Origin: TPA_inf: Saccharomyces
Lineage: Eukaryota
Direction: 5' to 3'
DNA length: 64,000 nucleotides
NCBI GenBank assembly: GCA_000146045.2
Contig: BK006934.2
Span: forward strand, 128,001 to 192,000
Every line of letters starts with the position of its first letter. The first letter of the stretch is position 1. The translations under genes were made by a program, and so were the position numbers. The notes beneath the pieces were generated by a model. That model did not search any database, was not told where the DNA came from, and saw only the letters and a program-made list of their open reading frames with translations. Positions 1 through 64,000 of the stretch are shown here, piece by piece.

Positions 1-1120
1 ACAGAGGAAATCAATTGAGGCTCAAATCAAAAAGGATAAAACAAAAATTACGGAATACTCAGCTGCGCTGAAGGCCCTGAAAGAACAGTACAACGATCAA
101 AATAGCAAATCGTCGGAGCTGAAAAAGAAAATCTTGGAGACCTGCAAATCACTTCCAAATACCTTGGATCCTACGGTCCCATTAGATGCCCCACAGATTG
201 AACAATGGATAAACCCTTTAAAAACACATAAAACTTCAGAAGCTCAGGCGCATGTTGATATCATGCTTAAAAAGAATATGTTAGACCTACAGACTGCCTC
301 GAACGTTACAGGAATGTCATGGTACTATCTATTGAATGACGGAGCACGTCTCGAACAAGCATTGGTAGCATATGCATTGAAAAAGGCAAACGAAAATGGG
401 TTTTCAAGCTGCGTACCGCCAAGCATCACGAAGAAGGAGTTAATAGATGCATGTGGATTTAATCCAAGAGATATGAATAATGAAAGGCAAATTTACGCTC
501 TTCAAGACACCAATTTAGGATTGGTGGCTACCGCGGAGATACCTTTGGCAGGTCTAGGGGCAAACAAAGTTCTAGAGTTAAACTCGGGAGAATGTTCTAA
601 GAAACTAGTTGGAGTAAGTAGATGTTACAGAGCTGAGGCAGGTGCCAGGGGAAAAGATACGAAAGGTCTCTATCGCGTTCATGAGTTTACTAAAGTAGAA
701 TTATTTTGCTGGAGCAAGCCAGAAACCAGTGCAAAGGTCCTTGAGGAAATAAAGCAATTTCAGATTTCTGTAGTTGAGGAATTAGGAATACCGGCCAAAG
801 TACTAAATATGCCATCAAACGATCTTGGTAATCCCGCTTTCAAGAAATACGACATCGAAGCTTGGATGCCAGGAAGGGGGAAATTTGGCGAGATAAGTAG
901 TGCCTCCAATTGTACCGATTTCCAAAGTAGAAGATTAAATACAAAGTACAGGGACGATAACACAGGAAAGCTAGAATATGTGCACACGCTGAATGGCACA
1001 GCAATGGCTATCCCAAGAGTGATAGTAGCACTAGTAGAAAATTTCTATGACCCAAGCACCGGTAAGATATCTGTTCCTGAATGTTTGAGGGAGTTTATGA
1101 ATGGCCAACGATACATTTAA
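1..1120 (+). CDS. DIA4: Mitochondrial seryl-tRNA synthetase, 5'-truncated by the window edge (reading frame open from nt 2; stop at 1118-1120)
   Basis: The ORF-track translation (134..1120) is a class-II SerRS catalytic domain (…RCYRAEAGARGKDTKGLYRVHEF…). The frame stays open upstream to nt 2, so the N-terminus lies outside the window. Position just before VPS29/ARD1 matches YHR011W. Confidence 0.9.
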   Translation, partial: QRKSIEAQIKKDKTKITEYSAALKALKEQYNDQNSKSSELKKKILETCKSLPNTLDPTVPLDAPQIEQWINPLKTHKTSEAQAHVDIMLKKNMLDLQTASNVTGMSWYYLLNDGARLEQALVAYALKKANENGFSSCVPPSITKKELIDACGFNPRDMNNERQIYALQDTNLGLVATAEIPLAGLGANKVLELNSGECSKKLVGVSRCYRAEAGARGKDTKGLYRVHEFTKVELFCWSKPETSAKVLEEIKQFQISVVEELGIPAKVLNMPSNDLGNPAFKKYDIEAWMPGRGKFGEISSASNCTDFQSRRLNTKYRDDNTGKLEYVHTLNGTAMAIPRVIVALVENFYDPSTGKISVPECLREFMNGQRYI

Positions 1121-1480
1121 TAAGTAAGAAAATCTTGTAAATATGTAATCTTATGTTAACCGTAGCATCATTGTGTTGGACGAAATCCTCTGTGATGTTC
1201 TGTGTGATTGAAATTGTATGGTATTTTCGATCATACGAGTATTTTTCCTAAAGATGAAAGAGAACTCGATTCCTAAACAGTTGTTTGTAGGGCATAACGT
1301 TGTATCGTAAATACTTACCATACGCTTAGGTATATTCCTTTAGATTTCCGTAACACCTTTCAGTTTTACTATTCCGCGTGGCGAGGTAAAGATCATAAAA
1401 ATACAAGTTTGTTATAGCATTTCCTGCAAATAATTGCTGTAACTAGTGGCGAAAAGGTCATAGAATTATTCGCCTAAATT

Positions 1481-2448
1481 ATGTTGTTGTTAGCATTAAG
1501 TGATGCACATATTCCTGATAGAGCAACTGTATGTGTTATTCTCCTTTCTTCTCTGGTTAGCTGTAGTGGAACCTATAACGGCCATTGCGCCACAACTTCC
1601 TTTAACATTAATACTAACATATTGATAACGACTTCAATTGCAAGTAGGATTTACCTGTAAAATTCAAAAAATTACTAAGCGTTCCTGATAAAATATCTCA
1701 GGTCGCTTTATTAGGTAATAGTACAAAGTCTTATGACTTTTTGAAATTTGTCAATCAGATATCTAACAATATAACAATCGTAAGAGGAGAATTTGATAAT
1801 GGGCACTTACCAAGCACGAAGAAAGATAAAGCATCAGATAACTCTAGACCGATGGAAGAAATTCCTATGAATAGTATAATAAGGCAAGGTGCTTTGAAAA
1901 TCGGCTGTTGTAGCGGTTATACCGTTGTGCCAAAGAACGACCCCTTATCTTTGTTAGCATTGGCACGCCAGTTGGATGTAGACATTTTATTGTGGGGTGG
2001 TACTCATAACGTTGAAGCTTATACCTTAGAGGGAAAATTTTTCGTTAATCCAGGTAGCTGTACGGGTGCTTTTAATACAGATTGGCCAATTGTCTTTGAT
2101 GTTGAGGATAGCGATGAAGCTGTGACATCAGAGGTGGACAAGCCGACTAAGGAGAATCAGTCGGAGGATGACGATGCCAAGGGTGGATCAACAGGAAAGG
2201 AACAACCTGGGTCTTACACGCCTAAAGAAGGCACTGCTGGGGAACGTGAGAATGAGAATGAAAGCAACGTTAAGCCTGAAAACCAATTTAAGGAAGACGA
2301 GGTTGATATGTCAGATTCGGATATAAATGGGTCTAATTCACCAAGTTTCTGCCTCTTGGATATTCAAGGCAATACCTGCACGTTATACATTTATTTATAC
2401 GTTAATGGAGAAGTGAAGGTCGATAAAGTGGTTTATGAAAAGGAATAG
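1481..2448 (+). CDS. VPS29: Retromer subunit Vps29, spliced: join(1481..1528,1648..2448); intron 1529..1647 (GTATGT 5'SS, TACTAAC at 1613-1619, TAG 3'SS)
   Basis: Exon 1 ATGTTGTTGTTAGCATTAAGTGATGCACATATTCCTGATAGAGCAACT (MLLLALSDAHIPDRAT) is followed by GTATGT. A canonical TACTAAC branchpoint is present, and exon 2 continues in phase 0 with DLPVKFKKLLSVPDKISQVALLGNSTKSYDFLKFVNQ…, matching the ORF-track 1741..2448 frame. Total 282 aa; metallophosphoesterase fold with a yeast-specific acidic insertion. Confidence 0.85.
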
Positions 2449-2729
2449 GGTAGCCATTTTCATTTTTATGCATTTCTATGATGTCTAAACATTAGATGCA
2501 TTCGTGAACTTTTTCTTGCAGACGAGATAGATGTAATTAAGATATCCTATCTGCCGGATATTACATATATAAAAAAAGAAAGCTTGCATGCACAGTTTCC
2601 TTACTATTCATGCTCACACAATTCTACCGAATTAGCACTGCAGTGTTTAGAACCGTGCTCAAAAAGAGCTAACAGAGCTTGTGAAGAAGCCTGGATGAAA
2701 ATATACTACGTTTATATAGGTTGATTTAA

Positions 2730-3446
2730 TTATACAATGATATCATTTACGCCTTGCTTAATGATATCCTCTAGTAGATCGCTTTCTAGATCGTCTTCTA
2801 GTTTTTCCTCATTCTCTTTCAAACGGCGATGGGTGAAGTTGCTTATCTGCAACTCCTCTAATTTTAAAACCTTCTTCATGGCGTATGCATCTTCACCATC
2901 CTGATAGTAGCTTTTCTCGATACTCAACACCTCAAACGCCAATGTGTCCCTGTACAAGTGTAAAGCTGCTCTATTAGATTGTCTCACATGCAAGGAAACA
3001 TATTCCGCTTGATGAACTTCTCTCAACGCAAATAAAGCTTGTCTCATTAAGTTTTCGGCAATCCCCATCCTTCTATAGGTTCTCATGACACTTAAGGAAG
3101 TAATATGACCATTTGGTGGCTCGTTTTGCTGGTCGGGGTCGTCGTTCATCTTCACGAGAACGTATCCAACTAATTTTTCGCCCGGAGCCAAGTATGTTGG
3201 ATCCAACTTGATTGTCCTGCCGTCATTGGTCCCATCTAAGGTCAATTCCAATTTGTCGTTCTCATCTTGTTCATCACTATCTTCACAGTCCAAAGTGGTG
3301 GTAGTAGCAACAAACGAAGCCTCTGGCCACGAGAGAATATGATACATATAATATTTCATCATATAATTTTCGGGTAGGTTATGAAGGTTGGCATTTTGCA
3401 TACATATAATGTCATTGATTGTCGCTCTGCGAATATTAATAGGCAT
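2730..3446 (-). CDS. ARD1: NatA N-terminal acetyltransferase catalytic subunit (238 aa)
   Basis: Full ORF of 238 aa with a GNAT acetyl-CoA motif (…[14 protein letters not shown]…). ATG confirmed at 3446-3444 on the minus strand. Position between VPS29 and SPO13. Confidence 0.9.
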
Positions 3447-3949
3447 GGTTGACGAAGTTTTATTTTGGAGCTTGATCGTATGTATTTAGGTTTCCCTTTT
3501 CACTTGGCAATTACTCGTTGCTGACAAAAGGTTTCAAACTTTTCAGACGGTGCTTTTTTTTTCTGTTCAAAAAACCAATTGACGCGAGAAAGTGAGGATT
3601 GAGCCTAGAGATCAATAAAGACAAATTAGCATTGGATGCAATACTACTAAAGCAAGCGCTTTAAGAGAAAATATTTGTCCTGGAAGTCTCATGGAGATTA
3701 TACTTTATGAATTCTTTATCTCCGGGCAGAAGGCACTTCAGCGTATCATTTGTTCCATGATATTTTCTGAATAAACTTCAGAATTATAATACACAGTATT
3801 TACACATCTAATTTTTGACTACAGTATAATATTCAAGCTTCTTGATTTACCTGCAGTTATGCTTAAATTCACATTTGAATTCTTTAGTATCCGTTTAGCT
3901 AGTTAGTACCTTTGCACGGAAATGTATTAATTAGGAGTATATTGAGAAA

Positions 3950-3959
3950 TAGCCGCCGA
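3950..3959. promoter_or_regulatory. URS1 (Ume6-binding) element TCGGCGGCTA in the SPO13 promoter (~90 bp upstream of the ATG)
   Basis: Plus strand tagccgccga is the reverse complement of TCGGCGGCTA, an exact URS1 core. SPO13 is the classic URS1-regulated early meiotic gene. Confidence 0.6.
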
Positions 3960-4046
3960 CAAAAAGGAAGTCTCATAAAAGTGTCTAACAGACAATTAGC
4001 GCAATAAGAAGAAAGAAAACGGATTGAAGTTGAGTCGAGAATAATT

Positions 4047-4922
4047 ATGGCACCCAGAAAACGCTTTAGGCTACTCGAATTAGGGTCACCAACACATTCT
4101 AAAAGGAAAGTTCAAAAACCTCTTCAAGAGAAGACCCCAAACTTGCGAGTTTCTCCACTTGCTTTTAAAATTGGTAAAGAAATCAAGAATAAGGAAATCA
4201 GAAAAACAAAAAAAACAGAATCAGAAAATATATTCAATTCGAAACATGTCGATTTAAGACTAGAAAGCCCACATCCAGGATTAAATTTTGTAAGTGATGC
4301 TCAACAGTACTCAAAGGCTGGAGATGTTCGATATTTGAAAAATAAATCAAGCAATACCTTGAAAAACGAAAGACAAACAATAGAGCGCCCCTCATTTGAT
4401 AATTCCTTAAGGTTCGAGGACATTGAGCAGCCTCCAAAATCTACTTCAACGCCGGTTCTTTCTCAATCTTCTCAAATAAATGTAGAAAGAGAAGCACCCA
4501 TGTTTCCAGTTCCTTACTATATTGCTCCTTCTCCTATGTATAATTTTAGCCCGTATCAAAATTTCGTTGGAAACCCAACGTTCCTGACGCCAAGTCATAA
4601 CCCAAACCTAAACTATGCCATTCCCATCCAACGGCCGGAGTTGCTTTATCCGAATGTTAACGTATACGATTCGCCATTGTTTAAGAAAACAAGACTGCCC
4701 CATCAGACCAAAAGTCTAGATAAAGAAAAAAATTACCAATATCTTCCAATATATCCGGTCTCGATTTCTAATAACGGAGATTTTGTTGGCCAAGAGACAC
4801 CAAGGGCAGCACCAAAGTTAAGTAAAAAGAGACTTTCAAATACATTGGATGTTAATTGTTCCGATTATGAGTCTAGTGGACAAAATGCAACTTATAATGA
4901 TAGTGAGTCTTCCCTTAATTAA
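4047..4922 (+). CDS. SPO13: Meiosis-specific regulator Spo13 (291 aa)
   Basis: 291-aa ORF with ATG at 4047. Basic/Ser-rich low-complexity protein with a URS1 immediately upstream. Gene order ARD1-SPO13-tRNA matches YHR014W. Confidence 0.85.
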   Translation: MAPRKRFRLLELGSPTHSKRKVQKPLQEKTPNLRVSPLAFKIGKEIKNKEIRKTKKTESENIFNSKHVDLRLESPHPGLNFVSDAQQYSKAGDVRYLKNKSSNTLKNERQTIERPSFDNSLRFEDIEQPPKSTSTPVLSQSSQINVEREAPMFPVPYYIAPSPMYNFSPYQNFVGNPTFLTPSHNPNLNYAIPIQRPELLYPNVNVYDSPLFKKTRLPHQTKSLDKEKNYQYLPIYPVSISNNGDFVGQETPRAAPKLSKKRLSNTLDVNCSDYESSGQNATYNDSESSLN

Positions 4923-5025
4923 AAAGATTAGTTTACTTTTTCTGTAGAATGTTAATTAGTTTATTGCATAGAAAATCTTTAATACTGAATGACAAAATTT
5001 CCACAATTTTTTTTAAAAAAATTAT

Positions 5026-5107
5026 CGACAACTGCAGGACTCGAACCTGCGCGGGCAAAGCCCAAAAGATTTCTAATCTTTCGCCTTAACCACTCGGCCA
5101 AGTTGCC
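5026..5107 (-). tRNA. tS(AGA): tRNA-Ser (anticodon AGA), 82 nt with long variable arm
   Basis: The reverse complement reads GGCAACTTGGCCGAGTGGTTAAGGCGAAAGATTAGAAATCTTTTGGGCTTTGCCCGCGCAGGTTCGAGTCCTGCAGTTGTCG. It has A/B boxes, an AGA anticodon loop, and a T7 pol III terminator immediately downstream on the minus strand. Confidence 0.9.
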
Positions 5108-5199
5108 ACTTATTATATAAGTCGTAAGCATAATATCAGGATCTTATGCCTTAGTATAAGTCAATTGAAATTGCAATCCTTGTATGTTTTATATTAAAT

Positions 5200-5370
5200 T
5201 TTGGGTGAATAATTGGATAATTGTTTGAAATCCATTGTTGAAGAAAGGCTATAATATTCGTACACAGAGTATACTAGAAGTTCTTCTCGAGGGTCTTGGA
5301 ATCCACAAAAAGGCGTCGATAAATCTCCATAACTATATTACTTTATCCTATTACATTATCAATTCTTGCT
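5200..5370 (-). mobile_element. Degenerate Ty1/Ty2 delta (LTR) fragment, minus orientation
   Basis: Matches the reverse complement of the delta consensus (…ATACTAGAAGTTCTCCTCGAGG…, …CCTATTACATTATCAATCCTTGC…) with many substitutions. Boundaries approximate. Confidence 0.5.
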
Positions 5371-5688
5371 TTTAGCTTCTATTGTATTTGATAAAATATT
5401 TCGGCTTCTTTTATGTGTATGCGATTGCGTATTACTAAATATAAATTTATATTTCCTGCGACCATTTGTCCGTCAGAAAAGGCTCTCAAAAAAACAACAC
5501 TACCCTTTTACCGGAAATCACAAACTAAATGTTAAAATAAGAATTTAACATCATCCATTGATTATGAATATTGAGTGAATGATTTAATGATTGTTGCGAT
5601 TTCCTTGTTGGTGAAGGCTATGATATCAGCTATGCAGAATATACTAGTAGTTATCCACCAGAACATAAGAATCCTCAAAATGTAATTA

Positions 5689-6009
5689 AAAATCCACTAT
5701 CGTCTATCAACCAATAATTATACTATCAATATATTATCATATACGGTGTTAGATGATGAAATAAGTTATGAGAAGCTGTCATCGAAGTTAGAGGAAGCTG
5801 AAGTGCAAGGATTGATAATGTAATAAGATAATGAAACATATAAAACGGAATGAGGAATAATCGTAATATTAGGTTGTAGAAATATAGATTCCATTTTGAG
5901 GATTCCTAAATCCTCGAGGAGAACTTCTAGTATATTGTGTATACCTAATATAATAGCCTTTATCAAAAATGGAATCCCAACAATTATCTCAAAATTCACC
6001 TAATTCTCA
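5689..6009 (+). mobile_element. Ty1/Ty2 delta solo LTR, plus orientation, lacking its first ~10 bp (ends …TTCTCA)
   Basis: Near-complete match to delta: …TATCATATACGGTGTTAGATGATGA…AAAACGGAATGAGGAATAATCGTAATATTAG…GAGGAGAACTTCTAGTATAT…AAAAATGGAATCCCAACAATTA…TTCTCA. The contained 77-aa ORF (5766..5999) is LTR noise. Confidence 0.7.
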
Positions 6010-6240
6010 GAATCTGTATTTCGACATAAGGTTATTATGATTATTTCTCCTTCCGTTCTATATTTTTCATTACCCTATTACATTGTCAATCCTTGCATTT
6101 CTGCTTTCATTAGAATTGATGACTGTTTCTCAATGTTTATGCCATCTTCTTACAACTTATTTGACAATAAACTAGTAGCGTGAGTACTAATAAACGGATG
6201 ATATTTTGAAGTTTCATAACAACAATCAAAATTTGATGTA
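6010..6240 (-). mobile_element. Ty1/Ty2 delta fragment, minus orientation, abutting the plus-orientation delta
   Basis: …TTATTATGATTATTTCTCCTTCCGTTCTATATTTTTCATTACCCTATTACATTGTCAATCCTTGCATTTCTGCTTTCATTAGAATTGATGACTGTTTCTCA… matches the reverse-complement delta interior through the U3 end. Diverged, boundaries approximate. Confidence 0.55.
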
Positions 6241-6320
6241 TTTCATTAAAAATTGATTGATTTTGGGTAATGCAAGGATGACGTATTCGATCATGATTTT
6301 CAGATCGACCAGTAAGTTCC

Positions 6321-6392
6321 GGTCCTATAGTGTAGTGGTTATCACTTTCGGTTTTGATCCGGACAACCCCGGTTCGAATCCGGGTAGGACCT
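6321..6392 (+). tRNA. tQ(UUG): tRNA-Gln (anticodon UUG), 72 nt
   Basis: GGTCCTATAGTGTAGTGGTTATCACTTTCGGTTTTGATCCGGACAACCCCGGTTCGAATCCGGGTAGGACCT. Anticodon loop cTTTGa, followed by a T7 pol III terminator (6393-6399). Confidence 0.9.
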
Positions 6393-6553
6393 TTTTTTGC
6401 TAAAATGAACTTGTGTCACAAATTCCGTTCGAAATGGCGGTCCTTTTCCAATAAGTTTTCTTTTTATGGCATTTTTAGCAATTAGAGCTTACTTAACATA
6501 ATGAATTATCCAAGTCAATAAAAGCAGAAATACGAAAAATTCCCTAAAAAAAG

Positions 6554-8533
6554 ATGCCAAACTCTCATGGTAATGTATTGAATAATATCTCTTTAAATAG
6601 CAAGCAAAATCCCAGATCGATTTCTAAAAGTTGCCCAAATGATAAAGATGCAAGGCAGAAAAGCTTCAAAACGATATCAGCCCAAGCACTAGTACGCGTG
6701 CAAGGAGCTGGATATAAGCTCGGTGATGTGAAATTAAAGGATGCTGAAGTCAAAGAAAAGAATAGCCTCAAAAAATACGATTGTAAAAATGCAACTCAAG
6801 AAAAGAAAGAACAAGAGCAAGTATTTGAAAAAACTGTTGCAAAGGGAAGCGTGCAAAAATATATCACGAAAACTTCAAAGACAAATAGTTTGTTTATAGG
6901 AAATCTGAAATCAACTGTCACTGAAGAAATGCTAAGGAAGATATTCAAAAGGTATCAATCTTTTGAATCTGCTAAAGTGTGTCGTGATTTTCTCACCAAA
7001 AAATCATTGGGTTATGGCTATTTGAATTTCAAGGATAAAAACGATGCAGAATCTGCAAGGAAAGAATTTAATTATACGGTTTTTTTTGGTCAAGAAGTTA
7101 AAATAATGCCATCTATGAAAAATACATTATTTAGAAAAAACATCGGAACAAATGTTTTTTTCTCTAACTTACCACTGGAAAATCCCCAACTGACCACAAG
7201 ATCATTTTATCTAATAATGATCGAGTACGGAAATGTACTGTCATGTCTTCTAGAAAGAAGAAAAAACATTGGGTTCGTTTATTTCGATAACGATATTTCT
7301 GCTAGAAATGTAATCAAAAAATACAATAACCAAGAATTTTTTGGAAATAAAATTATATGTGGATTGCATTTTGACAAAGAAGTAAGAACTAGACCTGAAT
7401 TTACAAAAAGAAAAAAAATGATTGGCTCCGACATAGTTATCGAAGACGAACTATTGGCTAGCAATAATTTATCAGATAATGCTCGTTCGAAAACAATATT
7501 AGTCAAAAATTTACCATCTGACACAACACAAGAAGAGGTCTTGGATTACTTCAGCACTATTGGCCCCATAAAATCTGTATTCATCTCTGAAAAGCAGGCG
7601 AACACACCACATAAAGCGTTCGTCACATATAAAAATGAAGAAGAATCTAAAAAGGCACAGAAATGTTTGAATAAAACAATTTTTAAAAACCATACCATTT
7701 GGGTTGGTCCTGGTAAAGATAAGCCTGTTCATAATCAAATTGGAACGAACAAGAAAACAAAGGTTTATCTAAAAAATTTAAGCTTCAATTGCAATAAGGA
7801 GTTTATTTCTCAACTATGTTTACAAGAAAAAATAAGATTCAGTGAAATTAAGATCACAAACTATAACTCATTAAATTGGACATTTTGTGGACATGTTGAG
7901 TGTTTTTCTCGTAGTGATGCTGAGAGATTATTTAATATTTTGGATAGGAGACTAATTGGAAGTAGTTTGGTTGAGGCATCATGGTCAAAGAATAATGATA
8001 ATATACTAAATGAGATAGACTATGACGATGGTAACAACAATGAAAATTATAAGAAATTAATCAACATTAGTTCCATGATGCGTTTCCGCACACAAGAGTT
8101 ATCAGCTCATCAAAAGGGATTAACGTCACAGTTTCAACAAGTAGTTTCCCCATTCTCATCATATTCAAATTCCTACACAAACATGAACTCTCTCGTAGCT
8201 ACGCCGATGAAACCTCATCCAGCATTTAATTTAATTACAAATACTGTTGACGAAAAACTGCATCAGCCTAAGAGAACTAAACAGGAGAATGCAGAAATAC
8301 TTGAGTCCTTAAAAAAAATTATAAACAGAAATTTACAACGTATAAGTATTTCTGGTTTAAATAAAGAAGAAAATCTGCGCAGCATTTCCGAGTTTATTTT
8401 TGACGTATTTTGGGAGCATGACTCAGAAAGGCTATCGCACTTTTTATTAATGACAAATACTTCATTAGAATCACAGAAAATTCTACAAAAACAAGTCACT
8501 AGAGCTGCTGAAAGCCTCGGATTTACAGTTTGA
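6554..8533 (+). CDS. MIP6: RNA-binding protein with four RRMs (659 aa)
   Basis: ATG at 6554. RNP1/RNP2 motifs (LFIGNL…, KSLGYGYLNF, ILVKNLP…). Length and position match YHR015W. Confidence 0.85.
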   Translation: MPNSHGNVLNNISLNSKQNPRSISKSCPNDKDARQKSFKTISAQALVRVQGAGYKLGDVKLKDAEVKEKNSLKKYDCKNATQEKKEQEQVFEKTVAKGSVQKYITKTSKTNSLFIGNLKSTVTEEMLRKIFKRYQSFESAKVCRDFLTKKSLGYGYLNFKDKNDAESARKEFNYTVFFGQEVKIMPSMKNTLFRKNIGTNVFFSNLPLENPQLTTRSFYLIMIEYGNVLSCLLERRKNIGFVYFDNDISARNVIKKYNNQEFFGNKIICGLHFDKEVRTRPEFTKRKKMIGSDIVIEDELLASNNLSDNARSKTILVKNLPSDTTQEEVLDYFSTIGPIKSVFISEKQANTPHKAFVTYKNEEESKKAQKCLNKTIFKNHTIWVGPGKDKPVHNQIGTNKKTKVYLKNLSFNCNKEFISQLCLQEKIRFSEIKITNYNSLNWTFCGHVECFSRSDAERLFNILDRRLIGSSLVEASWSKNNDNILNEIDYDDGNNNENYKKLINISSMMRFRTQELSAHQKGLTSQFQQVVSPFSSYSNSYTNMNSLVATPMKPHPAFNLITNTVDEKLHQPKRTKQENAEILESLKKIINRNLQRISISGLNKEENLRSISEFIFDVFWEHDSERLSHFLLMTNTSLESQKILQKQVTRAAESLGFTV

Positions 8534-8880
8534 TTCCTTTTAAAGGAAGAAGGCAGGTTCATCAATATGCAATTTTCGGTACAAAAGTACGTATGTCTAT
8601 AAAAATAGAGTATTGTTTTCTTTGCTATCTTAATCTACCCAGAATTATTCCAAGGAGTTTCAGCCTCGATTTTTTTTTAGTTTAATGGCGTATAGTCCAG
8701 TTTCAAGAAATACTCCACCTACTAAGTGAGTACTTAAGAAGTGGTTCCTCGAAGCTTTCCATTGTGATTATATAACTACAAACATTTCGTAAACATAGCT
8801 GAATAAGGAACCCATCCTCAACTTCATAACTCTAAAAAAAAATTCTATATATAGGAACGAGACATATGGAGGACGATAAT

Positions 8881-10455
8881 TTAAGAAACTCTAACGTAGT
8901 TTGCAGGGAATATTCCTTCTTTTCCGTTAGTCCTGCCTGTCCACCAATCATTTTGAGAATCTGATTTTTTTAAGATAGTAATAACATCACCTTTTTTGAA
9001 AGCCAAGTCGCCTGGTTGTTCTCCAGCAAAATTGTAGAGAGCAACAGCCGTTGGTGTCGCCGAATTTGTAGCAGTGGATTCATTACCTAACCCTGTCTTC
9101 GACATTTTATGTGATAAATCATCGACATTGCTCATATTGCTGGGGTGAGTTGGGCCATGACCAAGGCTATAACCCCTTTCTCTACCATAACCACGCCTAT
9201 TTCCTCGGGTATTATCATAATCCCTACCGGAATGGTTGGGACGGGAGTATTCAGTATCTCTATCATACAAATCATCTTCCCATCGGGTATTCGCACGCGG
9301 CTTAGTACCCCTATCTATCTGTGGGCCTCTATTGCGGCTGCTGTTTCTATTTGGAGATCTTCCGTAATCATAATCTTCATCTTCGCTATCAAAATCTCCA
9401 TACCCGCGACCACGTCCGTAACCATCATCATCATAATCATCATCATAACGACTGCGTGACCCCAGCGACATTCCTCTTCTTCTTGATGATCTTGTGTTTG
9501 GACGTGTTGAGGATTCATCAGTAGAATCAAAGGAATCTGGAATATCGTCGTAATAATGGCTTGTGTTGTCGCTGTATTGACCGTCATCATAAAAATCATC
9601 ACCGCTAGCGTTGTCATCATGGTCGTGGCGTGTAAAGTTGAACGCTCTTGATTCCAAGATACGGAGTAGGGGGTCTGCTGCTGGTGGAACTTTTACTCTA
9701 CCTGACAAAATCATCTTTGATGTACAGTTATCGCCGTAAAACTTTCGATTAGCTTCCCTTCTCTCCAAGATGGCTGAACCTTCCACAGACACACCGGCAA
9801 ATAAACCTTTGCTTTTGGAATAGGCAAAAACTGCCGAGACACCACCTGTGGATGCAGAAGCTGCAGCTTCTGCACTTCTTCCAAGAGGACCTGCGGAAAC
9901 TGACACATTACCACCTAAAGTAATTGTACCAAATTCAGAAAAGGACCTCACTGCCTCTTCCGAATTTAAAATAAAAACAAAATCTGTCAATTCAACGCCG
10001 ACCATACCACCTGCACCAGCACCTGCCATAGCGATAGCAGAGGGAGCCGACCATGTACCGTCTTTTAACCTGGCCACAATCACCCCAGAACCTGCTCTCC
10101 CTGAAAACAAGAAGCCAGCCTTTAAAACCGTGATAATTGCTAGACCTTTAGCTCTTTTTAGCACATATGGTGGAATAACTTGGTCTGCTCCAAATACTTG
10201 ATTTGGTTTAACAAAACTCCTTAGAACTTTCGCGGCCTTCCTGTAGTTAAAACATTCGAAATAAATCAATCATAAAGTTGTTAGTACATTACTTTTGAAA
10301 ACTCATGCCCCATAAGCAATGGACACAGACTAGAGAGCTATCTTGAACATTTTAGCTGCATCCATAAGTTTAGAGGAGGGGCAGCAGGAAGCATATATAT
10401 GAACATACTTGGTCTCGCTTTTCAAGCTTCGAGGAATTGGATTATTGATACCCAT
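8881..10455 (-). CDS. YSC84: Actin-binding Ysc84 (SH3 + Ysc84 domain), spliced: complement(join(8881..10240,10409..10455)); intron 10241..10408
   Basis: Exon 1 (minus strand) ATGGGTATCAATAATCCAATTCCTCGAAGCTTGAAAAGCGAGACCAA|GTATGTTC. Branchpoint TACTAAC is the reverse complement of ttagtaca near 10283, and the 3'SS is CTACAG|GAAGGCCGCGAAAGTT, giving …SETKKAAKVLRSFVKPNQV…. The ORF-track 462-aa call reads through the intron (its 'MIYFECFNYR' is intronic). Spliced product 468 aa with a C-terminal SH3 (ALYNFAGEQPGDLAFKKGDVITIL…). Confidence 0.85.
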
Positions 10456-10693
10456 TTTTGGATTTTGGATTTGATATTACCACTACTCTTGAAAATTTTA
10501 CTGTGAAGTGTAAGATAGTTTCATGTTATAGATAATGTTAAGAACAGGGTCTAGTTAGGGGGTAGTCAACTTTAATTCCCTTCAGGTCGTTTTCGGTCAG
10601 CGTCGGAACATGTAAAAATGTTGTAGGTGGCATACAAACAGGAAATATAAAACAGACAACAGAAGATATTTGCTCTCAAAAAAACAAATAAAA

Positions 10694-11851
10694 ATGGCTT
10701 GGTCTGGTGGTAAGGATATAGTGGATCAGATATTTGATGCTGGGTATTGGCTCGTCTCGAAAAGCGCTGTCTTGAGCGATGAGATCAAGAACCACGTCGA
10801 AAAATCAATTGAATCCATATCTGGAAAGATATCCAACAAGGAGACTCCTCGACTACAGGAAAACGACAGTAACAGATCTAAAGTATATAAAACTTTGAGG
10901 ATCGGGCTCCAGGATCATTGGAAGCTAGGCTTGGGAATTTCTGCCACCTCCCTGTGCTTATACCTTGGGTATAGGACCTTTTTTAAACTGCCACCTAATT
11001 TACCTGAAGCAGAATCTCAAGTGGTATTAATACTGGGCGATATGAATGATCCTATCATAAGGAATCAAGTGATGGATTTATATCGCAGACGGTTTACAGT
11101 ATATATTTGTACTGAAAATGCAGACGTCTATAAGAAGCACGAAGAAGATCAGGATTTCATATATTACATTGATCCCACCTGCGAAAAAGACTTCGAGGGT
11201 TTTTTTGTTGATGTACCAAGGCTAGCATCCATATTGTTTATGCCAAGGTTATCATATCATCCATCCGGAGTAATTTCATGTGACTCATTGGAATCTGAAA
11301 TTCATTCAAGTATATTTGTGTATTATCAAGCATTATTAAGCATTATACCCCATTTGAAGAGAAAAACCCAACTAATTATGTTCAATCCATCTTTGACTGC
11401 GGACCTGAACTTAGTCCATCATAGTACAGAAATTATAACGTCTGGAATAATCGACTCACTATTTAAAATTTTCAAGGAATATCAAAGGTTAAATGTTTCC
11501 ACAATCAAGCTTGGAATCCTGCAGATTGGGTCACAACCATCGAACTATAAATTTTTGAGAATGGCCGGTTCAGACATTCACGAGGCCCTACATTATCCAG
11601 TTTACAAAATGATAATGAGTGCGAATGGGTATAAACTAAGACAACTGCTAAGTTGGTTAACGACTTTGGGAGGTTACAATAGTGTGTATTATTGCGGCCG
11701 TTTTAGTTATTTAGTCTCATGGCCATTTGCTTCACTTATATTCAACCATCACACACGTCTTTCCCTGAAACGCTTGAGAGGAAGATTAGCCAAGGTATAT
11801 AGCAGCATTATTTCGTTTTTTTGCCGGTCATCTTCTAAATCATCCAAATAA
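10694..11851 (+). CDS. YSC83: Mitochondrial membrane protein Ysc83 (385 aa from the ATG at 10694)
   Basis: The ORF-track start at 10670 is a TTG codon. The first ATG is at 10694 (MAWSGGKDIV…). Position between YSC84 and ARG4 matches YHR017W. Confidence 0.8.
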   Translation: MAWSGGKDIVDQIFDAGYWLVSKSAVLSDEIKNHVEKSIESISGKISNKETPRLQENDSNRSKVYKTLRIGLQDHWKLGLGISATSLCLYLGYRTFFKLPPNLPEAESQVVLILGDMNDPIIRNQVMDLYRRRFTVYICTENADVYKKHEEDQDFIYYIDPTCEKDFEGFFVDVPRLASILFMPRLSYHPSGVISCDSLESEIHSSIFVYYQALLSIIPHLKRKTQLIMFNPSLTADLNLVHHSTEIITSGIIDSLFKIFKEYQRLNVSTIKLGILQIGSQPSNYKFLRMAGSDIHEALHYPVYKMIMSANGYKLRQLLSWLTTLGGYNSVYYCGRFSYLVSWPFASLIFNHHTRLSLKRLRGRLAKVYSSIISFFCRSSSKSSK

Positions 11852-12010
11852 TATCCTTGATTAGATAACAATTGCTTATCTACGTATATATATACATAGC
11901 ACAATCTCGAAAATATAATACTAATAACAAAATAAGTATTTAAAGAAGGGTTGATGAAGTCCTAGAAGTACCAGACCTGATGAAATTCTTGCGCATAACG
12001 TCGCCATCTG

Positions 12011-13402
12011 CTAATTTAATTGGGATTTCAAATTATCCAATTGCTTCAATACAGCAGATTTAGCGGTTCCACCAGTAGCATCTCGTCTTTCAACGCTTTG
12101 TTCAAAGTTAAAAGTTTCAAAAAGATCTTGTCCGAATCTCGAATCGATCTTTTGATACTGCTCCAAGGTTAATTTATCAATACCGCTTAGACCAAGTCTT
12201 TCAGCAGTAGCGACACACTCACCAGATATGTGATGAGTCTCTCTGAATGGAACACCCTTTCTGACCAAGTAATCTGCCAAGTCGGTAGCTAGCATATCCA
12301 TCGTGAGAGCAGCTTCCATCTTTTCCTTATTTACAGTTAAGGTAGAAATAACACCTGTGGCAATCAGCATGGAGTGCTCTACAGTTGTTAAGCAATCGAA
12401 TAGTGGCTCTTTGTCTTCTTGCATGTCTTTATCATAAGTAGATGGGATACCCTTCAAACTCATCAAGAATCCTGTCAGATCACCAAATACTCTACCGGAT
12501 TTACCTCTTAACAACTCTAACGAGTCTGCATTCTTCTTCTGAGGCATTAAAGAAGAACCTGTTGAATAGGCGTCGCTCAACTGTATGAAACCAAATTCTG
12601 CTGTACAATATATAATCAAATCTTCAGCAAAACGAGAAATATGGTTCATGAACAAAGTTCCCCAAAACATCAACTCCACGATGAAATCTCTATCAGAAAC
12701 AGCAACCAAGGAGTTACCAATTACACTATTGAAACCCAAACCTTCAGCCAAAAATTCTCTATCAATGCCGTAAGGATGACCAGCAAGAGCGCCTGCACCC
12801 AGTGGTGATTGATTCAATCTGTGTAGTATTTGACCCAGTCTCTTGTAATCTTCGGTGAAGTATGTTGCATAAGAGCTCAACCAATGAGACCATCTAATAG
12901 GTTGTGCCCTTTGTAAATGTGTGTAGCCTGGCATTAAGACATCTATCTCACCTTCGGCCCTCTTAATTAGAACTTCAACCAAGCCCTTTAAAGCTGGAAA
13001 GAGGGTGTCATTGACAATGTCACGACAGTATATTCTCAAATCGGTAACAACTTGATCATTACGGGATCTACCGGTGTGGACTTTACCAGCAATATCGCGG
13101 CCAATTAGTTCACCAAGACGTCTTTCATTCGCAGTATGGATATCCTCGTCGTTTGGATGACGGACAAATTTGTCAGCGTCCCATTCTTTTTTGATTTCAG
13201 CCAAACCTTCATGGATCTTTGCCAATTCTGTCTCCGTTAGAAGACCCAACTTCTGCAAGCCCGCTGTGTATACTTTAGTTCCTTCTAAATCTGCCTTATA
13301 CATCTTATAATCATACGGAAGAGACGCATTGTAAAGGTGCATCAAAGGATCGGTTTCACCAGTGAATCTCCCACCCCATAGTTTTTGAGTGCCGTCTGAC
13401 AT
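12011..13402 (-). CDS. ARG4: Argininosuccinate lyase (463 aa)
   Basis: [19 protein letters not shown]… with the lyase-1/fumarase signature (…[15 protein letters not shown]…). ATG confirmed at 13402. Confidence 0.95.
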
Positions 13403-13515
13403 GTTTGCCTTAGTCTTGTTATATAGTTACCTGCTTTTGAGCTCTTCAATTGCGAATATTCTCCCCTAGCTAAAGAAAGGTAGTCTTATCTCAGAGTTCT
13501 GTGCTTCGCTGACCT

Positions 13516-13581
13516 TTTATAATCCTTTTTTTTTTTTTTCACATGTTTCAATTTGCGCCAGCTTATCCAAAAAGTGAGTCA
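13516..13581. promoter_or_regulatory. ARG4 promoter: 14-nt poly(dT:dA) tract (13516-13529) and Gcn4 site TGAGTCA (13575-13581)
   Basis: A run of 14 T is seen directly. TGAGTCA is the palindromic Gcn4/AP-1 core ~175 bp upstream of the ARG4 ATG. ARG4 is a classic general-control target, and its promoter is a classic meiotic DSB hotspot. Confidence 0.55.
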
Positions 13582-13893
13582 TTCATCTACTAATCATGAT
13601 TTTCGGGATTCTGCCAATGAGTAACCACCACAAGAACGAACAAATAATCGAAAAAAAAAAACTGTTCTAGGCCAGATATGATGGAGCCTTGGCAGATCAG
13701 GTTATTTGATTGTCGTTAACAGAGGGTTTGGAAGAGTAAAGAAAAATTAATTGCCTGCGCCAACCATTTATTGTTATAACGCTAATTCTTGAATAAATCA
13801 ATGAATAATTAGAGAGAGGGAGGAACGTAAATATTAATCGGTATAAATATTTGTATATATGTGAGCGCTCACGTACTCTTCAGTAACTAAAGA

Positions 13894-15558
13894 TCATGGC
13901 TTACATCTACCGCTGAAACGTGGATACAAGGAACAGTCTCTGACAGTGAATCTGTCACACAACCAGGCTAAAATACGTTCGGTACCGATACCGTAACCAC
14001 CATGTGGGCAAGTACCGTATTTTCTTTGGTCAATGAACCAGTAGTAGGCGTCGGTATCAATACCCTCACGCTTAAACCCTGCCATTAGTTCGTCCATGTC
14101 GTCGATTCTCATAGAACCACCAGTGATTTCACCAACGTTTGGCATCAAAACGTCGACGGATTCAGTGACGCGGGGGTCGTCAGAACAACGCTTCATGTAG
14201 AAAGACTTGATTTCTACTGGGAATCTCGTCAAAAAGATTGGGACGCCGATGGTATCGGTCATCTTTCTTTCAGCAGCTTCTGCAATATCGTCACCAAATT
14301 TAAAGTCTTCGCCCTCTTCGTTCTTGATGTCGTGTTCGTTCAACCAGGTAATGGCATCCTTGTACTGTAATCTCATGAATGGAGCCTTTGGAGCCTTAAA
14401 GTTTGGATTCAATTGTTTTACGAGTGGGCCAGCAATTGGGTCTTCCAAAACGTATTGCACGGATTTGACGATCAAAGTTTCAATATGTTGTAATAGATCG
14501 TCGAAAGTCAAGAAGGCCAATTCAGCTTCGATATGGGTATATTCGGACAAATGTCTTCTTGTGTGGGACTTTTCAGCTCTGAAAGATTCTTGGATGGTAT
14601 AAACATCACCTAGGGAGGCCAAACAGGTTTCTAAATATAATTGGGAACTTTGGGTCAAGTAAGCTTCCTCGCCGTAATAGTTCATCTTGAACAAAGTGGA
14701 ACCACCTTCGACTTGAGTTTGCACCATACATGGTGGGGTAACTTCTGTCAAATGTTCTTCATCATAAACACGTCTAACGCTTTTCAGTAGAGCAGCACGG
14801 ACTTTCATGACTGCAGACAAGGCATCTCCTCTCAAGGCCAAATGACGTTGGTCCAACAGTAAAGAAGGGTCTGAGCCCTCTGCGATTTTGTTTGTAAAGG
14901 AGTCTTCACCACCGGGGGCCAAACCTACAACTTCGTAATAGTCGACATTCAATTCAACACCACCTGGAGCGGTTTTACCCTCAGGCAATTTGACTATGGT
15001 ACCGTACAGAGTAACGGTGGATTCCAAAGTCAGGTCCAAAGTTTGTTGAGCCAATGCCAAATCACCGGACAAGACACATTGAATGAAACCAGATCCGTCT
15101 CTGAGGACGACGAAAATAACCTTCTTGTTAGAACGTAATCTATGGATCCAACCGGAAACCTTAACTCTTTGTCCGACCTTGGAATAAGAGTCATAAATTC
15201 TAGTCTTAATGGCAGCTGGTAGCGATTCGTCCTCCTTAATGGTGATATTCAAAGCAGACAATTGCTTGGCAGCATTTTCTGCCTCTTTTTGTTGTTTCTT
15301 CAACTCCTGTTCCTTTTGCTTGACTGCCTTTTTCTTCAAACCATCACAGCCCTTACGAGCCTTCTTCAAAGCAGAAGCACTGATTTCCTGGTACTCGTTG
15401 TCTTCTGTCTTAAACACGAAAAGCTTAGGTTCCGTGGCATCGCTCTTCTGTTGAGATGCGAACAAAGCATATGCTGGGGTTTTGAATGGATGGTCTTGTG
15501 AACCGGCTGTGGTCAATTCGTCTACACCGGTAGCCTCCTTAATGTACAAAGATGACAT
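13894..15558 (-). CDS. DED81: Cytosolic asparaginyl-tRNA synthetase (554 aa)
   Basis: Class-IIb aaRS with an N-terminal OB-fold anticodon-binding domain (…RVKVSGWIHRLRSNKKVIFVVLRDGSGFIQCVL…) and motifs 2/3 (…FRAEKSHTRRHLSEYTHIEAE…, …GGSMRIDD…GYGIGTERIL…). ATG at 15558. Confidence 0.95.
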   Translation of the reverse strand: MSSLYIKEATGVDELTTAGSQDHPFKTPAYALFASQQKSDATEPKLFVFKTEDNEYQEISASALKKARKGCDGLKKKAVKQKEQELKKQQKEAENAAKQLSALNITIKEDESLPAAIKTRIYDSYSKVGQRVKVSGWIHRLRSNKKVIFVVLRDGSGFIQCVLSGDLALAQQTLDLTLESTVTLYGTIVKLPEGKTAPGGVELNVDYYEVVGLAPGGEDSFTNKIAEGSDPSLLLDQRHLALRGDALSAVMKVRAALLKSVRRVYDEEHLTEVTPPCMVQTQVEGGSTLFKMNYYGEEAYLTQSSQLYLETCLASLGDVYTIQESFRAEKSHTRRHLSEYTHIEAELAFLTFDDLLQHIETLIVKSVQYVLEDPIAGPLVKQLNPNFKAPKAPFMRLQYKDAITWLNEHDIKNEEGEDFKFGDDIAEAAERKMTDTIGVPIFLTRFPVEIKSFYMKRCSDDPRVTESVDVLMPNVGEITGGSMRIDDMDELMAGFKREGIDTDAYYWFIDQRKYGTCPHGGYGIGTERILAWLCDRFTVRDCSLYPRFSGRCKP

Positions 15559-15812
15559 GTTTGAAAAAAATGAGGATATAGATTACCTTGCTACTTGCGT
15601 GAGGACCCAGCACCGACTACTACTACGCACAATCTGAGGCCCAAACGTAATTTCTTCTACCTTTTTGATCGTCTTTGATAGCTCGACAGTATGACTGATC
15701 GAACTATCAGGGCATTGATCACCATGCACGATGGAAAATTTTTCACTTTTGCGTCCGATGGGAGGACGCGCCACGGATTTGGTAAAAAATGAAAAATTGG
15801 ATAAGCGATGCT

Positions 15813-15819
15813 TGAGTCA
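15813..15819. promoter_or_regulatory. Gcn4 site TGAGTCA in the shared divergent promoter of DED81 and YHR020W
   Basis: Exact TGAGTCA core midway in the 437-bp divergent intergenic region between two aminoacyl-tRNA synthetase genes. An A/T-rich element (gaaaatttttc, RRPE-like) lies nearby at ~15745. Confidence 0.4.
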
Positions 15820-15995
15820 CTGAATGTCTTGGCCCTCGATTGGAAAAAGTATGCTCGTTACTTTTGCTAGATAGTTGCTGGCGGCCTGAAAAGCTTTCCT
15901 ATAAGAGAATATAGAGGTTGGTGTACATCCGTGCTTCGACACATTATATAAAAAACATAACCATAAAGTAAGAGAGTAGAAGAACAAATCAAAAT

Positions 15996-18062
15996 ATGCC
16001 TGTTTCGGAAGCGTTTGCCAAGTTGTGTGTGAATGAGAAGCCTCCTGCTGAATCTGCCGTTGCGGTGAAGTCTTTGGTCTTCAAACCAAAGACTCCAAAG
16101 TCCGCCACCCCTGTTCCTATCGTTGTGGTGGCTTTGCAATCTACTACTACTCCTTCTGCGTTGATTGCCAACGCTACGTCCAGTAAGGATCCAAGATTGG
16201 CTCGCGATGATTTGGTCAAGCAAGCGTTCCAATCTGAATCCGCTAGAGCTTTTATCTTGGGGGATTTGGCTAACGCCACGTCCAATTTTCACTTGCTAAT
16301 TGATCACGAGTTGGGTACTGTTGACGGTGACACTATCTTGCAGTTAAACGACAGTACTTATATGAAGAAATCTGACATGATGAAATTTCTAAACAATTTT
16401 GAGGATAGTCAAAAAGTGGTTGATTTCTCCCAAGAGGTGTCTAAGGAAACCGCTACAGAAGGCAAGAAACAACAGAAAAAGCAGCAACCTTCTAAGGCAG
16501 GCACTGCAGCAGCAGCAGCAGCAGCAGCTTTGGAAGACGCCAAACTTATTGGTATCACCGTAGACAAAGCGTTGGATTTCCCAGGCTGGTACCAACAAAT
16601 CTTGACCAAGGGTGAAATGTTGGACTACTACGATGTTTCTGGCTGTTACATCTTAAGACCTCCTTCTTATGCGATCTGGGAAAACATTCAGAAATGGTTC
16701 GACGACAAGATCAAGGCCATTGGTGTACAAAATGCCTATTTCCCAATGTTTGTTTCCTCACGTGTGTTGGAAAAGGAAAAGGACCATGTTGAAGGCTTTG
16801 CTCCAGAAGTTGCCTGGGTCACCAGAGCTGGCTCCTCTGAATTGGAAGAACCAATCGCCATTAGACCAACTTCTGAAACTGTCATGTATCCTTACTACGC
16901 AAAATGGGTCCAGTCTTACAGAGATTTACCATTGAAACTAAACCAATGGAATTCTGTGGTTAGATGGGAATTCAAGCATCCTCAGCCCTTTTTAAGAACC
17001 AGAGAATTCTTGTGGCAAGAAGGTCATACTGCTCACTTGACTGCTAAGGATGCCGAAGAGGAGGTTTTGCAAATCTTAGATTTCTACGCTGGGGTTTACG
17101 AAGAGTTATTAGCTGTTCCAGTGGTTAAGGGTAGAAAGACCGAAAAGGAAAAATTTGCTGGTGGTGACTTCACCACAACTTGTGAAGGCTATATTCCACA
17201 AACCGGTCGTGGTATTCAAGGTGCCACCTCTCACCATTTGGGCCAAAACTTTTCTAAGATGTTCAATTTGTCTGTGGAGAACCCACTAGGTTCTGATCAT
17301 CCAAAGATCTTTGCGTACCAAAATTCATGGGGTTTATCCACTCGTGTCATTGGTGTCATGGTCATGATCCACTCTGACAACAAGGGTTTGGTTATCCCAC
17401 CAAGAGTGTCCCAATTCCAATCCGTTGTCATTCCAGTGGGCATCACAAAGAAGACCTCTGAGGAACAGCGTAAACACATTCATGAAACAGCCAGAAGTGT
17501 GGAATCCCGTTTGAAAAAGGTTGGCATTAGAGCCTTTGGTGACTATAACGATAATTACACACCAGGTTGGAAATTTTCCCAATACGAGCTAAAGGGTATT
17601 CCAATCCGTATTGAATTAGGTCCTAAGGATATTGAAAAAAACCAAGTCGTTGTCGTTCGTAGAAATGACTCCAAGAAATACGTCGTTTCTTTCGACGAAT
17701 TGGAAGCCCGTATCCCAGAAATCTTAGAAGAAATGCAAGGAGATTTGTTCAAAAAAGCCAAGGAGCTATTCGACACCCACAGAGTTATCGTTAATGAATG
17801 GAGTGGTTTTGTTCCAGCATTGAACAAGAAGAACGTTATCTTAGCACCATGGTGTGGTGTGATGGAATGTGAAGAAGATATCAAGGAATCTTCTGCAAAG
17901 AAAGACGATGGTGAAGAATTCGAGGAAGATGACAAGGCACCAAGTATGGGTGCCAAATCTTTATGTATCCCATTCGACCAACCTGTATTGAATGAAGGTC
18001 AAAAATGTATCAAGTGTGAACGTATTGCTGTCAATTACTGTATGTTCGGTCGTTCTTATTAG
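15996..18062 (+). CDS. YHR020W: Prolyl-tRNA synthetase, cytosolic-type (688 aa)
   Basis: Class-IIa ProRS catalytic core (…LRPTSETVMYPYYAKWVQSYRDLPLKLNQWNSVVRWEF…, …GATSHHLGQNFSKMF…) with a C-terminal zinc-binding domain (…CIKCERIAVNYCMFGRSY). Internal poly-Ala (GCA)8 at 16506-16529. ATG at 15996. Confidence 0.9.
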   Translation: MPVSEAFAKLCVNEKPPAESAVAVKSLVFKPKTPKSATPVPIVVVALQSTTTPSALIANATSSKDPRLARDDLVKQAFQSESARAFILGDLANATSNFHLLIDHELGTVDGDTILQLNDSTYMKKSDMMKFLNNFEDSQKVVDFSQEVSKETATEGKKQQKKQQPSKAGTAAAAAAAALEDAKLIGITVDKALDFPGWYQQILTKGEMLDYYDVSGCYILRPPSYAIWENIQKWFDDKIKAIGVQNAYFPMFVSSRVLEKEKDHVEGFAPEVAWVTRAGSSELEEPIAIRPTSETVMYPYYAKWVQSYRDLPLKLNQWNSVVRWEFKHPQPFLRTREFLWQEGHTAHLTAKDAEEEVLQILDFYAGVYEELLAVPVVKGRKTEKEKFAGGDFTTTCEGYIPQTGRGIQGATSHHLGQNFSKMFNLSVENPLGSDHPKIFAYQNSWGLSTRVIGVMVMIHSDNKGLVIPPRVSQFQSVVIPVGITKKTSEEQRKHIHETARSVESRLKKVGIRAFGDYNDNYTPGWKFSQYELKGIPIRIELGPKDIEKNQVVVVRRNDSKKYVVSFDELEARIPEILEEMQGDLFKKAKELFDTHRVIVNEWSGFVPALNKKNVILAPWCGVMECEEDIKESSAKKDDGEEFEEDDKAPSMGAKSLCIPFDQPVLNEGQKCIKCERIAVNYCMFGRSY

Positions 18063-18241
18063 TTGCATTTCCCACCTATAATTTTCATGTATAGAGTTTT
18101 TATTTTGTGCTTTTTATCTTTCTAAAAATCAAATATCATCATTTTCAAATAATGTTTCCGCTATTAAATGTACCTTACCATGTTGACAGCTTATACATTA
18201 ACAGACCTTTATAGTACTGTTATGGTAATAACAAAAAAGAT

Positions 18242-18314
18242 TGGACGAGTCCGGAATCGAACCGGAGACCTCTCCCATGCTAAGGGAGCGCGCTACCGAC
18301 TACGCCACACGCCC
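18242..18314 (-). tRNA. tA(AGC): tRNA-Ala (anticodon AGC), 73 nt
   Basis: Reverse complement GGGCGTGTGGCGTAGTCGGTAGCGCGCTCCCTTAGCATGGGAGAGGTCTCCGGTTCGATTCCGGACTCGTCCA. G3:U70 Ala identity pair, anticodon loop cttAGCat, T6 terminator downstream on the minus strand. Confidence 0.9.
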
Positions 18315-18330
18315 TGATATTTGTTGAATG

Positions 18331-18671
18331 TGTTGTATTACGGGCTCGAGTAATACCGGAGTGTCTTGACAATCCTAATCTGAACAGTCTTAGGGAAGTA
18401 ACCAGTTGTCAAAACGGTTTATCAGATTAATTCACGGAATGTTACTTATCTTATATATTATATAAAATATGAATCATACTAAGTGGTGGAAGCGCGGAAT
18501 CTCGGATCTAAACTAATTGTTCAGGCATTTATACTTTTGGGTAGTTCAGCTAGGGAAGGACGGGTTTTGTCTCATGTTGTTCGTTTTGTTATAAGGTTGT
18601 TTCATATGTGTTTTATGAACGTTTAGGATGACGTATTGTCATACTGACGTATCTCATTTTGAGATACAACA
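18331..18671 (-). mobile_element. Ty3 sigma solo LTR (341 bp), 16 bp upstream of the tRNA-Ala 5' end, flanked by 5-bp target-site duplication GAATG (18326-18330 and 18672-18676)
   Basis: Full-length match to sigma (TGTTGTATTACGGGCTCGAGTAATACCGG…GAGATACAACA, inverted termini). The spacing of 16 bp from the mature tRNA 5' end is the hallmark of Ty3 integration at pol III start sites. A perfect GAATG direct repeat is visible at both junctions. Confidence 0.85.
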
Positions 18672-18762
18672 GAATGAGTGGTATTAAAGAAATAAGGAAT
18701 ACCATAAGGTTGATCAAAATTAAATATTGGAAGGAAGGTAACTAGCTTTTTGACTTTATTAT

Positions 18763-19192
18763 TGTTGGAACTAATAATCATTAATATTCGACACTTTAAA
18801 AATTTTTTATAAGATTAATATCGTTGCAATTAATACACCGTTTGTTGCTATGCTAACAATGTGAATACGCACACCGTATATTTATGTTCATTTCGTATAT
18901 GTTTTTGCATGGGTGTGCCTTTTGCAGAAGACAGAAATGTTGTTCTGGCAAGGGAGACAATAGTTCAGTTGAGGTAAGGCCCTATTAGTTGAACATTAGA
19001 GTGCAAGTCATATATATGAGTAAAATGGGTGTCACATTAAATATATCGTGACTACCCAATCTTCTATTGTATTGGTGGTATTTAAGGTGAACTAATCCGC
19101 ATGTGTTTTATATAATTTCAGACAGAAACAATTATCCTTAGTGAAAAAAATAAGAAAATTCTGGTTCGGTTATTGAGTTATTTTAAAACCTT
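18763..19192. mobile_element. Probable old solo LTR (tau/Ty4-like?) beginning TGTTGGAAC… and ending …TTCCTAACA; further degenerate LTR-like sequence may extend to ~19,700
   Basis: TGTTGG…CTAACA imperfect inverted termini, tRNA-proximal location, AT-rich with no long ORF. Family assignment is from memory of the Ty4 LTR and is unverified. No clean TSD found. Confidence 0.35.
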
Positions 19193-19870
19193 ATTCCTAA
19201 CAGCAGCTTTCACTATTTCCAGTGACATTTATGCCCGGTATAATGACCATTGCAATAACATGTATACATGTAATTCCAGGTGCATCATTTATGCTTCTGG
19301 CACTTACAGTATAGATTTTAATACCAAAAAATGGTATCAGTAATGTTACCAGCGATTTCTAACCAAATGTGACTGGTATTACTATTAGGGTATTCGATGT
19401 ATCAAATGTTACTATCATTATCACTATTGTGGATATAGTATTGGGCTCTATCACGATACTCCATTTAACTCCTACAAAGAGGTTACGCTCGGATGAAATG
19501 CCTTTGTTTAACACCACAGCAGCTAACTGTGGCTACAGGGTCGAGGACTATATCTGCACTTTTATGGTCATTACTAAGAATACTAGAGAAACTTACTGTA
19601 CGATACAATTCAAATGACAAAACCTCCTCTCCTACGGATTGTGCCTTTGATCATAAGATTAACAATGTCAAGAATGTTCCTCTCCTTTTAAACATCATTG
19701 GAAAATTCATTATTTAAATATATAATGAACCTGCCGACCTACTTCAACATCGCCTCCTTAGCGTATCCTTTCCGATTCTAAAAGGTTAATTTAATTGATT
19801 AAAAGTAAATTTATATTTATATATTTAGATAAAAGAAGATGATTTTAACTACACAAAAAAATAAATTAAC

Positions 19871-20669
19871 TTACTTTCTTCTGAAAGAAGTACCTTCAGA
19901 TAATTTGGCCTTACCACCGGTTGGAGTACATAAGACAGTAGAGCATGATTCACAAGTGACAGCAGTTTGAGCATGAGAAAAAACAGTGGTGATGTTCAAA
20001 CAACCTGGGCATTTGACATCCAAGAAGTAGGATCTTGGGCCTTGAACCAAAGTCTTTAACTTGTGCTTTCTGGCTTCAGAAGCAGCAGTTGGGTGCAACA
20101 AATCTTGAACTAAAACCTGTAATGAAATAAATAGAAACGAAAACGAAAGTCGTTTCACAAAAAAATTGATGTTAGTAATTTGAAAACTGTAGGGTTGGGT
20201 AGGATACATCAGAAAAGTTAGAGGAGACAGGAAAAAGTGAGCATTTGTGCTCCAAAAAAAGAAGGATAAATCATTACCCAGCAGTATCCGGCATCATGAT
20301 CCGCCATCTTCAACTGCTATAAGTTTCTATTATTGTTAGATTACCCATAACTCAACACCATATGCTTATCTCCACAGTAGATCTCAAATTTTCTGCTATA
20401 CAGAGCCTTTCAATTCCCTATCTAAAAATTAATTGCTTTCTTTGCACGTCTTTAAAGTCTCCGTTACCAGTTTAATGCATGATTTGTTGATTTTGCGGAA
20501 ACGCATACTCCTATCAAATGTCAGAGGTTGATTACTGCTTTATTTTCCTTTCTTTCTTTTTATTTTAGGCTTTTTTCTTCTACTAGAATTTCATCCGAAT
20601 TCATTCCTCAAATATTGTTCTCTTCTGTTTCCTTCACATCTTATGTTTAATATCTCTTTCACATACCAT
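19871..20669 (-). CDS. RPS27B: Ribosomal protein S27 (eS27), spliced: complement(join(19871..20116,20667..20669)); 3-nt first exon (ATG only), 550-nt intron 20117..20666
   Basis: Minus strand ATG|GTATGT at 20669-20661. Branchpoint TACTAAC is the reverse complement of gttagtaat (~20175), and the 3'SS is CATTACAG|GTTTTAGTTCAAGATTTGTTGCAC. Spliced product [22 protein letters not shown]…C4 zinc finger…RRK is 82 aa. The ORF-track call (112 aa) reads into the intron. Confidence 0.85.
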
Positions 20670-21082
20670 ATTGATCTAATATATATGCACTAATTATCTG
20701 GTGTGTTTTCGTATTCTCTAAATAAAAGCAAATGCTATATAGAACTTTTAACGTCTAATATCAATTATAGATAGTGTTAATGACTTGCAAGTTACAGCAC
20801 ACATGAAAGATGAGAGCATACTTACTAAACTGGGCCCAAGAAAGGTCAGCGGGAAGCAGAGGGGAATTGCTGCATTTCCCACCACGTCCTGGTGGGAGTT
20901 TCCTTTCCGAGAGCCACATTGCCTAGCTAGAGGAAGAGAGCCTTGGGCGGGGCGGATCCCGTCTAGATGGGTGGCAAACAAAAGTTTATGGTGGCCCGTG
21001 TTAAATGCGAACACACCTTCCTTTTTTCTTCTGAAATTTCCCCGGCAGATTTTTATTAAATTTTTTTCTTTATAATCCAATG

Positions 21083-21107
21083 GTGCATGGGTGAAAATGT
21101 ATGGGCT
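21083..21107 (-). promoter_or_regulatory. Tandem Rap1 binding sites (CACCCATGCAC and CCCATACATTT on the minus strand) ~420-440 bp upstream of the RPS27B ATG
   Basis: Plus strand gtgcatgggtgaaaatgtatgggct is the reverse complement AGCCCATACATTTTCACCCATGCAC. Two same-orientation matches to the Rap1 consensus ACACCCATACATT, a typical ribosomal-protein gene promoter architecture. Confidence 0.55.
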
Positions 21108-21224
21108 AAATACAAGAAAGGATGTCAATATTTCTTTTTTACGCGGAAGGTTATAATAGACGTAAGTAATATGGAAAGAATTTATGGGATTTATAAAATA
21201 GATAATAAGTAGATAGCTGTCACA

Positions 21225-21680
21225 ATGAACAGATCTTTTCACTTTCTAATAAAGTACATATATATACATGTTCTTCTTGTTTTTTATTTTCACATTAAGC
21301 AGCAGGCTATTATGCCTTTTTTTATTTTTTTCTTTTCATCATTCGACGGACTTTCATTTGACCTTCGAGTGGTAGCGTTTTTAGCCAAGCACGTTTTCGT
21401 TGGCGTTTGTTCACCCTTTTTTGTTGTAGGTTTTTTTGGTTCATCTAGAGTAGTTGTTACTGAATGGCTTTCGAAGCTTGTATTACCTCCTCCTCCAGTT
21501 TCAATAACACAGGTCTTCTCTTTGTCACGTAAGAGAGGCGAATTCTCCAGCGGATACATCTTGATTATAAACCCTTACAAAAGTTTCCTGCGATCACTTT
21601 TAGATTTTTCAATTTTCAATAATACTGCCAAGAACAAATCTTCAACATTTACATTGAACTTGGAGGATGTCTCAAAATAG
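21225..21680 (+). CDS. ECM12: Small hydrophobic ORF (151 aa) overlapping the 3' end of YHR022C on the opposite strand; corresponds in position and length to ECM12/YHR021W-A
   Basis: ATG at 21225. Low-complexity, Phe-rich N-terminus (MPFFIFFFSSF…). 106-bp antisense overlap with the YHR022C C-terminus. Lies inside the RPS27B promoter region, so its coding status is weak from sequence alone. Confidence 0.45.
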   Translation: MNRSFHFLIKYIYIHVLLVFYFHIKQQAIMPFFIFFFSSFDGLSFDLRVVAFLAKHVFVGVCSPFFVVGFFGSSRVVVTEWLSKLVLPPPPVSITQVFSLSRKRGEFSSGYILIINPYKSFLRSLLDFSIFNNTAKNKSSTFTLNLEDVSK

Positions 21681-22345
21681 TCTAAATTGCCTGGCGAGAA
21701 ACCCAGCTCTTGGATAAATGTTAAAACCTTTTCATGAGTAATTGTTCTTTCCGAATCAAGATCACATTTCGTACACGCTATAATAATTGGAATATCCAAT
21801 TCACATTCCAAACGTACGTGGTGAATAATACAAATATAAGACTCTAAGCTGGCAAGAGAGCTGTCATTAGTAGAATCGAAACATAATATAATTGCATCAG
21901 ACTGCCTAATTTGAAGAGTAGTTAGCTCCGAAAGGTACGAAACCTCCATTTGATTGGTATCAAAAACTTGAACATCAATACTGGTGCGTCTTTGAGCAGT
22001 CGATTTATTGGCATTGATCAGGCGCTCTTCTAGGAAATTGCCACAACTTTCATAAATTGTGCCAGAGTTTTTAGCTTTGAAACCCGCATAATTCGGCAAC
22101 TGTCCTTTTACGCCAAAGGTACGATAGTATTTTACCAAAGTATCAAATTGGATTGTCTTGTGGTAGAGGTCCGAAACCCTATAACGATTAGCATCTGATA
22201 TTTGAAATGAACTACCTAGCCAACTGCGAACCAGAGAAGTTTTTCCAGAATGATCATCCCCCATTACAGTAATCTTCGAAGATTTCAAGTCGAAACATCT
22301 TGGGATTGACGCAAGGCTTGCGCCGTATGATAAGCGAACACTCAT
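21575..22345 (-). CDS. YHR022C: Ras-superfamily small GTPase-like protein of unknown function (256 aa)
   Basis: P-loop GDDHSGKTS, …DTNQ…, CTKCDLD (NKxD-like) and ETSSK (SAK-like) motifs. ATG confirmed at 22345. Confidence 0.8.
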   Translation of the reverse strand: MSVRLSYGASLASIPRCFDLKSSKITVMGDDHSGKTSLVRSWLGSSFQISDANRYRVSDLYHKTIQFDTLVKYYRTFGVKGQLPNYAGFKAKNSGTIYESCGNFLEERLINANKSTAQRRTSIDVQVFDTNQMEVSYLSELTTLQIRQSDAIILCFDSTNDSSLASLESYICIIHHVRLECELDIPIIIACTKCDLDSERTITHEKVLTFIQELGFSPGNLDYFETSSKFNVNVEDLFLAVLLKIEKSKSDRRKLL

Positions 22346-23665
22346 AGCGTTTGACCTAATACGGTATAATTAAAAGAAAAAAAGACAAAAAAATAGGATA
22401 GCCAACACAGAGCAGAACCTTAACAATTTCTCTAGATACAATTTACATGCTCAGCGTTTCTTTATATACATTCTCCCTGTATATATTCCTTTGAAAATTT
22501 CTTAGATTTTTTTGAAATTAAATAATAAGTAACGAGCCAAGATCGTTAAGGTAAGTACTTGAAAAGGATTTTTCAAAGAAGGCAAGCATAGACGATCTCT
22601 ACGACATTTTTTTTTGCCCTTGATGTTCTTATGAAAAACAACTTCTACAAGTTGTACTTATCAGAAGTGCAAAAAAAAAAAATTGTTTAGACGACAAAAA
22701 TAGCGTTTAATAATCAAGGTCATGGCTTTTAAACAAAGCGTTAATCTTAATCCCTATATCTCCTCTAAAATGGACGTAGCTTTTACAAAGGGATATTACG
22801 CTTGAGTATCCCTTTTGAAGATCGTTGCACCATTACGTATTAAAGCATTTTTTTTCCTCCGTCAAGATCTTACCCGAATACTGCTGCAGGACATACAAAG
22901 CGCACTGACATGACGCAGGAAGATTGATTAGAACCGTCCGCAAAATTTTCTTTGTTACAGCATTAGTAACGCATCACCTCCTTCTCAAGCTAGGGCACTT
23001 TTAACTCATAAAGCGACACATTGCCTTTTCAAATATTGTAGCTTTTCAAATCACGCAATGGAATATTTGCAGCATTCATTGTTCCGTCAAAAGTAAAATT
23101 TATTTTTAGTACTTCAACGTGGAAGGCAAACCTTGCCTTATACCTTTACATGGATGGTTTTATGCTATTGTGAAACGAAGTCAAAAGGCTAAACAAAAAG
23201 ATAAAGGAGGGGCATATTATCGGACCACCTCGTATAGCAAGAAAGGGTACTTATCAAAAGAAAAGGTCGCTGAAAATCGAGCCCCTCTTGAGAATTTGAT
23301 TTTCATACATATCCCTTTTCTCTTCCGGGTTAAAGCCTTTACATAAATGTGTCATTGTATAGCATTACTTTTTTTTTGGTGTGAAAAAAAAATCGGAAAA
23401 ATATTCACAGGGTAATGCTGAGATAGCTTTTCTTACCCTCCTTGGAATTTGGAATATTTCGAGATTTCATCATTTAGCCCAAAAGGGTAATTGCGTAAAC
23501 ATTTGTAATTTCTTGGTGTATTTGTTTTGATTGTTCATTGTTTATGACCAGCTACTTTATTCATACTCTTCCACACTACTTTTTTTTTCTTGATTACATC
23601 TCGAATCCTGCGAACTTCGTGGTTAGAAGATCATAACAAAGTTAGACAGGACAACAACAGCAATA

Positions 23666-26600
23666 ATGACCGGCGGGCAGTCTTGCAGTTCTAATATGAT
23701 CGTCTGGATACCAGATGAGAAAGAAGTTTTCGTAAAAGGGGAGCTGATGAGTACCGATATCAACAAGAATAAATTTACAGGCCAAGAAGAACAAATAGGA
23801 ATTGTCCACCCGTTGGATTCCACAGAGGTTTCTAATCTAGTGCAGGTACGAATATCCGATGTATTTCCAGTTAACCCATCGACTTTTGACAAAGTAGAGA
23901 ATATGTCTGAGTTAACCCATTTGAATGAGCCGTCTGTGCTTTATAACCTAGAAAAGAGGTACGATTGTGATCTAATATACACCTATTCCGGCTTATTTTT
24001 AGTGGCGATTAACCCTTATCACAATTTGAATTTATATTCTGAAGACCATATAAACTTGTACCACAACAAGCATAACAGGTTATCAAAGAGCAGATTGGAT
24101 GAAAACTCCCATGAAAAACTGCCGCCGCATATATTTGCAATTGCAGAAGAAGCCTATGAGAATCTTTTATCTGAAGGAAAAGATCAATCTATTTTAGTCA
24201 CTGGTGAATCCGGTGCGGGCAAGACAGAAAATACGAAAAAGATTCTACAATATCTAGCATCTATAACTTCTGGCTCTCCTTCCAATATAGCTCCTGTTAG
24301 TGGTAGTTCTATTGTAGAAAGCTTCGAAATGAAAATTCTACAAAGTAACCCTATCTTAGAGTCTTTTGGTAATGCACAGACTGTACGAAATAACAACTCT
24401 TCAAGATTCGGTAAATTCATAAAGATAGAATTTAATGAACATGGTATGATCAATGGTGCGCATATCGAGTGGTACCTTTTAGAGAAATCAAGAATTGTTC
24501 ATCAAAATTCGAAAGAAAGAAATTATCATATATTTTACCAACTATTATCCGGTTTAGACGATTCTGAGTTGAAAAATCTACGCCTTAAATCTAGGAACGT
24601 AAAAGATTACAAAATTTTATCCAATTCTAACCAGGATATTATACCAGGAATCAACGACGTAGAGAATTTTAAAGAACTGCTCTCGGCATTGAATATTATT
24701 GGGTTTTCAAAAGATCAAATAAGATGGATATTTCAAGTAGTGGCAATTATTTTATTAATCGGTAACATTGAGTTCGTATCAGACAGAGCAGAACAAGCAT
24801 CTTTCAAAAATGATGTTAGCGCAATTTGTAGCAATTTAGGCGTGGACGAAAAAGATTTCCAAACTGCCATATTAAGGCCTAGATCAAAAGCCGGAAAAGA
24901 GTGGGTTTCACAGTCCAAAAACTCTCAACAAGCTAAGTTCATCTTGAATGCCTTATCAAGAAATCTTTATGAGCGGTTGTTCGGATATATTGTGGATATG
25001 ATTAATAAAAACTTGGACCATGGGAGTGCAACTTTGAATTACATTGGATTGTTGGATATTGCTGGTTTTGAAATATTCGAAAATAATTCCTTTGAACAAT
25101 TATGCATCAACTATACAAATGAAAAATTACAGCAGTTCTTTAATAACCATATGTTTGTTTTAGAACAGAGCGAATATTTAAAGGAAAACATTCAATGGGA
25201 TTATATAGATTACGGAAAAGATTTGCAACTGACGATTGATTTGATCGAAAGCAAGGGGCCACCGACCGGTGTACTACCGTTGTTGGATGAGGAAGCCGTT
25301 TTGCCCAAATCCACTGATGAGTCATTCTACTCTAAACTGATCTCAACTTGGGACCAAAACTCTTCAAAGTTTAAACGTTCAAGATTAAAAAATGGGTTCA
25401 TTTTGAAACACTATGCTGGGGATGTGGAATACACTGTGGAAGGCTGGTTATCCAAAAACAAAGATCCTTTAAACGATAATCTCTTGTCTTTGTTGTCTTC
25501 TTCACAAAACGATATCATTTCAAAACTGTTCCAGCCAGAGGGCGAAAAATCTTCTAGTGCTGGTGTGGAAGCCAACATCTCCAACCAAGAAGTTAAGAAA
25601 TCAGCTAGGACAAGTACCTTCAAGACTACATCATCACGCCATAGAGAACAGCAGATAACATTACTAAATCAACTAGCTTCTACCCACCCACATTTTGTTC
25701 GTTGTATAATTCCAAACAACGTGAAAAAAGTGAAAACATTTAACAGAAGGTTAATCTTAGATCAATTACGTTGTAATGGTGTGCTAGAGGGTATTAGACT
25801 TGCCAGAGAAGGTTACCCAAATAGGATAGCATTCCAAGAATTTTTCCAGCGGTATAGGATCTTGTATCCTGAAAATTCAACCACCACGACTTTCAGTTCT
25901 AAATTAAAAGCCAGTACCAAACAAAACTGTGAGTTTCTTCTAACGTCTTTGCAACTGGATACAAAAGTTTATAAAATTGGTAATACTAAACTGTTTTTCA
26001 AAGCTGGAGTATTGGCAGATTTGGAAAAACAAAAAGATGTTAAGCTGAATAATATTATGATTAAACTAACAGCAACTATACGAGGTTACACAGTAAGAAA
26101 AGAAATAACGTACCATCTACAAAAATTAAAGAAAACAAGGGTGATTGGTAATACCTTCAGATTATACAATAGACTGGTGAAGGAAGATCCTTGGTTTAAT
26201 TTATTTATCAGGATCAAGCCACTTTTAACATCATCCAATGACATGACCAGAACCAAAAAATTCAACGAGCAAATTAATAAACTGAAGAACGACCTTCAAG
26301 AAATGGAATCTAAGAAGAAGTTTTTGGAAGAAAAGAACCAAAAAACTGTCAATGAGTTGGAAAATACGCAGGACTTGCTAAATCAGGAGAAAGAGAATTT
26401 AAGAAAAAATGAGAGCTTATTAAATAGAGTTAAAACCAGCTCAGAAACATTACAAAAACAATTCGATGACCTTGTTTCTGAAAAGGATGAAATTAGCAGG
26501 GAAAAACTAGAAGTTGCGCAAAATCTTGAAGAAGCTCATCAAAAAATCCAAGGCCTTCAAGAAACTATTAGAGAACGGGAGGCGACCTTAGAGAAATTAC

Positions 26601-29452
26601 ACTCAAAAAATAACGAACTAATAAAGCAAATATCAGACTTGAACTGTGACATTTCTAAGGAACAGAGCTCCCAGTCTTTAATCAAAGAATCTAAATTGAA
26701 GCTAGAAAACGAAATAAAGAGATTAAAAGATGTCATAAACTCGAAGGAGGAAGAAATAAAATCGTTCAACGATAAGTTAAGTTCCTCAGAAGAAGATCTT
26801 GACATAAAATTGGTCACTTTAGAGAAAAATTGTAACATTGCGATGTCAAGACTACAATCCCTTGTAACAGAAAATTCAGATTTGCGTTCGAAAAATGAGA
26901 ATTTCAAGAAAGAAAAGGCAGCACTGAATAACCAGTTGAAAAATAAGGAAAGTGAACTGTTAAAGATGAAAGAAAAAATAGATAATCACAAAAAAGAGCT
27001 TGCTACTTTTTCCAAGCAAAGAGATGACGCAGTTAGCGAACATGGTAAAATTACTGCTGAACTAAAAGAGACAAGAATCCAACTTACCGAGTATAAATCT
27101 AACTATCAAAAGATTAAAGAAGAATATTCCAACTTCCAAAGAGAAACGAAGGAACAGGAGCAAAAGAAAAGAAATAGCCTGGTTGAGTCTCTGAACGATA
27201 GTAAAATTAAAGAATTGGAAGCTCGGTTGTCACAGGAAATATCCTTAAATCAATACTTAAACAAAAGAATATCAGGAAATTCTGTAGAAACGAATATTTC
27301 GTCTACTAGACGTTCCACATCGTATTCAGATGATCCACTTGACAAAGAAGATATAATAAAAAAATACTATGACCTTCAATTAGCGTTTACTGAAATAACT
27401 AGGAATCTAGAGAATGAAATTGAAGAGAAGAAGAACTTAATTTCTAGATTGAGATTCACTGAAACAAGACTAGCATCTTCGTCTTTTGAGGACCAAAAGA
27501 TTAAGGCACAAATGAAGAAATTAAAAAAATTGATCCAGGATATGGACCCTAGTATTCCTTTGGACAGTATTCTAAATGAGCCGCTAGATAACTGCCCTGA
27601 CAAAGAGTCTGATATTAACAAATTAATGCTTGAGGTCGATTATTTAAAAAGACAATTGGATATCGAAACAAGAGCTCACTACGATGCAGAAAATGCCATA
27701 TCTGCTTTACACAGTAAATTTAGAAAGATCCAAGGGGAAAGCTCCCTGTCATCTTCTGATATTTACAAACTGAAGTTCGAAGCCAGTGAAGAAAGAGTCA
27801 AATCCTTGGAAGACAAGCTAAAAACCATGCCTTTACGTGATCGAACAAATTTACCTGTCGGAGATATTATAAAGAACCGTGATAGCATTTCAAAATATGA
27901 AGAAGAAATTCGCTATTATAAACTTGAAAACTACAAGCTCCAAGAAATATTAAATGAATCAAATGGAAAATTGAGCCAACTCACTCTTGACTTGAGGCAA
28001 TCAAAATCCAAAGAAGCCCTACTTAGTGAACAATTAGACAGATTACAGAAAGACCTTGAATCTACGGAACGCCAAAAAGAACTACTATCATCCACAATAA
28101 AACAGCAGAAACAGCAATTTGAAAACTGCATGGACGATCTGCAAGGGAATGAACTGCGGCTAAGAGAACATATTCATGCACTAAAACAAGCTGAAGAGGA
28201 CGTAAAGAATATGGCGTCTATCATTGAAAAATTGAAAACTCAAAATAAGCAAAAGGAAAAGTTAATCTGGGAGCGCGAAATGGAAAGAAATGACTCAGAT
28301 ATGCAATTACAGGAAACTCTGCTGGAGTTGAAGAGAGTCCAAGATGTAAAGAAAATCCTGAGTGATGATTTGGCCCATTTAAAGGAGCGATTGAGCGCTG
28401 TAGAAGATAGATCCCAATATACGGATGAGATTAATAGATTAAAGGAAGAATTGAACTGCTCTTTAAAAGCTGAAACAAACTTAAAAAAAGAATTTGCAAC
28501 CCTTAAGTACAAACTGGAAACTTCGACTAATGATTCTGAAGCAAAAATCTCCGATCTGCTGAAGCAGCTCGATCATTATACAAAAGTGGTGGAAATGTTG
28601 AACAACGAAAAAGATGCTATTTCTCTTGCAGAAAAAGAACTTTATCAGAAATACGAGGCACTCAATACTGAATGCGAGTCTCTTAAAGGAAAGATAGTGT
28701 CTTTGACTAAAATCAAGCAGGAACTGGAATCTGACTTAAATCAAAAGACTGATGCGCTACAGATATCAAACGCAGCACTCTCAAGTTCCACACAAAAGAA
28801 TAAAGAGATTACTGAAAAAATCAAATATCTGGAGGAAACACTACAACTGCAAATGGAACAAAATTCAAGGAATGGGGAGTTGGTTAAGACATTACAGGCC
28901 AGCTGCAATGGATATAAAGATAAGTTTGATGATGAGAAGCAGAAGAATATTGATTTATATGAAGAAAATCAAACTTTACAAAAGCTCAACACCGACTTAC
29001 AGCTTCAACTAAAAAATTTGCATGAAAGATTATCAGACACTACTGAAAAAAACGCATGGTTATCAAAGATTCATGAATTGGAAAATATGGTAAGCCTAGA
29101 AACGGACTTGAAATATGAAGAAATGAAAAAGAACAAGAGTTTGGAGAGAGCAGTGGAAGAGTTACAAACTAAGAACTCCCAACAAACAGATGTAATAGAA
29201 CTAGCGAATAAAAATAGAAGCGAATTTGAGGAAGCTACTTTGAAATATGAGGCTCAAATCTCTGACTTAGAAAAGTACATTTCTCAACAAGAGCTTGAGA
29301 TGAAAAAATCCATTAGAGATAATTCTTCTTACCGCGACAAAGTGCAGGAAATGGCCCAAGAAATTGAATTCTGGAAAAGCCGTTATGAATCTACCATGAT
29401 AGGCTCGAAAAATATTGATAGTAACAATGCACAGAGTAAAATTTTCAGTTAA
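23666..29452 (+). CDS. MYO1: Type II myosin heavy chain (1928 aa)
   Basis: N-terminal motor domain (P-loop GESGAGKT, switch motifs LDIAGFE…), IQ region, and a ~1000-aa heptad-repeat coiled-coil tail. ATG at 23666. Confidence 0.95.
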   Translation: MTGGQSCSSNMIVWIPDEKEVFVKGELMSTDINKNKFTGQEEQIGIVHPLDSTEVSNLVQVRISDVFPVNPSTFDKVENMSELTHLNEPSVLYNLEKRYDCDLIYTYSGLFLVAINPYHNLNLYSEDHINLYHNKHNRLSKSRLDENSHEKLPPHIFAIAEEAYENLLSEGKDQSILVTGESGAGKTENTKKILQYLASITSGSPSNIAPVSGSSIVESFEMKILQSNPILESFGNAQTVRNNNSSRFGKFIKIEFNEHGMINGAHIEWYLLEKSRIVHQNSKERNYHIFYQLLSGLDDSELKNLRLKSRNVKDYKILSNSNQDIIPGINDVENFKELLSALNIIGFSKDQIRWIFQVVAIILLIGNIEFVSDRAEQASFKNDVSAICSNLGVDEKDFQTAILRPRSKAGKEWVSQSKNSQQAKFILNALSRNLYERLFGYIVDMINKNLDHGSATLNYIGLLDIAGFEIFENNSFEQLCINYTNEKLQQFFNNHMFVLEQSEYLKENIQWDYIDYGKDLQLTIDLIESKGPPTGVLPLLDEEAVLPKSTDESFYSKLISTWDQNSSKFKRSRLKNGFILKHYAGDVEYTVEGWLSKNKDPLNDNLLSLLSSSQNDIISKLFQPEGEKSSSAGVEANISNQEVKKSARTSTFKTTSSRHREQQITLLNQLASTHPHFVRCIIPNNVKKVKTFNRRLILDQLRCNGVLEGIRLAREGYPNRIAFQEFFQRYRILYPENSTTTTFSSKLKASTKQNCEFLLTSLQLDTKVYKIGNTKLFFKAGVLADLEKQKDVKLNNIMIKLTATIRGYTVRKEITYHLQKLKKTRVIGNTFRLYNRLVKEDPWFNLFIRIKPLLTSSNDMTRTKKFNEQINKLKNDLQEMESKKKFLEEKNQKTVNELENTQDLLNQEKENLRKNESLLNRVKTSSETLQKQFDDLVSEKDEISREKLEVAQNLEEAHQKIQGLQETIREREATLEKLHSKNNELIKQISDLNCDISKEQSSQSLIKESKLKLENEIKRLKDVINSKEEEIKSFNDKLSSSEEDLDIKLVTLEKNCNIAMSRLQSLVTENSDLRSKNENFKKEKAALNNQLKNKESELLKMKEKIDNHKKELATFSKQRDDAVSEHGKITAELKETRIQLTEYKSNYQKIKEEYSNFQRETKEQEQKKRNSLVESLNDSKIKELEARLSQEISLNQYLNKRISGNSVETNISSTRRSTSYSDDPLDKEDIIKKYYDLQLAFTEITRNLENEIEEKKNLISRLRFTETRLASSSFEDQKIKAQMKKLKKLIQDMDPSIPLDSILNEPLDNCPDKESDINKLMLEVDYLKRQLDIETRAHYDAENAISALHSKFRKIQGESSLSSSDIYKLKFEASEERVKSLEDKLKTMPLRDRTNLPVGDIIKNRDSISKYEEEIRYYKLENYKLQEILNESNGKLSQLTLDLRQSKSKEALLSEQLDRLQKDLESTERQKELLSSTIKQQKQQFENCMDDLQGNELRLREHIHALKQAEEDVKNMASIIEKLKTQNKQKEKLIWEREMERNDSDMQLQETLLELKRVQDVKKILSDDLAHLKERLSAVEDRSQYTDEINRLKEELNCSLKAETNLKKEFATLKYKLETSTNDSEAKISDLLKQLDHYTKVVEMLNNEKDAISLAEKELYQKYEALNTECESLKGKIVSLTKIKQELESDLNQKTDALQISNAALSSSTQKNKEITEKIKYLEETLQLQMEQNSRNGELVKTLQASCNGYKDKFDDEKQKNIDLYEENQTLQKLNTDLQLQLKNLHERLSDTTEKNAWLSKIHELENMVSLETDLKYEEMKKNKSLERAVEELQTKNSQQTDVIELANKNRSEFEEATLKYEAQISDLEKYISQQELEMKKSIRDNSSYRDKVQEMAQEIEFWKSRYESTMIGSKNIDSNNAQSKIFS

Positions 29453-29743
29453 CGAACTTTTTTTTAAAAATTTGGAAGACTTTATATCCTTTATTTAAAA
29501 AAATAATGATGAGATGTTTTGTATATACAGAATGAGAATATGCATTATTAACAGAAAAAGACGACACGAGCGTTATATACTAAGTGGCATGAACTCTTTC
29601 ACCCCGTATCCTTCGATAGTAGTCTTAAAGGTGGTACATAAAATAAAGAAAATAACCGATTCAATAGATAAGCAGCGGAAATAAAGTCTTTTTCCTATCT
29701 TGAAATCTCCAAAATAAAAGTAATAAAGTACTGCTAAAGTTGT

Positions 29744-31192
29744 TCAAAACCAACCCTTCTTCTTGGGACTATCGTTTTTGGAGGAGGAGCTGTTACCCAA
29801 TCCATATGCCTTCAGTACATTTTCCACATCTCCAAAGGATCCTCTGTCTCCTTGCATTACAACAGTAGCTCTACCCTTACCATTGCCAGCATTATTTACA
29901 TTTCCCGTAAATATCATTTCGGCAACACGTGAGATATCATCTGGCTTCAAATCTTCGATCTTACTTATCATTTCGTTGACTGGGATTTTGCGACCATGCA
30001 TGAGAACTTGTCTGCCCATATCTTCCAATTCTACCAGTTTAGACTCTAGGTTCATTAGTAGTGAAGACTTCAACTGATTCTTGGCCCTGGAGACTTCGTC
30101 TTCAGTTAACCTCAAATCCTTATTAGCAAATGTATTATACATTTGCTGTGCAATTACCTCAACCGCTTGAGGAGCTGCCTGCGGTATACAAGATAATGAA
30201 ATACCGAAAATACCAGAATCCGAATAAGAATGGTTGAACGCAACACAATTTTCAACAAAGTAATACTGGTTCAAAACGTGGGTATACAAACGAGAATACA
30301 TCCCCTTTCCTGGCCCACCAGCACTGAAAGAACCACCACCTCCAAGTAAAGTTTGTAATGTTGCTAAAGCATAAATGTCTGGATGATCTATAGGGAGACC
30401 TTCAAATCCGATCTGGATGTGGAATAATTCTGGTAAATTCCCAAACACTGGTGCTGGTGGAATACAACTTTCCCCGCCCGTATATTGGGCAACTTTTTTG
30501 GTGATCGGAGGGTGTGTAGATTGCCAGTCACCGAGATACTTTTCTGTAAGCTCTAATGCCTTTTCGTGAGGAACACCAACAAATGCCGCAACAGTATTTT
30601 CTGGGGTGTAGAATTTATTTCTGTAGTCCAATAAGTAGTATTTAGAAATAGAAGGAATGAGCTCTCTAGGGCAGATTAAAGGGGACCCCAAAGTTTCTCC
30701 GGAGTATGCTGCTGTGTGCAACAGCTCAGGTAATACCAATTCTGGCTTCATCCAAACTTCATCGATTTCATACTCTGCCGACAGCTTCTGTTCTTGCAGT
30801 TCTTGCTCAGTAATCTTAGGGAACCTCACAGTTTCTGACATTAATTGAAGCATTTTACCCACATCCTGGTTGAACACAGAAGCCTGATACATCAAATTTT
30901 CTCTAGACGAGGTACACTGGTAATTCCCACCCAGTAACTCCAACGTCTCTGCCATTGCTCGGCCCTCGACGTGTTCGGTTGATTTGAATGCTAGTCTATC
31001 CAAGATATGTGTACAACCCTTCAAATTCCTACCTTCAAACCGTGATCCTGCGTCGATGTATAGGCCTAAGGCACTAAAGTGTCCAGGAGTATTTGATGTC
31101 GCCACTTTCAGTCCATTCGCTAGTGACGAAAGCTTAAAATTATCGGTTCTAGCGATGTTAGAGTACAACCTCTGAACGCCGTTCCTTAGCAT
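29744..31192 (-). CDS. MAS2: Mitochondrial processing peptidase alpha subunit (482 aa)
   Basis: M16 peptidase family (inactive-type Zn motif region, glycine-rich loop [20 protein letters not shown]). Confidence 0.9.
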
Positions 31193-31337
31193 CTTTTGTT
31201 ATTAATCAGCTCTCTGCTTTGCATTAATTTGACCACCTGCCCTGAAACACCTTTCTTCTAGTCCACCTGTGTAGGCTTTTTCACCTGAATTGTTCATTCT
31301 CGATACGCCCTCACGCCGGATGAAAAATTTGTGCAAG

Positions 31338-31344
31338 AGTCATC
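31338..31344. promoter_or_regulatory. Candidate Gcn4 site (TGACTC core, reverse complement of gagtca) ~95 bp upstream of THR1
   Basis: Plus aagagtcatca is the reverse complement TGATGACTCTT. THR1 is a general amino-acid control gene. Confidence 0.35.
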
Positions 31345-31437
31345 ATCTCGAAAAGATATGGTGATAAAAACAAGTGTACTTCTAACCTGCCTAATGGTTA
31401 TAACAGTAGCATAAAGTAGATATACGGACTACAGAAA

Positions 31438-32511
31438 ATGGTTCGTGCCTTCAAAATTAAAGTTCCAGCTTCTTCCGCCAATATCGGCCCTGGTTATGAT
31501 GTTCTTGGTGTCGGTCTTTCTCTATTCTTGGAGTTAGATGTCACCATCGACTCCAGCCAAGCTCAGGAAACAAACGACGATCCCAACAACTGCAAGCTGT
31601 CTTACACTAAAGAAAGTGAAGGCTATTCTACGGTCCCATTGCGTTCTGATGCTAACCTGATTACCAGGACTGCGTTATATGTGTTGCGTTGCAACAATAT
31701 TAGAAACTTCCCCTCCGGAACCAAAGTTCACGTCTCCAACCCAATCCCACTTGGCCGTGGATTGGGTTCCTCTGGTGCAGCAGTTGTGGCAGGTGTTATT
31801 TTAGGTAACGAAGTGGCCCAATTGGGTTTCTCTAAGCAACGTATGTTGGACTACTGTTTGATGATTGAACGTCATCCAGACAACATAACCGCTGCTATGA
31901 TGGGAGGCTTTTGCGGTTCATTCCTAAGGGACTTGACCCCACAAGAGGTGGAAAGACGTGAGATTCCATTGGCTGAGGTGCTTCCAGAACCTTCTGGTGG
32001 TGAAGATACCGGTCTGGTTCCCCCATTACCTCCCACCGATATCGGTAGACATGTCAAATACCAATGGAACCCCGCCATTAAATGTATTGCGATCATCCCA
32101 CAGTTCGAGTTGTCCACCGCCGACTCCAGAGGCGTTCTTCCAAAAGCCTACCCAACCCAGGACTTGGTTTTCAATCTACAAAGATTGGCCGTCTTGACCA
32201 CAGCTTTGACCATGGACCCACCTAATGCCGACTTAATCTACCCTGCTATGCAAGATCGTGTCCACCAACCTTATAGAAAGACATTGATCCCAGGTCTCAC
32301 GGAAATCTTATCATGTGTCACCCCATCCACATACCCTGGCCTATTGGGTATCTGCTTGTCAGGTGCAGGCCCAACTATCTTGGCTTTGGCCACTGAGAAT
32401 TTCGAAGAAATCTCTCAAGAAATTATCAACAGGTTCGCCAAAAACGGCATCAAGTGCTCCTGGAAACTACTGGAGCCTGCCTACGATGGTGCTAGCGTCG
32501 AACAGCAATGA
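31438..32511 (+). CDS. THR1: Homoserine kinase (357 aa)
   Basis: GHMP kinase motif PLGRGLGSSGAAVVAG. ATG at 31438. Confidence 0.9.
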   Translation: MVRAFKIKVPASSANIGPGYDVLGVGLSLFLELDVTIDSSQAQETNDDPNNCKLSYTKESEGYSTVPLRSDANLITRTALYVLRCNNIRNFPSGTKVHVSNPIPLGRGLGSSGAAVVAGVILGNEVAQLGFSKQRMLDYCLMIERHPDNITAAMMGGFCGSFLRDLTPQEVERREIPLAEVLPEPSGGEDTGLVPPLPPTDIGRHVKYQWNPAIKCIAIIPQFELSTADSRGVLPKAYPTQDLVFNLQRLAVLTTALTMDPPNADLIYPAMQDRVHQPYRKTLIPGLTEILSCVTPSTYPGLLGICLSGAGPTILALATENFEEISQEIINRFAKNGIKCSWKLLEPAYDGASVEQQ

Positions 32512-32843
32512 AATGTCCTTTACCCCTAGTATACTGTGTTAAATACTATTGTAGACCATATACATACTGTAATTGACCGTTAACGGTTATTATGCTGAGT
32601 CTTCTTCCGTTACCCGTCTTTTCTATCTATTTCGAAAATAAAAAATAAGTGAAAAGAACGAAATTTCACAACCATTAACAATACAGATAATGAATCGAAG
32701 TTGTTTTCAGTCTCAATTCAAAAGACTCATAGCCAAGGCCAGTTGATTGATTTAGCCACAAGTATCATTCAACGTAATATCCACAGGTGTTTTTTTTCTC
32801 ACCGGAAGGCGAATAAAATACAGGAGCTAGAGCGTGTAAGATA

Positions 32844-33485
32844 ATGAACAAGGAATCTAAAGATGATGATATGTCCTTGGGGAAGTTTTCCTTCTCCCAC
32901 TTCCTATATTACTTGGTGCTAATAGTAGTAATAGTGTACGGTTTGTACAAGCTTTTCACTGGACATGGATCCGACATTAATTTCGGGAAGTTCTTGTTAA
33001 GGACATCCCCTTATATGTGGGCCAATCTTGGTATTGCCCTTTGTGTAGGCTTAAGTGTCGTGGGGGCAGCATGGGGTATTTTCATTACTGGTTCATCCAT
33101 GATTGGTGCCGGTGTGCGTGCTCCAAGGATTACCACCAAGAATTTAATTTCCATTATTTTCTGTGAAGTGGTTGCCATTTACGGTCTGATTATTGCCATT
33201 GTCTTTTCTTCGAAATTGACTGTGGCTACTGCTGAGAACATGTACTCGAAATCAAACCTGTACACTGGTTATTCTCTTTTCTGGGCAGGTATCACTGTCG
33301 GTGCTTCCAATTTGATTTGTGGTATCGCTGTCGGTATCACCGGTGCGACTGCTGCCATTTCCGATGCTGCTGATTCCGCATTGTTTGTTAAAATTTTGGT
33401 CATTGAAATTTTCGGGTCCATTTTAGGTTTATTAGGTTTGATTGTTGGTTTATTGATGGCCGGTAAAGCTTCTGAATTTCAGTAA
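32844..33485 (+). CDS. VMA16: V-ATPase V0 proteolipid subunit c'' (213 aa)
   Basis: Five TM helices with the essential Glu in the [14 protein letters not shown] helix. ATG at 32844. Confidence 0.9.
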
Positions 33486-33729
33486 GCGCTCAAACCAGGC
33501 TTTTCTTTTCCGTTTTTACGAGCTAGATAAGCGCATCCATATTTACTAATAGATATAATGAGATATCTGAGATACATGTGTATGTATATATGCACGTTTT
33601 CTTTTATTATCTAAAAATCATATTATATTAAGTAAGAGAAAAAAATGTACAACTATATAAATATATATTTATTTAAAATGGTTTTGAATTTTTCCTATTC
33701 TGGTTGATATTGCCCAAAAGCTATTCAGT

Positions 33730-36711
33730 TTACTCCTCTTCACGATAGTCAGGGTTCTTCTTTAAAATTACTACGCCCTCAATATGGCTTGTGTAACTAA
33801 TATATTCATCAGTTTCTAGTTCTGCTCTTTCGCCATGATTTAGTAAAACAGGAGTGGATTGCGTAATCCAGCCAGTAATCTTTTTTGGTCTGCCTGCTTG
33901 GCCGACAGTTTCCACTGCTTGACCAACGCGCACATTAACCTTTATTGGCTCTCCCTCATCGTTTAATGCTAGAATAAACTTTGGCCTTATACCGGCATTC
34001 AACATGTAGAACAATTGATGATGCTTCAACATGAAACTTGGCGATACTAAACCAACTGCGGTAGTTAATATTGATGCTAATGTCACCTTATTCAAAACAT
34101 GTGCATCATTGAACACATCCATTGTCATAGTACCTTTACCAAGATGCAATAACCCTTGTGCTAATCTGGTGATAAACAAAGCGTCTTGTTCACGTGAATA
34201 ATAACTTGCCAACTGTCTTAATAGTTGAGCTAACCTTGCATTGTTAGTACCAGCACCACATAGACCCATAGCGAAAATTGAATTCATTGAAACTTCTAAA
34301 TCGGCGTCATGTGAAAAACGAGTTAAGGTATCGAACACCTTCATTTGTGGATCAGAAACGGAAACAATACCCATCGCTAAAGGAACCATACGACGGATGT
34401 GTTCATTACCATAATGCATTAAATGACCAAAATGACGTAAAGACATTTCCTTGCCAATATCTTCACCAAGGGCAATCAAAGCAATACCCAAAACTGCATA
34501 AGCAAGTTCATCGACTATGCCTGCTTCTTTTTCTTCCTCCTCATCATCATTTTTCCCGTCCGTAGTAGCATCCTTATCGGAAGATTTTCCCTTCTTTTCT
34601 TCGGATTTTATCTCTTCACCTTCTAAACTCTCACCATTCTTCTTCTCTGTTATTTCTGCTTTAACTTCAACTTCCTCTCCTTCGGCATCAACCTCCATTT
34701 CGTCCACTTCGATCTCAGCTTCCTCGTTCTTGGTAGGTTCATTCACTTGCTCACCCAAAAAGTCACTTATGCTATTAGTCTGTCCTTCGGCAGTTTCTTC
34801 TTCATCTGCATCTTCTTCACCTTTTACGTTTTTAGGGGTCAAACGATGTAACAAATCTTGAATTAACAAAACATCACCCGTACCAGTATAAGCACATGAA
34901 CCAACTAATACTTCAATAGCTGATGTCATTGGATGTTCAATAGCACTAATAGTTTCTAAAACATCATCCACCTGTTCACCTTGGCCCATGTATAGAATAC
35001 CTAAAGCAAGTGCCAAAAACCTTACCCAGTCGGTCTTCAACTCGATGGCTGTACGCTCTAAAAAGTTGTCCATGATAGAAGTTGTAATGTCACCATTACA
35101 AGTACCAACGAAAACATGAGCCAAAGCTAAGGAAGCCATAGCTGCAGTTTCAATAGGCAAGTCAGTGGATGCGGCAATTGGTAATAACAAACCCAACACT
35201 TCGTCATTCTTGCTACCAGCAAATGCAATACCCAGGCCAAGAATAGCTGCTGAACTAATTTTAGTGTCTGGGTTAGTAACATAATCTTGCAAAAGTAACA
35301 AAGCTGGTTCAACTTCACCATCATGCACACCGGAAGCGGAAATACCAATACCTAATAATGCACCAGCTTTAACTTCTGGCTCATCAACGTAGAGATACTT
35401 ATCCAGTTGTTGCAAACCATCGAGATTCCACTGGTATATAGATCCAATACTAGCTACCGCGGAAGTCATACCGTCACCTTTGGTTTTATATACCCAATTA
35501 TCATTATCCACAATTAATTTATCGTTACAATAACCTAAGTTTAAGAACCCGTTGACAAATGACGAAGCTAGATTTTGTTGAGCAGAATCTAGGCCGGCGC
35601 TTGAGAACACAGATTTAGAGTTATCCAAATGGCTCTTATAAATGTCTTCTGGGACTTTTGGCCCAGTTAGATTCAATTCTTTAGCAAGATATAAAAAGTG
35701 TTCAGACAATTTACCATTTCCAATTATATCCTGAACACCTTCATACTCAAACGATGTCTTTTGTGCGGCTAAAATATATGCTAATTGTTTATGCATCACT
35801 GGATCGCTAGTAGCATCGAAAACGGATCTGATCATATCCTCTTCCCCTAGTCTAACTGCCAAAGCAATTGCATCTGTAAGTTCGTTCTGAGATAGATAAA
35901 TAGAATATGCGGTTTTTAAAAAGGCAACGTCTTCAGGAGGTGGCAAAAGTGGAACACATGCAACCATATATTGACAAACTCTTTGGAAGGTATTCTCATC
36001 GACAAATTGAGGTAGCTTGTCAATAGATTCAATTTCCAAAAGCAAATCTACCGCGTCTTCTTCACCGTTGTGTTTCAAAAAGTATGGGACAATGTCTAAA
36101 CATAGACGAAGAGTATCTTCCTTGGAAAATTCGAACCCGGAAGTAGCCGCAGATCCATCGCTTTTAGATCCATCAGATGATGTTTCATCTTCAGCATCTT
36201 TTTCCACTTGATCATTATATACTTCACCGATCTCCAAAGCTAAATGACGGATGTACTCATGTCCCCACCCTTCAAAATCAGAAACGTCGGAGAGTAATCT
36301 ATATCTCAATGAATCGTGTTTACCATTTTCAGAGTATGTCATGGCTAAAATGGACAAGACATCCGCTAAAGAGGATTTCAAGTTTGGATCTGTCCATTTG
36401 TCGTAGATAGAACATAGGTCTGGATATGTCGGACGAAGGAATTTCAAAGGTTTGGGAACGGCGGTCATAGAACTCGTAGAATTTTTGATCGATTCCTTTA
36501 AGGCATTCAAAGACGCTTCATATAAAGATGAATCGTCTTCTTTCAGCCTTTCAACCAATAGCTCTAAATCTGTTTTAAGCTTTGCATCTTCTTCGGATAG
36601 CTGCTCCTCTTCCTCCTTTTTTTTATCCTTCTTATTTGGTGTCTGCTTTTCAGGACTTATCTGCGATTGTTCATCAATAGTCTGTTGTTTCTTATCACTT
36701 TCGTCTACCAT
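33730..36711 (-). CDS. RPN1: 26S proteasome regulatory subunit Rpn1 (993 aa from the ATG at 36711)
   Basis: PC-repeat (toroid) architecture with an acidic insertion ([12 protein letters not shown]…). The ORF-track start at 36732 extends 7 codons upstream; the ATG of [15 protein letters not shown]… is at 36711-36709. Confidence 0.9.
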
Positions 36712-36977
36712 TTTCTTGCAATTGTCTTCCAAATTTATACGAATCGCACCTTATGTAGACCAATGGGCAAGTTTGTTAGTGAAGAATTATAGATTTGACC
36801 AAATTTGCTTAATTACTTATACCCTTTGCCAAATTTCGTGCTCGCCTTTTGCCACCGTAAAACACATCATCTTCTACGAACATTAATCTGTTATATTACC
36901 AATTTTATATATACATAGTATGTAAATATGAAAATGTTTTATGAATGTCTCTATGAGATGAGCTGTAAATAGTCAAC

Positions 36978-39434
36978 TCATTTGACAAATTGCCCATCGA
37001 AAGCACGCTTTGCCCAATCCAATAGCTTGTCAAAAACGATTACATTCGCATTATGGTATCTTATACTATGATCTGAGTCAGGAAAGACGTGGACGTCATA
37101 ATTTTCCACACCATTTAGATCCAAAAGGTCCAGAAACTTTAGGGAATTTTGAAAGTGAACGTTATCATCTCCTGTTCCGTGCATCAACAAAAATCTATTT
37201 GCTTGTGCCAAAGCAGTGACATTATGAACGCTTGATTCTACGTATCCATCAAAGTTTTCTTGAGGAGTATGCATGTACCTCTCAGTATAAACAGAATCGT
37301 AAAATCTCCAGTCGGTTACTGGCGCAACTGACATCCCGTATTTGAAATGTCTTCCGCCATCTTTCTCCAAAGTTTTTAGTGTCAGGTACCCCCCGTATGA
37401 CCAACCAAATAAGGAAATCTTTTGCGGATCAACAAAAGTTAAAGAACCATATAAGGAAGCCGCAGATATTTGGTCGCGGGCCTCGTAATCACCGAGCCTA
37501 TCGCGAACAAGGGATCTAAAGTCTTGACCTTTGAAGCCAGTACCACGACCGTCAACAACAACTACAATTGCGTTTAATTGTGAAGCTACCACTTCATTAA
37601 ATCCTACGGAAAACGTTTTGACAACTTGTTGAGAATTCGGTCCCCCATATGCAAAGAAAAATACAGGATAGTGGTCACTTAACGTTTCATCGAAATCATT
37701 TGGTAGGATTTCATACGAGTTCACTAGTATATCCTTTCCAAATTCGTCCTTTCCTAGGTTCAATTCCCTGAATGATTTTCTGGGTACCGCATAATCTTCT
37801 AAAATTTTGGTAAGTACTTCGTTCTTTTCCAAATGGTATAGTGATTTGCCTAAAACATTACCTTTGTCGCATTTTTCTGCTTTACGAGAATGGAAGTCCA
37901 CAATTTTTTGATATGGAACTTTTGGTCCTTTATAGGTGAGTAAACCAAACCTTCTACCAGAAGAAAAGGACACATCATAGACACCATCCTCAGAAGTATC
38001 AGTAACTTCAATAATTTCATTTGGTGACCGTAAATCTATGTAGTAAACGTGGCGTTCGGTTGAACTCTTTCGTGTAGAAATGAAGTAAAGACGATTTTCC
38101 ATTGAATCAAAGGCAAGTGGGCCATTCACCACTTCCCATTTCCCCTCTGTCAATGTTTTATAGTGTGAACTATTACTATTTTCGAAATAAGCCAAATGAT
38201 TGTAACCACCAATCGGAAGAATATCAACATAACCATTATGAGGCCTATCAAATGTTTCATTTGCCGGAATAAACAGAGTATTATGAGTAATCTCCCACCA
38301 TCCTCCGTTAGAACTTTCGTTCCTTACCACGTTTGAAGTCTTTGCAATTGTATCTATCAAAAACACAGTCAATATGTCCGAGGATCGATCGGTAGTTTTA
38401 ACTAAAACGTTTCCATTTCCTACCCATGTAACTTCAGTAATTAACAGACTTCCATCTTTTTTATTTCCACTTATTCTTGGATGGAACGATGTTCCATCTT
38501 TCATACTGTAAACCCATAGCTCTGCATGAGGATTTGGCGTGCCACTTTTTGGATACTTGATACTGCGCATTTCGGGGTATATATCCTTTTCATCTTGGAC
38601 ATAATATGGAATGATAAACTCACCAACTTCTGATTCATCAATTTTCAAGAATGCCAGGTAATCACCAGTTGGTGACCACCACGCAGCCTTGTCGTCTTCA
38701 AAAACTTCTTCCTCGTAAACCCAATCTGGCTTACCGTTAAAAAGAAAGGAGCTTCCGTCGTTGGTCACAGCCCGTATGGTCTTTTTGGAAATAGCAGAAT
38801 AAATATATATATTGTTATCTTGGACGTATGCAATATCATTAGAATTAGGGGACCATATTGCTAGAGCCACCTCGTTTCCAATCTCCTCAAAGGACGAGCT
38901 ACTCTTATCGTAGACAAAATAAGAACCAAACGTTGAGTGTCTCCAATTTTGTACGCTATTTGTTCTAATTAATAACCGCTTCAGGTCGGGAGACGCAGTT
39001 ATTGACTCCACAGTGAGGTTTTGACCGTTATGAATGAAAGTTTTTCCCTCTAATAAAACGCTATTATATGAGTCATCGTAGACAGATTTAACAACGTAAC
39101 TATCGTTCATAAATGTAACATAAAGACCTAGATCGTTGCTTTCAATTTTATTGTCACTAATCCATTGCAGCTCGTGATATTTGGGTTGAAATGTATTGTT
39201 TCTTACAACAGAAAACGACACCTTTAATTTCCCATCATTGGTGTAATTAGAGTTGGGTTCTTGATAATCTGGTGTGTTTGAATGGTGAGGTATACTTTTT
39301 AGCAACAAAACAGTGCCCCATATCAGGAGTACAAGGATTATTCCGACCCTTATGAGCTTATCTAACAAATGCTTCTTTTTTGTATCGAAAAGTTCATCAG
39401 GAATGCGCTCAACTTCTTCTTCGCCACCTTCCAT
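36978..39434 (-). CDS. DAP2: Dipeptidyl aminopeptidase B, type II membrane protein (818 aa)
   Basis: N-terminal signal-anchor, beta-propeller, and a C-terminal S9 alpha/beta-hydrolase triad region (GWSYGGY…D…H). Confidence 0.9.
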   Translation of the reverse strand: MEGGEEEVERIPDELFDTKKKHLLDKLIRVGIILVLLIWGTVLLLKSIPHHSNTPDYQEPNSNYTNDGKLKVSFSVVRNNTFQPKYHELQWISDNKIESNDLGLYVTFMNDSYVVKSVYDDSYNSVLLEGKTFIHNGQNLTVESITASPDLKRLLIRTNSVQNWRHSTFGSYFVYDKSSSSFEEIGNEVALAIWSPNSNDIAYVQDNNIYIYSAISKKTIRAVTNDGSSFLFNGKPDWVYEEEVFEDDKAAWWSPTGDYLAFLKIDESEVGEFIIPYYVQDEKDIYPEMRSIKYPKSGTPNPHAELWVYSMKDGTSFHPRISGNKKDGSLLITEVTWVGNGNVLVKTTDRSSDILTVFLIDTIAKTSNVVRNESSNGGWWEITHNTLFIPANETFDRPHNGYVDILPIGGYNHLAYFENSNSSHYKTLTEGKWEVVNGPLAFDSMENRLYFISTRKSSTERHVYYIDLRSPNEIIEVTDTSEDGVYDVSFSSGRRFGLLTYKGPKVPYQKIVDFHSRKAEKCDKGNVLGKSLYHLEKNEVLTKILEDYAVPRKSFRELNLGKDEFGKDILVNSYEILPNDFDETLSDHYPVFFFAYGGPNSQQVVKTFSVGFNEVVASQLNAIVVVVDGRGTGFKGQDFRSLVRDRLGDYEARDQISAASLYGSLTFVDPQKISLFGWSYGGYLTLKTLEKDGGRHFKYGMSVAPVTDWRFYDSVYTERYMHTPQENFDGYVESSVHNVTALAQANRFLLMHGTGDDNVHFQNSLKFLDLLDLNGVENYDVHVFPDSDHSIRYHNANVIVFDKLLDWAKRAFDGQFVK

Positions 39435-39620
39435 GAGTAATTTGGCTTATTGGTATGTTGCAAAAATACTCTCTGAAAGAATACTTCGAATTTCGGCACT
39501 TCTTATGTACACTTTGATGGAAGCTTTCTTGATAAGGAATTCTCCGTCTATTTCCTTCAATACCGCCTCCGGCGGTATTGAAGGAGAAAAATTTGGGCGG
39601 GAGCATATTATTGTAATTAA

Positions 39621-39648
39621 TATATACATATATATATATATATATACA
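39621..39648. repeat. (AT)n/(TA)n microsatellite in the DAP2/YHI9 intergenic region
   Basis: tatatacatatatatatatatatatac, seen directly. Confidence 0.8.
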
Positions 39649-39676
39649 TCAACCTTACAACTATGCGTTTAGAATC

Positions 39677-40561
39677 CTAAACTTTGATCTTACCATCAAT
39701 AACGGTAGTGGCATGACCTGCTATATAGTAGGAAGTGCTATTATCAGCTTCTTTCTTAATTGAAGCTAACATTAGGCCATTTCTTTTTAACCTTCCACCC
39801 TCAGAAATGGTAATATCCGTGGTTTTCTCAAACTTATAAACTTCTTGCAAATATCTTGCAAGGGCTACAGAACCACTACCACAAACAGGATCTTCATAAA
39901 CGTTTATCACCGGAGCAAACGCCCTCATTTCGTAGGAGTTTTTGATGGCGGCTTCCTTTTTAGGGCCCGCTAGGATAATTCCCACATGGTCATTCTGTTT
40001 TGTCTGGTGTGCAAGCATAGCAAAATTTGGGTTTGCATTGAAGCAAGTTTCTGCATCTTCTACTAGCGCCACGATCCACTCTGGCCCAGTATGTAAAAGA
40101 GCAGGAGGCTTTATGAATTTCAAACCAATCGCTTTTTCATAATCAGCAATCATCTCACTCGATATACTTTCGTAATCAGCCATCGGAGCTTTGAAGCTAA
40201 TTAGTCCCTCATTAATTGTTATTGGAACAGCGCCTATTTTACATTCCTGGACGAGAGAAGTCGCAGTGGTGTTTTTGGTGAACTCAAGGAAAGCCTTACA
40301 TGAACCAATGGTTGGGTGACCAGCAAATGGCAATTCACTTCTTGGAGTAAAGATCCTCAACTTGTAATCATACTTTTTATCAGATGGTTTAAATAAAAAC
40401 GTTGTTTCTGATAAGTTTGTCCAGTTGGCAATTGCCTGCAATTCTTCTTGACTGACTTCATTTTCATCAATTTCCAAGAAGTTTATTACTGCTACTGGAT
40501 TTCCCATAAAGGGCTTCTCAGTGAATACATCAACTTGTTTGAAAGGTACCATTAAAGTCAT
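39677..40561 (-). CDS. YHI9: PhzF-family (phenazine-biosynthesis-like) isomerase (294 aa)
   Basis: PhzF/DapF-fold signature (…[16 protein letters not shown]…, …[17 protein letters not shown]…). Confidence 0.85.
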
Positions 40562-40889
40562 ATTCTAAGCGCTTGGTTTTTTTTATCTTATCTTCCTTGT
40601 GTCATATTTAGACATTTAGTTTAGTATTCTAGGTGCTTAAATAATGAATATTGTCTATAGATGACTAATCATAAATGAACGAAAAGAAAGAATTCAAGAG
40701 GCGATAACAAACTTCCGCGGAGTACGATTAAGATAAGCGTCGGAGGAGGAATTTGATATACGAGCTACAACAAGAGCACGTATATATATATATATTTGTA
40801 TACGTTCATATACATCATATATACACATTGTCTGTAAGCTTACATCTATGGTGATTCTATACTTCCCCGGTTACTTATAGTTTTTTGTC

Positions 40890-41170
40890 CTAAAAATATT
40901 TTCTATCTAATCCAAACTCCAGCTCTTTTTCAAGGTCTAGAAGCGTGCCGTTATCATTCTGAGGCGGAATATCTGCGGTATTTCCAGTGGCAGGTCTCAT
41001 CTCCATCATACTCTCTTGAGGTCGAGGTGGGAAATCTGCATCATGCCTTGGCAAATTTTGGGAGTGAATACCAAATGATTCTTGTTGTGGCGCAACAGAA
41101 TTAGACGTGGCCATCTGTTTTGGATAATTTTCTTCACTCGCTGCGGCGTTGCCATTATCCACATCTGAAG

Positions 41171-41219
<49 letters not shown>

Positions 41220-42344
41220 TAATTGTAATTGCCTTTGCTCTTCTAATAGCGGTTGTCTCACAAACAGCCTGAAATCTTGCACTTCTTGTATAACCATTTG
41301 TTTTAAGTCCTCCATATCATTAACCGATTCAAAACTAAATTCGAATTTTTCACTACACACAGGTTCGTCAGCTGGATCATGCCATATAGACAAGTAAGGA
41401 TGCTCCAGGGCCTCATCCACGGTAATTCTCTTTTGAGGGTCAAACGCGAGCATTTGCTCCAATAAGTCTAATGCTTGTGAATTGGCATTTGGGTATAAAT
41501 TGACAAAAGGTACTTTTGGAATGAAACCTAATTGATGTATGTAGTCCTGAACATTTTTAGAACCAATCCTTCTTAAAGTTTCGTCTGGGGGTGTCCCTAA
41601 AACTTGTAATATTTGATTCAATTGATTAACGTAATCCTTTCCTTTGAAGATTGGCTTTCCACCAAGAAACTCCGCTAAAATACAGCCAGCTGACCATACG
41701 TCAATCGCCTTGGTATATCCTTGGTAACTCAACATTATTTCCGGAGCTCTATACCATCTAGTGGCCACGTACTCCGTCAAAAATTGACTGTTTTCGACAG
41801 GATTCTCCGAATAACCTCTAGCTAACCCAAAATCACAGATTTTCAATTGACAATCTGCATTGACAAGCAAATTGCCGGGCTTCAAATCACGATGCAAGAC
41901 ATCTGCAGAATGAATATACTTTAAACCACATAATATTTGGTATGTGAAACTTTGATAGTGAGCATCCGTCAAAGGTTGACCGGATTTGATGATTTGGTGC
42001 ATATCACATTCCATAAGTTCCTCATAAAGATATAGTCCATTGATAGACCCGTCTGGATAAAAAACAATATCCATATCATAAAGACATGTAATATTTTTGT
42101 GGCCTCTGAAATGTCTCAAAAGCTTTAGCTCACGTAGGGATCTTTTACATAGTAAGGTCTTCGAAAAAACGTTTGTCACTTTCTTGATGGCAACTGTGGT
42201 ATCTTCGGCAGCTTCTGCAAACCGCGCTGAACACACTATGCCGTATGCTCCATGCCCTATTTCTTTGATAAGTTGAAACCTCTTATCTACACTGAAATCT
42301 TGATTGAAGACCTTGAAAGTATGCCTCTCTATCTTATCAGCCAT
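40890..42344 (-). CDS. SLT2: Cell-wall-integrity MAP kinase (484 aa) with C-terminal poly-Q
   Basis: Kinase subdomains ([28 protein letters not shown] activation loop in [13 protein letters not shown]), then Q16 and a C-terminal tail. Confidence 0.95.
41170..41235 (-). repeat. Coding (CAG/CAA)n trinucleotide repeat: Q16 plus QLQLQ in SLT2
   Basis: Plus strand gctgctgttgctgttgctgttgctgttgctgctgctgttgctgctgctgtaattgtaattg. Confidence 0.85.
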
Positions 42345-42798
42345 CTCCCAGAATTGTTATACACGCCCTTCAATTATTTCTACTATTTTGATAGCTTCAA
42401 TAAGAAAATCTGTGGCCTAGATTTGCTGACTGAATGCACAGTTCGTCTAATATATATATATATCTGGCAGACCAGGGTCTTCAATTAAATCTAAATATTT
42501 GTGTAGGATCTGATTTCCCTCACTTTTTTTTTCGATATATTCCTGGCTAGATCTCCTTTTTCAGTTTCTATTTTTAACACTGAAACTTTCCATTCTGCCA
42601 ACATTTCGCAGTCTTCTATAAAAAAAAAAAAAGATAATATAAAAATCGCCGCATACGTAGGCTTAGCTAAATAGATGGCTTCTAGATGAATATTTCGGGA
42701 TTCTGTTAAATTATACAGATAGGCTCACAAGTATTCGAACCTGTATAGAACAAGAAAAGAAAACTTCAACTAGAGTATATGCATTTATTCGTTGCAAG

Positions 42799-44970
42799 TC
42801 ATTTCAAAGTTTCTAAACGTTTATAGAAATCTTTTACTCTTTCATTGGTGCGAATCTTTCCTGGATCAAAGTTTAGGACCTGTAAGGTGTCCATAGTTAC
42901 CGCTCTTGACAGTGCAACATAAACTTGGCCGGCTTCGAAAATTCTCCTCAAGTCGACCTTTAGTCTTTGAATAGTTTGACCCTGTGCCTTATGAATGGAC
43001 AGTGCCCAGCATAGCATTAATGGAATCTGAGTTCTTTCTAACCCGACATTTTCTCTGGGAATATCAATGGGAAAGCGCTCTGGGACCATGAGCTCATGTA
43101 TGTACTTGTTTTTACCCACTGTCCACCTCACATAGGGGAATTTTTCCTTATGCGGAGAGATCTTAACTGCATAGTTTATCAAGATTTTCAAACGTTCCAA
43201 TCTAGCTAATGGCCTGGCATTCAAATCTTGACGAAACTCCTTTGATTCCTTTAACAAGGGATTACCAATGACCCGACTCACTAATCTCATGTCCATGACA
43301 ACTTCGTCATCCACAATCTTGTAAATTTCCTTCATTTTCACCACCAGCGATTCTGTAACAAAAAACAAAACTTTTCCCAATGATCCATTAACTAATTCTA
43401 CATCAGGCTTATTTTTCAACATCATTACCTGTGCATCTTCCTTCAATGCGACAACTTTTTCCACCATTAATGAAGAATCTAGTATCGCTTGGTATCTCTC
43501 GGGCGCGTTATCTACAGCTTTAAACTCATATAAATCACCAGGTAGAGACTGTAATTTCTTTACGTTGGATAGTTCAACTTCTCTTCTTGTGGCATACAGT
43601 TCTGTAGGAGCAATTCCATCGGCATAGTCTATATCCCTATTTAGGTTCCTTATTGTTTTAGCAATGTCGACAGTCAGCTCTCCGTATCTTATGGCATTTA
43701 GAATATCAATTAGTTTGTTATCCTGTTGTCTGAAAACCTTTGTCAGTAAAATCGTTTTTTGAATGCACCGTTTCCACATTTCACTTTCAAAACAAAATTT
43801 CACAACGTTATGCTCGTCCTTCTTAGCAACTGGTGGTAGTTGAAAAAAATCGCCTGTCAGGACCAATTGAATACCACCAAAGGGATCGTCGTTCTTCCGA
43901 ATTCTCCTTGCGATTTGCTCTAATTTATCCAACAGATTACCATCGACCATAGAAATTTCATCAATTATCAAAACTTTTGTATACCTCCATGCGGCCAATA
44001 AGTCCTTTTGTGATTGTATTTTTTTCACCAATTGGTCGATAGTTTTGTTCCCGATTCCTATACCAGACCACTTATGCAATGTGGAACCACCAATAGTCAC
44101 TGCCGCTAGCCCAGTTGAGGCGGTAATTGCAATTGATTCTTTCCCATACAAAGAGCTCAATTGTCTTATGATCGTTTGCAAAATGACCGACTTACCTGTA
44201 CCCGCACTACCGGTGTAAAAGACATTTGTTCTTTTTTTGACGATTAAATTAACCACTCTCTCTTGCTCCATTGTAAGTACCACTGGCGAAGACGCACTTC
44301 GGTGGTTCATTGAGTCCATATTTGATACTGTCTTTCTTAGCAGTGGTTTTATTTTCTTTGGTACTGTGAGCTTTAAACCTTGAAACTCCATAGAAGGTTT
44401 AGACCTCTTGGCTGGTCTTTCTGAATCAGTAGAAAGTTTCATGCTAGAATCTTCAATATTAATTGTACTAGTGAACGATAATTGTCTAGAATTGGATTTC
44501 ACGCTAGTAACCTCTCGCAAAGTCTCATCCTCATCAAAATGGTATGTTTTCTGAGTCGTGGACGCAGAGGCAGTCTTATGAAGAGAGCTGGTCATCGACA
44601 GCGATCTGCTAGACTTTTTATAGCTATTGAGTCTCGGCACATCTACCAATTTTTTGAATTCTGCGTCGGGATCATCATCTCCAAACGAACCTTGACTCTG
44701 CGAGAATAAGGAAGACGAATTATTCCGTATTAATCTTGGCCTAGGAGGTGCTGTTATATTACGGTTACCTTCGTCACCGCTTTCCAAATCAATTATTGTC
44801 GTGCTGTTTTTTGAAGCAGCAGCAGATTTTTTGCCGCAACCCATAAAGAACGAAGACAACGTTTGTTGCCTGTATGCGTGAGAGCCAGATGCCGAAGCAG
44901 CAGGTGTGCTACCATTTGAGGATCTTTTAGACCATTGCTTCTTGTTACCGGAGGCATGCGACCTGAACAT
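42799..44970 (-). CDS. RRM3: Pif1-family 5'-3' DNA helicase (723 aa)
   Basis: Ser-rich disordered N-terminus (with a PIP-like QQTLSSFF), then a helicase core (GSAGTGKS Walker A, DEISMV Walker B, …). Confidence 0.9.
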   Translation of the reverse strand: MFRSHASGNKKQWSKRSSNGSTPAASASGSHAYRQQTLSSFFMGCGKKSAAASKNSTTIIDLESGDEGNRNITAPPRPRLIRNNSSSLFSQSQGSFGDDDPDAEFKKLVDVPRLNSYKKSSRSLSMTSSLHKTASASTTQKTYHFDEDETLREVTSVKSNSRQLSFTSTINIEDSSMKLSTDSERPAKRSKPSMEFQGLKLTVPKKIKPLLRKTVSNMDSMNHRSASSPVVLTMEQERVVNLIVKKRTNVFYTGSAGTGKSVILQTIIRQLSSLYGKESIAITASTGLAAVTIGGSTLHKWSGIGIGNKTIDQLVKKIQSQKDLLAAWRYTKVLIIDEISMVDGNLLDKLEQIARRIRKNDDPFGGIQLVLTGDFFQLPPVAKKDEHNVVKFCFESEMWKRCIQKTILLTKVFRQQDNKLIDILNAIRYGELTVDIAKTIRNLNRDIDYADGIAPTELYATRREVELSNVKKLQSLPGDLYEFKAVDNAPERYQAILDSSLMVEKVVALKEDAQVMMLKNKPDVELVNGSLGKVLFFVTESLVVKMKEIYKIVDDEVVMDMRLVSRVIGNPLLKESKEFRQDLNARPLARLERLKILINYAVKISPHKEKFPYVRWTVGKNKYIHELMVPERFPIDIPRENVGLERTQIPLMLCWALSIHKAQGQTIQRLKVDLRRIFEAGQVYVALSRAVTMDTLQVLNFDPGKIRTNERVKDFYKRLETLK

Positions 44971-45343
44971 CGGGATGTCTTATAAGAACAAATCTCTCGA
45001 CTTTTGAGCTTGTTCTCCTCTGCTTATTGTTCGAGATGATGTTTATTTACATATTCTTTGACGTAATAATATCGGAATAATGCATGCGCATTCGGGTTAG
45101 CCCCGTTATAGGGAAAATGAAAAAAAAAAAAATAATAAAAAAAAAAAAGACTAAAAAAATAGAAGAGCACGGCAACTTAAAAAGAAAAAAAAAATTTATG
45201 ATAACTACAAAATAGTAAAGAACCCTGGCAAAAGAAATAAATCCGGTAAGGGAAGATAGACCGGCTTAAAAAGTACTTTTTCAGATTTGTCAAGGGTCTG
45301 TGTTAGCGGTGAAGAAGATAGAAGAAGAAGACGAAAGAAGACT

Positions 45344-47089
45344 ATGTCTAAACAATTTAGTCATACCACCAACGACAGAAGATCATCGATTATCTACTCC
45401 ACCAGTGTCGGGAAGGCAGGGCTTTTCACGCCTGCAGACTACATCCCACAGGAGTCAGAAGAAAACTTAATTGAGGGCGAAGAGCAAGAGGGTAGTGAAG
45501 AAGAACCTTCCTATACCGGCAATGACGATGAGACGGAGAGGGAAGGTGAATACCATTCGTTGTTAGATGCCAACAATTCGCGGACATTGCAACAAGAAGC
45601 GTGGCAACAAGGTTATGACTCTCACGACCGTAAGCGGTTGCTTGACGAAGAACGGGACCTGCTAATAGACAACAAACTGCTCTCTCAACACGGCAACGGT
45701 GGGGGAGATATAGAAAGTCACGGACATGGCCAAGCAATTGGACCGGACGAGGAAGAAAGACCAGCTGAGATTGCAAATACGTGGGAGAGCGCGATCGAGA
45801 GTGGTCAGAAAATCAGCACAACTTTTAAGAGAGAAACGCAAGTGATCACGATGAATGCGTTGCCGCTAATCTTCACCTTTATCTTGCAAAATTCGTTGTC
45901 ACTAGCATCTATTTTCTCCGTCTCACATTTAGGGACGAAAGAGCTAGGTGGTGTTACACTCGGTTCTATGACTGCTAACATCACGGGTCTTGCTGCTATT
46001 CAAGGTCTGTGTACATGTCTGGACACACTGTGTGCGCAGGCATACGGTGCCAAAAACTACCACTTGGTGGGTGTGCTAGTGCAGAGATGTGCTGTGATCA
46101 CCATCTTGGCGTTCTTGCCAATGATGTATGTTTGGTTTGTTTGGTCGGAAAAGATCCTAGCACTAATGATTCCGGAGAGAGAACTATGCGCGCTAGCGGC
46201 TAACTATCTACGTGTAACCGCATTCGGTGTGCCAGGATTCATCCTTTTTGAATGTGGTAAGAGGTTCCTACAATGTCAAGGTATATTCCATGCATCCACA
46301 ATCGTGCTCTTTGTGTGCGCACCCTTGAACGCATTGATGAACTACTTACTTGTTTGGAATGACAAGATTGGGATTGGGTACCTTGGTGCGCCATTATCGG
46401 TTGTGATCAACTACTGGTTGATGACGCTCGGATTACTAATATACGCAATGACCACCAAGCACAAGGAGAGACCACTCAAATGCTGGAATGGTATCATCCC
46501 TAAGGAACAAGCATTTAAGAACTGGCGTAAGATGATTAACCTAGCTATTCCCGGCGTGGTGATGGTGGAGGCAGAGTTCCTCGGCTTTGAAGTGTTGACA
46601 ATTTTCGCTTCCCATCTGGGCACCGATGCCTTGGGCGCTCAGTCGATTGTGGCTACGATTGCGTCTCTTGCATACCAAGTGCCTTTCTCTATCTCCGTTT
46701 CTACCAGTACACGTGTAGCCAATTTTATCGGCGCGTCGCTATACGACAGCTGCATGATCACGTGCCGCGTGTCCTTATTGTTGTCCTTTGTGTGCTCCTC
46801 AATGAACATGTTCGTTATCTGCCGTTATAAGGAACAAATCGCAAGTCTATTTTCTACTGAGAGCGCTGTAGTGAAGATGGTCGTGGACACACTACCTCTT
46901 CTTGCGTTCATGCAATTATTCGATGCCTTTAATGCGTCCACCGCCGGATGCCTACGTGGTCAAGGGAGACAAAAAAATAGGTGGGTACATCAACCTAGTC
47001 GCATTCTACTGCCTAGGTGTGCCCATGGCATATGTGTTAGCATTCCTGTATCATCTGGGTGTAGGCGGCTTATGGTTGGGTATAACTAG
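45344..47089 (+). CDS. ERC1: MATE-family transporter (581 aa), C-terminally frameshifted allele; the downstream +1-frame ORF (46902..47198) carries the last transmembrane helix
   Basis: The ORF-track start at 45287 is TTG; the first ATG is at 45344 ([15 protein letters not shown]…). Twelve-TM MATE core. The frame breaks at the A7 tract 46971-46977, and frame +1 continues …[45 protein letters not shown]… to 47198. Confidence 0.8.
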
Positions 47090-47547
47090 CGCGTTGGTAA
47101 TGATGAGTGTGTGTCAAGGATACGCCGTTTTTCATGGTGATAGACGCCGTATTCTCGGAGCGGCACGCAAGCGCAATGCTGAGACCCATACATCATGAAA
47201 CTCCTTCAGGGTCGAATGACGTATAGGGGAGATGCACACCCCCACCCCCGCATCACACCCAGTCTTCTAGCCAATTATGTTGGTAATTTTAAGGGTTTCG
47301 CCATGTGGCATGCCACCGGCAAAATAATACACGTGCCCGTACGGCACCAAACGGGCATGCATTTTTGCATTTGAAAAAGTTTGCTGCCCTTCATGTGCTT
47401 TTATGTATGCATACACATACACATTCGTGCATACATTCATTTATATATATATAGAGTGTGCATCGTGCATATGATTATTCATTACCACTTTTTTTGTTTT
47501 TGATTTTGTTCGTCAAAAGGAAGAGAAAAGGCATATCGAAGGGTGTA

Positions 47548-48819
47548 ATGACAAAAGCTTATACTATCGTTATCAAGCTGGGCAGTTCGTCGCTCGTCGA
47601 CGAGAGCACAAAAGAGCCAAAGTTGTCCATCATGACGTTAATCGTCGAGACCGTGACGAATCTTAAGCGCATGGGCCACAAAGTGATCATCGTATCCAGC
47701 GGCGGCATTGCCGTTGGTTTGGACGCTCTCAACATTCCGCACAAGCCTAAGCAGTTGTCTGAAGTGCAAGCGATTGCCGCTGTCGGACAAGGCCGTCTCA
47801 TCGCGCGCTGGAACATGCTGTTTTCCCAGTATGGCGAGCAAACAGCGCAGATCCTGCTCACGCGTAACGATATACTGCGTTGGAACCAGTACAATAACGC
47901 ACGCAATACAATCAACGAACTGCTGGCCATGGGTGTCATCCCTATAGTCAACGAAAACGATACGCTATCCATTAGCGAGATCGAGTTCGGCGATAACGAC
48001 ACGCTTTCTGCCATTACCGCTGCTCTTGTAGGGGCGGATTTCCTGTTCTTGCTCACAGATGTGGACTGCCTATATACAGACAATCCGCGCACTAATCCGG
48101 ATGCTCGTCCTATTGTTCTCGTGCCAGAGCTATCAGAGGGCCTTCCGGGCGTCAACACTTCCAGTGGTTCAGGCTCCGAGGTTGGCACGGGCGGAATGCG
48201 CACCAAACTCATAGCCGCCGACCTCGCCTCTAATGCCGGTATCGAGACTATTGTGATGAAGAGCGACCGTCCAGAGTACGTCCCGAAGATCGTTGACTAC
48301 ATTCAGCATCACTTCCGCCCTCCGCGCCATATCGGAAACGGCACACAGCAGCAGTTTCTCGATCTTCAGGATACGGAGCTCGAACAGTTGCGTCGCTACG
48401 ATGTTCCCATGCACACCAAGTTCTTAGCTAATGACAACAAACACAAGCTTAAGAACAGGGAATTTTGGATTCTGCACGGGCTCATTACCAAGGGCGCCAT
48501 TATCATCGACGAGAACAGCTATGATAAACTTTTGTCAAAGGATATGGCTAGTCTGACTCCAAACGCCGTGATCGAAGTCCGAGACAACTTCCACGAACTT
48601 GAATGCGTTGATCTCAAAATAGGCCAGCGGTTACCCAATGGCGAATTGGATATCTCGAAGCCGATTCAGTCTGTTGGATGCGTCCGCTCCAATTATACGA
48701 GTCTGGAGCTTGCGAAGATCAAGGGCTTACCCAGTGAGAAGATTCACGATGTTTTGGGCTACAGTGTGAGTGAATACGTAGCACATAGAGAAAACATCGC
48801 TTTCCCTCCGCAATTTTGA
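47548..48819 (+). CDS. YHR033W: Glutamate 5-kinase paralogue (PRO1-like), 423 aa from the ATG at 47548
   Basis: The ORF-track start at 47458 is GTG; the first ATG is at 47548 ([16 protein letters not shown]…). Amino-acid kinase fold plus a C-terminal PUA domain. Strikingly GC-rich codon usage. Confidence 0.85.
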
Positions 48820-48964
48820 GAATATTCCCTTTTTTTTACCGGATTAAAAAAAAAAAAAAAAATTCTGTTATAGATGCACATCATATCTCTCTCCTTTTTC
48901 CCGCTTTTATATATTCGTTCGTATTAGTCACAACAAAAACCAAAAGAATACTCGAAATGTTAGT

Positions 48965-49999
48965 TTATATATATATATATAGTGTGCGTTCTTTGCGGAT
49001 ATGGAAAATCTTGATATCTGCTGCATTCACGACTATGTCGCGCGGCAAAGGTATGCTCAGCTTACCGTTAATGTATAAAATATTCTCTGCGAAGTTGTAG
49101 CTCGGAGAGAACCGGTCCGGCTTCGAGTTCGGAGCTTTGTTCTCAATAAGAATTCGCAGCTTGTAGGCGGCCCCTTTGAACCTCTTCATCTTTACCTCGT
49201 ATTCCGGCACGTCCTCCTGCTGCTCGTGCGGTGCAGGTGCAGGTGCAGGTGCCTGTTTCAGGTTTCTGTGAGCAATCTCGTTCTTATCAATCTCCTCTAT
49301 CTTGGCTCCGGAGATTTTGTTCTCGATAGGGAACAATGGTGGTAGTGTTCCATCGTCGGGATCATTATTATCATCGCCATCGTCATTCCTTCCTCTCAAT
49401 ATACTCATCGGGTCTCCGGCCTCCTCTTCTATGATTTTATGCATTTTTGCCTTGTAATCTTGATGTAACTCATCATTCAATACCTCTAGTGCAGGAAGCT
49501 CAGCGCCCTTCTTCTTCATCTTGGGGAATGCAATGCGATCTCTGCACAATACCACCGAATCTCGGATCTCACATGACTCCAAGCACCATTCGACCAGTAT
49601 CTCTCGCAGTTGGATATCATCGCATATCCAGCGCGAGCAATCGCTATTTATGCAGCAATCCCACACATAGCACTCCTGCCCCTTCTTGTCATGGTCCATG
49701 CGGTAGCAGGATGTAATAATAGGAATCTCCCATTCGTTTTGGATGATGAGCGGGAACACTATCCTTGCATTAAAATCGACCTCAGGTTTGGGCACTAACG
49801 GAGAGTGACAAACATTGATGAACACCTTCCTGCCATCTTGCAGTTTTTCCGGCCCATTAGCGGATAATAGTTTTGTCTTAATTACAAAATCTGCGATGGG
49901 CTCAATTTTAGACACCGATCCGTCTGCAGCGTCCACCGACACGTACTTGTCCTCGTTTCTATGACGTTGCTTAATTGGTCTCAATAAGAAATCGGCCAT
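48965..49999 (-). CDS. PIH1: R2TP complex component Pih1 (344 aa)
   Basis: PIH1 N-terminal domain. Internal (GGTGCA)n repeat encoding APAPAPAP (49231-49254). Confidence 0.85.
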   Translation of the reverse strand: MADFLLRPIKQRHRNEDKYVSVDAADGSVSKIEPIADFVIKTKLLSANGPEKLQDGRKVFINVCHSPLVPKPEVDFNARIVFPLIIQNEWEIPIITSCYRMDHDKKGQECYVWDCCINSDCSRWICDDIQLREILVEWCLESCEIRDSVVLCRDRIAFPKMKKKGAELPALEVLNDELHQDYKAKMHKIIEEEAGDPMSILRGRNDDGDDNNDPDDGTLPPLFPIENKISGAKIEEIDKNEIAHRNLKQAPAPAPAPHEQQEDVPEYEVKMKRFKGAAYKLRILIENKAPNSKPDRFSPSYNFAENILYINGKLSIPLPRDIVVNAADIKIFHIRKERTLYIYI

Positions 50000-50218
50000 C
50001 GGTTAAGGTCTGTTTGTTCGCTTTGAAAAGTCTGTTCCCTGTATTCCTTTTTCTTCCATGCATATGAATTCAAGAATTCCTAGTTTTTTTCTATCATTAT
50101 TGTCTTCTGATTTTTTTTAAGGAAAAAAAATATCAAGAGTAAAAATAGTGATCAGGTACTGAATCCTGTATTTGTACAATACTGCAATCTAGCACCAAAT
50201 TTGGCCAAGGAAGTGCCT

Positions 50219-52111
50219 ATGTGTTCTCCAACTAATTTCTTATATGAGCCCTTTTCCAGCGATGCTGTGACGCAGAACTATGACCAAAATCTAAAATGCA
50301 CCAAATGTGGCGCCTATTATTCGATGGCTTGTTCCCTACGAGAACAGAATGTTTGGACTTGTCTATTCTGCAACCAATCAAACTCAAATGCTGAATTGCC
50401 ACTGGTACCTTCCAACACCTATACATTGACTTCTGCAAAGAAAGAAATACTTTCAAGACGGACCATTATGATTATAGACGCTATTTGCGATCCTCATGAG
50501 CTAAATTATTTAGTTTCCATTCTATGTAATAATTACATCACAAGACAACAAGAGCCACTATCAATAATTACTATTCAGCAATCAGGTCATGTGATTTTAC
50601 ACAATGCTGTGAATCACAGACGTGATGCTGTATTTTCAATAAATGAATTTATGACCAAATATAATCTTGATAAATTAAATGCCAGTTACTTCGAGAAAAA
50701 AATTTCAGAAATCAATCAAGAATCATACTGGTTTGATAAATCTACTCAGGGTTCTTTAAGAAAATTGCTACGGGAAATATGCAAGATTGCAAACAAAGTG
50801 AATATCAGTTCTAAAAGGGACAAGCGTTGCACCGGATTAGCGCTGTTCGTTTCATCCGTACTGGCGTCTCAGTGCAGTTTGTCAGCCTACTGTCATATAG
50901 TTTCATTCCTGAATGGTCCATGTACTAAGGGTGGCGGCAAAGTTATGTCAAGAGAACGTGGTGAAAGCATGAGACAAAACCACCATTTTGAATCCAAAAG
51001 TTCACAATTGCAACTATCAAAAAGTCCGACAAAATTTTACAAGAAAATGCTTGAAAAATTTGCAAACCAATCGTTAATCTATGAATTCTTTATAGCTTCA
51101 TTGGATCAAATCGGTATACTCGAAATGAGTCCATTAATAACTTCGTCAATGGCAGTTTCTCAGTTTGATTCATTCAATGATGAGAGATTCGCAATGTCTT
51201 TTCAAAAGTACCTGAACTTGCGTGACCATAATGCCATTTACAATTGTCATTCAAAGATAATGACCGCAAAGAACGCTATTGTCGTTAAGGACTTCCCAAA
51301 ATATAGCTTAAACCCTAAAAACCTTTCTCTACCATTAGAAATCTCACTAGGTCACAATTCAGCTGAAGCTCCTATACAGTTTCAAACCACTTTTGAAAAT
51401 CAAACGGAAAAATACATAAGAATTGAAACCCTCTTATTGCCAAAAGCCAATAGATCATTTGGGGCACAAAATGAAATTGTGTTTTCAATGAAAAAGATAG
51501 CCTCACGAATTATCGATAGCTTTGCTTACTCATCCAAGCACACTAAAGAATTGATGAAGCAATTGTTTCTATTACCAAATCAAATCCGGGGAAAAGACGT
51601 AGATATGGTCAATCTGATACAGTGGTGTTATCATATATATAGGTCTCCAATTCTATCGGTTCGGAATACTTCACCTGATGAAAGGTACCTTTTTCTTCAC
51701 CGAATAATAAACGCTTCTAAAGACACATGCCTTTCATTATGCAAACCCTTCATCTGGAGTTACAGTGATTTGAAACACGACTGGATCGTGTTGGATGTCC
51801 CATTAACAAGAGCCCAGATACTTCAAGATGATAAAACCACCATTTGTGTAGATGGTGGCTCGTACTTAGTTTTAAGAAGGGGAAAACTTTTGGAAAAAGA
51901 AGGTCGCGAGCTCTGTTGCAAGCTTTTAAATGACTTGCAAAGGTTTCCGCAGCCATTATATGTTGAAACTAAAACCGGTGGCAGTCAGGACCGTTTCTTG
52001 AAAAGCAAAATTATTCCCTTGGACATCACTGACAAGGAAACTCTTGGTACAGAGGATATGACATTCAATGAATATTTCAACTTGTTCACCGATCTAAGTG
52101 GAAGCAAATAA
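50219..52111 (+). CDS. NEL1: Sec23-like GTPase-activating protein (630 aa from the ATG at 50219)
   Basis: The ORF-track start at 50201 is TTG; the ATG is at 50219 (MCSPTNFLYEPF…). N-terminal Zn-finger Cys cluster (CTKCGAYYS…CLFCNQSN) typical of the Sec23/Sec24 family. Confidence 0.8.
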   Translation: MCSPTNFLYEPFSSDAVTQNYDQNLKCTKCGAYYSMACSLREQNVWTCLFCNQSNSNAELPLVPSNTYTLTSAKKEILSRRTIMIIDAICDPHELNYLVSILCNNYITRQQEPLSIITIQQSGHVILHNAVNHRRDAVFSINEFMTKYNLDKLNASYFEKKISEINQESYWFDKSTQGSLRKLLREICKIANKVNISSKRDKRCTGLALFVSSVLASQCSLSAYCHIVSFLNGPCTKGGGKVMSRERGESMRQNHHFESKSSQLQLSKSPTKFYKKMLEKFANQSLIYEFFIASLDQIGILEMSPLITSSMAVSQFDSFNDERFAMSFQKYLNLRDHNAIYNCHSKIMTAKNAIVVKDFPKYSLNPKNLSLPLEISLGHNSAEAPIQFQTTFENQTEKYIRIETLLLPKANRSFGAQNEIVFSMKKIASRIIDSFAYSSKHTKELMKQLFLLPNQIRGKDVDMVNLIQWCYHIYRSPILSVRNTSPDERYLFLHRIINASKDTCLSLCKPFIWSYSDLKHDWIVLDVPLTRAQILQDDKTTICVDGGSYLVLRRGKLLEKEGRELCCKLLNDLQRFPQPLYVETKTGGSQDRFLKSKIIPLDITDKETLGTEDMTFNEYFNLFTDLSGSK

Positions 52112-52344
52112 CTCGCTAAATATTCTTGCTGCACTTTGCGACGCCTGTATTGGCGAAAACAAAAAGTAAAGAAAAAAAAACTTTAGATGAAATAGAGCAA
52201 AATTCCCTAAGACAATAGAAGATACAAAAGCAAGTTGGGCCCTTAATTTCATCAAAGGTATAGCATCTCATCAAATAGTCGCTTGTTTATCGCAATACTT
52301 GCTTATTGAGTAGTTGTATTATAACGTTATATAGGATCTTCCAT

Positions 52345-53760
52345 ATGGAAAGTTTTGAAAATTTGAGCATAAGAGACAGTTTCACTAGCGGAATGGAACA
52401 CGTTGACGAGGAGTTAGGAGGCCTCTCCGACCTAAGTATATCTAAGCAGGGGCCAACTTTGTCACCACAGCTTATCAACCGATTTATGCCCCATTTTCCC
52501 TCGAGCCCATCACCTCTGCGAAATACATTGGATTTTAGTGCTGCTAAAGCTGATGAGGAAGAAGATGACCGAATGGAAATAGATGAGGTTGATGATACAA
52601 GTTTTGAAGAAGAATATAATAACGAGCCAATCGAAACTCATACTGAAGCGACTGAGAATGCCGTGGTGGAAGAAATCGAGGCTACCCCAGAAGAAAGACA
52701 AAAGCAAGAGAAGAATGAAAGCCAAGACCAAAGTGTAGAAGAGGTCGAGAACATTGTTTCACCGCATCGTTCAACTGTCATAAAGGCATTATTATCACCG
52801 ACCGATTTAGGTGTGGCCGCAGCTACTAAAGTTGAAGGTGTTGTGCCATTACCACCATCGGCCAATCAAGATGACAATGAAAGTTCGAATAACAACGCAG
52901 AGGGTGAAGACATAATCAGAAATGAAGAAGTCGAAGATGAGATCAAATCATCACTTGGCAACCACAAGTCAAGCCAGTACGCAAATGCGTTCGATTCGGA
53001 AATAATCAAGAGGGAATTAAGATCAAGATCAAAATATCAACCAATTCAGGTTTCATTCAATACACACAACTACTTCTATTCAGATAAGGACGGCATTAAA
53101 ACTTATTCTCTTACTAAACCAAATCACAATAAAATAGATGAATTTTACGACCAAAATGAAGCTTTCAAGTTGCCTAAACCATGGTCACCCAATTCACATC
53201 CGGCATCAAGAGCGTCATATGCCCTAATGTCATATTTACAGTTATTTCTCAATGCGATCACTACAGTAGTGATTTTTAGTTTTATACTCTCATTTATCAT
53301 AGCGCTTCAAAAGGACTTGAAATCCACATGGGAACAAAGAAAACATGAACTGCAGTACGAATCCAGAATTTGTCAAGAGCAGTACCTCACAAATCGTTGT
53401 AACCAGACGCCTGGCTTGCCGGCTCTGGGCGAACAATGTGCTATATGGAAACAGTGTATGGACAGAAATAACGATATCTTTTTCCGTGCAAGATCAACGT
53501 TGAGCGCAAAATTGTTCGGAGACATTATCAACTCATTCATAGATCCATTAAACTGGAAAACACTATTTGTTATTTTTTGTGGTGTGATAACTTGGTGTTT
53601 CAGTTCGAATTTCTTACTGGGTTTTGTAAGAGCCAAGAGCTACTATGGCAATGGCATCAAAACATATCCCTTGCCATCTTCACCGAAATCGCCGACATCA
53701 GAAGAAACACACTCATCTATGACAGCATCTGGAGAGGACTCACACCTACTTAAGCAATAG
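52345..53760 (+). CDS. BRL1: Nuclear envelope integral membrane protein Brl1 (471 aa from the ATG at 52345)
   Basis: The ORF-track start at 52306 is TTG; the ATG is at 52345 (MESFENLSIRDSF…). Acidic N-terminus, TM helices, conserved Cys-rich lumenal motif (CQEQYLTNRCNQTPGLPALGEQCAIWKQC). Confidence 0.85.
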   Translation: MESFENLSIRDSFTSGMEHVDEELGGLSDLSISKQGPTLSPQLINRFMPHFPSSPSPLRNTLDFSAAKADEEEDDRMEIDEVDDTSFEEEYNNEPIETHTEATENAVVEEIEATPEERQKQEKNESQDQSVEEVENIVSPHRSTVIKALLSPTDLGVAAATKVEGVVPLPPSANQDDNESSNNNAEGEDIIRNEEVEDEIKSSLGNHKSSQYANAFDSEIIKRELRSRSKYQPIQVSFNTHNYFYSDKDGIKTYSLTKPNHNKIDEFYDQNEAFKLPKPWSPNSHPASRASYALMSYLQLFLNAITTVVIFSFILSFIIALQKDLKSTWEQRKHELQYESRICQEQYLTNRCNQTPGLPALGEQCAIWKQCMDRNNDIFFRARSTLSAKLFGDIINSFIDPLNWKTLFVIFCGVITWCFSSNFLLGFVRAKSYYGNGIKTYPLPSSPKSPTSEETHSSMTASGEDSHLLKQ

Positions 53761-53810
53761 ATTGTGCTATCTGGGACAGTAACAATGCTTATCTACGCCA
53801 TCGGACATCT

Positions 53811-53826
53811 CGGGAAGCCAACTCCG
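53811..53826. promoter_or_regulatory. Put3 UAS (CGG-N10-CCG: CGGGAAGCCAACTCCG) ~150 bp upstream of PUT2
   Basis: Zn2Cys6 everted CGG…CCG triplets with an exact 10-nt spacer, seen directly. Consistent with the proline-utilisation UAS. Confidence 0.55.
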
Positions 53827-53931
53827 AAGCCGACAAAAATTGGATAGGCCTACTATATAAGGGTGACAGGACAGCTGACTTTACTCCAGAAGTATATCCA
53901 TGGAAAATATGTAATAATACAAACAAGTTAA

Positions 53932-55704
<1,773 letters not shown>

Positions 55705-56065
55705 AAAAATTTTTGTGGAATAGAACCGCGAATGCAGTCACTTCATCCATCAACTCATGTAAATGTTAGATTATCGAAAAAAGGGTTTTGATTACTTCAT
55801 TAGGTTTTTTTAGTTTTACAATTTTAATTTATCTAGGTAAATAGTTTAAAAATATTCATTGAACCAACCGTCCAAATTCCCGTTCTATATTCTGTCATGA
55901 CTTACTTATTCACGTTGCTATTTATTCGCCGCATATTCATTCTGTTTTTGGCATAAGGACCCGTCCGGAAACAGAACATCAATTTATTAAATACGTCCAT
56001 TCGTAAGCTTAAAGATGGAAACTTTGGCGAGCAGTCCCTGACAAGAAAAATAACAGCAAGAAATA

Positions 56066-56758
56066 ATGATTTTAACCACAGCTAGATTAAATTGTAGACC
56101 AGTCACCGTTCCTCGTCTATTTAATCGTTCTTTTAGTCAATCTTTCATAATTTTGAAGAAAAAAAGTTCTACCCCTACTGAGAAAGTCGAAGAAGATGAA
56201 ATTGACGTGAATGAACTGCTGAAAAAGGCAGAAACTCAATTCAAAAAAACTTTAGAAATTCAAAAACAGAAAATGAATGAGATAAAACAGGGAAATTTTA
56301 ATCCTAAGGTATTCAATAGTTTAGTGTTCAAAAATAACAGAAAGTTTACAGATATTGCTACCACATCCTTGAAAGGTAAAAATGCACTTTTAATAACAGT
56401 TTTCGACCCCAAAGATGTGAAAACTGTGATCAGTGGGGTGCTTGCTGCGAACCTGAATTTAACTCCTGAAAGGGTCCCAAATAACGATTTGCAATTGAAA
56501 GTTTCGTTACCACCACCAACTACAGAATCCCGGTTAAAAGTAGCTAAAGACTTAAAGAGAGTATTTGAAGAATATAAGCAGTCATCGCTAAAAGACTCAT
56601 TAGGAACTATCAGAGGCAGTATTCTAAAGGAATTCAAAAGTTTCAAAAAGGATGATGCCGTTCGAAAAGCTGAGAGGGATTTGGAAAAACTGCATAAGGA
56701 TTACGTGAACAAGCTTCATGACCAATTCCAGAAAGTTGAAAAAAGCATTGTAAAATGA
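56066..56758 (+). CDS. RRF1: Mitochondrial ribosome recycling factor (230 aa)
   Basis: RRF fold (…LKVSLPPPTTESRLKVAKDLK…). ATG at 56066. Confidence 0.85.
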   Translation: MILTTARLNCRPVTVPRLFNRSFSQSFIILKKKSSTPTEKVEEDEIDVNELLKKAETQFKKTLEIQKQKMNEIKQGNFNPKVFNSLVFKNNRKFTDIATTSLKGKNALLITVFDPKDVKTVISGVLAANLNLTPERVPNNDLQLKVSLPPPTTESRLKVAKDLKRVFEEYKQSSLKDSLGTIRGSILKEFKSFKKDDAVRKAERDLEKLHKDYVNKLHDQFQKVEKSIVK

Positions 56759-56874
56759 GGAATTTCGTAACGTGTATAGAATCAAAAAATCATAAATCTT
56801 GTACATAAAAAGTTCATTTTATATAATAATAAATACCAAATTATTGATAAGTTTGTTGCTTCCTCTAAAGTAAA

Positions 56875-58809
56875 CTAGCTGGCTTCTTTAGCTAAAGAGA
56901 ACAGTGACTTTATTCTTTGCCATGTGGAATTTGTATAAGCTCCTACGATGAAACTCTTTACAAAATTCCAAGCCTTAGCATTGTTACGAATAGGGTAGTC
57001 TAATGGTTTTGGAATTTGAGTGGAGACAAAAGGCAAAGTATCAAAACAGACACTTTTGGCATTGCACAAACCCAAAAGACCTTCTTCACCACCAAATTTA
57101 CCGTAACCTGAACCATTGATACCACCAAATGGTAATTGACAAACATAGAATGTAGCAAAATCATTAATGGCTACATTACCAGTTTGTAGGCTATTTGCGA
57201 CGTAATTGCATTCCTTGATATCCGCACCAAACACAGAACCACCTAGACCAAATGGCGCAGAGTTGGCTAGTTGTACACAATGGTCAGTATTCTTAGCTTT
57301 CATCATGACTAAAATTGGGCCAAACACTTCGTTTTGTGCTATTTTCATTTCTGGAGTGACATCCACCAAAAGAGTTGGTTGGAAATAATGACCTTGTGGA
57401 TACTTTGGATGTTTGAAGCGGGAACCACCTTGAAGTAAACGAGCTCCCTTTGCAACAGCATCTTTAACCAAAGCTTCTAGTTCATCGAATCTGTTGTCAG
57501 ATATCATTGCCCCCATATCAACATTTTCTAAATGATCAATATCAGACCCTTGGCGTAGTGGATTTGCAGTCATACGGTCATTCAAAATCTTGACTAAATC
57601 ATCATAATTTTCCTTACTGACAATAACCCTCTCAATACCAATACAATTTTGACCGGATGATTGGAAAGTACCCCTCATGATGATAGAAGATAAAGCATCT
57701 AAATTCTTAGCTGAGTCTAGGACAATAAACGCATCCTTACCACCAAGCTCCACAACTACGGGTGTCAATGATTTGGCAGCGCATTTTAGAATATAGTGCG
57801 CTACGGGCTGACTGCCAATAAAAGTGATATGTTTGAAACCAGGATGAGAGGTGAAATAATTTGCGGAATCATCATTTTCAGTTGGAGGTAAACAATAGCA
57901 CAACTGAACCAAATCTGGATCTTCATCACAAGCTTCCAAACATTTGCGGATCAGCTCGACGAAAAATTCCGAAGACCAGACAACTTGTTCTGAACATTTT
58001 ACTACAATGGCATTCCCTGTGAACAATGCTGCAATAATTGGACCCAATAAGTTATGGAATGGATAGTTCCAGGAAACGATAGAACTGATCACACCCAGTG
58101 GTTCATAACGGATTTCTGCACCTTTATACCACTTCATGAAAAAATTAGTGGGGCCCGGACGTCTCGAAGGTTGCAACGCTCTTTGGCCGTGCTTTATAGT
58201 CCATTGAATTTTTTCTAAAGTAACCAAGATTTCACCCATCGATGCGTCTAACATTGTCTTTCCTGAATCCCTGCACGCTACTCTCGCAATAAGATCTTGA
58301 TTATTTAGAATATAATCATGCAAAGAAGCCAAAACTCTCAATCTTCTTGAGAAATCAGAATTGCCCCAAGTAGATTGAGCTTTGCCTGCCTTAGAAACCA
58401 TTTCATCTATGTCAGCTTCCGTTTTCGATGGAAAAGAACCTAGATATTGACCTGTGGCGGGACAATGACATTGAATAAAGTTTGGTTCTTCAGGATTCCA
58501 TATGTTAGTGGAAACAGACCTCTTGCCCTTCCAATTATTTTGAGCGGCCTCTGGTGCAGGAAGGGAGAATTTGACTGGCTTATAGGACGAGGAACACTTT
58601 GCTGGGGTGGAGATTATCTTGACCAAAACATACAGAGTGAAAATTGAGGCAACTAGCGTTGTAATGCCTATCAGTTTTTGGTTATCTTGAATAATTTGGG
58701 GTTGAGAACGCATTATTGCGTTTTGCTTCTCCAACCATAAGTTAAAGTAAGCTTGAACTGTGGAGTTCAAATGGTTAATCATGTCTGAATTCAGATAGAC
58801 CTTGGACAT
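56875..58809 (-). CDS. MSC7: Aldehyde-dehydrogenase-family protein (644 aa from the ATG at 58809)
   Basis: The ORF-track extends 24 codons further; the ATG of MSKVYLNSDMINHL… is at 58809-58807. ALDH core with an N-terminal TM segment. Confidence 0.8.
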   Translation of the reverse strand: MSKVYLNSDMINHLNSTVQAYFNLWLEKQNAIMRSQPQIIQDNQKLIGITTLVASIFTLYVLVKIISTPAKCSSSYKPVKFSLPAPEAAQNNWKGKRSVSTNIWNPEEPNFIQCHCPATGQYLGSFPSKTEADIDEMVSKAGKAQSTWGNSDFSRRLRVLASLHDYILNNQDLIARVACRDSGKTMLDASMGEILVTLEKIQWTIKHGQRALQPSRRPGPTNFFMKWYKGAEIRYEPLGVISSIVSWNYPFHNLLGPIIAALFTGNAIVVKCSEQVVWSSEFFVELIRKCLEACDEDPDLVQLCYCLPPTENDDSANYFTSHPGFKHITFIGSQPVAHYILKCAAKSLTPVVVELGGKDAFIVLDSAKNLDALSSIIMRGTFQSSGQNCIGIERVIVSKENYDDLVKILNDRMTANPLRQGSDIDHLENVDMGAMISDNRFDELEALVKDAVAKGARLLQGGSRFKHPKYPQGHYFQPTLLVDVTPEMKIAQNEVFGPILVMMKAKNTDHCVQLANSAPFGLGGSVFGADIKECNYVANSLQTGNVAINDFATFYVCQLPFGGINGSGYGKFGGEEGLLGLCNAKSVCFDTLPFVSTQIPKPLDYPIRNNAKAWNFVKSFIVGAYTNSTWQRIKSLFSLAKEAS

Positions 58810-59029
58810 GATGAATAAACGTTCGATAAAACAGAGGAGAAACTGAACGTGAACTGTGAAAAGAATTCTACTATTCTGCAAATACTATTATAATTATATA
58901 GTAATCCCCATCGGCGTTTAGTATTTTTCGTTAATAAAATAAAAATAGAGAGACCATACTTTCTCCTTTACAACCGATATACTAAATAACACATTTTTGA
59001 TTATACTACTACTCGTTTAGCAGATAGAG

Positions 59030-59051
59030 AAAAAAAAAAAAAAAAAAAAAA
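59030..59051. repeat. 22-nt poly(dA:dT) tract in the MSC7 promoter / VMA10 3' region
   Basis: Seen directly. Typical nucleosome-excluding promoter element. Confidence 0.8.
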
Positions 59052-59172
59052 GGCTGAATGGATAAAGCGAGAGTCGTAAAGACCGAATGCAATGTCAGTT
59101 TATACATTTTTATTCTATTGGTATTATATTATAAAAAGATATATGATTAGAAAACTAGAATGTAATGCAATA

Positions 59173-59679
59173 TTACAAGGCATTGATATGGACTTCAGCA
59201 GAAGGCTTGATGACAGTCTCGATCAAAATTTTGACAACGTCATCCTTTTTCTTCTCTGCAATTTTCTTAATCTCAGCTAATTCACCTTGCACACCAGCCT
59301 CTGCTTTCTTTTCCAATTCACCAACACCACCGGCATTCTTTTGTTCAAACTCCTTCAATTCCTTGTCTTTTTGAATTTTGTATGAGTCGATTTCCTTGGC
59401 TGCATCAGTCTTGGCTTGCTTCAACTTATCTTGTCTGTACTTTCTAGCCTTTGATACTATTTCGTGGGCTTCCTTTTCAGCTTGTAGTAGGGTGGCAATT
59501 CCGTTTTTTTGGGACTAAAGAGAATATTACATAGTTCTGAGCAACAATGAAAAAACCAATACCTTTGTCACGAGGTACCAGTCCAACAAGAGAGCACAGT
59601 TTTAAAAAAGTTTTTCATGTTAGTAAGAACGCTTGTTAGAGACAGAAGTGTTGACACGTAATGTAATGGCACATACCAT
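59173..59679 (-). CDS. VMA10: V-ATPase V1 subunit G (114 aa), spliced: complement(join(59173..59514,59677..59679)); 3-nt first exon (ATG only), intron 59515..59676
   Basis: Minus strand ATG|GTATGT (the reverse complement of acatac cat at 59671-59679). Branchpoint TACTAAC is the reverse complement of gttagtaa (~59590), and the 3'SS is CTTTAG|TCCCAAAAAAACGGAATTGCC, giving MSQKNGIATLLQAEKEAHEIVSKARKYRQDKLKQAK…. The ORF-track 83-aa call is the exon-2 tail only. Confidence 0.85.
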
Positions 59680-59923
59680 TCTGCTTTGTATACCTTGCAC
59701 ACTTTGGAGATTGCAGGAAAAAAAAAAATGTATTGTTTAAGGTGTGATTGCTTTATCTATCACGCTCCCTTTTAGAGATGAAATTTTTGATACCCAAGGC
59801 AGGGTAACAAATTGAAAAAAAAAAAAATTCGCGGTAATAATAGTGGATGTCAAAGTTCATATTCGATGAGATGAGCTGGAATAGGAGTCCAGTTAATAGG
59901 GAAGGGTGTGGCAATTTGCAAGT

Positions 59924-61024
59924 ATGGCGGTGTTGTGTGGTGTATGCGGAATAAAAGAGTTCAAATACAAGTGTCCAAGATGTTTGGTGCAAACTTGCTC
60001 TTTGGAGTGTTCCAAGAAGCACAAGACAAGGGACAATTGCTCAGGTCAAACACATGATCCTAAGGAGTATATATCGAGTGAGGCGTTGAAACAGGCGGAC
60101 GACGACAAGCACGAACGAAATGCTTATGTCCAGAGGGACTACAACTATCTGACGCAGTTGAAGCGAATGGTGCATGTACAAAAGATGGATGCTAGAATGA
60201 AGAACAAGCGGGTTCTGGGGCCTGTGGGCGGCCACAACTCTAATTTCAAGAAGAGAAGATACGATATAGATGAGGATGATCGTGATAGCACGGAGTGTCA
60301 GAGGATAATTAGGAGGGGGGTGAACTGTTTGATGCTACCCAAGGGGATGCAGCGATCATCGCAAAACAGGAGCAAGTGGGACAAAACGATGGACCTATTT
60401 GTATGGAGCGTGGAGTGGATTCTATGTCCTATGCAGGAAAAGGGTGAGAAAAAGGAGCTTTTCAAACATGTCAGCCACCGTATCAAAGAGACAGACTTTT
60501 TGGTGCAAGGGATGGGCAAGAACGTTTTCCAAAAATGCTGTGAATTCTATCGCTTGGCTGGAACAAGCTCTTGCATAGAGGGCGAAGACGGTTCGGAGAC
60601 CAAAGAGGAAAGAACACAGATCCTACAGAAGAGTGGGCTCAAATTCTACACGAAAACGTTCCCTTACAACACCACGCATATAATGGATTCAAAAAAACTG
60701 GTGGAGTTGGCTATACATGAGAAATGCATCGGAGAATTGTTGAAGAACACCACAGTGATCGAGTTTCCCACGATATTCGTTGCCATGACAGAGGCTGACC
60801 TACCAGAGGGCTACGAGGTGCTACACCAGGAACCCCGCCCACTTGAGCATACGAGTACACTGAACAAGTTTATTGACAATGCAAGGGAGGAGGAAGACGC
60901 TGAAGAGGACTCTCAACCGACAGAAGAACCTGTACAGAAGGAAACACAGGACGCCAGCGACAGCGACAGCGACAGCGACGATGACTACAATCCGGGCTTA
61001 TCCATGGATTTCCTCACTGCATGA
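59924..61024 (+). CDS. BCD1: Box C/D snoRNP assembly factor with zf-HIT (366 aa from the ATG at 59924)
   Basis: The ORF-track start at 59906 is GTG; the ATG is at 59924 (MAVLCGVCGIKEFKYKCPRCLVQTCSLECSKKHK = zf-HIT). C-terminal (GACAGC)n encoding DSDSDSDDD. Confidence 0.85.
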   Translation: MAVLCGVCGIKEFKYKCPRCLVQTCSLECSKKHKTRDNCSGQTHDPKEYISSEALKQADDDKHERNAYVQRDYNYLTQLKRMVHVQKMDARMKNKRVLGPVGGHNSNFKKRRYDIDEDDRDSTECQRIIRRGVNCLMLPKGMQRSSQNRSKWDKTMDLFVWSVEWILCPMQEKGEKKELFKHVSHRIKETDFLVQGMGKNVFQKCCEFYRLAGTSSCIEGEDGSETKEERTQILQKSGLKFYTKTFPYNTTHIMDSKKLVELAIHEKCIGELLKNTTVIEFPTIFVAMTEADLPEGYEVLHQEPRPLEHTSTLNKFIDNAREEEDAEEDSQPTEEPVQKETQDASDSDSDSDDDYNPGLSMDFLTA

Positions 61025-61130
61025 GCCGAGATACATAAGGTTGAAGATTACTATTTAGACTATCTATCTATACGTATACACCGCAATATACAAACAGAAA
61101 AAAAAAAAAAGAAAAAGCATTCGTAAGAAC

Positions 61131-61864
61131 TCACAGCTCCAGAGCACGAACATACTGGTACGCCAAATCACATATTTCGTTGCTGGTGTCCGGCCCCAAC
61201 GAGTCGGATGAGGTTTTGTACTCCTTGGCCCGGATTTCAGCTAGGTGTCCTTCGATGCCTGCAATCTTGGTCTCAAACTCGCCCGCTTCGTCCGCCTGCA
61301 GTTCTATCAGGAGACCCTTGAACCCAGTGGAGGAGAAGAGGTTGACGAGTCGCACGGTGAGCCCGTCCAAGATCAACGTCTCACCGGCATCACCCTTGAT
61401 GAGCTGCCTCTGCATCCAGATGTTGGACAGCTTGGACGACAAAATAGTGTCTATGGACTCAGGAACGCCCGTAGATGAGCCATTGAACACCAGCGCCGGA
61501 GGGATATCCGCCGCTGCGGCAGTCGTCACCATCGCTGAGTTGTCCTTGATTAGCACGGTCTGCCGGCCATGGTGGTGGAACGTTATCGAGTACATGAGCT
61601 TGGAGACATCCGCGGGTAGGTTCTTGATAGAGCACCGGTACGTCCGAAAGTCTATCGACCAAGGGTCTCGCACGGACAGGATACTATTCGAGAGAGCATC
61701 CTTCAGTTCCGTTAGTGTAGCGGGAGTGGCTCTTTCCACGAATATAACGCTATATACATAAAAGAGAGAAAAAAAAAACTGTTGTTAGCAACAGGTAGTT
61801 CAATTGAAGAAATTCCGATGCGCCACGAAGGACGCTCCAGCTTTACATACGCTGATTTTCCCAT
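61131..61864 (-). CDS. SRB2: Mediator subunit Srb2/Med20 (210 aa), spliced: complement(join(61131..61749,61851..61864)); 14-nt first exon, 101-nt intron
   Basis: Minus strand ATGGGAAAATCAGC|GTATGT. Branchpoint-like TGCTAAC, and the 3'SS is TATATAG|CGTTATATTCGTGGAAAGAGCC, giving MGKSAVIFVERATPATLTELK…. The ORF-track call starts at a GTG inside exon 2. Confidence 0.85.
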
Positions 61865-62542
61865 GATGGATTGCTACTGTGCTTTCGAGCGCCGACTTAC
61901 AAGATTTGCTCTTCCAGTAAAATTTCACTTTGGGAATCACACCGCGAAACTGGCATACTAACGCATAAGAAAACACAAGAAGAGAAACAACGATAAAATC
62001 ACGCGGCGACATCTACAGTCCACCTGCCCCTTCCTTCGCTCAATTGCACTTTCCCATGCGCACTACCCATCTATATAGCTATGTATTCTATATCCACGCC
62101 TGCAAACGCACACTGTTCGTCCTCAGCCTCTATGCGTACGAGCCAGACCCTTGCTCCCAGTAGATAACGCACGCAAAACTCAAAAGATGGCACACCGGGG
62201 GAACAAAGGAGAGTAGAGTCTACCGAACGTCACCGCTGGTACCATGCAGCCATCACTACATACTAGCATCATACTACCACGATCACAGTTCACGACACAT
62301 CACGTGTGTGCTCGTTTAGCGGTCAACCCGCTATTGTTCTCCAGCCAGCTTTTATCGTTTTGCATTTTTTTTTCGGGCTGCTTTTCGTTCTTCGAGGACA
62401 AACGCACCTGTAAAGCTCAGCGCGAGGTTATATATATAGTATAATATGGTGAACAATGTAGCTTAAGTTTGCGTTCCTGTAGTGGTCACCGCTACGCTAG
62501 ACAACGACCGCGGTTTTCAAGTGATCTACTGTCGCACATATC

Positions 62543-64000
62543 ATGCCGTTTGGAATAGACAACACCGACTTCACTGTCCTGGCGGGGCTAGTGCTTGCCG
62601 TGCTACTGTACGTAAAGAGAAACTCCATCAAGGAACTGCTGATGTCCGATGACGGAGATATCACAGCTGTCAGCTCGGGCAACAGAGACATTGCTCAGGT
62701 GGTGACCGAAAACAACAAGAACTACTTGGTGTTGTATGCGTCGCAGACTGGGACTGCCGAGGATTACGCCAAAAAGTTTTCCAAGGAGCTGGTGGCCAAG
62801 TTCAACCTAAACGTGATGTGCGCAGATGTTGAGAACTACGACTTTGAGTCGCTAAACGATGTGCCCGTCATAGTCTCGATTTTTATCTCTACATATGGTG
62901 AAGGAGACTTCCCCGACGGGGCGGTCAACTTTGAAGACTTTATTTGTAATGCGGAAGCGGGTGCACTATCGAACCTGAGGTATAATATGTTTGGTCTGGG
63001 AAATTCTACTTATGAATTCTTTAATGGTGCCGCCAAGAAGGCCGAGAAGCATCTCTCCGCCGCGGGCGCTATCAGACTAGGCAAGCTCGGTGAAGCTGAT
63101 GATGGTGCAGGAACTACAGACGAAGATTACATGGCCTGGAAGGACTCCATCCTGGAGGTTTTGAAAGACGAACTGCATTTGGACGAACAGGAAGCCAAGT
63201 TCACCTCTCAATTCCAGTACACTGTGTTGAACGAAATCACTGACTCCATGTCGCTTGGTGAACCCTCTGCTCACTATTTGCCCTCGCATCAGTTGAACCG
63301 CAACGCAGACGGCATCCAATTGGGTCCCTTCGATTTGTCTCAACCGTATATTGCACCCATCGTGAAATCTCGCGAACTGTTCTCTTCCAATGACCGTAAT
63401 TGCATCCACTCTGAATTTGACTTGTCCGGCTCTAACATCAAGTACTCCACTGGTGACCATCTTGCTGTTTGGCCTTCCAACCCATTGGAAAAGGTCGAAC
63501 AGTTCTTATCCATATTCAACCTGGACCCTGAAACCATTTTTGACTTGAAGCCCCTGGATCCCACCGTCAAAGTGCCCTTCCCAACGCCAACTACTATTGG
63601 CGCTGCTATTAAACACTATTTGGAAATTACAGGACCTGTCTCCAGACAATTGTTTTCATCTTTGATTCAGTTCGCCCCCAACGCTGACGTCAAGGAAAAA
63701 TTGACTCTGCTTTCGAAAGACAAGGACCAATTCGCCGTCGAGATAACCTCCAAATATTTCAACATCGCAGATGCTCTGAAATATTTGTCTGATGGCGCCA
63801 AATGGGACACCGTACCCATGCAATTCTTGGTCGAATCAGTTCCCCAAATGACTCCTCGTTACTACTCTATCTCTTCCTCTTCTCTGTCTGAAAAGCAAAC
63901 CGTCCATGTCACCTCCATTGTGGAAAACTTTCCTAACCCAGAATTGCCTGATGCTCCTCCAGTTGTTGGTGTTACGACTAACTTGTTAAGAAACATTCAA
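62543..64000 (+). CDS. NCP1: NADPH-cytochrome P450 reductase, 3'-truncated by the window edge (first 486 codons)
   Basis: ATG at 62543: MPFGIDNTDFTVLAGLVLAVLLY (membrane anchor), FMN-binding flavodoxin domain (LVLYASQTGTAEDYAK…), FAD domain begins. Frame open to nt 64000. Not in the ORF track because no stop falls inside the window. Confidence 0.9.
   Translation, partial: MPFGIDNTDFTVLAGLVLAVLLYVKRNSIKELLMSDDGDITAVSSGNRDIAQVVTENNKNYLVLYASQTGTAEDYAKKFSKELVAKFNLNVMCADVENYDFESLNDVPVIVSIFISTYGEGDFPDGAVNFEDFICNAEAGALSNLRYNMFGLGNSTYEFFNGAAKKAEKHLSAAGAIRLGKLGEADDGAGTTDEDYMAWKDSILEVLKDELHLDEQEAKFTSQFQYTVLNEITDSMSLGEPSAHYLPSHQLNRNADGIQLGPFDLSQPYIAPIVKSRELFSSNDRNCIHSEFDLSGSNIKYSTGDHLAVWPSNPLEKVEQFLSIFNLDPETIFDLKPLDPTVKVPFPTPTTIGAAIKHYLEITGPVSRQLFSSLIQFAPNADVKEKLTLLSKDKDQFAVEITSKYFNIADALKYLSDGAKWDTVPMQFLVESVPQMTPRYYSISSSSLSEKQTVHVTSIVENFPNPELPDAPPVVGVTTNLLRNIQ

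Follow-up and report, generated by a model that had tools for sequence, protein, structure and literature searches.

Within the window (the whole 64,000-nucleotide stretch of DNA analysed here, to whose positions all coordinates refer), the plus-strand coding sequence at 45344-47089 is ERC1 (YHR032W) in its truncated, S288C-type form, with 581 codons and a TAG stop. The initial annotation had recognised the gene as ERC1, a MATE transporter, and its product as the 581-aa S288C-type protein, and both identifications stand: an exact-sequence look-up returned Erc1p of Saccharomyces cerevisiae S288C (NP_011897.1 / DAA06723.1) as an exact match of the window protein, and the Pfam MatE family is matched with E=7e-67. 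The PF01554 MatE match falls in two stretches and scores 224.6 bits for the 581-aa protein, compared with 238.5 bits for the repaired 617-aa protein described below (cut-off 24.9); thus the truncated protein is still a strong MatE match, and a sequence score alone is no proof of lost function. In all of the loci that were fetched, the gene upstream of ERC1 is on the minus strand and encodes a PIF1-family helicase of 723 aa, and the genes downstream encode an AA_kinase+PUA protein of 423 aa and a protein with a PIH1 domain; the gene order in the window is that expected of the S. cerevisiae chromosome VIII locus. Identity to the window is 100% over 5.4-7.7 kb in four of these loci (L002, L003, L005 and L010).

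The coding region of ERC1 contains only one A/T run of at least six nucleotides, and this, the longest A/T run in the gene, is the A7 homopolymer at 46971-46977 (plus strand), flanked by a C at 46970 and a T at 46978. The sequence itself, a census of A-counts and an alignment to sister species (both given below) mark it as the site of a one-base insertion. Translated from the ATG at 45344, the ERC1 frame runs as far as the residues CLRGQGRQK, ending at K544, and then enters 37 unrelated residues (codons 545-581; 46976-47089, plus strand), in which hydropathy analysis finds no hydrophobic segment, before the premature TAG at 47087-47089. Beginning at the tract, the neighbouring frame stays open up to a TGA at 47196-47198 and encodes a 73-residue tail, which is the stranded genuine C-terminus (long-form residues 545-617; 73 codons plus TGA, 46977-47198, plus strand); it contains no secondary stop or further indel downstream of the tract. 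Deletion of one A joins the two parts in a 617-aa ORF ending at 47198, so the 581-aa protein is 36 codons shorter than the normal 617.

A 98-aa ORF at 46902-47198, to which the initial annotation had drawn attention, was considered as a separate gene and rejected: it has no Pfam match alone and its first 25 codons are out-of-frame ERC1 codons. It is the displaced ERC1 C-terminus only. Its coordinates derive from a mechanical list of ORFs, in which the portion from a TTG start up to the tract is out of frame; the part of the ORF from the tract to 47198 is therefore genuine C-terminus, as had been suggested, while the first 25 codons are a meaningless reading. Two other ORFs, at 47195-47374 (plus strand, 59 aa) and 47267-47440 (minus strand, 57 aa), lie in the intergenic region 3′ of ERC1 and are called as genes by some automated annotations of other assemblies; they have no Pfam match and are probably spurious.

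That the truncation is due to an extra A in the run, and that strains with A6 would encode a longer protein, had also been proposed initially, and the census agrees with both statements. Among 42 S. cerevisiae copies counted in fetched DNA, the window has A7, as do all 10 of the other short-form loci, and the 31 long-form loci all have A6; the long form is 617 aa and is conserved in sister species. The presence of A7 in other strains, which the initial annotation had named as a possible refutation, is confined to the laboratory-strain family, a few mosaic backgrounds and an engineered copy, and A7 occurs in no outgroup. At the tract, the A6 strains read CAA AAA ATA, encoding Q543-K544-I545, and the A7 and A6 alleles are exactly one repeat unit apart with identical flanking sequence. 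Direct alignment to Saccharomyces kudriavzevii and Saccharomyces mikatae shows that in both of these species the tract is interrupted (CAGAAGAT; C-AGAAGA-T, read as CAG AAG ATx) and likewise encodes Q-K-I. This interrupted tract in the outgroups, together with the long tails found in all orthologues, indicates that the long frame is ancestral and the insertion derived, and also that only S. cerevisiae has the pure A run. It follows that synonymous changes first produced a pure A6 run in S. cerevisiae, in which a one-base insertion then gave A7 in the S288C lineage; judging from the sequence context, replication slippage in the run would most simply account for the extra A.

The stranded frame bears the marks of a sequence under selection. 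When repaired, ERC1 is ~100% identical over its full length to 617-aa ERC1 proteins from numerous S. cerevisiae strains, Kyokai 7 (K7) and JAY291 among them, and is 95% identical to the 617-aa protein of S. kudriavzevii and 94% to the 615-aa protein of S. mikatae. Across an alignment of 32 orthologues from Saccharomycetes, the RGQGxQK motif is followed by 69-80 residues in 28/28 of those that possess it, as against the 37 unrelated residues of S288C. Of the 73 residues in the tail, 69-70 are identical to those of S. kudriavzevii and S. mikatae ERC1, so that only 3-4/73 change, and substitutions downstream of the tract fall at long-frame codon positions 1/2/3 in the numbers 4/2/34 for S. kudriavzevii and 4/1/28 for S. 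mikatae, a third-position share of 28-34 of 33-40. When the same nucleotides are read in the S288C frame, 18/36 residues differ between species. This contrast is the signature of purifying selection that has long acted on the long frame but not on the short one. Within S. cerevisiae, the locus alignment shows the tail to vary solely at position 47012.

To place the break within the protein fold we used an AlphaFold2 model of the natural long form (P0014), made with 32 aligned orthologues, which has a mean pLDDT of 76, rising to >90 in the C-terminal region. Twelve long helices span residues 161-596 of the model; the last three are TM10 (507-540), TM11 (543-568) and TM12 (572-596), after which comes one more helix at 600-614. 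The coding sequence of TM11 beyond the break (long-form residues 545-568, the helix starting at 543) lies at 46977-47048 (plus strand); its helix has pLDDT >90, coincides with a hydropathy peak at 551-569 and aligns to human MATE1 and AtDTX14. TM12 (residues 572-596) is encoded at 47058-47132 (plus strand) and is marked, besides the model helix, by hydropathy peaks at 571-596 and by the residues G575-L576-W577-x-G579, invariant in the 32 orthologues; the C-terminal amphipathic helix (residues 600-614), with an R610 that is also invariant in all 32, is encoded at 47142-47186 (plus strand). In keeping with the model, the hydrophobic stretch after K544 spans ~52 residues, which is room for two helices, and the break sits in a short loop directly after the conserved RGQGRQK motif. 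The frameshift thus removes TM11, TM12 and the C-terminal helix, and TM1-TM10 are retained. The initial annotation had described a single lost helix, the twelfth; TM12 is indeed stranded in the other frame, but TM11 and the C-terminal helix are lost with it.

The long form resembles the solved eukaryotic MATE transporters (human MATE1/SLC47A1, 9r10/9r1f; Arabidopsis DTX14, 5y50; Camelina MATE, 5xjj/5yck) in its 12-helix fold, with TM-scores of 0.86-0.95 on target length, in its two MatE Pfam repeats and in the RG-x-G-x-QK loop before TM11, at 24-29% sequence identity. By Foldseek, the model superposes on human MATE1 with a TM-score of 0.89 on target length and an rmsd of 1.8 A, and on AtDTX14 with a TM-score of 0.95. 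The sequence alignments of ERC1 to both proteins extend through the tail, so that the lack of MATE homology which might have been found there was not seen: the tail aligns to TM11-TM12 of solved transporters. The long form therefore has the complete 12-TM fold. The window allele, unlike the solved MATEs, does not, as its reading frame breaks off after residue 544, where TM11 is just beginning, and without TM11 and TM12 the six-helix bundle of the C-lobe (TM7-12) cannot be completed; it is a member of the MATE family by descent which encodes an incomplete fold. ERC1 also differs from the solved structures in an N-terminal extension of ~160 residues, probably disordered, which they do not have. 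Residues 1-160 (45344-45823) are acidic and little conserved, their mean column identity being 0.38 vs 0.69 for TM1-10, and the model assigns pLDDT <50 to residues 1-97 and 116-134.

We are highly confident, then, that the ERC1 of the window is the S288C laboratory-strain allele, in which an A6 to A7 frameshift truncates a 12-helix MATE transporter from 617 to 581 aa. An ancestral A6 run gained one A, upon which translation leaves the conserved frame after K544, adds the 37 unrelated residues and stops; the 10-helix product would probably be misfolded or inactive. The function of the A7 allele is most likely lost or strongly reduced, to which published allele swaps affecting MET17 noise and SAM levels lend indirect support.

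The ERC1 frameshift, its strain distribution and its phenotypic effects are already known from publications of 2013-2018. Fehrmann and co-workers (2013, Mol Syst Biol 9:695; PMC3817403) mapped a MET17 expression-noise locus to ERC1 and identified the frameshift in BY, by which, they noted, the last two predicted helices are lost. In that study the frameshift was confined to the laboratory strains BY4741/2, S288c, W303 and FL100 and the bakery strain CLIB324, a low Ka/Ks was measured, and a laboratory origin of the frameshift was proposed; reciprocal ERC1 allele replacement, with the frameshift introduced or removed, altered expression variability, with effect sizes of the alleles that depended on background (PMC3817403). 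Breunig and co-workers (2014; PMC3945093) used allele replacement to connect SAM and SAH levels with the slt2/erc1 haplotype, and Albert and co-workers (2018; PMC6072440) treat the frameshift as the known causal variant of an eQTL hotspot of 645 genes, among which methionine biosynthesis is enriched, with the BY allele linked to lower expression of the MET regulon. The high SAM and folate of sake yeast have been attributed to the K7 ERC1 allele (Kanai 2017/2020, cited in PMC11978678). The link of ERC1 to SAM phenotypes that the initial annotation named is accordingly on record, as are methionine phenotypes (PMC3817403, PMC3945093, PMC6072440).

Nothing material separates the window variant from the BY/S288C ERC1 frameshift of Fehrmann, Breunig and Albert: the gene, the frameshift, the 581-aa product and the loss of the last two helices are shared, and RM, K7 and wild strains have the long form. 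One figure differs. The RM protein extension is given as 43 aa in PMC3945093, while counting from the sequence gives 36 aa (617 minus 581) with 37 residues altered, and all of the long forms in the databases are of 617 aa. The A6 to A7 change, the interrupted tract of the sister species and the linkage to 47012-C are not spelled out in the available portions of Fehrmann 2013, Breunig 2014 and Albert 2018. As a coding variant of the laboratory lineage in a conserved gene, with trans-acting expression and metabolite hotspots, the window allele is like the S288C defects in HAP1, MKT1, AMN1 and GPA1 that feature among BY x RM QTL (Albert 2018), from which it differs in that its lesion is a one-base homopolymer insertion.

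The truncated allele has also been carried into the Sc2.0 synthetic chromosome VIII (GenBank CP134974; L007), in which, aligned to window 44687-47089, the A7 run is kept and the premature TAG has become TAA (window 47089 G>A). This copy has blocks of synonymous recoding in ERC1 at ~46375-46399, 46648-46714 and 46840-46867, and in the upstream helicase gene at ~44687-44713; since A7 is retained among these changes, the Sc2.0 design preserves the truncated laboratory allele. In the ERC1 promoter, an A-rich tract at 45118-45200 is variable in length: the synthetic copy and all seven A6 loci in the alignment examined (L011-L016 and L019) are one A shorter at 45120, and 15 bp (45122-45136) are absent from L006, an A7 locus described below. 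The length of this promoter tract could contribute to the reported cis-expression differences of ERC1.

The history of the A7 allele can be approached through a linked derived SNP at 47012 (plus strand), 35 bp downstream of the tract, where the window has C and nearly all A6 strains, as well as both sister species, have T; the change is synonymous (Cys) in the long frame. With the window counted, A7 occurs with 47012-C in 11/11 copies, whereas A6 occurs with T in 30/31 and with C in only 1/31, although the A7 copies are not independent samples, many of them being the same laboratory strain. A C at 46606 is likewise common to all A7 copies. The sole locus that combines A6 with 47012-C is L027 (Logan SRR23175492). 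We considered whether this could be an engineered, repaired BY strain and rejected the idea, as 3 kb of its sequence contain 7 mismatches to the window and it encodes E124K; from its sequence it looks like a natural haplotype, and is a plausible candidate for the precursor of the A7 allele.

Three further loci, L004, L006 and L008 (GCA_026954535.1, GCA_949121635.1 and ERZ922844), compared with window 42345-50085, have A7 and yet have flanks unlike S288C on both sides, with differences that include 45271 A>G, 45295 G>A and 46093 T>C upstream and 48426 A>G and a 5-bp deletion at 48846-48850 downstream. Their S288C-identical core around the tract spans only ~1-3 kb. Such a pattern fits a single origin of A7 followed by recombination of the flanks. 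The shared core haplotype (46606-C, A7, 47012-C), with L027 and these three loci, also raises the possibility that A7 is an older natural polymorphism and was not born in the laboratory; we offer this tentatively and think it on balance doubtful, and mosaic laboratory strains such as W303 could yield the same picture in L004, L006 and L008. Were A7 to pre-date the laboratory, a 10-helix Erc1p would have persisted and recombined in non-laboratory populations, and in certain niches it may be tolerated or even of advantage.

A7 might instead have arisen several times, by recurrent slippage in different lineages. Homopolymers mutate often, and recurrence could produce what is seen in the three haplotypes that have A7 but depart from S288C in both flanks. 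It would not explain, however, why all 11 A7 copies carry a C at 47012 that only one of 31 A6 copies has, or why all share the C at 46606; recombination around one common core haplotype explains this more simply, and we judge repeated origin improbable.

Runs of A are known slippery sequences for both polymerases and ribosomes, and the A7 tract might thus be conceived of as a recoding site, at which transcriptional slippage or +1 ribosomal frameshifting yields some 617-aa Erc1p from the S288C gene. The wholly intact long frame downstream of the tract in S288C accords with this, but such a frame is also expected after a recent mutation, the S. cerevisiae tail differing only at the linked SNP. 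Furthermore, a -1 shift leads to an immediate stop (QKK*), so that only a +1 event restores the frame, and the A7 allele behaves unlike A6 in the allele swaps of PMC3817403. An A6 or an interrupted tract gives the long form directly in the outgroups and in nearly all strains, so that no selected recoding signal is apparent, and we regard recoding as very improbable.

It is scarcely credible that the extra A was introduced by sequencing or assembly and that the real gene is intact. The sole point for this is that errors of homopolymer length are common with some sequencing technologies. Against it, the 581-aa product occurs exactly in 132 blocks of the assembly collection, including independent NCBI genomes and Logan/ENA assemblies of separate runs; all 10 of the loci read have A7; the run is reproduced in the design of the synthetic chromosome VIII; and the frameshift has been engineered in and out with phenotypic effect (PMC3817403). 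We give practically no credence to the converse polarity, in which the short form would be ancestral and the A6 strains a derived read-through extension, as no point was found in its favour, the outgroups and ~28 more distant Saccharomycetes orthologues have 69-80 residues past RGQGxQK, TM11 and TM12, which belong to the universal MATE fold, lie in the tail, and the third-position bias reflects purifying selection on the long frame.

The reading that we prefer, of a derived A7 frameshift in the laboratory lineage, concerns a variant that raises no new scientific question, because it has already been published with its strain distribution and phenotypes; our small additions are the linkage of A7 to 47012-C, the few recombinant A7 backgrounds and the presence of A7 in the Sc2.0 synthetic chromosome VIII. 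It carries a caveat nonetheless: the reference genome, most laboratory strains and the synthetic chromosome all have a putatively defective ERC1. Annotation pipelines that take the 581-aa ERC1 as the normal form should allow for its truncation and, as the A7 allele alters SAM levels, the methionine regulon and MET17 noise, studies of sulfur and methyl-group metabolism in the S288C background should allow for it also.
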